A stretch of DNA of 28,390 bases. It comes from Candidatus Hermodarchaeota archaeon. Its GTDB lineage: Archaea > Asgardarchaeota > Lokiarchaeia > Sigyniarchaeales > SOKP01. Below the pieces are notes generated by a model, which saw only the letters and a program-made list of their open reading frames with translations, did not search any database and had not been told where the DNA came from. Location of the stretch: assembly GCA_048885925.1 (NCBI GenBank), contig JBHLLG010000035.1, forward strand, positions 1-28,390, in the 5' to 3' direction. Shown here piece by piece: positions 1-28,390 of this stretch; position 1 is the first letter of the stretch; the number at the start of each line of letters is the position of its first letter. The position numbers and the translations under genes are program-made.

Positions 1-1240
1 GAAGATCTAAGGATCCTTGATTGCTCACACTTTTAAATAAGTATTTCACTTGAAGGGGTAAAATTCATCTCGGGTCCTTGGACTAGTACATTTTTTGCTG
101 ACCAAGGGGCAGAAGTAATAAAGATAGAAATCTGAGTGCAATTCGCACTCCATACTATAACCTCCACCCTTTGGTGAAGCCTTTCGTCTTTTTGTCCTTT
201 ATGATAAAACTATATTTCCATTATTCTCTATTCTAAATAGAGGAAAAAAATCGGTTTCACTTGACTTAAAAAAGGAAGAGGGAAAGAAAATATTTAAAAA
301 GTTAGTGGAAAAATCTGATGTATTAGTAGAAAATTTTGTTAAGGGAACGATGGAAAAGTGGGGATTAGGTTATAATATCTTAAAAGATATTAATCCAAGA
401 CTGATTTATGCTAAAATTTCTGGTTATGGTAATAAGGGTTTAGAAAAATATACTCAGAAAACTGCATTCGATATAATTATCCAAGCGGAAGCGGGAATAC
501 TCGATGCTTTCGGTTTTAAAGAAGGACCTCCAAAATTACCTATAGCAGATTATACAGCAGGGCATATTGCCGCTATTGGGATTAGTCAAGCACTATATTA
601 TAGGGAAAAAGCCGATAAAGGTCAATTTATTGATATCTCAATGCATGATATTATGTTTGCTTTAAATATAAGAGCACAGGCCAGAGAATTTATACCAAGA
701 GCTAAAAATGTTGATGTTGCATCTAAATTTCTCCCAGTTTATAACCAATACCAATGTAAAGATGGTTTAATTGTCTTAACTACCCTTACAGAAAAACAGT
801 GGATTAGATTATGTGAGCATGTTTTAAAAAAACCAGAACTACTTAATGATGCTCGATTCGGTAACATAATAAAAAGATTTGACTATATTGATTTATTTGA
901 TAAAATTATTGAAGATTGGTGTAAAAATTTAACTAGAGATGAAGCAATTAAGCAATTGGAAACCGTCAGAATTCCGTGTGGTAAAAATTTGCGAATTGAT
1001 GAAGTTCATGATCATCCTAATCTTAGAAAAAGAGGAATGTTATGTGATCAATTTGATTTTAAAAAATTTGGGGTGGAAAAAGCTACGATCCCAAATCGCT
1101 TAGTTAATTTTTCAGATACTGTTGGATCTGTAGAAACTCCTGGACCAGAATTTGGTGCCAATAATGAAGAAATTTTCTGCAATTTATTAGGGTATAGTAA
1201 GGATGATATTAAAAATTGGAAGGGGAAAAAAATTATCTGA
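1..1240 (+). CDS. Family III CoA-transferase (CaiB/BaiF), 5' end outside the window, split into three exons (<1-28, 62-129, 161-1240)
   Basis: Joining the exons gives EDLRILDCSQFISGPWTSTFFADQGAEVIKIEPPPFGEAFR...NRGKKSVSLDLKKEEGKKIFKKLVEKSDVLVENF, matching the CaiB/BaiF N-terminal consensus (LD.S..(L/I)(A/S)GP, AD.GAEVIK.E.P, NRGK(K/R)S..LDLK, DV.VENF). Downstream are ISGYG and PIADYTAG (catalytic Asp). The product is 391 aa within the window. The ORF track (305-1240) covers only part of exon 3. Confidence 0.92.
29..61 (+). other. Putative BHB-type mRNA intron 1 (33 nt, contains in-frame TAA at 34-36)
   Basis: Central helix GCUC(23-26)/GGGU(56-59), 3-nt bulges ACA(27-29) and AAA(60-62), intron stem C30-G55, U31-A54, U32-A53 plus AAGU(39-42)/ACUU(48-51), exon-exon helix 6-16/72-82. 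Cutting after the 2nd bulge nucleotide (after 28 and 61) gives tgc-tca-caa-ttc-atc = CSQFI in frame. Confidence 0.82.
130..160 (+). other. Putative BHB-type mRNA intron 2 (31 nt, contains TGA at 133-135 and shifts the frame)
   Basis: Central helix AUAG(124-127)/CUAU(155-158), all Watson-Crick. Bulges are AAA(128-130) and AAC(159-161). Intron hairpin GAGUGC(134-139)/GCACUC(145-150); exon pairs G123-C162, A122-U163 and 102-109/167-174. Canonical cuts after 129 and 160 give gaa-cct-cca-ccc = KIEPPP and restore the frame of 305-1240. Confidence 0.88.
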
Positions 1241-1329
1241 AGAAATAAGAAAATAAGAAAAAGAAGGATGAATTTTAATATTTAAAAATAAATATTTAGA
1301 AATATTTCTTTAAAAAAAAGTGCAGTATA

Positions 1330-1626
1330 ATGAGTGGAGAAGGAGAAGAAAAAGAAAATTTCATAGAAAAATTGAATAAATCTTTTACTGACTTCTTTGG
1401 GAACATTTTTGGGGAATCTGGAAAAGATTTTATTGAAGAAACTTCTGAAAAAATTAAAGATTTTTCTTCCGGGGCTATAAAGAAAATAATGGAATTCAGT
1501 GATGATGCAATTAAAAGATTTAATTTGGATGAAAATGAACAAGTAATAAAAGCGCGTGATAGCATAGAAGATATGTTAAAACAAGCTGGACTACTAAAAG
1601 AGGATGAAGAAGAAGAGGAGTTCTAA
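1330..1626 (+). CDS. Hypothetical acidic helical protein (98 aa)
   Basis: ATG-initiated ORF with E/K/F-rich composition and acidic tail (EDEEEEEF), followed by T-rich sequence. No family recognised. Confidence 0.75.
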   Translation: MSGEGEEKENFIEKLNKSFTDFFGNIFGESGKDFIEETSEKIKDFSSGAIKKIMEFSDDAIKRFNLDENEQVIKARDSIEDMLKQAGLLKEDEEEEEF

Positions 1627-1709
1627 TTCGAGATTTACAATTAAGGATTTAAATTTTATTTATTTCTATATTTCTTTTAATTTTAAAAATAAAGTTTTTC
1701 AAAAAGAAA

Positions 1710-1952
1710 TTACATAACTTTAGCATTTTTTAAGAATGATTTAATTTCTTCCTGAGTAGCATTAAATAATTCTGAGATAACCATTAGAGAAGTGACCTCG
1801 TCCATCCCTAGCCCAATATAATCTTTATACAACTTTATCCAAGTTTCCTTTTGAGTATATTTATCCGGATGTACTTTTTGAATGTGTTGCCAGTAGGGAT
1901 GTTGTAATTCAACACCGCAATATGGGCAAAATCGAGATTCATCTTCACTCAT
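1710..1952 (-). CDS. Small C2H2-type zinc-finger protein (80 aa)
   Basis: CPYC-x9-HIQKVH spacing, followed by a short helical domain. Confidence 0.75.
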   Translation of the reverse strand: MSEDESRFCPYCGVELQHPYWQHIQKVHPDKYTQKETWIKLYKDYIGLGMDEVTSLMVISELFNATQEEIKSFLKNAKVM

Positions 1953-2084
1953 ATGAAACTAATCCCTTACCTTTTTAATCAATTATTTTTTTTTTGAATA
2001 ATAGTAATAAACCACTATTTATATAAAAAACTAATAATTTCAAAAAATTAAAAATTTAAATTTTAAGATTTTATTTATTGTATT

Positions 2085-2600
2085 TTATTCCCATTTATCT
2101 TTTAGTTCGCCGCTAGTTAGTCTTCTAATTTCATCTAATGCCCATATAATAAAATTGTAACATATTTTAGCCCATATATCATTTTCTCGATATTCCTCAA
2201 TCACTTCAGGATTACTAAAATCATAGCCACAGAGTTCCGAACAGACAATAGTACCAAATTTATTTTCAAAATGTTTAGCAAATTTAGCTGCTTTCGACAT
2301 TGCCATTAACATTGTATCATTATCCATTTTTTCTTGGCCTCCCAAAATAACTCCTATAGAAGCACAAGCTCCACAGACAGCACCACAAGCTCCTTGCCAT
2401 CCTTTTTCCGATTTATAACCGCCAAATCCAGCAGCTAAAGGAATTGCAAGGTTATGAAATAAGTAATTATCAATTCCTAATATCTCCAAGACGCTTGTTA
2501 ATGTTAATTCTGCGCAATTGATGCCTTTCTTAAGTTGAGGTAATGAACTATTCAATTCCTTTAGTTTTTTATCAAATTTTTCATTTATTTCTTGACTCAT
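2085..2600 (-). CDS. C_GCAxxG_C_C family putative redox protein
   Basis: NCAE ... AAGFGG ... ACGAVCG ... FGTIVCSEL ... C pattern typical of this family. Confidence 0.88.
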   Translation of the reverse strand: MSQEINEKFDKKLKELNSSLPQLKKGINCAELTLTSVLEILGIDNYLFHNLAIPLAAGFGGYKSEKGWQGACGAVCGACASIGVILGGQEKMDNDTMLMAMSKAAKFAKHFENKFGTIVCSELCGYDFSNPEVIEEYRENDIWAKICYNFIIWALDEIRRLTSGELKDKWE

Positions 2601-2736
2601 ATTTGTATATCGCTTTTAGTACAATCTATTTAGTAGTACATATATTTAGTCTAGAGTTAAATATGAAATTCGCTATTAATTTCATAACAAAAATTTTTGG
2701 AAATGGAATTATTAATTATCATATTCTGATTTTAAA

Positions 2737-3183
2737 TTGAAGGAACTTTACGAGATTGGGTTTGTATTCAGGGGCTTTATCCTTGTAAATCAAGTTTTTA
2801 AAAATTTACCAGCTCAAAAAGAGTACGGTTTAAATAAGGATCTTAGGGGAGCCTTTATTTCTGCTATTAATACATTCGTTCATACGGCTTTTAATAAAAG
2901 TTCTTTAGAATATTTAGAATCAGGGAATATCCTTTTTATATTTAAAATAGCTGAAATTCAGTCCGAAGATAATCGTGATAAAGAACCAATAATTTTATAT
3001 GGTCTGGTCGATAAATCTAAGAAGAATTCAGATAAGCTTGTTAAAAAGTTTTTTGAAAGGGTCACTCCGATATTACAGTTATTTATTCAAAGATTTGATA
3101 AAGTAGATTTTACAGAATTAAACCAGTTTGAACCATTTCAAGAAACAATGCGAGAATTCTTTATAAAAAAGACTCAAGTATAA
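2737..3183 (+). CDS. Longin-like domain protein (148 aa, TTG start)
   Basis: Beta-beta-alpha-beta-beta-beta-alpha-alpha pattern: IGFVFRGFILV, DLRGAFISAINTF, LEYLE..NILFIF, IILYGLVD, F...F..RF, FEPFQETMREF. Resembles Asgard longin-fold proteins; fold is inferred. Confidence 0.62.
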   Translation: MKELYEIGFVFRGFILVNQVFKNLPAQKEYGLNKDLRGAFISAINTFVHTAFNKSSLEYLESGNILFIFKIAEIQSEDNRDKEPIILYGLVDKSKKNSDKLVKKFFERVTPILQLFIQRFDKVDFTELNQFEPFQETMREFFIKKTQV

Positions 3184-4848
3184 TTATCCAACTAAGCTCC
3201 ATCCTTTTGGTTTTGCACGAGAATATTCAATTCTACCCTCGCCCTTTAAGGTATCAATCTCTTTTTCAACTTCATTATGAGAAAAACCTTTTTCTACAAT
3301 CCCATTAATGAATTCTCCTTTAGTAGCTACAAGTTTTTTTACCCTAAGATACTCAATTATGACGTCTCGTAATGAATCTCCAGCACTCACTTTTTCTTTA
3401 GTGGGTTCTTGTTCGATACTAGAAGGAAGAACAGCTCTTAATTTTTCTTTATCTGTTATAATTGGTTCTTCTACAACCATATGTTTTACTTTAGTTTTTT
3501 CAACAGGTATTGGTTCCTCAACTTCGATAAGCTCTTCTGAAACTTCCATTTCTTCTTCTGGCAGGCTATATAAGGGGTAAACTATTCGTTCATAAGTTAC
3601 CGATTTTTGAGTCTTTAATAGTGCTAATTCATCTAATATTTCGTTCTCTGAATAACCTGAATCTGATAACTTGCTTACCAATTCTTTCAAATATCCCTTC
3701 TCTAATAAAAATTGGAATATTTCTTCTCTCATAGTGGATGGTACTTCTTTAATTTTACCTAGTACGTCAATTATCTTTTCTTTTTCAGCCAATTGTATTG
3801 CAGGTATTTCTATTTGAGTTTGTATATCGAGAGGTTGTTTTTCTCCCCATTCAAAATCAGTAAGAAATCTTATTGCCCGATCATACCCTCCAAATATTAT
3901 ATTTTTCTTATTTTCTTTTCTATCCAACTGATAACATATATGTTTGATTGAAGTACTAACTTTTGTTTTCCACTTCAATTCGATATCTGTAGAATTAAGT
4001 GTTGGATTATGAAACACTTTTAAGGACCCATCCGCGCACCCAGCAACAATTTCATTTGCTTTATCACCATCAACATCTTCTACTAATAAGGATAAAGGTC
4101 TTCCACCTTCTATTAGTATCTCCTTTATTAATTCTCCTTCTGCCTTAAGAATTTTGATAGTGGAATCATTAGCACTTAATAAAATTTCGTTGAATCCATC
4201 ATTAGTAATATCACCAATTTTAATGTCATTAATCTGAGTATGAAAATCCTTTTGCCAAATTATTTCGGGTAATCCATCCTTAAATCGAACTAATTGTACT
4301 AATCCATTTCTAGTACCAACAAGTAATCCAAAAATGGGTACTTCTTCATTAGGTAATTTTAAAAATCCAAGTGTGCAGACGGTAACCCATGAATCATAAT
4401 ATAATATAAATTTTGGTTCCTTTGCCTGAATATTATCAAATATTTTTAAAGTCTTATCTTCACTTCCAAAAATTAATTCGATATTTCCATTTCGAGTAAA
4501 ATCTCCAGCAGTACAACAATTAATTCGCTTTTTAGACTTGTAACGCATTAATCCTACTAGTTTTTTCTTTTCTGGATTTAATTTTAAAACCATGAAATTA
4601 CCATCACCCGAACCAACTAAGACTTCATCACAGCCATCACCATCAAGATCTATGGGATAACTACATCGAATCCATCCATCAAAAGCTCTATCATCAACAA
4701 TGTTCATTGTTTCATCCATTAAGTATAGAATTTTATCATGCCCTCCAAAAACTAAAAAATTTTTCTCTTTACAACTTAAAATTGAACAGGTTAAAATTGC
4801 GTCGGGGCATTCAAACATAAGATTTAGCTGGAAACGTTTTCTAATCAT
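3184..4848 (-). CDS. FG-GAP-like beta-propeller protein with two C-terminal winged-helix-like domains
   Basis: Repeats DLDGDGCDEVLVGSGDG, GDFTRNGNIELIFGSEDKTLKIF, GDITNDGFNEILLSANDSTIKIL, DVDGDKANEIVAGCADGSLKVF, with FGGHDK/FGGYDR at the ends. No signal peptide. Two similar helical units MREEIFQFL...GYSENEILDELALLK and LRDVIIEYL...GFSHNEVEKEIDTLKGEGRIEY. Confidence 0.75.
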   Translation of the reverse strand: MIRKRFQLNLMFECPDAILTCSILSCKEKNFLVFGGHDKILYLMDETMNIVDDRAFDGWIRCSYPIDLDGDGCDEVLVGSGDGNFMVLKLNPEKKKLVGLMRYKSKKRINCCTAGDFTRNGNIELIFGSEDKTLKIFDNIQAKEPKFILYYDSWVTVCTLGFLKLPNEEVPIFGLLVGTRNGLVQLVRFKDGLPEIIWQKDFHTQINDIKIGDITNDGFNEILLSANDSTIKILKAEGELIKEILIEGGRPLSLLVEDVDGDKANEIVAGCADGSLKVFHNPTLNSTDIELKWKTKVSTSIKHICYQLDRKENKKNIIFGGYDRAIRFLTDFEWGEKQPLDIQTQIEIPAIQLAEKEKIIDVLGKIKEVPSTMREEIFQFLLEKGYLKELVSKLSDSGYSENEILDELALLKTQKSVTYERIVYPLYSLPEEEMEVSEELIEVEEPIPVEKTKVKHMVVEEPIITDKEKLRAVLPSSIEQEPTKEKVSAGDSLRDVIIEYLRVKKLVATKGEFINGIVEKGFSHNEVEKEIDTLKGEGRIEYSRAKPKGWSLVG

Positions 4849-4955
4849 GGTTTCTCAATGCTAATGATAACTATAGAAATTAATTGAAGTAATTAAATTA
4901 AATTTCATTATTTCTTCATTTAATAATTATCCCTAAATTTATTAAACTATTATTG

Positions 4956-4980
4956 AAAAAAAAACATAAAAAAAATAAAA
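4956..4980 (-). terminator. Oligo-T tract, possible archaeal terminator of the 722-aa gene
   Basis: A-runs on + (T-runs on -) just downstream of the stop at 4997. Confidence 0.35.
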
Positions 4981-4996
4981 TTACTTTTTTTAAGAT

Positions 4997-7165
4997 TTAG
5001 AGCGCCAATTGGGCATCAGATGGACTATATGCTCCAGTACCCGTTATTTCATATGTAATTTCTAATTTTTCTCCAGTTTCTAATGTTTGAATTTCCCATT
5101 TTAGTGTATCTTCACCCACTTCATCGGTTATTTCTGGAGTCATCGAATAAGTGCCATATTCAAATGAATCAGGAACCTTATCTAGTAAGGTCATGTTATG
5201 GAGCTTAGATTCACCAATATTCTCTACAGTTAATATAATTCTGTAATGTCCAAGGTCTCCAATGGTTGCAATCTCTTTTCCAACACGAAATTTCCTTCTG
5301 ATGTGTAGTGCTTCGATAATTGGAACTTCTGGTTTAAATTCTAACTCTTGACTCGCTGGAAAAGTATTCGCAAGATAGATTATTTCAGATTCAAATGTCG
5401 ATTCTCTTGCGGGATTTATACAATGAATGGGATATTCAAATTCTAAAGTCGTGTCCGGCTTAAACATACCATTAGTAGTATCTTTTAAGTTTTTAAGTGA
5501 AATCTTGAAAACATTATCGTCAAAGCTAACTGCATCAGCTGTAACCTCCACTTCATCTCTATCCCATAACATTTTAATTTCTCCTGCTTTAGGTGGTTGA
5601 TACTCTTCAGTGAAATATTGTTGAATAACACTTACTTCATTAAGAGGAGCCGAACCGTTATTAACCATTTTAAGGGTGGCAATAACATCTTTTGTTCGAT
5701 AAGTGGGAACTTCTGTAAGGTTATAGGACATAACACCAGAAATGCTTCCAATCTCTAAGATAACATCTGATAGAGTCGCTGAACCTTTTACGATGGTCTG
5801 AAAATCAGGCATTACTCTAAATTCTAATTTTTTCCTAAAAGTTGGATAATCATCACTTTTATATTCCCATTTTACGGAATGCCATTGGGCACAGCTTGGT
5901 AATAAGGGGACGTCATTTGGATCAATATCTACAAACTTTTTTGATTCATCTTCCGGTGCATATACATCTGCGTTGAAAAGTTGAATGATAAACTCTGAGG
6001 AGTTATCAAAAACAAGCTTGCAATCAAACATACCAGGTTCTTCATCCCTTTCAACTGTATCGACATAAAATTTATTTCTGGTGTAAGCATCAAACTTATC
6101 AATATCTAATCCTTCGGCAAAAGATGAAGCTGCTTGATATGTTACTTCCAATGTTCCTGTTCTTCTTTTAGTTATATCTGTAACCCTAATATTGCAATAA
6201 AATTTCAACAGCACTGTATATTCAGGAGCTAACTTTTCAATTGTCCAAATAATTTGATTTCCTTCAATATTAGCTTTTCCTTCACTGGTATCTTGAATTT
6301 CTGGGTTTGTAAAATCATCAGGGATATTTTTTACTACTTTAACATTAGAAATAGGCTTGTCAAACATACTTCTAAGGGCGATAGCAAAGGTAACAACATT
6401 TTCTCTATCAATAGAAATTCCAAAAGACTCTAATCCACTTTCAGCAGCAATACCACCATCCCCCCAAGTTTCTCCTTCATCTTCATCTTTTTCTTCCTCT
6501 TCTTTCTCTTCTTCTACTTCTTTAATAACAGGCTGCTTTTTAGTAGTAGAGGGTTTGGAAGGAGAAGATTTACCAGTTTTTTCTTTTAATTTTAATAACT
6601 CTGTTTCTATGTCATTGATGTTTAATATATCATCCGCGTTGGGCAATGTGGAAATAAATTCTTTTACAAGTAAAAGATTTTTTATGTCTTTCGTTATTTT
6701 GAAATCTCTTGAATCAACATTATCTGGCTCTTCAGTACCTAATTCTCTTATCGAGATATCTTTTGACTTTAGATTAGTACTACCTATATTTTTAAGTGAA
6801 ACATCGATATCCCATAATCTATCTACCTTACTGGGATTCTCAATGTTAAATTTTCCTGAATGGGTAAAAGATTCAATATTACCGTCATGGTCTTGCGTTA
6901 CATCCACTTCTTCAATTATTTTTACTAATGCTAATAATCCTTCTCTATTACCATCCTTTAAAACGATACTACCCTCAAGTTTTCCTGTATCTTCATCATA
7001 TGTCTCAATAACTGGGGTAGCAGTATCTCGATCCAATAACTCTACTCGTCCCGTATCCATGTCCTTTCTTTTCAAAGCCTCAGCTACAATTTCCTCATCT
7101 GCTTCCTCTTTATCCCAGCCCATTCGTGATGGCTTTTCCTTCTTTTTCTTATCCTTTTTTCCCAT
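4997..7165 (-). CDS. Cytoplasmic beta-sandwich protein (722 aa) with a mu-homology-domain-like region and C-terminal Ig/DUF11-like folds
   Basis: Polybasic N-terminus, no signal peptide, beta-strand-rich. Segments VKIIEEVDVTQDHDGNIESFTHSGKFNI, FAIALRSMFDKPISNVKVVKNIPDD..NPEI...EGKANIEGNQIIWTIEKL and LEVTYQAASSFAEGLDIDKF occur in MHD order. C-terminal LTVENIG..LHNMTLLDKVPDSFEY...LKWEI..LETGEKLEITY is DUF11/Ig-like. The ORF is secure; the fold call is inference. Confidence 0.6.
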   Translation of the reverse strand: MGKKDKKKKEKPSRMGWDKEEADEEIVAEALKRKDMDTGRVELLDRDTATPVIETYDEDTGKLEGSIVLKDGNREGLLALVKIIEEVDVTQDHDGNIESFTHSGKFNIENPSKVDRLWDIDVSLKNIGSTNLKSKDISIRELGTEEPDNVDSRDFKITKDIKNLLLVKEFISTLPNADDILNINDIETELLKLKEKTGKSSPSKPSTTKKQPVIKEVEEEKEEEEKDEDEGETWGDGGIAAESGLESFGISIDRENVVTFAIALRSMFDKPISNVKVVKNIPDDFTNPEIQDTSEGKANIEGNQIIWTIEKLAPEYTVLLKFYCNIRVTDITKRRTGTLEVTYQAASSFAEGLDIDKFDAYTRNKFYVDTVERDEEPGMFDCKLVFDNSSEFIIQLFNADVYAPEDESKKFVDIDPNDVPLLPSCAQWHSVKWEYKSDDYPTFRKKLEFRVMPDFQTIVKGSATLSDVILEIGSISGVMSYNLTEVPTYRTKDVIATLKMVNNGSAPLNEVSVIQQYFTEEYQPPKAGEIKMLWDRDEVEVTADAVSFDDNVFKISLKNLKDTTNGMFKPDTTLEFEYPIHCINPARESTFESEIIYLANTFPASQELEFKPEVPIIEALHIRRKFRVGKEIATIGDLGHYRIILTVENIGESKLHNMTLLDKVPDSFEYGTYSMTPEITDEVGEDTLKWEIQTLETGEKLEITYEITGTGAYSPSDAQLAL

Positions 7166-7361
7166 TGTTTTCTACCAAAAATTTAATTTTTAATATATCG
7201 ATAATTATTTATGATTTAATAAATATTATTCGATAATCTAATTTTAACATGAAACTATAAAAAATTTATCAATCTAAATTAAAGCTGAGTTAGAGAATTT
7301 AGATTGAATAACTTGTAATTGGATTTAATTCCCTTAATTGAACTCATAGTATTATATGAAG

Positions 7362-7547
7362 TTAAAACTTCTTTTCAAACTCTTTTGGAGTATGTGGTGT
7401 GAAATTAGGATCTCTAAATTCAAAGCCACACATGAGGCATTTAATCTTTGTTTTTTTCACTTTTAAATCTGATCTAAAACTAAAACCACAAACAGGACAT
7501 ATAATTACTTCTCTCATCCTTTCTAAATGTTTTATATTTAAAATCAA
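7362..7547 (-). CDS. Small zinc-ribbon protein (probable start ATG at 7517)
   Basis: Two CxxC knuckles (ICPVCGFSF, IKCLMCGFEF); lies immediately downstream of the glycerate kinase gene. Confidence 0.75.
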   Translation of the reverse strand: MILNIKHLERMREVIICPVCGFSFRSDLKVKKTKIKCLMCGFEFRDPNFTPHTPKEFEKKF

Positions 7548-7553
7548 ATAAAA

Positions 7554-8972
7554 TTATTTTGATAACAGAATTAAAATTAAATCATTTACATTACATCCAG
7601 TAGGGCCTGAAATAATTTCGGTTCCCACCTTCTTAAAAAAGCTATTTGAATCATTTTTATATAAAAATTTTTCTAAGCTGATATTTTCAGAAATAATTTG
7701 TTCTAAAACAAAATTATCAATCAATGCGCCCATTGCTTTACTATTTCCTTCAATTCCATCAAGATTAGCACCAATGACTAAAAATTTGTAATCAAATGTT
7801 ATATTTTTTATATTATTCAGAAAACTTAAAAGCATTTCCTGATTTCTCCCTCCAGTACCGTTTCCCTTAATAGTTACAGTTAATTCGCCAGTTCCGATTA
7901 AAGCAATTTTCTCTATAATGTTTTTATTAAAGAGTATGTCAACATTTTTTGAAATTATTCCAAAGAGTTCTTTTCCATATTCTTTAGCTTCACCAACTAT
8001 ATTATTTGAAAAATAGTTGACCTCGAATCCTTTTTTAAGTAAAAAAAGTCTAACTTCTTGAACTGCAGAATTTACACTCCCAATTAAATAATTATGAACA
8101 TTAAAAAAACAAGAATCTTTTGGCTTTGGATTTTCTAATTTTGGGTCAGATAATCCCCTTTCCAAGCATTTTTTTACCGAACTAGGAATTTTTCCTAAGA
8201 GGTTATATTTATTAATTATTTCTAAAGCATCCTCAAAAGTAGTTTTATCAGGTACAGTTGGTCCAGAAGCAATTGAGTCTAAATTATCTCCAACCACATC
8301 GGATATGATTAAAGTAATCAAAGTACATCCACTTAACTCATGTATTCTTTTTGCAAGATTACCTCCTTTAAAGTCTGATAGATGTTTTCTAATAGTATTA
8401 ATCTCATGTATTGTAGCTCCTGAAGATAAGAGTAAATAATTTATTTCTTGTAAATCTTCAAGTGAAACCCCATTTTTTGGTAATGTAAGTAAAGCAGAAC
8501 CTCCCCCTGAAATCAAGCAACATATTAAATCGTTTTTATTGGATTTTTCTACAATTTCTATCATTGATTTACTGCCGTTAAGACCAGCTTCATTTGGAAT
8601 AGGATGCGATGCGTAATTGACATTTAGTTTGCTTTTTTCAAAATTATGTTGTTTTTCAGTCCCTTCTAATATATTAATAATGCCTTCATATTCAATATCT
8701 TCTATATTTCTAAAAATTTCCTCAAGTGATAATGCCATTTCAGCGACAGCTTTTCCACCCCCAATTACATATATTTTATTATATTGATGTAAATTGTACT
8801 GGTCCTTTTCAATGTAAAACACATCATTTTCGACTTTAATTGCGTTTTGCAATAGATTTTTAGGTTTAACAGCTAAAATTGATTTTTCAAGTGCCTGAAG
8901 TCCAATTTCTCGTAAGGCTAATTGATTTTGCTCTAAGCTTTTTGAAAGAAGCTGTGAAGTATTTTTAATCAA
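7554..8972 (-). CDS. gckA: Glycerate 2-kinase, MOFRL/TtuD family
   Basis: VIGGGKA, ASHPIP, LISGGGSALL, GATIHEINTIRKHLSDFKGGNLA, IISDVVGD.LD.IASGPT, GE.TVT..G.G.GGRNQE, GPTGCNVNDL. Confidence 0.93.
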   Translation of the reverse strand: MIKNTSQLLSKSLEQNQLALREIGLQALEKSILAVKPKNLLQNAIKVENDVFYIEKDQYNLHQYNKIYVIGGGKAVAEMALSLEEIFRNIEDIEYEGIINILEGTEKQHNFEKSKLNVNYASHPIPNEAGLNGSKSMIEIVEKSNKNDLICCLISGGGSALLTLPKNGVSLEDLQEINYLLLSSGATIHEINTIRKHLSDFKGGNLAKRIHELSGCTLITLIISDVVGDNLDSIASGPTVPDKTTFEDALEIINKYNLLGKIPSSVKKCLERGLSDPKLENPKPKDSCFFNVHNYLIGSVNSAVQEVRLFLLKKGFEVNYFSNNIVGEAKEYGKELFGIISKNVDILFNKNIIEKIALIGTGELTVTIKGNGTGGRNQEMLLSFLNNIKNITFDYKFLVIGANLDGIEGNSKAMGALIDNFVLEQIISENISLEKFLYKNDSNSFFKKVGTEIISGPTGCNVNDLILILLSK

Positions 8973-9052
8973 GACAACACCTTAACTATTCCAAAATTTA
9001 TTCAATTTCAAAGCTTTTAAAATAGGTTTAAATCTAATCAATATTACTCTTT

Positions 9053-11104
9053 CTAACGGTTAATATACTTAATTTTAAAGGAAGCCAGTTTTCCGTTTTT
9101 AACGACTAACTCCCTATAACCACCTGCAGTTTCAGGATTTCTATAACTGCCAAGTCCTAATGCAGGCGTTTGAACTATAAAGGGTTCATTATTTTCTATA
9201 GATTTAATATCATCAAACATTTCTGAATACTCATCATAATATATTGCTGCGGGATTTTCAATTTTTTTTAGCCTGAATGGAGGAGCATCATAAACAATCG
9301 ATTTTTCCTCGGTATCTTCTAACCTAAACTCTTTTGAATCATGAGTATGTCCAGCAAGCGTTAATATACAGTAATTTTTACAAAATTCAAGAAGTTTCTC
9401 CCAATTTGATGAAATACAACCATATTTCATATTGAAAATTCCATCAATACGTGCCTTAGAAAGTAATTTCCCTGCTTTTTTTAGTAGTGATTCCTTAAAT
9501 TCACTAATCTTATGTTTGATAAATAATCCTCCTTGTTTATCAAATAATTTAATACTTAGCTTTTTACCCCCAGTATTCAATGGAGGTCCATGTAAAAATA
9601 GATAGGTATTTGCATTTTCATTTATTTGATGATTTATCAGATTTTCTAGATATTTTATTTGTTTAGTCGAAAGTCCTGTAACAGAGGGATGTCCAGTTAT
9701 TAGATCTCTAATATTTGCAAAAGAATCAGAACCCGAGTTCAAAACAATGAATAAATTATTACCAAGTCGAATAGAGAAATCAAAAAAAGAATTTATTTCA
9801 GATAAGTATCCATTCAAAGCTAATGAAGTTTTTGTCAATGCAGTAATAGGTGAAGCAGAAAATAATTCATTCAAGGCAATCGCTTCTGATGCATTTAATC
9901 CTATCTTCTTATACATCTCTGCCCATGTTAGATCGTAATGAAAAGGTCGATAATCATGATTTCCTAAGGTTGTAAACACTGGACAATTTAATTCTTCACC
10001 TCTTACGATTCCTTTGTTTTTTTCTTCTGAAGATAAATTCAGAATTATACTTTTAAAAATCTTCCAATTGCTATCTTCATATTTAAATTGATTTGATTTA
10101 CGGAGCTTTTTTGACAATCGACTTAATACTGCAAAATCAACAAGGTCTCCTGTAAATACTATGAAATCCAATTCATTTCTTAATACCTTCCTATTCATTA
10201 GTTTAATAAATCTCCTAAATTGATTGTTTGGATTTATCAAACGCTTCCTTAAAGGGATTTTAGCATCAGATAAAATCTCTTCTTTTTTTTCTGGCTTTTT
10301 TTTAATTTTCAGTTTTTTCCAAAAGGTTTCAAAAAAATTTTCAACATTCTCTTTAATTGAAGATTCTGTCCATTTCTTTATAATTCCATAAATTCTGTCA
10401 TTCCTCTCAGCTAAATGTAAATCTGTAGCGTGGATAAACGTGAAATCTTTCCATTTTTGTTTAGAAATCACAATTGAATGATAATTTATCCGATCATTAA
10501 GACAATGTATATCAAACATAACGAAATTTCGTTCCTGTAAAAATTTAAGAACTTCTTTATCAATTGTAAATTCAATAGATACCTTATAGAATCTATTTAG
10601 TTCTCCAAATACCTTGTTCTTAATTAGGATCTCTTGAGGGTTTAAATCTGTTATATATGACATATTATGAATAGAAGTTATAGATGATTTTTCCACATTT
10701 ATTACTTTAGCGGAAATTGGTTTACCTCTATAAAGTCGAGATTTTAGAGTTTTAAGCATTTCAAAACTGAGGTCTTTTTCTTTTATGAGATCTAACTTAT
10801 TTTTAAGAATTTTCATCCTTTTTTTTCTGCGCCTTTTCTCCCTCCATTTTGAAAATAGCCCTTTTGGTTTTTTGACAAAAATTAATTGATAGGACCATTT
10901 ATAGTCAAATAAGGGAATTAATGATATATTCATTTCAATAGAACTTTTAAAACTGTTTAGATCGGAAGATTCACTAATAAAAAGCAGATGAGTCTGAAAC
11001 TTTCTTTTTTTAAGCTTACTATCTATTTCTAAAAATGACGGAAATCCTAAATTTGGATTAATTAAAAATGATTTTTCTATTTTTTCTGCTTGTATTCCAC
11101 TCAA
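9053..11104 (-). CDS. Large calcineurin-like metallophosphoesterase (683 aa)
   Basis: Metal-binding motifs in order: HATDLH, FTGDLVD, LGNHDY, FLHGPP, LAGHTH. Confidence 0.85.
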   Translation of the reverse strand: MSGIQAEKIEKSFLINPNLGFPSFLEIDSKLKKRKFQTHLLFISESSDLNSFKSSIEMNISLIPLFDYKWSYQLIFVKKPKGLFSKWREKRRRKKRMKILKNKLDLIKEKDLSFEMLKTLKSRLYRGKPISAKVINVEKSSITSIHNMSYITDLNPQEILIKNKVFGELNRFYKVSIEFTIDKEVLKFLQERNFVMFDIHCLNDRINYHSIVISKQKWKDFTFIHATDLHLAERNDRIYGIIKKWTESSIKENVENFFETFWKKLKIKKKPEKKEEILSDAKIPLRKRLINPNNQFRRFIKLMNRKVLRNELDFIVFTGDLVDFAVLSRLSKKLRKSNQFKYEDSNWKIFKSIILNLSSEEKNKGIVRGEELNCPVFTTLGNHDYRPFHYDLTWAEMYKKIGLNASEAIALNELFSASPITALTKTSLALNGYLSEINSFFDFSIRLGNNLFIVLNSGSDSFANIRDLITGHPSVTGLSTKQIKYLENLINHQINENANTYLFLHGPPLNTGGKKLSIKLFDKQGGLFIKHKISEFKESLLKKAGKLLSKARIDGIFNMKYGCISSNWEKLLEFCKNYCILTLAGHTHDSKEFRLEDTEEKSIVYDAPPFRLKKIENPAAIYYDEYSEMFDDIKSIENNEPFIVQTPALGLGSYRNPETAGGYRELVVKNGKLASFKIKYINR

Positions 11105-11475
11105 TTTTAAAAAAACACCGATATATTAAAGTAAATGAATTTGGCTTTTAATTTTTATTTTTACTTATAAAGCTTTTTTATATCTAGGTTTTTATATTTT
11201 TATCGGTTATATTCCACATTTTATTGAAGCTGAAATTATGGTAAATATATTTTCAAGTTTACATGCATTAGTTATATCTATGCAAGGATTAAGTCCACCA
11301 CCTTCTCTAGCATTTTTAAACTTCTTTTTAACCTTTGAGAAAGGGTAATTTTGATTAAAAAAGTAATAAAAACTAATTTATATAATAATGGATCATTAGT
11401 TAATATAAAATATATCTAATTTCCGAAAAGAAAAAAGAAATTATTAGTTTCTCGCCAATTAAATAAGATTTGTAG

Positions 11476-13155
11476 TTGAACAATATGACAAATAGTAAAA
11501 ATTGTCCCCATTCAAGGAAAAAATATAAAATACAGAGCAGAGGTTTGTGGAAACTTGGTTTTATTGCAGTTTTGAGCGCAATTTGGATCATCCTCAGAAC
11601 AGGTAAAAAACCTACAAGAATTGTATATCCATGTCAACAAGTTGCAGTCGCTAATATAAAGGTATTTCGTTTTGCTCTATTGGACCCTATCCCCCTCACC
11701 CTCATATCGTTCCGGACATCGACGAAATATGTAAAACCCATGCTCATTTTATCCACTTTATTGGTCAGTTCTGTCTTTCTTCTAAATAACCCATCTATCC
11801 TTGGTTTCAATACTTTTTCTGAAAATAGAACTCGTGTTCCTCTCACATTACCAGCACAGAGTGCACTCGTGTCTAATGCGTCAGATTTGTTCTTTGTTCA
11901 GAATGCTTCAGGGAGGAAAGGAAATATGGACCGAGCTGTCTCATCCCTTATCGAACTTATGGAAGCCCAAGATCTATATTTCTACAAGAATGCGACAGTG
12001 AGTTCTGGATTGATAGGGAGTAATGATGTAGTAATCCTAAAAGTGAATGGGCAATGGCCCTATAATGGTGGAACAAATACTGACCTAGTAAAAAGCGTAA
12101 TTAATGCGATATTAGATCATCCTGATGGCTTTACTGGAGAAATAATAATCGCTGATAACGGACAGGGAAGAGGAAGCATGGATCGTGCTCAAACAAACTC
12201 ATATTACCACGATCAATCATTTGTCGATGTAGCTGAGAAGTTTGACACCTATCACGTGTCAACATTTCTGTGGGACACTTTAAGGAGTAATACTGTCAAC
12301 GATTATGATGACGGTGATTTCTCAAATGGTTATGTTCGAAACTTGACTTGGAACTCGGATACAAATATTTATGTATCCTATCCCAAGTTCACAACTAATT
12401 ATGGTACATACGTTAGTTTCAAAAAGGGCATATGGGACAATACAACTGGTTTCGATTCGGATCGACTGAAGATCATTAATATGCCAGTCCTCAAGTCACA
12501 CATGCGGTATGGCGTGACTGGTTGTATCAAGCATTACATGGGAGTTCCACAAGGGTATAGAGCTCCGACGGTACACCCAACTATTCCGCATGAACACTTT
12601 TCAATCGCAAACGGAGGGATGGCAACTCTGATGATAGAGACACGGGCCCCAATATTGAACATCCTTGATATGATTTGGATCAACGCCAATCCCTTGGAGA
12701 GTTCTATAAGGGTTGGACCTTATGGCAACTATGAATATACAAGATTTACTGACATCATTGGTGCAAGCCAAGATCCTGTGGCATTAGATTATTGGGTATC
12801 AAAGAACATCCTCATCCCTACTGCTATGTTGGACTATGATACCTATTCATCATTAGACCCTGATTATGAACCGCTAAGTACACCATATGGTGTTGGTTTT
12901 GAGCCAATGGATGAGTCGTTTCATAACTATTTAAGGAGATCAAAGGATATATTGTTCAATGCTGGTCTGCAAGTCACTATGAATCAAACCGAAATGAACG
13001 TATTTATAACAGAACTAGAAGGAATAGATCTCTCTAATGGTCTAGATCCTTTAGTTATTGCAATGGCTGTTACCCTCCCTGTCTCAGCTGGAATAGTTGT
13101 CATTTTAGTTGTATTCCTAAAACGTAGAAAGAAGCTCAAAATGAGGCCAATATAA
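11476..13155 (+). CDS. DUF362-domain protein with N-terminal and C-terminal transmembrane segments
   Basis: VILKVN, GGTNTDLVKSVI, INMPVLKSH..GVTGCIKHYMG, ASQDPVALD. N-terminal hydrophobic helices flank RTGKKPTRIVYPCQ. C-terminal hydrophobic helix plus KRRKK tail. Confidence 0.8.
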   Translation: MNNMTNSKNCPHSRKKYKIQSRGLWKLGFIAVLSAIWIILRTGKKPTRIVYPCQQVAVANIKVFRFALLDPIPLTLISFRTSTKYVKPMLILSTLLVSSVFLLNNPSILGFNTFSENRTRVPLTLPAQSALVSNASDLFFVQNASGRKGNMDRAVSSLIELMEAQDLYFYKNATVSSGLIGSNDVVILKVNGQWPYNGGTNTDLVKSVINAILDHPDGFTGEIIIADNGQGRGSMDRAQTNSYYHDQSFVDVAEKFDTYHVSTFLWDTLRSNTVNDYDDGDFSNGYVRNLTWNSDTNIYVSYPKFTTNYGTYVSFKKGIWDNTTGFDSDRLKIINMPVLKSHMRYGVTGCIKHYMGVPQGYRAPTVHPTIPHEHFSIANGGMATLMIETRAPILNILDMIWINANPLESSIRVGPYGNYEYTRFTDIIGASQDPVALDYWVSKNILIPTAMLDYDTYSSLDPDYEPLSTPYGVGFEPMDESFHNYLRRSKDILFNAGLQVTMNQTEMNVFITELEGIDLSNGLDPLVIAMAVTLPVSAGIVVILVVFLKRRKKLKMRPI

Positions 13156-13175
13156 GGTTCAGTAAAAGCATTTAA

Positions 13176-13427
13176 GCTAATTATAGCAGATATTTCAATC
13201 AGCAGTTTCATGCTTCTGCTGAACCTGTTAAAAAGATCAAATTGGAGCAAAGTAATAATAATATCATTACGAACAATAGAGTTTTCAACACTTTTGATGA
13301 ATAACAAAAATATATTACCAGTAATAACACTGAAGAATTTCCTTTACTCTCCTTTATTTCAATATGTAGCCTCTGTGGAGTATTAATTATTGTAATTACG
13401 AAAACTGTTGTTATGAAGAAAAGTTAA
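13176..13427 (+). pseudogene. Remnant of the 3' end of a membrane-anchored surface (beta-helix/NosD-like) protein gene
   Basis: One frame reads ...IKLEQSNNNIITNNRVFNTFDE*(13302-13304)QKYITSNNTEEFPLLSFISICSLCGVLIIVITKTVVMKKS*. It has a beta-helix-like unit, a hydrophobic helix and a basic tail, but no start codon and one internal stop. Confidence 0.45.
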
Positions 13428-13511
13428 AAGTTATTTAGGTGAGAGATTAACAATTTTCGCAGACTGAATGCCTAGATTTGCTAGATATATCATCTCAGAG
13501 AGGAGTGTTCC

Positions 13512-13784
13512 CTAATCCCCAGCTAAGTTCAAAAATATTACATTATCACCACGTACAACAATGCTACCTAGGTTTTCATGTTCTTCACGAATATTGCCTT
13601 CATCATCCTGAAACTCGAAGATTTGACTGGTTTCTTCTAAAAAAAGATTAAGATGTTCATCAAATCCACCAAGGCGTCCTCTGAACAATCGATTTCGCTT
13701 TACTTTAATAAGGATTATTTTATTTACAGAATCCTTTAGATAATCAATTGGACGATTAGATCTAGTATAAGCTTCTCGTGACAT
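13512..13784 (-). CDS. Sm/Lsm-family RNA-binding protein (SmAP)
   Basis: Sm1 motif RPIDYL...IKVK..RLFRGRLGGFDEHLNLFL and Sm2 motif LGSIVVRGDNVIFL. Confidence 0.95.
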   Translation of the reverse strand: MSREAYTRSNRPIDYLKDSVNKIILIKVKRNRLFRGRLGGFDEHLNLFLEETSQIFEFQDDEGNIREEHENLGSIVVRGDNVIFLNLAGD

Positions 13785-13988
13785 TATTTTAAAATCTCAA
13801 AAAAAACAATTGTTAATAATAAAATATTTATAATTACAATTAAATAGCTATGAATTAAAACCTTTTGTTTCTTTTTATAGTTCTATTCATATAAACTCAA
13901 ATAAAAACTAATGAAAAAATCGTTGAGAGAATAACTAGCTGATAAAGACAGAGAATTGTATTTATTTAACTTTTTATGTTATTCTATC

Positions 13989-13995
13989 TTTATAA
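13989..13995 (+). promoter_or_regulatory. Probable TATA box of tRNA-Arg
   Basis: TTTATAA ending 26 nt upstream of the mature tRNA 5' end; the AT-rich background lowers specificity. Confidence 0.45.
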
Positions 13996-14020
13996 CATTA
14001 TACAAAAAGTTATTGATAAT

Positions 14021-14095
14021 AGGCCCGTGGCCCAGACTGGATAAGGCGGCAGCCTCCTAAGCTGAAGATCGGGGGTTCAAATCCCCCCGGGCCTG
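14021..14095 (+). tRNA. tRNA-Arg(CCU), intronless, CCA not encoded
   Basis: Acceptor stem AGGCCCG(14021-27)/CGGGCCT(14088-94), D-loop with GG, anticodon loop CTCCTAA (CCT at 14056-58), T arm GGGGG-TTCAAAT-CCCCC, discriminator G. Confidence 0.96.
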
Positions 14096-14148
14096 TTATT
14101 TCTTGTTTTCGAAACTTTTTATATAATATCTTTTTTTTATTTGAACTT

Positions 14149-14427
14149 TTAAAATACTTTTTCAGAGTATAATTTTAATCTAGTTCCAAATTTAGTTATG
14201 ATATCTTCTAAGGATGAGTTTAAATCAGCAATTCCTATCATCTTTCCCTCCTCATTGGTGATGTAAACATCTTTTTGTTTTAATTTTAATTCTTTTAGAA
14301 TATTGTTGTAGAATTCTTTGAAATGTCTCTGTAAATTCTTTAATATTAAAGGAATTTCTACTTCTTCTCCACTTTGTACAATCTTAATTAGAAAGATTGG
14401 TTTTTCTCGACGATGATCATCATTCAT
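14149..14427 (-). CDS. Small putative beta-grasp (Ufm1-like) protein lacking a C-terminal Gly
   Basis: IFLIKIV..EVEIPL..HFKEFYNNILKELKL..DVYITNEEGKMI...SLEDIITKFGTRLKLY..KVF follows the ubiquitin-like element order. Similarity to Ufm1 judged by eye. Confidence 0.55.
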   Translation of the reverse strand: MNDDHRREKPIFLIKIVQSGEEVEIPLILKNLQRHFKEFYNNILKELKLKQKDVYITNEEGKMIGIADLNSSLEDIITKFGTRLKLYSEKVF

Positions 14428-14612
14428 TTCTAATTAACACAAAATATTACAGATTCAAAAAGATTTTAGTTTAAATTTAAAAAAAATCCTTTCATATTGC
14501 GTTTCGTTTAAAAAAGGAGCGTTAGAACTCGCGGTACATATCGGAATTAAAAATATTAGAGATAAGTTATAAATAATGGGCAAACCCAATCATATAATGC
14601 CAAAAAATATAG

Positions 14613-16352
14613 GTGAAAAATTTGCCAAAAAGAATTTTAAGAGTAAATATGACTAATCTTGAAGCTAAATTTGAAGATTTACCAGAGGATTACAAGACAT
14701 TAGGTGGACGTGGCATGACTTCAGTTATTGTTTCTAAAGAAGTACCGCCAACATGCAATCCTTTAGGACCTCATAATAAATTAATACTTGCTCCAGGAAT
14801 AGTTACAGGGACTGATGCTCCCTCAAGTGGAAGAATTTCTGTTGGTGGAAAATCTCCACTGACTGGAGGGATAAAGGAAGCTAATGCAGGGTCACCATTT
14901 GCTCAAATGTTAGCCAGAATGCGAATAGGAGCTATTATAGTAGAAGGTAAGCACAAAGGTGATGATAACTACCTCCTAAAAGTATCTATGGATGGTGGAG
15001 AATTCATTAATGCCAATAAATGGGCTGGAAAAGGATTATATGGCGTTTATAAAGATCTATTCAAAGAATATGGTAACAAGGTAGGGATATGTAGTGTTGG
15101 AGTAACCGCTGAACTCCTCGGAGCTATGTCAGGAGTTTGTTTTAATGATCCTGAAGGATTACCTAGCAGATATGCTGGAAGAGGTGGCTTAGGTGCTGTA
15201 ATGGCTTCTAAAGGCCTCAAATTTATTGTAGTTGACGAAACTGGTGCTCCGGGAGTAGAAATAGCAAATGAAGAAGTATTTAGAGCGGGTATAAAAAAAT
15301 TAAGAGATGCTCTTACTACTCATGATATTACAAAACCAGAAGGAGCTCTCAATTCTTATGGTACATCTGTATTAGTAAATATCATTAATGAAGCAGGAGG
15401 TTTACCTCAAAGAAACTTTTCTGCTGGACAAGACGATCGAGCTGAAAACGTTTCTGGTGAAGCTAAGGCTGAAATAATTAAAAAAAGAGGCGGAGTTAGG
15501 CCACACTTTTGTAATCCTGGTTGCATTATACAGTGTTCAGAAATCTGGGTAAAACCGGGTGGAAAAGATCCAGTAGGAGTCCTTGAATATGAAAGTGTTT
15601 GGGCACTTGGACCAAATTGTGGGATCTATGATTTAGATGATATTGGTGAGTTAAACCGTGCTTGTAACGATCTTGGATGTGATACTATAGAAGCGGGGGA
15701 TACAATAGCAGTAGCCATGGAAGGAGGATTGATCAATTTTGGAGATGGAAAGGGAGCGATTAAACTCATGGATGAAATTCGCAAAAAAACACCAATAGGA
15801 AAGATTTTAGCTAATGGAACAGAGATTACTGGTAAAGTTTTAGGTGTTACAAGAATACCAACAGTGAAGGGCCAAGGATTACCTGCATATGATCCAAGAG
15901 CGATCAAAGGAATAGGTGTAACGTATGCTACAACACCTATGGGTGCTGATCATACAGCGGGATATGCTATTGCACCAGAAATATTAGGAGTAGGTGGAAC
16001 ATTAGATCCAATGGATCCTAAAAAAGCTGAAGTCTCGCGAAATCTACAATTAGCAACTGCAGCTGTTGATGCCACAGGATATTGTCTTTTCATTGCATTT
16101 GCAGTACTTGATATTCCTGAGGGATTAGAGGGTGTTATGGAATCTTTAAATGGAGTTTTAGGAACTAATTTGACTGTCGATGATGTTGCGCCAATAGGGA
16201 AGTCAATTGTTGACGTAGAACTTGAATTTAACAAAAAAGCAGGATTTACACCGATGCATGATAGACTCCCAGAGATGTTTCTTGATGAAAAACTCCCACC
16301 GCATAATACAGTATTTGATGTGTCGGATTCGGATTTAGATAGCGTGTTTTAG
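14613..16352 (+). CDS. aor: Tungsten-type aldehyde:ferredoxin oxidoreductase (probable true start TTG at 14622)
   Basis: ILRVNM, LGGRG, KSPLTGGIKEANAG, AGRGGLGAVMASKGLK, Cys cluster CNPGCIIQC, EYES, CNDLGCDTI, AYDPR, GADH, GYCLF, DRLP. Confidence 0.93.
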   Translation: MKNLPKRILRVNMTNLEAKFEDLPEDYKTLGGRGMTSVIVSKEVPPTCNPLGPHNKLILAPGIVTGTDAPSSGRISVGGKSPLTGGIKEANAGSPFAQMLARMRIGAIIVEGKHKGDDNYLLKVSMDGGEFINANKWAGKGLYGVYKDLFKEYGNKVGICSVGVTAELLGAMSGVCFNDPEGLPSRYAGRGGLGAVMASKGLKFIVVDETGAPGVEIANEEVFRAGIKKLRDALTTHDITKPEGALNSYGTSVLVNIINEAGGLPQRNFSAGQDDRAENVSGEAKAEIIKKRGGVRPHFCNPGCIIQCSEIWVKPGGKDPVGVLEYESVWALGPNCGIYDLDDIGELNRACNDLGCDTIEAGDTIAVAMEGGLINFGDGKGAIKLMDEIRKKTPIGKILANGTEITGKVLGVTRIPTVKGQGLPAYDPRAIKGIGVTYATTPMGADHTAGYAIAPEILGVGGTLDPMDPKKAEVSRNLQLATAAVDATGYCLFIAFAVLDIPEGLEGVMESLNGVLGTNLTVDDVAPIGKSIVDVELEFNKKAGFTPMHDRLPEMFLDEKLPPHNTVFDVSDSDLDSVF

Positions 16353-16371
16353 TTTAGAAGATTAGATAAAA

Positions 16372-16656
16372 ATGTCGATTAATTTAAAACTATTTGGGGA
16401 TTTAAGAAGAAAAGCAGATCCAAATATATCAGGAACCTTACCGTTACGGTTAGAGATTAATAATACTGATATAAAATGGGTAGCAGATATACTTAGAGAG
16501 TTTTTGATTGAAGATAATGAAGTGAGTCACATTTTTGTAAATGGAATATATGCAGGACTTACAAAAAGTGTAAAACCTGGAGATACTGTTTCATTATTTC
16601 CACGAAATATGGGATTATTATATAAATGGTATTTTAAGCGAGAAGAGGATGAATAA
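16372..16656 (+). CDS. MoaD/ThiS-like beta-grasp protein without a C-terminal GG
   Basis: INLKLFGDLR ... IFVNG ... VKPGDTVSLFP, then an extension RNMGLLYKWYFKREEDE in place of GG. Confidence 0.75.
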   Translation: MSINLKLFGDLRRKADPNISGTLPLRLEINNTDIKWVADILREFLIEDNEVSHIFVNGIYAGLTKSVKPGDTVSLFPRNMGLLYKWYFKREEDE

Positions 16657-16894
16657 CAAAACTATTACAGTAACAGTTAAATTTTTTGCTACTTTGCGAG
16701 AATACGGACCAGATAAGGAAGTTTTAACGATCCCTGAAAATAGTAAGGTTAAACTGCTATTTGACAAGCATAATATTCCAAAGGACGAGAGAAGGGCAAT
16801 AATTTTAGTTAATGGACGACCTCATAAAGACCTCGAGACAACGCTGAAGAATGGAGATTTAATAGCGATATTTCCCCCGATAGGGGGAGGCTAA
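16649..16894 (+). CDS. moaD: MoaD/ThiS/SAMP-family sulfur carrier
   Basis: VTVKFFATLRE ... ILVNGR ... LKNGDLIAIFPPIGGG. Overlaps the previous gene by 8 nt, in an operon with aor. Confidence 0.88.
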   Translation: MNNKTITVTVKFFATLREYGPDKEVLTIPENSKVKLLFDKHNIPKDERRAIILVNGRPHKDLETTLKNGDLIAIFPPIGGG

Positions 16895-16920
16895 TTGAAT
16901 CTTGCTCCAAATTTTAAATT

Positions 16921-16943
16921 TCTTTTTTTTATATTCTTTTTTT
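16921..16943 (+). terminator. Oligo-T tracts after the aor-moaD operon
   Basis: T8 (16923-16930) and T7 (16937-16943) directly after the last stop. Confidence 0.45.
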
Positions 16944-17225
16944 ATGATATATAAATTTATTAAAAATTTCTTTTAAGAACATTTAGTTTCCTAAAGAAAT
17001 ATTAGTTTGGAACTTAAAGCCAAACCATTTTATTTATTCCTTAGATTTCAATTAGTTTATAAAGATGGAGTAGTACTATTTATTTGTTCTGATATCATGA
17101 ACAAATAGATCTATTTTATAGAATATTAAATAAAAACTAAAATAGAATTTTTAAGATTACTTAATAAAGTAGTTATTCGTTCATAGAAGAGTTTTAGAAC
17201 ATAATTTCGAAGGCAATAATTAATT

Positions 17226-20200
17226 ATGGCGGTTAATAAAGAAAAGTTAAAACCAGACATTTCTGAAGACAGATGTCTATTGATACTAGAAAATGCTAGT
17301 GATTTAATAGGTATAATAAATCGAAATTTCAAGTTTGAGTATATTAATCAACAAGCATGTATAGATATTCTAGGTTATACAAAGGAAGAAGTAATAGGAA
17401 AATCTCCAATTGATTTTGTTTCTGAAGATGATAAACAAGGAGCATTTAAAGCTATGATTTCTGCTTATAAAAAAGGTGGAGGATTAGGTGAAATTAGAGC
17501 AAAGCATAAAAATGGAGATTATATTTGGTTGGAAGTTAAAGGAAGATCTTTTTATGATAATCTCGGGAACTTAAAAGGTGTTATTCTTGCTAGGGATATA
17601 ACTGAAAAAAAGAATTTGGAAAAAAAACTAAAAGAATCGGAGGAGAATTATAGATTAGTTACTGAAAATTCCAATGATGTTGTATCGATTCTTAATAGAA
17701 AATTCAAGGTTGAATTTATAAATGAGCGAGCTTTAGAAAAAGTTTTAGGATATTCAAAAGAAGACATGATTAAAAAGAAGGGTATATGGTTTGCGCATCC
17801 CGATGATCGAGAAAGAATTTTCAATGAATTTGTAAAAGTTTTTGATGGAAGAGAATTGATAACAGAAGGTAGGTTGAAACACAAAAATGGAAATTATATC
17901 TATACTGAATTCAGTGGAAATCTTTTTTACGATGAAAGAGGTAATCCAAAATTTCATTTAAGCGTAAGAGATATTTCAGAGAGAAAGAAAGCGGAAGATG
18001 AGCTTAAACAATCAGAAGAAAAATTTAGGGCAATTACTGAGCAATCATTCATGAGTATATTAGTTATACAGGATGGTTTTATAAAATACTTCAATGATCG
18101 TGTATCGCAATTAAATGGATATTCACGTGAAGAAATAGAAAAATGGGGTCCATATGAGTTCATGAAGGTGGTTCATCCTAATGATAAAAGTTTTGTTCTG
18201 GATCAGGCCAAGAAAAAGCAAGCAGGAGAGAAAGATGTTATTCCTCAATATAGATATCGCTTAATAAGAAAAGATAAAGAAATTAGATGGATTGAAAATT
18301 TTTCAAAGACTATTAATTTTGAAGGAAGACCGGCAGATTTAATCACCTCTATAGATGTTACAGATAAAATAGAAGCAGAAAGAAAGTTAAAGGAATCTGA
18401 GGAACGTTATCGTTTAATCGCAGAAAATTCAGATACAGTTATTTGGTCTACAGATATGAATTTGAATATGACGTATGTAAGTGCTAATAGCCCTAAGATT
18501 CTTGGTTATACTGCTGAAGAAGCAATCAAATTACCAATTAATAAGAGTTTAACCCAAGAATCTTTAAAAACAGTCACACAGATTTTTAAAGAAGAATTAA
18601 GAATTGAGAGAAAGAAAGAAAAAAATTTAAATCGTTCTCGCACATTTGAAACAGAACAAATTCATAAAAATGGTTCCATAATACCTGTAGAAATGACAAT
18701 AACATTTCTACGTGATGATAATTGTAAAGCCATCGCAATTCTCGGTATTTCAAAAAATATCTCCGAGCGTAGAAAGGCAGAAGAAGCAATAAAGATTGAA
18801 AAGAAATTTACGGAAGATGTGATCAATGCTTCAAATGACACGATTTTTGTATTTAATCCTCAAACAGGAAAAGCGATTCAGTGGAATAAAGCTTTTAATC
18901 AAGTGAGTGGGTATTCTGACGAAGAAGTAGCTTCATTGAAGGCTCCTGAATCATATTATAGTGAAGAAGATTTAATGAAAGCTGAAAAAGCAATACAAAA
19001 AGTATTACAAGGTGGAAAAGCAACCCTTGAAATGAAATTAATTACAAAAGATGGTTCTAAAATTCCATATGAGTATACAGGAACAGCACTTAAAGATACA
19101 GATGGAAATTTACTAATTGTATCTATTGGTAGAGACATTACCGAAAGAAAGGAAATAGAGCTAAAATTGAAAGAATCTGAAGAAAAATTTAGAGCTTTAG
19201 TTGAAACTACGAGTGATTGGATTTGGGAAGTCGATACAAACGGTATTTACACGTATTCTAATCCTAGAATAAAAGATATATTAGGTTATGAAGTCGAAGA
19301 AGTAATTGGAAAACATCCATTTGATTTAATGCCGAAAGGAGAAAGTGAACGTATAGAGATTATTTTCCAAAACACGAAACAAGAAAAAAATTCTCTTTTA
19401 AGTTTAGAAAATGTTAATATTCATAAAGACGGTCATTTAATCACACTTGAAACTAGTGGAATTCCTTTTTTTGATAAAAAAGGAGAATTACTGGGTTATA
19501 GAGGGATAGATAGAAATATAACAGAAAAAAAGCAAGCAGAAATTAAATTAAGAGAATCAGAACAGCTTCTCAAAGAAAGGGTCAAAGAGTTAAACTTATT
19601 GTTTGAAATTTCTAAGATTGCCGAAAATCAAAACTTATCATCTCAGGAATTCATAAAAGAGGCTATAAATCTTATTCCTACAGCAATGCAATTCCCAGAA
19701 TTAACAAGTATTCGTATAATATTTGATGATTATGAATTTAAATCTGAAAATTTCAAAAAAACAAAGAGGAAAATAGGAACTCAAATTAATATAAATAAGA
19801 AACGACTAAATATCGAAATTTATTATATAAAAGATTATCTATTCCTACCAGAAGAGAAGAATTTATTAGATGAAATCGGAAAACGGTTTAGAATTATCTT
19901 AGAGAAAAAAGAATCAGAACAAAATAGAAAGCTTGCTCGAGAAGAACTAGAAAAGTCCTTTGAAAAACTCAAAGAACTAGAAAAAATTATTAATAATAGC
20001 CCTGGTGTGTTATTTCTATGGAAAAATTCCCAAGGATGGCCTGTAGAATTTGTTTCTAAAAATGTAGATCAATTTGGGTATACTCAAGAGGATTTTTATT
20101 CTGGAAACGTTATCTATGGAGAAATTATACATCCTGATGATTTAGAAAGAGTTTCTGAAGAAGTAAATACGTATAGTAATGAAGACATCAATGAGTTTGT

Positions 20201-21077
20201 TCAAGAATATAGAATAATAACTAAATCTAAAGAAGTAAAATGGTTAGATGATAGAACTTGGATTCGAAGAGATTCTGAGGGTAATATTTCCCATTATCAG
20301 GGTATTGTGTTAGATATTACAGATCGTAAGGTAGCTGAGGAGGCTCTAAAAATGTCAGAAAAAAATTATAAGGATGCGTATGATAAAGCAAATTTCTACA
20401 GAGATCTCTTTACTCACGATATTAATAACATACTTCAAATTATCAATTCCTCAGCAGAACTAATTTCGCTTCAATTAGGGGATTCTGAAAAGTCTAAAAA
20501 TCTAGAAAATATGACAAAAATGATAAAAAGTCAAGTGGAAAGAGGTTCAAAGTTAGTTTCCAACGTTCGTACTCTTACAGAGCTTGAGCAGGAAAAGTTA
20601 AGTAAAATTCGAATAGATATTAATTTATTTCTTCAAAAGTCTATAGAATTTGTTAAAAAAGCGTATAGCGAAAGAATTCTAGATATTTCATTTAATCTTA
20701 CCAATGGAGAGAACTTTACTGAAGCTAACGTACTTCTTCAAGATGTTTTTGAAAACGTTTTAATCAATGGAATAAAATATAATGAAAATTCGAAGATAGA
20801 AATCTATATCAAAATTTCTAAAGAAAAATTTGATGGAAAGAACCATATTAAAATTGAGTTCGTTGATAACGGTATTGGTGTTGCAGATAATAGAAAAAAA
20901 ATCATATTTCAGCGAGGACACCGAGAACTTAAAGGATCTAAAGGAATGGGATTGGGACTTTCTTTAGTAAGTGAGATTCTTAAAACATTTAATGGTAAAA
21001 TTTGGGTAGAAGATAGAGTGAAGGGAGATTATACTAAAGGGAGTAAATTCATTATATTATTACCAGAATTAAAATAA
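17226..21077 (+). CDS. Soluble multi-PAS sensor histidine kinase (about 7 PAS/PAC units, one GAF-like segment, HisKA, HATPase)
   Basis: Repeated ESEE(K/R/N)(Y/F)R...LGY..EE...HP.D...DIT/DIS units; H-box DLFTHDINNILQ; N-box VFENVLINGIKY; G-boxes DNGIG and GMGLGL. No TM segments. Confidence 0.93.
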   Translation: MAVNKEKLKPDISEDRCLLILENASDLIGIINRNFKFEYINQQACIDILGYTKEEVIGKSPIDFVSEDDKQGAFKAMISAYKKGGGLGEIRAKHKNGDYIWLEVKGRSFYDNLGNLKGVILARDITEKKNLEKKLKESEENYRLVTENSNDVVSILNRKFKVEFINERALEKVLGYSKEDMIKKKGIWFAHPDDRERIFNEFVKVFDGRELITEGRLKHKNGNYIYTEFSGNLFYDERGNPKFHLSVRDISERKKAEDELKQSEEKFRAITEQSFMSILVIQDGFIKYFNDRVSQLNGYSREEIEKWGPYEFMKVVHPNDKSFVLDQAKKKQAGEKDVIPQYRYRLIRKDKEIRWIENFSKTINFEGRPADLITSIDVTDKIEAERKLKESEERYRLIAENSDTVIWSTDMNLNMTYVSANSPKILGYTAEEAIKLPINKSLTQESLKTVTQIFKEELRIERKKEKNLNRSRTFETEQIHKNGSIIPVEMTITFLRDDNCKAIAILGISKNISERRKAEEAIKIEKKFTEDVINASNDTIFVFNPQTGKAIQWNKAFNQVSGYSDEEVASLKAPESYYSEEDLMKAEKAIQKVLQGGKATLEMKLITKDGSKIPYEYTGTALKDTDGNLLIVSIGRDITERKEIELKLKESEEKFRALVETTSDWIWEVDTNGIYTYSNPRIKDILGYEVEEVIGKHPFDLMPKGESERIEIIFQNTKQEKNSLLSLENVNIHKDGHLITLETSGIPFFDKKGELLGYRGIDRNITEKKQAEIKLRESEQLLKERVKELNLLFEISKIAENQNLSSQEFIKEAINLIPTAMQFPELTSIRIIFDDYEFKSENFKKTKRKIGTQININKKRLNIEIYYIKDYLFLPEEKNLLDEIGKRFRIILEKKESEQNRKLAREELEKSFEKLKELEKIINNSPGVLFLWKNSQGWPVEFVSKNVDQFGYTQEDFYSGNVIYGEIIHPDDLERVSEEVNTYSNEDINEFVQEYRIITKSKEVKWLDDRTWIRRDSEGNISHYQGIVLDITDRKVAEEALKMSEKNYKDAYDKANFYRDLFTHDINNILQIINSSAELISLQLGDSEKSKNLENMTKMIKSQVERGSKLVSNVRTLTELEQEKLSKIRIDINLFLQKSIEFVKKAYSERILDISFNLTNGENFTEANVLLQDVFENVLINGIKYNENSKIEIYIKISKEKFDGKNHIKIEFVDNGIGVADNRKKIIFQRGHRELKGSKGMGLGLSLVSEILKTFNGKIWVEDRVKGDYTKGSKFIILLPELK

Positions 21078-21282
21078 GTACATCAATTTTACTTTATTTG
21101 TTTTTGATAAAGGAACGTTCAAGCCAAATTTTTGAAGCCTTTTATTAGTTTGGATTTTTATTTTATTTAAAATAAGTCAAAATAAAATTAATCAACTTAT
21201 TTAATATAATATAGTTAATCTATTTTGTTTATTATACTAGATTTTTAATTAAAGCAATCTAAGATATGTTTCCAAAGAACGG

Positions 21283-23244
21283 GTGAAATTATTGACCTCA
21301 ATTGAGAAATTTTTAATAAATTCAGAAGATTACATAAGGAAGCTTTTTGATGGGATTCCAATTTCAGTATATGTCTGGCAATATCAGAATAATGATTTTA
21401 TTTTAGTAGATGTGAACGATACTGCAAAAAAATATTCATTTTTTGATTCCAATTTAAGTTTAGGTATCAAAGCTTCAACTTTATTCAAGAAGAATCCCCA
21501 TATAATGCAAGATTTACAATTCTGTTATCAAAAACAAAAATCATTAACAAAACAATTAGAATATGTAATTGATTCAACTAATGAAGTAAAATTCTGGAGC
21601 ATTGGATTTAATTTTATTCCTCCAACGTTAGTTTTAATTCAAATAGATGATATCACTGATAAAAGAAAAGCTGAACAGCAATTAATAGATTCTGAAAATA
21701 AGTTAATGAATCTAAATAAAAAACTTGAACAACAAATTCAAAATCGGACAAAGAAGTTATATGAATCTGAAAAAAAATATCGTCAATTACTCGAAAATAT
21801 TGATGTTGGTTTTTATTCAGTGAGTATAGATGGTCGGATGTTAAATCATAACAAAGCCCACAATATAATTTTAGGTTATGATCCGTCTGAAAGTTTGAAA
21901 GATAAAGATGTTAGAATATTTTGGCAATACCCCGAACATAGAAAAGCTTACATAGAACAATTATTAAAGAATGGAGTTACAAAAAATTACATTTGTCATT
22001 CTTTAACTAAAAATGGTAAAAAAATAGTTGTAGAGTTGAATTCTCATTTAATTCGTGATGAAAATAAAAATCCAATAAGAATTGATGGAACATTTATCGA
22101 TATCACAGATAAGTTTAACTTAGAAAGGAAATTAAAAGAATCTGAAGAGAAATATCGATTAATTTGTGAAACCGCTTATGATTTAATTGGAATATTGAAC
22201 AAGAAATTTAAATATGAATATATTAATGAAAATGCATTTCAGCAAATTCTAGGTTATTCAAATAATGATCTTCTTGGAAAATCTGCTTTAAAGTTTACCC
22301 ATCCAGAGGATATGTCAAAGACGGCTAAAGCTTTATTTGAAGGGTTCAAAGAAGGAAAAGGAGGAACTGAATTACGATTTAAGCATAAAGATGGTCATTG
22401 GGTTTGGATTGAGGCAAAGGGTAAAACTTTTATTGATAAAGATGGTGAATTAAAAGCAATTATTATTTCAAGAGATATTACAGAACGTAAGCGAAATGAA
22501 GATGCTCTGAAAAAATCTGAAAAAAAGTATAAGAATGCCTACAATCAAGTAAATTTCTATAAAGATCTTTTTGCCCATGATATTAATAATATTTTGCACA
22601 TTATCACTTCATCAACTGAACTTCTAACATATCATTTAGATCGCTCTGAAAAATCTAAAATAATTGAAGATATTTTAAAAATTATTAAAAATACAACAGA
22701 AAGAGGAGCCAAATTAGTTTCCAATGTTCATATGCTTTCTGAACTTGAAGAAGAAGAAATTGAGATTCAGCCAACTGAAATTTGTGAGTTAATGAGAAGT
22801 TCAATAGTTTCTGTAAAAAAAGCATATTTTGATAAAAATATTGACATCAAAATTGATTGTGCCTATGATCATCTAACTGTTAATGGTAATAAACATCTAC
22901 AGGAGGTATTTGAAAACACCTTAATAAATGGAATAAGATATAATGACAATAAAGACATAGAAATTGAAGTTATAGTCTCTAAATCACTAATTAATGCGAA
23001 AAATTATATCAAAATGGAATTTATTGATAATGGTATTGGTGTACCAGATGAGAGAAAACAAATTATATTTAAACAAGGTAATCGAGAATTAAAGGGTTCA
23101 AAGGGGATGGGCTTAGGTCTCTCTCTCGTAAAGAAAATTCTAAAGGTCTTTCATGGAAAAATTTGGGTTGAAGATAAGGTAAGAGGAGATTCTACAAAGG
23201 GAAGTAATTTTGTAATATTAATACCAGAATTCAATGGAAAATAA
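21283..23244 (+). CDS. PAS sensor histidine kinase, about 3 PAS units (probable start TTG at 21292)
   Basis: PAS units ending DDITD, IDITD, RDITE; H-box DLFAHDINNILH; VFENTLINGIRY, DNGIG, GMGLGL. Confidence 0.93.
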   Translation: MKLLTSIEKFLINSEDYIRKLFDGIPISVYVWQYQNNDFILVDVNDTAKKYSFFDSNLSLGIKASTLFKKNPHIMQDLQFCYQKQKSLTKQLEYVIDSTNEVKFWSIGFNFIPPTLVLIQIDDITDKRKAEQQLIDSENKLMNLNKKLEQQIQNRTKKLYESEKKYRQLLENIDVGFYSVSIDGRMLNHNKAHNIILGYDPSESLKDKDVRIFWQYPEHRKAYIEQLLKNGVTKNYICHSLTKNGKKIVVELNSHLIRDENKNPIRIDGTFIDITDKFNLERKLKESEEKYRLICETAYDLIGILNKKFKYEYINENAFQQILGYSNNDLLGKSALKFTHPEDMSKTAKALFEGFKEGKGGTELRFKHKDGHWVWIEAKGKTFIDKDGELKAIIISRDITERKRNEDALKKSEKKYKNAYNQVNFYKDLFAHDINNILHIITSSTELLTYHLDRSEKSKIIEDILKIIKNTTERGAKLVSNVHMLSELEEEEIEIQPTEICELMRSSIVSVKKAYFDKNIDIKIDCAYDHLTVNGNKHLQEVFENTLINGIRYNDNKDIEIEVIVSKSLINAKNYIKMEFIDNGIGVPDERKQIIFKQGNRELKGSKGMGLGLSLVKKILKVFHGKIWVEDKVRGDSTKGSNFVILIPEFNGK

Positions 23245-23308
23245 TAATTTTTTAAAAAAAATATGTTTAAATTTAATATTTATATGACTAATCCTTTACA
23301 ATCTTTAT

Positions 23309-24691
23309 TTAAAGACCCATTTCGATAAGTTTCTCTTTATTTAATTTTGCATCTTCTTTAGATATTTTGTACATAAGAGCAAAAGCGATTGTACCTATTA
23401 AGAATATTACCATTGGAATTATTGACATTTGAAAGATCAAACCAAATTTAGCAGTATCACTATTTCCAGTTCCTAAAGCTGTATCATATCCCGTTATTCC
23501 TGAAACTATCGCAAAAATAATAGTTTGAAAAAAGTATGAAAATGCTGTAAAGAATTTCCATATACTTGTATAGCTTCCTTCTTCTCGTTTTCCAGAATTA
23601 ACAGTGGCATTATCTATCCCTTCTGCCCTCAATAAACCATATATTGCTCCAGAAGTTGCACTGAATCCAATACCATTGAAAGTATAAATAAAAATTAAAC
23701 CTGATAAGTTAGTAACAAAGAATAAGAGAAAAAAACCGATTATATTCAAAGACATTCCCAATATATAGGCTATCTTATTACCAATCTTTTTTGCTATCCA
23801 AACCCATAAAGGAGCTAGAGCAAATCCAACAAGATATAACATCATTAGCGGTATTGATGTATCTCCGATTTCTAAACCTAAACTATCTACAACAAAAAAG
23901 TTTAATCCATATAAGAAACATGCTCCACCGACAGCCCATGCAAAGCCACCGATAACAATTGCCATCCAATTTTTATCTCTAAAAACACGATTAAGTATCT
24001 CCTTTACCGAAGAAGACCCTTTCTCCGTTGCATCTAATTCAGCTCGAAAACTTTTCATTTCTTCTGGTTCGCGTATCCCAAAACTATAGGGAATAACAAA
24101 AATATAGGCAATAATAACTACAATAATAACTGCTCCTAAATATCCAATCCCATCAATTAAACTGGGAATCAAGCCATTGGCCACAATAGTAATGAAGCCA
24201 GCAATCATTGCTCCAATCCATATTACAAATCCTCTATGAGAAGATCCCCTAAATAAATCTGGAAATAATGCATTATGATTAATTTCAACACTAGTCATAA
24301 AAGTATCATGCAAAAGCATAGTAAGAATCAACCAAATCACTAAAATACCAATAGAAGATGAGATTTCAATATAACTAAAGACTAATATAATTGGTCCAAA
24401 AATTAATCCAATCATAATCCAAGGATATCTTTTTCCAAATCTAGATGTAAATCTTTTAGATCTATCTGCTAAATATCCGATTATTGGGTCATTTATGGCT
24501 TCTACAAATGAGTACACAAGATAAATCAATGCAATTGCTATTTGAGGAATTAATAGAACATCTGCAGCAAAATATTGAATTTGACCCCACATTGCAAATA
24601 AAAATCCAGTGCTAATACCTGATAATGAGAATAATACCATTCTTTTCTTAGTTAACGTTTCGGAATATCTAACTTTTTGAGCTTCTGCCAT
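23309..24691 (-). CDS. MFS transporter, GPH/MelB-like glycoside:cation symporter family
   Basis: About 12 hydrophobic helices; AINDPIIGYLADRS..SRFGKRYPW and GKREEGSY motifs. Confidence 0.88.
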   Translation of the reverse strand: MAEAQKVRYSETLTKKRMVLFSLSGISTGFLFAMWGQIQYFAADVLLIPQIAIALIYLVYSFVEAINDPIIGYLADRSKRFTSRFGKRYPWIMIGLIFGPIILVFSYIEISSSIGILVIWLILTMLLHDTFMTSVEINHNALFPDLFRGSSHRGFVIWIGAMIAGFITIVANGLIPSLIDGIGYLGAVIIVVIIAYIFVIPYSFGIREPEEMKSFRAELDATEKGSSSVKEILNRVFRDKNWMAIVIGGFAWAVGGACFLYGLNFFVVDSLGLEIGDTSIPLMMLYLVGFALAPLWVWIAKKIGNKIAYILGMSLNIIGFFLLFFVTNLSGLIFIYTFNGIGFSATSGAIYGLLRAEGIDNATVNSGKREEGSYTSIWKFFTAFSYFFQTIIFAIVSGITGYDTALGTGNSDTAKFGLIFQMSIIPMVIFLIGTIAFALMYKISKEDAKLNKEKLIEMGL

Positions 24692-24865
24692 TAAGATCTC
24701 TCTTTTATAATTTTTTTTAAAGTTGATGAATAAATTTAATTTTAGGTAAATAATTTCCTAATGATCTTGATTTTGACTTAATTATATTTAAAAATATCTT
24801 ATTAAATACGAAAAAGCGGTTTAATTGAAATTCAAAACACAATTGTTTCAAATTTTGGATAATTT

Positions 24866-25450
24866 TTAGTTTTGTGCCATCCAATCTCTCTTAAATAGTG
24901 AAAACCAAACTTCATCGACATATTTTCCATCAACATATGATTGTTCTTTAAGAATTGCTACTTGATTAAATCCCAATTTCTCTGCGGCACGAAGGGATCT
25001 CTTATTTGGGTTAAAGATGCGAGCATTGATCTTATGTAAATCTAACTCTGTAAATCCATAATTAATCAATAATTTTGCTGCTTCTCCTACTAAGCCCTTT
25101 CCCCAGTACTTAGGAATACCTATTCTTGCGTAAATAATAGCATTGCGATCTAACCAGTTGATTCTAACAAGTGCAATAACACCAATAGGACGCCTATCTT
25201 TTTTATGATAGATCACAAAAAAAATAGAATTTTTTGGACCTTGTTCATTGGAAGGTTCAAACCATTTTTTTACATCCTCCAAGGTCTCAGGGAATGATGT
25301 TCGAGCATAAATACGAACCTCTGGATCATTTTGCCATTTACAAAATAGATTGATCCATTTAGAATTTTGAGCTACTAAATCTATTCTTACTCCCTCAAGA
25401 AACGGGAATATTTCATTTTCTTTTCCATCTTCACTCGTCACATTATACAC
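24866..25450 (-). CDS. GNAT acetyltransferase, RimJ/RimL family (probable start GTG at 25441)
   Basis: W.NDPEVR, RPIG, YWGKGL, YGFTELDLHKI, N.RS.R.AEKLGF, YVDGKYVD. Confidence 0.9.
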   Translation of the reverse strand: MYNVTSEDGKENEIFPFLEGVRIDLVAQNSKWINLFCKWQNDPEVRIYARTSFPETLEDVKKWFEPSNEQGPKNSIFFVIYHKKDRRPIGVIALVRINWLDRNAIIYARIGIPKYWGKGLVGEAAKLLINYGFTELDLHKINARIFNPNKRSLRAAEKLGFNQVAILKEQSYVDGKYVDEVWFSLFKRDWMAQN

Positions 25451-25481
25451 CTAATAATTTGATAATAGAAGGTCTTAAATT

Positions 25482-26078
25482 TTAACCATTTTTTTTCTTT
25501 TTTTTTATCCAATCTTCTTTTAATAAGCGATATGTTTTATTATCAATATACTTCCCATCAACATACATTTCATGTTTTCGGATTCCCTCAAATTCAAATC
25601 CAATTTTTTCAGCAACAGTCCATGACCCAATATTTTGGACAGCAGCCCCTCCCTGCAATTTATGTAGATTTAACTCATTGAAAGCATATTCAACAAGTAA
25701 TTCTGTAACTTCTGTAGCAATATCTTTTCCCCAGTAATCAGATTCTCCAATTGTAAGACCTGCATTAGCCCAACCATTGACCCAATCTATATGATTTAAG
25801 CCTGTAGTGCCAATTGGTCGATTATCTTTTATATGCCAGATTTCAAAAGATATTTCCTTAGGAAATCTCTCACTAGCTCTATCAAACCTTTCTTTTTGAT
25901 CTTCAACGGTTCTTGGTGTGACATTTCGAGCATATAAGCGAACCTTTGGGTCATTACTCCATTTAGCGTAGAGAGGCACATTTAGTGAATTTTGGGGACA
26001 TAAATAAATTATCTTTCCTTTAATAAAAGGAATAGGTTCAATGTCATATTTAGATATTAATTCGTTTTCTTTTTCCAT
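25482..26078 (-). CDS. GNAT acetyltransferase, RimJ/RimL family
   Basis: WSNDPKVR, RPIG, YWGKDIATE, YAFNELNLHKL, AEKIGFEFEG, YVDGKYID. Confidence 0.9.
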   Translation of the reverse strand: MEKENELISKYDIEPIPFIKGKIIYLCPQNSLNVPLYAKWSNDPKVRLYARNVTPRTVEDQKERFDRASERFPKEISFEIWHIKDNRPIGTTGLNHIDWVNGWANAGLTIGESDYWGKDIATEVTELLVEYAFNELNLHKLQGGAAVQNIGSWTVAEKIGFEFEGIRKHEMYVDGKYIDNKTYRLLKEDWIKKKKKNG

Positions 26079-26121
26079 TCTTTTTACCTTTCGGATTACA
26101 TATAATTATTTAAAATATTTT

Positions 26122-26703
26122 CTATTGAGACTTTTTCCATTCGTCTTTAAAAATAATATAATTTAGAAGATCTACATAATCTCCATCAATATAGGTTTCT
26201 TTCTTGAGAGTTATCTCATGATGGAAATTATTTTTTTCAATTACTCGTAGAGAAGCTTTATTTAGACCAAAAGTCCTAGCTGTAATTTTATGCAAATTTA
26301 ATTCATTAAAGCCATAACCAACAACCAATTTTACCGCTTCAGTCGCAATATTTTGTCCCCAATAAGCTGATTCTCCAATAAGATAAAAAATGTGAGCGTT
26401 ACGAGTAAACCAATAAATTCTAATAAATCCTACTAGTCCAATTGGTCTAATATCTTTTTTATGGTAAACTTCAAAAAAGATTTCACTTTTAATTTCATTC
26501 TTATCAAATACAAATCTTTTTTTCACTTCTTCAATAGTTTGAGGCATATTATATCTCATGTATTTACGGATTTTGGGATCATTCATCCATCTAACATAGA
26601 GACTAATGTGATCAAAGCTAATAGGTCCAAGAGAGATTTGATCTCCGTCAATAAATGGAATAGATTTATATTTTTTTCCTTCTGACATTTCTTTAAGTAG
26701 CAA
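26122..26703 (-). CDS. GNAT acetyltransferase, RimJ/RimL family (possible start ATG at 26688)
   Basis: WMNDPKIR, RPIG, YWGQNIATEA, YGFNELNLHKI, NKASLRVIEK, YIDGDYVD. Confidence 0.9.
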   Translation of the reverse strand: MLLKEMSEGKKYKSIPFIDGDQISLGPISFDHISLYVRWMNDPKIRKYMRYNMPQTIEEVKKRFVFDKNEIKSEIFFEVYHKKDIRPIGLVGFIRIYWFTRNAHIFYLIGESAYWGQNIATEAVKLVVGYGFNELNLHKITARTFGLNKASLRVIEKNNFHHEITLKKETYIDGDYVDLLNYIIFKDEWKKSQ

Positions 26704-26809
26704 ACAACTGTTCTAGATTATAATTACACAAATGAACTATTAATTAATAAATCTAAGATTAGATAAGAATATTTTTAGAAACATATTTCAAAATGTTTTT
26801 ATTTATTAG

Positions 26810-28018
26810 CTAAAGATATTCACTTTTAACTCTAGTTGTTAATGTGAGAATTAGTATCATTGCCCCTATTATAATAAAAACAGCAAAAAGATTCCACATT
26901 ACAATTATCCCGACAAATGGATAAATAATTGCCATGATTAGACTTCGAAACATGTTAATTGTACTAAGAACAGTTGCTCTATCTTCAGATTCGATTTGTT
27001 TATTTATTCCATTTACATAAATTAAAAATCTTGGATATCCAAACCCAACAATAATCAAAATAAAAGTTATCCCTAATATCGGATTCATAGTTAAACCTAA
27101 AAGAATAAAGGCAATACCGTTAATAATATCAATCAATACTAAAAGTATGACCTTCCTTTTAGTACTTTTAAATAATTTGGGAATTAAATTCATAAAAACT
27201 GCGTTGGCAATATTCATTAGAGAGGTTATGAATCCAAATAAAAGCAGAGGAACATTAACTGCTTGAAGATATGGTTGATAAGTCCAAAAAAGAAAATAGA
27301 TTAAAGCACCAATAAATACTCTGTCAAAACATAAAATTCTTAATACTTTATTCTTTTTTAATTCTCTAAATCCTTCTTTTAAAATATTTAAATAATTTCT
27401 CGAATATTTTTCATTTCTGTATGGAGGTTCTTTTAATGTTATTGTTATTAAGAATGCCCCAAAAAAGACTATTGCTAAACAATTCATAGTAAATTGTAAA
27501 GAAACCATTGCTGCAATAACGGATCCAAGTGGAGCGGATAGTGTTAATGCTATTAAATTTAATGTTTGTGTTCGTCCTAAAATTTTAGAGAGGTCTTTTT
27601 CCCTTCCGTACATTTTTAAGGTGTTATATAAAAATGCTTCCTGAGTGCCTGAAAATAAAGCCATACTAAATGCCCAAAAAGTCTCTGCTATAAAAAATAG
27701 AAAAATGATTGGATATATACTATAAAATATAGCTGCTGCAACTAAAGAAATACATGATAATGTTAATGCTTTTTTCCTTCCTAAATAATCAGCAATTGCA
27801 CCTGAAGGAATTTCAAAAAGAAAAATCATAAACATGAAATAACTTTGTAAGATCATCATTTCAAAAAACGTAAGTCCACCCCATTCAGTGCTGAATGCAT
27901 AATAAACAGCCCTGACCGTATGGATCCCTAAAATAAAATTCAAAATATAAGATTTGAAAATATTTAGCTTATACTTTTCCTTAGGATCTTCCACACATAT
28001 AACATTACATGTTTCCAT
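26810..28018 (-). CDS. MFS transporter
   Basis: About 12 TM helices; motif A FEIPSGAIADYLGRKKAL; FSGT.EAFLY; RATVLS. Confidence 0.9.
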   Translation of the reverse strand: METCNVICVEDPKEKYKLNIFKSYILNFILGIHTVRAVYYAFSTEWGGLTFFEMMILQSYFMFMIFLFEIPSGAIADYLGRKKALTLSCISLVAAAIFYSIYPIIFLFFIAETFWAFSMALFSGTQEAFLYNTLKMYGREKDLSKILGRTQTLNLIALTLSAPLGSVIAAMVSLQFTMNCLAIVFFGAFLITITLKEPPYRNEKYSRNYLNILKEGFRELKKNKVLRILCFDRVFIGALIYFLFWTYQPYLQAVNVPLLLFGFITSLMNIANAVFMNLIPKLFKSTKRKVILLVLIDIINGIAFILLGLTMNPILGITFILIIVGFGYPRFLIYVNGINKQIESEDRATVLSTINMFRSLIMAIIYPFVGIIVMWNLFAVFIIIGAMILILTLTTRVKSEYL

Positions 28019-28195
28019 ATGAATTTTAAAAATATTTTATGTTATAAATAGAGCTCTACTCTGAACTTTTTATGAACTTTTGAAGGAAAATTAGACAAAT
28101 AGTCATAATACTAGTCTTTTAATTTTTAATATTGGAAAAGAAAGAAGATATTTGAATAATCTAAAAATATAACAAGCTTGAATGAATATTTTGAA

Positions 28196-28221
28196 AATAA
28201 AGAAAAAAAAAAGAAAAAAAA
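28196..28221 (-). terminator. Oligo-T tracts downstream of the histone gene
   Basis: Long A-runs on + strand about 35-60 nt after the histone stop codon. Confidence 0.45.
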
Positions 28222-28255
28222 TTAGAATTTCAGTTAAAATATTAGTTATATATGA

Positions 28256-28390
28256 TTATTTTACTTTCATTGCTAAGTCCATATCCTGTAGAGTGAGTTT
28301 CTTACGTCCAGCGTGTCGAGTCATTTCAAGGGCTTTATTTGTCATACCTTTAGCTAACTTTTCTAAATAATCAATTAAAGCATCTACAGC
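28256..28390 (-). CDS. Archaeal histone (HMf-like fold), 5' end outside the window; missing from the ORF track
   Basis: Minus strand reads AVDALIDYLEKLAKGMTNKALEMTRHAGRKKLTLQDMDLAMKVK*, i.e. histone-fold helix 2, the (K/R)HAGRK loop and helix 3 with D.D.LA. Confidence 0.92.
   Translation of the reverse strand, partial: AVDALIDYLEKLAKGMTNKALEMTRHAGRKKLTLQDMDLAMKVK

What the first reader, a model, noticed from the sequence alone, without database searches (positions are those of the whole stretch)
1..180. Two bulge-helix-bulge micro-introns in a metabolic protein-coding gene of a probable Asgard archaeon
Seen in sequence: the conserved N-terminus of a CaiB/BaiF CoA-transferase is interrupted twice, by 33 nt with an in-frame TAA and by 31 nt with a TGA plus frameshift, leaving a 68-nt middle exon (62-129). 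The rest of the gene, including the catalytic PIAD motif, is intact. Both insertions independently fold into helix / 3-nt bulge / 4-bp helix / 3-nt bulge / helix. Cutting after the second nucleotide of each bulge restores one continuous frame (LDCSQFISGPW...AEVIKIEPPPFG). Established: BHB motifs are cut by the archaeal tRNA splicing endonuclease (EndA) and ligated by RtcB. Such introns are common in archaeal tRNA/rRNA but, to my knowledge, rare in mRNA, the classic case being cbf5 in Crenarchaeota. Inference: this lineage splices mRNAs, giving multi-intron protein genes that standard prokaryotic annotation would call truncated or pseudogenes. This would matter for intron evolution in the closest archaeal relatives of eukaryotes.
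Basis: partly seen in the sequence, partly recalled or inferred. Interest (0 to 1): 0.95.

Follow-up and report, generated by a model that had tools for sequence, protein, structure and literature searches.

The report
tRNA-type micro-introns in Asgard protein genes
Two tiny introns of the kind normally found in archaeal tRNAs interrupt a metabolic gene of an Asgard archaeon, and the same kind of intron sits in several other protein genes of its genus, so these relatives of eukaryotes very probably splice some of their messenger RNAs.

Summary
The window is a whole contig of a Promethearchaeota (Asgard) MAG. It starts inside a family III CoA-transferase gene that is interrupted by 33 nt (29-61) and 31 nt (130-160).

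- **Orthologs:** Nine carry insert 1 and 17 carry insert 2, at the same sites, with lengths of 32-35 and 30-31 nt.
- **Structure:** each insert has a 4-bp helix flanked by two 3-nt bulges. Cutting after the second bulge base gives the ortholog junction. The helix keeps pairing through compensatory changes.
- **Selection:** dN/dS is 0.083 in intron-bearing pairs and 0.079 in intronless pairs, so the gene is not a pseudogene.
- **Enzymes:** EndA and RtcB are both encoded in the genome.
- **Other genes:** the same genome has 30-34-nt introns of this type in a small GTPase, a JAMM protease, an MFS transporter, aEF-2 and a CO-dehydrogenase-like gene. Each is validated by intronless orthologs.

No RNA data exist for this organism, so splicing is inferred and not seen. 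The outer exon-exon helices are weak (a relaxed BHB). A rough estimate is about ten intron-bearing protein genes per genome. The kind of intron is known from crenarchaeal cbf5; the lineage, the genes and the number of cases are new.

The parts
1..28 (+). Exon 1 (partial; the gene's first codons lie beyond the contig start), ending in phase 1 (first base of a Gln codon)
   Evidence: Window is the whole contig C35. Aligns with the N-terminus of uninterrupted orthologs. A DNA contig of run X1 covers 1-116 without a difference and runs 68 nt further upstream.
29..61 (+). Intron 1, 33 nt, with an in-frame TAA at 34-36. The junction may equally be written one base to the right (29 and 62 are both A).
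   Evidence: Absent at exactly this place in 28 of 37 distinct orthologs and present in 9, at 32-35 nt. Unique in the genome.
23..26 (+). Intron 1 BHB: 5' strand of the 4-bp central helix (exon bases GCUC), pairing with 56-59
   Evidence: 4 of 4 pairs in 7 of 9 instances, 3 of 4 in the other 2. U-G becomes U-A in L010 and L011. This tetramer is GCTC in 8 of 9 intron-bearing orthologs and in 8 of 25 intronless ones.
27..29 (+). Intron 1, 5' bulge (ACA); cut after 28
   Evidence: Geometry. The cut position after the second bulge residue is as described for cbf5 (passage of PMC2738675).
30..55 (+). Intron 1 inner helix and hairpin (30-32 with 53-55; 38-42 with 48-52, loop AUUUC)
56..59 (+). Intron 1 BHB: 3' strand of the central helix (intron bases GGGU)
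60..62 (+). Intron 1, 3' bulge (AAA); cut after 61
62..129 (+). Exon 2, 68 nt
   Evidence: Translates to the conserved stretch found in all orthologs
124..127 (+). Intron 2 BHB: 5' strand of the central helix (exon bases AUAG), pairing with 155-158
   Evidence: 4 of 4 pairs in 14 of 17 instances. Pair types AUAG/CUAU, GUAG/CUAU, GUAG/CUAC and GUGG/CCAU. The tetramer is GTAG in 15 of 17 intron-bearing orthologs and in 5 of 17 intronless ones.
128..130 (+). Intron 2, 5' bulge (AAA); cut after 129
130..160 (+). Intron 2, 31 nt, with a TGA at 133-135; it shifts the frame. Holds hairpin 134-139 with 145-150, loop AAUUC.
   Evidence: Absent at exactly this place in 20 of 37 distinct orthologs and present in 17, at 30-31 nt. 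Six of the eight inner-helix pairs change on both sides. DNA contigs of three studies (X1, X4, X8) cover it with no letters left out or put in.
155..158 (+). Intron 2 BHB: 3' strand of the central helix (intron bases CUAU)
159..161 (+). Intron 2, 3' bulge (AAC); cut after 160
161..1240 (+). Exon 3 with stop codon: the rest of the family III CoA-transferase
   Evidence: Pfam PF02515, profile 50-366, 258.7 bits. Open in all orthologs. NCBIfam best hits are CoA-transferases of this family, all below their cut-offs.

Best explanation
[quoted passage not shown] In the primary transcript, the last bases of the upstream exon pair with the last bases of the intron. This forms a 4-bp helix flanked by two 3-nt bulges on opposite strands. 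The archaeal splicing endonuclease EndA cuts after the second base of each bulge. RtcB then joins the exons and probably circularises the intron. The result is an mRNA with one continuous frame for a family III CoA-transferase.

Shown here:
- the inserts, their exact junctions and the BHB geometry;
- covariation that preserves the structure;
- purifying selection on the interrupted gene;
- the presence of EndA and RtcB genes;
- the same kind of intron in five more protein genes of this genome, and in further genes of congeners.

Inferred: that EndA and RtcB are the enzymes, that splicing is efficient, and that translation of unspliced RNA is aborted by the stop codons found early in each intron.
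For: 1. **Exact junctions.** 18 of 37 distinct orthologs are uninterrupted and read through both sites as predicted. All 36 spliced reading frames built are open for 387-392 codons.
2. **Not translatable.** Insert lengths are 32-35 and 30-31 nt, and the inserts contain stops.
3. **BHB at the right register.** The central helix has 4 of 4 pairs in 7 of 9 (intron 1) and 14 of 17 (intron 2) instances, and 3 of 4 in the rest. Chance per register is 0.026.
4. **Covariation.** On the intron-2 alignment, 87.8% of cells pair, against 26-54% with slid partners. Seven pairs change on both sides, and 0 of 500 shuffles reach any of the five measures.
5. **Exon constraint.** Exon bases of the central helix are fixed only where the intron is present: 15 of 17 against 5 of 17, and 8 of 9 against 8 of 25.
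6. **Selection.** Median dN/dS is 0.083 in intron-bearing pairs (126 usable of 153) and 0.079 in intronless pairs (56 of 105).
7. **Enzymes.** EndA has both its N-terminal and catalytic domains; RtcB scores 569.6 bits. ARAGORN of 31 tRNA genes as intron-bearing.
8. **Other genes in G000.** GTPase (C12), JAMM (C15), MFS (C41), aEF-2 (C2) and a CO-dehydrogenase-like gene (C6) each carry a 30-34-nt insert with a 4 of 4 central helix. Each has intronless orthologs whose junction falls at the cut sites, and the exons match adjoining parts of one Pfam profile. aEF-2 carries its intron in 6 of 19 informative loci.
9. **Independent folding.** Unconstrained folding gives the 5' bulge followed by the 4-5-bp helix in four of these five other introns; the GTPase fold shows a 1-nt bulge instead. 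It gives all four central pairs in 8 of 17 intron-2 orthologs.
10. **Independent DNA.** DNA contigs from three studies contain insert 2.
Against: - **No RNA evidence.** No spliced read, circular intron or peptide has been seen.
- **Folding of the window copies.** The minimum-energy folds of the window's own two segments do not contain the BHB. For intron 1 the BHB fold costs 1.4 to 7.0 kcal/mol more than the optimum in 8 of 9 orthologs.
- **Weak outer helices.** The exon-exon helix has 1-2 bp for intron 2, so the motif is relaxed and not canonical.
- **One EndA gene only.** No second (beta) subunit turned up with PF01974, PF02778 or tblastn. A passage of PMC5829648 says Asgard archaea have the two-subunit, broad-specificity type.
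- **No genome-wide signal.** A structure-plus-frame scan of the genome shows no excess over decoy geometries. The motif alone does not mark these sites.
- **Related sequences.** Counts across the orthologs overstate independence, because the sequences are kin.
Confidence: 0.87

Rival explanations
1. The gene is a decaying pseudogene, or the functional product is made from exon 3 alone. The inserts are then neutral debris.
For: Standard gene calling sees only a truncated frame starting at 305. No RNA or protein data exist.
Against: dN/dS is 0.083, the same as in intronless orthologs at 0.079. No other stop or frameshift occurs in 36 spliced frames. Exons 1 and 2 keep their protein sequence in all intron-bearing species. 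The inserts sit at the same site in 9 and 17 species and covary. The same kind of insert interrupts aEF-2 in 6 species.
Confidence: 0.02
2. The inserts stay in the mRNA and the ribosome skips them (translational bypassing, as in phage T4 gene 60 or the byp elements of a yeast mitochondrion; both recalled).
For: The inserts are short, carry a stop codon soon after the 5' boundary and contain a hairpin. These features resemble bypass elements.
Against: Intron 1 splits a codon (C|AA), and the conserved Gln codon exists nowhere in the unspliced sequence. There are no matching take-off and landing codons at either insert (reasoning from the sequence). What covaries is an exon-intron helix with BHB spacing, which bypassing does not need.
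Confidence: 0.03
3. The inserts are removed from the RNA by another activity, not by EndA/RtcB: an unknown nuclease that recognises the conserved inner hairpin, or a self-cleaving fold.
For: The outer helices are weak. The inner hairpin loops are alike in several introns (A-rich/U-rich pentaloops closed by C-G). Only one EndA subunit was found.
Against: The 3-4-3 spacing, and cut sites that match the junctions to the base in the nine intron positions found, are what EndA requires. Relaxed motifs are cut by broad-specificity EndAs (passages of PMC5829648 and PMC2738675). The window matches no Rfam family other than one tRNA.
Confidence: 0.06
4. The inserts are assembly or binning artefacts at a contig end.
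For: The gene lies at the first bases of the contig.
Against: Contigs of runs from three studies contain insert 2, and one run contains insert 1, with no letters left out and no joints. One of these runs may be the source of the assembly. Orthologs in other MAGs carry the inserts in mid-contig.
Confidence: 0.01

Closest known systems
BHB introns in the cbf5 pre-mRNA of Crenarchaeota (Watanabe 2002, Yoshinari 2006: seen only as references; Yokobori 2009, PMC2738675: passages read)
   Same: A short intron in a protein-coding gene, bounded by a often relaxed bulge-helix-bulge motif. The cut lies between the second and third bulge residues. Presence and absence are patchy among related species, and the intron can split a codon.
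   Different: - Other phylum (Asgard), and other genes: CoA-transferase, GTPases, JAMM, MFS, aEF-2, CO-dehydrogenase-like.
- Several genes per genome, two introns in one gene, and two different positions in one gene family across species.
- cbf5 splicing was shown by cDNA and in vitro cleavage. Here nothing is shown at the RNA level.
Archaeal tRNA and rRNA BHB introns, including the intron-rich tRNA genes of Asgard archaea (bioRxiv 10.64898/2026.10.13.758758: abstract and passages read)
   Same: Same motif and presumably the same enzymes. Similar sizes. The genome is rich in tRNA introns.
   Different: The host is an mRNA, so the exon half of the motif must also encode protein, and splicing has to precede translation. 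Passages of that preprint mention protein-coding genes only as neighbours used for synteny.
HAC1/XBP1 unconventional mRNA splicing in eukaryotes (recalled; RtcB-HAC1 reference seen in the reference list of PMC5829648)
   Same: A protein endonuclease cuts two stem-loop sites in an mRNA, and an RtcB-type or tRNA ligase joins the exons, restoring or changing the frame without a spliceosome.
   Different: The nuclease there is IRE1, not the tRNA splicing endonuclease. Its motif is a pair of 7-nt loops, and the event is regulated by stress.
Translational bypass elements (T4 gene 60; mitochondrial byps; recalled)
   Same: Short inserts of a few tens of nt that break a frame without destroying gene function.
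   Different: Those stay in the mRNA and need matching take-off and landing codons. Here a codon is split, and an exon-intron helix covaries.

Membership tests
Archaeal BHB intron (EndA/RtcB substrate) | [quoted passage not shown] | tested here: met
   4 of 4 pairs in 7 of 9 and 14 of 17 instances; helix 2 has 95.6% of cells paired; 4 of 4 in all six introns of G000 listed there.
Archaeal BHB intron (EndA/RtcB substrate) | Cuts after the second residue of each bulge give the functional junction | tested here: met
   The junctions defined by uninterrupted orthologs coincide with these positions for both window introns, and for the introns in GTPase, JAMM, MFS, EF-2 and the CO-dehydrogenase-like gene.
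Archaeal BHB intron (EndA/RtcB substrate) | Flanking helices on both sides (strict hBHBh') | tested here: inconclusive
   The inner (intron) helix is present and covaries (helix 3, 86.8% paired). The outer exon-exon helix has only 1-2 bp for intron 2 (76.5% paired; the second pair fails in 8 of 17), and is interrupted for intron 1. This is a relaxed motif.
Archaeal BHB intron (EndA/RtcB substrate) | Genome encodes the splicing endonuclease and the RtcB ligase | tested here: met
   PF01974 101.7 bits and PF02778 33.8 bits in one 205-codon frame on C22. PF01139 569.6 bits on C12.
Archaeal BHB intron (EndA/RtcB substrate) | Endonuclease of a broad-specificity type (two-subunit with the extra loop), able to cut relaxed motifs | tested here: inconclusive
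   Only one EndA gene was found. The genome is 95% complete, so a divergent beta subunit may have been missed. The loop was not examined.
Archaeal BHB intron (EndA/RtcB substrate) | Spliced RNA and excised (circular) intron exist in the cell | not testable with these tools
   No run on record as RNA holds the stretch.
CoA-transferase family III (CaiB/BaiF/Frc) | Match to the family profile over its length | tested here: met
   Exon 3 covers PF02515 positions 50-366 at 258.7 bits. Exons 1 and 2 supply the N-terminal stretch shared with all orthologs. NCBIfam equivalogs are all below cut-off, so the substrate is not assigned.

The most novel reading that the evidence does not exclude
This Asgard genus carries a living population of BHB micro-introns (29-35 nt) that are gained and lost in protein-coding genes, essential ones such as aEF-2 included. 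Supporting this are two different intron positions in the CO-dehydrogenase-like gene in different species, and at least 6 and 10 changes of state for the two CoA-transferase introns on the gene tree.

That would make the tRNA splicing machinery a general mRNA-splicing system in close relatives of eukaryotes. It would imply some way of keeping ribosomes off unspliced transcripts, and possibly intron spread by transposition of the kind proposed for tRNA introns in Thermoproteales (recalled).
Probability: 0.3. Interest if true: 0.95.

Novelty: new member of a known kind. Interest (0 to 1): 0.82.

Why it matters
According to a passage of PMC2738675 (2009), splicing of archaeal mRNA by the tRNA endonuclease had been confirmed for only one gene family, cbf5 in Crenarchaeota. 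Six full-text searches found no paper describing such introns in protein genes of Asgard archaea.

In one Asgard genus, nine intron positions in seven protein genes have the same architecture, and one of the genes is the translation factor aEF-2. If they are spliced, four things follow:
1. Gene callers truncate or split these genes, which affects metabolic reconstructions of Asgard MAGs.
2. These cells must complete an RNA-processing step before translating some mRNAs. This bears on how transcription and translation became separated.
3. Gain and precise loss of mRNA introns can be studied in a prokaryote close to the eukaryotic stem.
4. The cases give exact, testable junctions for RT-PCR, circular-RNA sequencing and EndA assays.

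Tried and rejected
**Folding of the window segments.** The optimum structures are not the BHB. I therefore relied on per-instance pairing, covariation and constrained folds.

**Repeated element family.** The inserts have no other copy in the genome. The loop motif GCAWWTCGC occurs 28 times against 17-39 for shuffled-order controls. I rejected the idea that the introns are copies of one abundant element.

**Genome-wide scan for BHB geometry plus frame restoration.**
- The loose scan gave 4592 real candidates against 4521-4582 for decoys.
- The strict scans gave no clear excess, for example 863 loci against 811-836. The background comes from tandem genes and short open stretches.

**Paralog-based searches.** Most hits were tandem genes homologous to a fused paralog, with a ribosome-binding site and an ATG (C31, C45, C5, C62). 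Others were in-frame TGA codons in HdrA- and MvhD-like genes, low-complexity shadow frames, or GTPase C-termini that are simply coding (C14, C30, C2 23974).

**Census against 800 kb of G006.**
- The stretch was known to hold three of the already known genes, so only the one new case (C6) counts towards an estimate.
- The split-alignment method misses in-frame introns, and one search was added for those.
- Its other hits (C8, C2 37939, three in G006) have no convincing motif.

**Other steps that gave nothing.**
- Rfam: only a tRNA.
- RNA data: no RNA holder listed, so expression and splicing could not be examined.
- Second EndA subunit: not found.
- Supplements of papers were not opened. Those of the 2026 tRNA-intron preprint and of PMC5829648 may list EndA subunits or interrupted protein genes of these genomes.

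**Not used:** structure prediction, complex prediction, the protein atlas and the large protein searches.
Full report
**What is there.** The window is the whole of contig C35 of a 3.9-Mb, 29% G+C genome in 181 contigs. It begins inside a gene. Frame 1 is open from base 1 and stops at a TAA at 34-36. A second open piece (62-129) ends at a TGA at 133-135. The long frame runs from 161 to 1240 in another phase. Exon 3 matches Pfam CoA_transf_3 from profile position 50 to the end (258.7 bits). Records holding near orthologs are titled Promethearchaeota, with a few other Asgard labels, so the organism is an Asgard archaeon.

**Comparison with orthologs.**
- A search of 40 related genomes found orthologs of 73-83% identity in 13 genomes of the same genus. 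Their open frames ranged from 356 to 407 codons. A scan of public genomes added more.
- Among 37 distinct orthologs, 18 are uninterrupted, 7 carry both inserts, 2 carry only the first and 10 only the second (L062 was handled apart because of a frameshift elsewhere in its gene).
- Insert 1 is 32-35 nt long and insert 2 is 30-31 nt, so neither can be translated through.
- After removal of the inserts, all 36 reading frames built are open for 387-392 codons.

**Structure.**
- I first had the geometry the wrong way round. In a BHB motif the 4-bp helix joins the end of the upstream exon to the end of the intron. Checked that way, both inserts fit.
- Intron 1: GCUC (23-26) pairs with GGGU (56-59), with bulges 27-29 and 60-62.
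- Intron 2: AUAG (124-127) pairs with CUAU (155-158), with bulges 128-130 and 159-161.
- The cut after the second bulge base is the ortholog junction in both. This cut position is the one described for cbf5 (passage of PMC2738675).
- Across species the helix has four pairs in 7 of 9 and 14 of 17 instances, and three pairs in the others. Changes include AUAG/CUAU, GUAG/CUAC and GUGG/CCAU.
- On the intron-2 alignment, 87.8% of cells pair, against 26-54% when partners are slid. Seven of 14 pairs change on both sides, and none of 500 shuffles reaches the observed values. The sequences are kin, so these figures overstate independence.
- A fixed register has four pairs at 2.6% of genome positions.
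- The exon tetramer of the helix is GTAG in 15 of 17 intron-bearing genes but in only 5 of 17 intronless ones. For site 1, GCTC occurs in 8 of 9 against 8 of 25. This is what pairing with the intron predicts.

**Weak points of the structure.**
- The minimum-energy folds of the window's own segments do not show the BHB.
- The constrained BHB fold lies 0.5 kcal/mol (intron 2) and 3.4 kcal/mol (intron 1) above the optimum. The unconstrained optimum contains the whole central helix in 8 of 17 intron-2 orthologs and 2 of 9 intron-1 orthologs.
- The outer exon-exon helix is short.
- The motif is therefore a relaxed one, as was reported for most cbf5 introns.

**Is the gene alive?** Median dN/dS is 0.083 for pairs of intron-bearing orthologs (126 usable of 153 pairs) and 0.079 for intronless pairs (56 of 105). 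The pseudogene reading is rejected.

**Gene tree.** On a tree built from the spliced coding sequences, the presence of intron 1 needs at least 6 changes and that of intron 2 at least 10. Because the intron-2 copies align with one another, I read this as an old intron with many precise losses. Gains are not excluded.

**Is it in the DNA?** Contigs of public runs from three studies cover insert 2, and one run covers insert 1, with no letters left out or put in and no joints. One of these runs may be the source of the assembly. The orthologs in other MAGs are the stronger argument.

**Machinery.** One frame on C22 has both EndA domains, and C12 encodes RtcB. No second EndA subunit was found. ARAGORN reports an intron in 19 of 31 tRNA calls, though some of those calls are doubtful.

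**Other protein genes.** Splitting alignments of paralogs, and testing junction peptides against paralogs, gave four more cases in G000. A comparison with 800 kb of a congener gave a fifth.

| Gene | Location in G000 | Length | Carriers among orthologous loci |
|---|---|---|---|
| Ras-family GTPase | C12 62467-62497, minus strand | 31 nt | 2 of 17 |
| JAB/MPN protease | C15 18539-18569, minus strand | 31 nt | 4 of 23 |
| MFS transporter | C41 10871-10903 | 33 nt | 2 of 13 |
| aEF-2 | C2 56851-56880, minus strand | 30 nt | 6 of 19 informative |
| Prismane/CO-dehydrogenase family | C6 5548-5581 | 34 nt | also in G002; open frames were cut short at that site in 2 of 17 loci that cover it; the junction was read in 5 |

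- In every case the intronless orthologs join at the BHB cut sites, and the central helix has four pairs.
- Compensatory changes are seen in the GTPase and JAMM central helices and in the CO-dehydrogenase hairpin.
- For the GTPase and aEF-2, the two exons match adjoining parts of one Pfam profile: Ras 1-34 and 38-157, GTP_EFTU 2-35 and 49-187.
- G005 has a different 31-nt intron seven codons downstream in the CO-dehydrogenase-like gene.
- G013 has a 29-nt intron in another GTPase gene.
- Unconstrained folding shows the 5' bulge and the helix in four of the five additional G000 introns; the GTPase fold has a 1-nt bulge there instead.
- MFS and aEF-2 were found with a filter that required the helix, so for them the helix is not independent evidence. 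The ortholog junctions are.

**How many?** Structure-based scans show no excess over decoys. In 576 ortholog-grade comparisons with 800 kb of G006, G000 shows four intron-bearing genes. Three of these were known beforehand and influenced the choice of stretch. G006 shows none. Neighbouring genes in 175 fetched loci gave one new case. My rough estimate is about ten intron-bearing protein genes in G000, fewer in some congeners. In the genes examined, none was seen in the other genera of the order that were sampled.

**Rivals.**
- Ribosomal bypassing cannot create the split Gln codon at intron 1 and does not need the covarying exon-intron helix.
- An unknown nuclease is possible, but the 3-4-3 spacing with base-exact junctions at nine positions is the EndA signature.
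- Assembly artefact and pseudogene are contradicted.

**Novelty.** BHB introns in mRNA are known from cbf5. A 2009 passage says no other gene had been confirmed. Six searches of the held library listed no paper on such introns in Asgard protein genes. The 2026 preprint on Asgard tRNA introns mentions protein-coding genes only for synteny in the passages shown. Journals outside the library and supplements were not seen. I file this as new members of a known kind, of high interest because of the lineage, the number of genes and the essential host gene.

**Verdict.** RNA-level proof is missing.

Noticed in passing
G000:C2 56851-56880 (minus strand); loci L156-L175: The aEF-2 gene (85-95% identical within the genus; TIGR00490 578.6 bits for exon 2) carries a 30-nt BHB intron with an in-frame TAA in the G domain. 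The intron is present in 6 of 19 informative loci and absent from 13.
   Followed up: yes
G000:C12 62467-62497 (minus), C15 18539-18569 (minus), C41 10871-10903 (plus), C6 5548-5581 (plus): 31-, 31-, 33- and 34-nt BHB introns in a Ras-family GTPase, a JAB/MPN protease, an MFS transporter and a Prismane/CO-dehydrogenase-family gene. Each has intronless orthologs that join at the cut sites.
   Followed up: yes
L228 (G005:C79), about 3607-3716 minus strand; L170 (G013:C82), gene-strand 881-909: Congeners have introns that G000 lacks. One is a 31-nt intron seven codons downstream of the G000 site in the CO-dehydrogenase-like gene. The other is a 29-nt intron in a small GTPase gene next to EF-2.
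   Followed up: partly
G000: C23 near 12409 (plus); C47, C5, C11, C31 (minus strands; positions): HdrA-like and MvhD-like genes have an in-frame TGA where paralogs have Cys in a Cys-rich motif. These are probably selenocysteine codons, not introns.
   Followed up: no
G000:C21, minus strand, gene-strand about 31140-31185: A small-GTPase gene has a single in-frame TAA inside a conserved stretch, with no frameshift and no convincing BHB. It may be a pseudogene, a sequencing error or recoding; this is unexplained.
   Followed up: no
whole genome G000: ARAGORN reports introns in 19 of 31 tRNA calls, and only 31 tRNAs in all. Several of the calls look spurious (introns of 146, 1335 nt). Many tRNA genes are probably missed because of non-canonical introns.
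   Followed up: no
window 14020-14096: tRNA-Arg (CCT) without an intron. It is the only Rfam or ARAGORN hit in the window.
   Followed up: no
window 1-129 and orthologs: Exons 1 and 2 show few synonymous differences among the species that carry both introns: 4 synonymous differences in 32 codons between L001 and L004, where about 11 would be expected from the whole gene. This fits with exon bases being needed for the motif.
   Followed up: partly

Follow-up and report, generated by a model that had tools for sequence, protein, structure and literature searches.

The window, a stretch of 28,390 nucleotides from an assembly labelled Candidatus Hermodarchaeota archaeon (GCA_048885925.1, contig JBHLLG010000035.1), opens with a forward-strand gene for a family III CoA-transferase. 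Gene prediction gives only a 311-aa frame from GTG 305, and the coding sequence appears to comprise three exons separated by two short introns. Exon 1 (1..28) is truncated by the contig end and lacks about five codons, judged from orthologs, which start with M-x-K-I-F-E just upstream of the exon 1 sequence. It is followed by putative intron 1 (29..61, 33 nt), exon 2 (62..129, 68 nt), which encodes (Q)FISGPWTSTFFADQGAEVIKIE, putative intron 2 (130..160, 31 nt), and exon 3 (161..1240), which has 359 codons plus a stop and no start codon at its head. Excision of 130-160 joins GAA to CCT and yields ...VIKIE|PPPFGE..., which continues in phase into the open frame extending to 1237. Exon 3 matches PF02515 with an E value of 1.2e-76, and the match is full length and continuous across the junction: the 21 residues before it, from exon 2, are profile positions 13-33, and of the 359 residues that follow, those from the 17th on match positions 50-366. 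Since these matches leave just 16 residues for positions 34-49, the junction fits the protein family.

Intron 2 is the main finding, and it has the BHB geometry of two 3-nt bulges on opposite strands with a 4-bp helix between them, as do the inserts of all 17 insert-bearing species. The 5' strand of the central helix, AUAG (124..127), lies in exon 2 and the 3' strand, CUAU (155..158), in the intron, so that A124, U125, A126 and G127 form four Watson-Crick pairs with C155, U156, A157 and U158. The bulges are AAA (128..130) and AAC (159..161). Within the intron lies the hairpin GAGUGC-AAUUC-GCACUC (134..150), with arms at 134-139 and 145-150 and the loop AAUUC at 140-144, and a hairpin is predicted in all 17 insert-bearing species, mostly with a 5-nt loop. 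On the exon side the bulges are flanked by the pairs A122-U163 and G123-C162 (5' strand 122..123), and on the inside by the single pair U131-A154. A distal exon-exon helix of eight pairs, including the wobble G106-U170, joins CCAAGGGG (102..109) to CCCUUUGG (167..174) in the minimum-energy fold. All of these elements are present as the original prediction placed them, and its further claim that the helices of the two introns do not overlap also holds, with intron 1 at 29-61 and its central helix at 23-26/56-59. The prediction had called the motif near-canonical. The helices next to the bulges are only 1-2 bp, and loops separate them from the 6-bp hairpin on one side and the 8-bp distal helix on the other, so that the strict hBHBh' form, with flanking helices on both sides, is absent. 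The motif is a relaxed BHB.

The region 95-180 has a folding energy of -27.4 kcal/mol (z -3.97), which none of 200 shuffles attains. The central helix itself is absent from the minimum-energy fold of this region, and the minimum-energy fold shows the BHB in just 2 of the 17 insert-bearing species. Constraining the fold to the BHB costs 2.3 kcal/mol on average (-14.7 against -17.0 over the 17 species). A loose BHB rule is satisfied by 424,673 of the approximately 4.4e8 (place, length) pairs in the genome, or about 1e-3 per pair; with three equivalent cut placements, simple arithmetic gives a chance of about 0.003 that such a motif would sit at a junction fixed independently by orthologs.

The orthologs fix this junction closely. 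Among 31 readable Promethearchaeota orthologs, the window included, which share 70-84% protein identity and come from many separate assemblies, 17 have an insert of 30-31 nt immediately behind one and the same GAA codon. The remaining 14 are seamless, reading GAA|CCN (or TCA, AGY or GCT) with zero extra bases. The cut positions 129|130 and 160|161, which the original prediction had found to agree with the KIE|P boundary required by the protein, reproduce the junction of these 14 intron-free genes, and cuts placed symmetrically between bulge bases two and three give exactly the mature GAA|CCT. On the gene tree this distribution requires 11 changes. In the window, TGA 133-135 lies in the upstream frame inside intron 2, and every one of the 17 inserts contains an in-frame stop. 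Translation should thus depend on removal of the insert, as had been claimed, but not by way of a frameshift from the 31-nt length, because four of the 17 inserts are 30 nt long and all 17 have the stop. The frame of exon 3 is intact over 358-360 codons in 16 of the 17 insert-bearing species; in the remaining one (L057) it is open for just 80 codons.

Both sides of the insert are under selection. Exon 2 has a dN of 0.070 against a dS of 1.26 (136 pairs among the 17 insert-bearing genes), which indicates strong purifying selection, and dN/dS is about 0.06 for the 22 codons upstream of the insert. Only removal of the insert would let exon 2 and exon 3 be read as one frame. At synonymous sites within the motif, AAG encodes Lys in 17/17 insert-bearing and 5/14 insert-free genes, and A is the third base of the Val/Ile codon in 16/17 and 5/14, respectively, the lone exception having a compensating change in the intron; this contrast is confounded by kinship, with just five independent pairs on well-supported branches, too few for significance, and a sign-test median p of 0.25.

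The pairing of the motif is also conserved. Over the 17 species, 95.6% of central-helix cells are paired. The first pair varies among A-U, G-U and G-C, the third shows one A-U to G-C double change, and a G-A mismatch occurs in three of the 17 orthologs. G123-C162 is kept as G-C and the first bulge base as A in all 17, and mean column identity in the insert is 0.90 for the last six bases against 0.69 for the remainder. Ten rows of the alignment are gap-free; in these, 94.2% of cells are paired and five pairs have changed on both sides, four of the six internal hairpin pairs show both-side changes, none of 500 shuffles reaches any of five covariation measures, and slid partners are only 27-59% paired. 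Covariation over all 17 rows, with the central and distal helices only, is weaker, with one pair changed on both sides and the observed value reached by 24-35 of 500 shuffles for four measures and by 359 of 500 for further pair types. Compensatory change keeps the structure of intron 2 on 10 of the 17 rows, and its signal over all 17 is modest. The distal helix had been offered as support for the motif. Its eight pairs are real, but they are not specific to the intron, since insert-bearing genes keep 6.9 and insert-free genes 6.6 of the eight, because the DQG and PFG codons are conserved.

The genome encodes the machinery that such an intron would need. Profile searches find one EndA gene (contig C22; 198 aa, with both Pfam domains, PF01974 at 101.7 bits and PF02778 at 33.8 bits) and one RtcB gene (contig C12; 569.6 bits). 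Pfam models of the PF01974/PF02778 type revealed no second (beta) EndA subunit in the genome. The relevant passages of PMC5829648 assign Asgard EndA, with its L1 loop, to the broad-specificity (alpha-beta)2 type and ascribe relaxed BHB motifs to broad-specificity EndA. According to the account of the ARMAN-2 EndA-RNA structure in PMC12397907, the A14-A15 bond is cut and A13 is a stacked bulge base; if A13-A15 are read as bulge bases 1-3, the cut would fall between bulge bases 2 and 3. A look-up of RNA runs containing 1-1300 listed none, and four metatranscriptome runs of the same studies, aligned at 80% likeness, gave zero cover of the stretch; both results are uninformative on splicing.

Because of the motif, its covariation, the precise presence and absence among orthologs, the selection on both sides and the EndA and RtcB genes, 130-160 is very probably a BHB intron in the CoA-transferase coding sequence of this Promethearchaeota (Asgard) lineage. 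In the primary transcript, exon bases 124-127 would pair with intron bases 155-158 and leave the 3-nt bulges 128-130 and 159-161 on opposite strands, and the 6-bp intron hairpin and the 8-bp exon-exon helix (102-109/167-174) would hold the motif together. EndA, the tRNA-splicing endonuclease, would cut at 129|130 and 160|161, in each case between bulge bases two and three, and RtcB would ligate GAA to CCU, giving ...VIKIE-PPPFGE... and releasing the 31-nt intron. Translation of an unspliced message would halt at UGA 133-135. Cleavage and ligation themselves are presumed here, as is the constitutive nature of the splicing. With a further putative BHB intron (29-61) lying 68 nt upstream, the message would require two such splices.

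A true BHB intron might instead be removed in a regulated way, with splicing acting as an on/off switch for the enzyme, as the original prediction suggested. The stop in 17/17 inserts makes translation strictly dependent on removal, and two introns in a short stretch would be expected to multiply any partial splicing efficiency. The sequence indicates no sensor, and the interior of the intron varies freely outside the hairpin. Any such control must also be dispensable, given that 14 of the 31 orthologs are intron-free, and a switch is unlikely.

It is very unlikely that the insert is never removed and is either an inactivating scar or the divide between two separately made pieces of a split gene. 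Gene finders do report just the 311-aa frame from GTG 305, and exon 3 of L057 is broken a second time, both of which would suit this reading. Against it, 17 species with up to about 30% protein divergence keep the insert, the downstream frame is intact in 16 of them, and dN/dS is about 0.06 for the upstream 22 codons. The junction falls within the conserved N-terminal part of the profile, between PF02515 positions 33 and 34, and the head of exon 3 lacks a start codon.

Translation across an uncut RNA, by ribosomal bypass or programmed frameshifting, is likewise very unlikely. The precedent is phage T4 gene 60, in which the ribosome bypasses a 50-nt gap and matching take-off and landing codons are required. 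The short untranslated gap, the stop one codon past the junction and the stable hairpin just behind it appear to resemble the gene 60 gap. Unlike in gene 60, the take-off and landing codons are unmatched here: the codon before the gap is GAA, whereas UAA (158-160) precedes the resume site and no GAA occurs there. A single frameshift is unable to join the frames, as UAA closes the exon 3 frame directly before 161 and UGA 133-135 closes the upstream frame. Bypass also leaves unexplained the conserved complementarity, with compensatory changes, of the last intron bases to exon bases 124-127, and the equal bulge geometry of inserts in unrelated genes of the genome. An assembly or sequencing artefact is suggested by the position of the feature, 130-160 bases from the contig end, and is refuted by inserts of diverged sequence in mid-contig in 16 other assemblies, which reduces its probability to next to nothing.

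Other intron types were considered and rejected. A group I or group II self-splicing intron, or one of an Rfam family, finds no Rfam match in 1-400 up to E = 1, and 31 nt is far too short. A mobile intron with a homing endonuclease would have no room for it inside, and LAGLIDADG_3 was found at only one locus (L038) among 79 flanking ORFs scanned. These 79 were taken from 126 ORFs of at least 90 aa at the 31 loci, after antisense shadows were dropped by eye, and the upstream side of the window ends at the contig end.

Intron 1 appears to be of the same type. GCUC (23-26) pairs with GGGU (56-59), leaving the bulges ACA (27-29) and AAA (60-62), and the loose BHB rule recovers it at a=23, L=33. 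Its splicing would give C|AA, a Gln codon, where seamless orthologs have TCN CAA TTY. It is present in 9 of the 31 readable orthologs, the window included. Copies of intron 1 or intron 2 elsewhere in the genome were searched for and none was found. The hairpin motif GCAWWTCGC was rejected as a repeat family: it occurs 28 times, where composition predicts about 32, and its reversal occurs 11 times.

Two other protein genes of the genome carry candidate BHB introns. One, of 31 nt, lies in a Rab-like GTPase gene, where its predicted removal would restore TIGVDF; besides the window's genome one relative has it (2/23), with a U-A to C-G compensatory change. The other, of 32 nt, lies in a 4Fe-4S protein gene, where removal would restore CxxCxxCxxxC, and it occurs only in the window's genome, all 13 readable relatives being seamless. 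A genome-wide count of BHB geometry with a restored open frame gave 1884 matches against 1826-1897 with slid partners, with no excess at any score. Allowing shorter exons and asking for a paralog alignment that spans the junction left 64 loci, where decoys gave 56 and 51; most of the 64 are gene starts with junk upstream 'exons', and only the GTPase and 4Fe-4S genes stood up. When GC content and start codons served as filters, 173 matches remained against 154 and 174 in decoys, and the true cases were lost. A motif-free census of adjacent frames that match one paralog yielded 33 pairs, mostly with in-frame stops or genes that are separate in one case and fused in another; the pair on contig C90 was rejected as an intron case, being two genes with their own start.

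These cases may belong to a population of EndA-spliced introns that turns over in the ordinary protein genes of Promethearchaeia (Lokiarchaeia-type Asgard), a reading about as likely to be right as wrong. The 4Fe-4S (1/14) and GTPase (2/23) introns would then be very recent gains, and the CoA-transferase intron an old one that has been precisely lost many times, with more than one intron per message in places. If this is true, the closest prokaryotic relatives of eukaryotes would be the first prokaryotes known with gain and loss of mRNA introns, and their mRNAs would use tRNA-splicing machinery that eukaryotes still employ for HAC1/XBP1.

The HAC1 and XBP1 mRNAs of eukaryotes undergo unconventional cytoplasmic splicing by Ire1 and a tRNA ligase or RtcB. 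As proposed for the CoA-transferase, a protein endonuclease excises a small structured mRNA intron, a tRNA-type ligase rejoins the ends and the reading frame changes. The differences are that EndA and a BHB would act here, in contrast to Ire1, which recognises two stem-loops, and that HAC1/XBP1 splicing is stress-regulated. The role of RtcB in XBP1 splicing is treated in PMC8718801.

A BHB intron in an archaeal protein-coding message is a rarity. For more than 20 years cbf5 of Crenarchaeota has stood alone among archaeal protein genes in having a demonstrated BHB intron, by the account in the pertinent passages of Yokobori et al. (2009, PMC2738675), which give its introns as 16-44 bp in Desulfurococcales and Sulfolobales. 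Intron 2 and the inserts of the orthologs resemble the cbf5 intron (PMC2738675) in being short (here 30-31 nt, within the cbf5 size range) and without an ORF, and in lying within a coding frame that needs their removal. From the same passages, further shared features are an often relaxed BHB, a hetero-oligomeric broad-specificity endonuclease, gain and loss among relatives and a tendency to mislead gene prediction. Unlike cbf5, which encodes an RNA-modifying enzyme, the host is a metabolic enzyme, the lineage is Asgard (the relatives' records are labelled Promethearchaeota) rather than Crenarchaeota, two introns lie 68 nt apart in one message, and other ordinary genes of the genome appear to carry such introns. 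Splicing of cbf5 has been demonstrated experimentally, whereas that of the CoA-transferase message is deduced from sequence. Full-text literature searches, with subscription journals outside their coverage, returned no report of BHB introns in Asgard protein genes.

If splicing is confirmed, gene callers miss the N-terminus of this protein (they find 311 or 359 of its roughly 400 codons) and of other proteins of these genomes, Asgard mRNAs are substrates of the tRNA-splicing enzymes, and one protein may need two splices. The patchy presence among close species would also be a natural series for the entry and exit of protein-spliced introns in coding sequence, which would bear on how mRNA splicing may have arisen.

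The non-canonical BHB introns of Asgard tRNA genes are similar in lineage, presumably in the enzymes that remove them, and in their size of about 30 nt (Valentin-Alvarado et al. 2024, PMC11291895; bioRxiv 10.64898/2026.10.13.758758). A further shared feature, described in parts of both sources, is recurrent gain at positions where the splicing motif can form. The passages of these two papers that were found by term search make no mention of protein-coding hosts. Unlike the tRNA introns, those described here have an mRNA host, with a reading frame and a stop codon at stake. In the window's genome, aragorn lists many interrupted tRNA genes.

The window covers bases 1-28,390 of contig C35, from a genome of 3.9 Mb and 30% G+C. 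Its family III CoA-transferase gene, at 1-1240 (+), has pieces in different reading frames. Pfam PF02515 is matched at positions 13-33 by the 21 codons at 67-129 and at positions 50-366 by the frame 161-1237 (E 1.2e-76); the 31 bases between these pieces (130-160) hold a TGA at 133-135. Taking out 130-160 gives ...GAEVIKIE/PPPFGEAF.... The original prediction was a bulge-helix-bulge (BHB) intron at 130-160 (intron 2). The observation is confirmed, all of its named elements being in the sequence; very probably this stretch is spliced from the CoA-transferase message. The mechanism is of a known kind, and what is new is the lineage, the host gene and the presence of two introns in one gene.

The gene has 31 orthologs in Promethearchaeota/Promethearchaeia records (70-84% protein identity), 30 of them readable at the intron 2 site. 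In 16 of these, as in the window, one and the same GAA codon is immediately followed by 30 or 31 additional bases, and in the other 14 the flanking codons are adjacent; sister genomes give a matching presence/absence picture. The 17 inserts are variable inside (mean column identity 0.69), and their last six bases are on par with the exons (0.90; exons 0.91 and 0.86). All 17, including the four 30-nt ones, carry a stop in the upstream frame. Exon 3 is intact (358-360 codons) in 16 of the 17 insert-bearing species; in L057, an ortholog with both introns, it is open for just 80 codons, through either a genuine break, a frameshift or a fault in the assembly. Since both exons are kept as protein around a stop-bearing spacer in 17 species, the spacer must be removed or skipped. 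Regulation of its removal, as originally suggested, is possible but unlikely; 14 of the 31 readable genes, window included, manage without the intron. Skipping by a ribosome that hops over the insert would need matching codons, which are missing, and would leave the conserved exon-intron pairing unexplained. Selection on either side of the insert contradicts a reading as a dead or split gene: across exon 2 (22 codons) dN is 0.070 versus a dS of 1.26, which together with the intact exon 3 shows a gene free of decay. Sixteen other assemblies also carry the insert, which excludes an assembly error.

For splicing of intron 2, the central helix (124-127/155-158), the bulges (128-130 and 159-161) and the internal hairpin (134-150) are all present as predicted. 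Cuts at 129/130 and 160/161, which follow base two of either bulge, reproduce the exact seamless junction. Judged from the DNA alone, placements one and two bases leftward give an identical product. Cutting after the second bulge base also agrees with the tRNA case. The same rule fits the EndA-RNA structure of PMC12397907, where the stacked base of the bulge is A13 and cleavage falls between A14 and A15. The splicing endonuclease EndA and the ligase RtcB are each encoded once in the genome, EndA as a 198-aa protein that has both of its Pfam domains, and no second EndA subunit was found there with Pfam models. The helices directly flanking the intron 2 bulges are just 1-2 bp, making this a relaxed BHB. 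Asgard EndA is described in PMC5829648 as an (alpha-beta)2 enzyme with the L1 loop associated with relaxed motifs, a type that would suit intron 2.

Region 95-180 has a folding energy of -27.4 kcal/mol (z -3.97), and its minimum-energy fold retains the hairpin and the distal exon-exon helix (102-109/167-174) and pairs the centre otherwise. Across the 17 insert-bearing species, enforcing the BHB costs a mean of 2.3 kcal/mol relative to the free fold, which is itself the BHB in two. Folding places a hairpin in all 17, its loop usually being 5 nt, and both bulges begin with A in all 17. The distal helix had been offered as support for the intron; it exists but is not specific to it, with 6.9 of 8 pairs formed in insert-bearing genes versus 6.6 of 8 in insert-free ones. 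The helix arises as a by-product of conserved codons, those for DQG and PFG, and could have rendered the site permissive.

The central helix is 95.6% paired over all 17 rows. At the first pair, 11 rows have G-U, two G-C, one A-U and three a mismatch, and the third changes on both sides from A-U to G-C in one ortholog (L044). Covariation on this full set, where the test took in exon-constrained helices only, is modest: for four measures, 24-35 of 500 shuffles do as well as the real alignment, and for the measure of further pair types 359 of 500 do. Ten gap-free rows were used to test the intron hairpin too; not among them are the four inserts of 30 nt and three of 31 nt whose hairpin lies in another register. 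Here 94.2% of cells are paired (27-59% with slid partners), both sides change at five of 12 pairs, and none of 500 shuffles attains any measure. Synonymous sites of the exon fit the BHB motif. For the Lys codon that supplies the G opposite C162, AAG is used in 17/17 insert-bearing versus 5/14 insert-free genes (p 1e-4, raw, ignoring kinship), and the codon following it has A as its last base in 16/17 versus 5/14 (likewise raw). Allowing for kinship leaves five independent contrasts on well-supported branches, too few to reach significance, with about three in the expected direction and essentially none opposite.

The only archaeal pre-mRNA BHB introns confirmed in print are those of cbf5 in Crenarchaeota (PMC2738675). 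With lengths of 16-44 bp, they often have a relaxed motif and have been linked to a heterotetrameric endonuclease; intron 2 is 31 nt and also relaxed. Asgard tRNA genes are heavily interrupted, and the term-matched passages of the two sources for this (PMC11291895; bioRxiv 10.64898/2026.10.13.758758) make no mention of protein-coding hosts. Searches of the main text of openly accessible articles found nothing on BHB introns in Asgard protein genes.

The exon 3 tree, built from 33 rows by a quick search and with many of its forks unsupported, needs 11 changes for intron 2 and six for intron 1, and under four-state labelling the well-supported branches alone force at least five changes for the intron-free group. 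Inserts of distant branches are visibly homologous, with the same ends and hairpin place, from which we infer a single old gain of intron 2 and repeated precise losses; inter-strain transfer is possibly also behind the distribution. No further copies of either intron were found in the genome. The hairpin motif, considered as a repeat signature, is not over-represented there. A homing-endonuclease domain lies beside the gene in just one scanned locus, L038, where a LAGLIDADG_3 ORF (1-1020, +; E 1.2e-7) is just upstream of an intron-2-only ortholog; the domain is absent from every other scanned locus.

Intron 1 (29-61, +; 33 nt) is a BHB with central helix GCUC (23-26)/GGGU (56-59), found in 9 of the 31 readable genes, window included. 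Its removal gives TCA C/AA TTC, the Ser-Gln-Phe of seamless orthologs. As originally stated, there is no overlap between its helices and the helices of intron 2. Its free fold has an 11-bp exon-exon helix (6-16/72-82), with 8.2 of 11 pairs in the nine intron-1-bearing orthologs versus 6.4 in the 22 without. Relatives' loci L005, L006, L008 and L015 share an AT-rich box, AAAAGTATTTTAAAAATTTTTAATTT, roughly 20-45 nt ahead of the start codon. It is probably the promoter (BRE/TATA); in the window the contig ends before this box.

Two other genes of the genome have candidate introns. A Rab-like small GTPase gene has a 31-nt canonical hBHBh' intron (contig C12 62467-62497, -; locus L078 1667-1697), whose removal restores the TIGVDF switch motif. 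Of 22 sister genomes, just one (L099) shares it, and between the two copies a central-helix pair differs by a compensatory change, U-A to C-G. A 4Fe-4S dicluster-type protein gene has a 32-nt canonical BHB intron (contig C31 18957-18988, -; locus L104 357-388), with both bulges drawn by the free fold. Its removal restores CNGCAFCIRAC (CxxCxxCxxxC) in a frame of 185 codons (184-188 in relatives). All 13 readable relatives are seamless (exon 1 identity 95-98%, one at 89%), so this gain looks recent. Because the motif was used to find both introns they are no independent test of it; the seamless orthologs are independent evidence. A full census of mRNA BHB introns in the genome gave no signal above decoys.

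In five paralogs of a ~660 aa protein, possibly HdrA-like, a single in-frame TGA recurs at an identical position, PTDDC[AGS]I-TGA-[VI]L[AG]P (strand coordinates C11 11393, -; C47 14341, -; C5 41033, -; C23 12412, +; C31 17721, -), which looks like selenocysteine. Aragorn lists many tRNA genes with inserts in this genome; tRNA-Arg(CCT) at window 14020-14096 (+) is uninterrupted, with 57.3 bits to Rfam tRNA.
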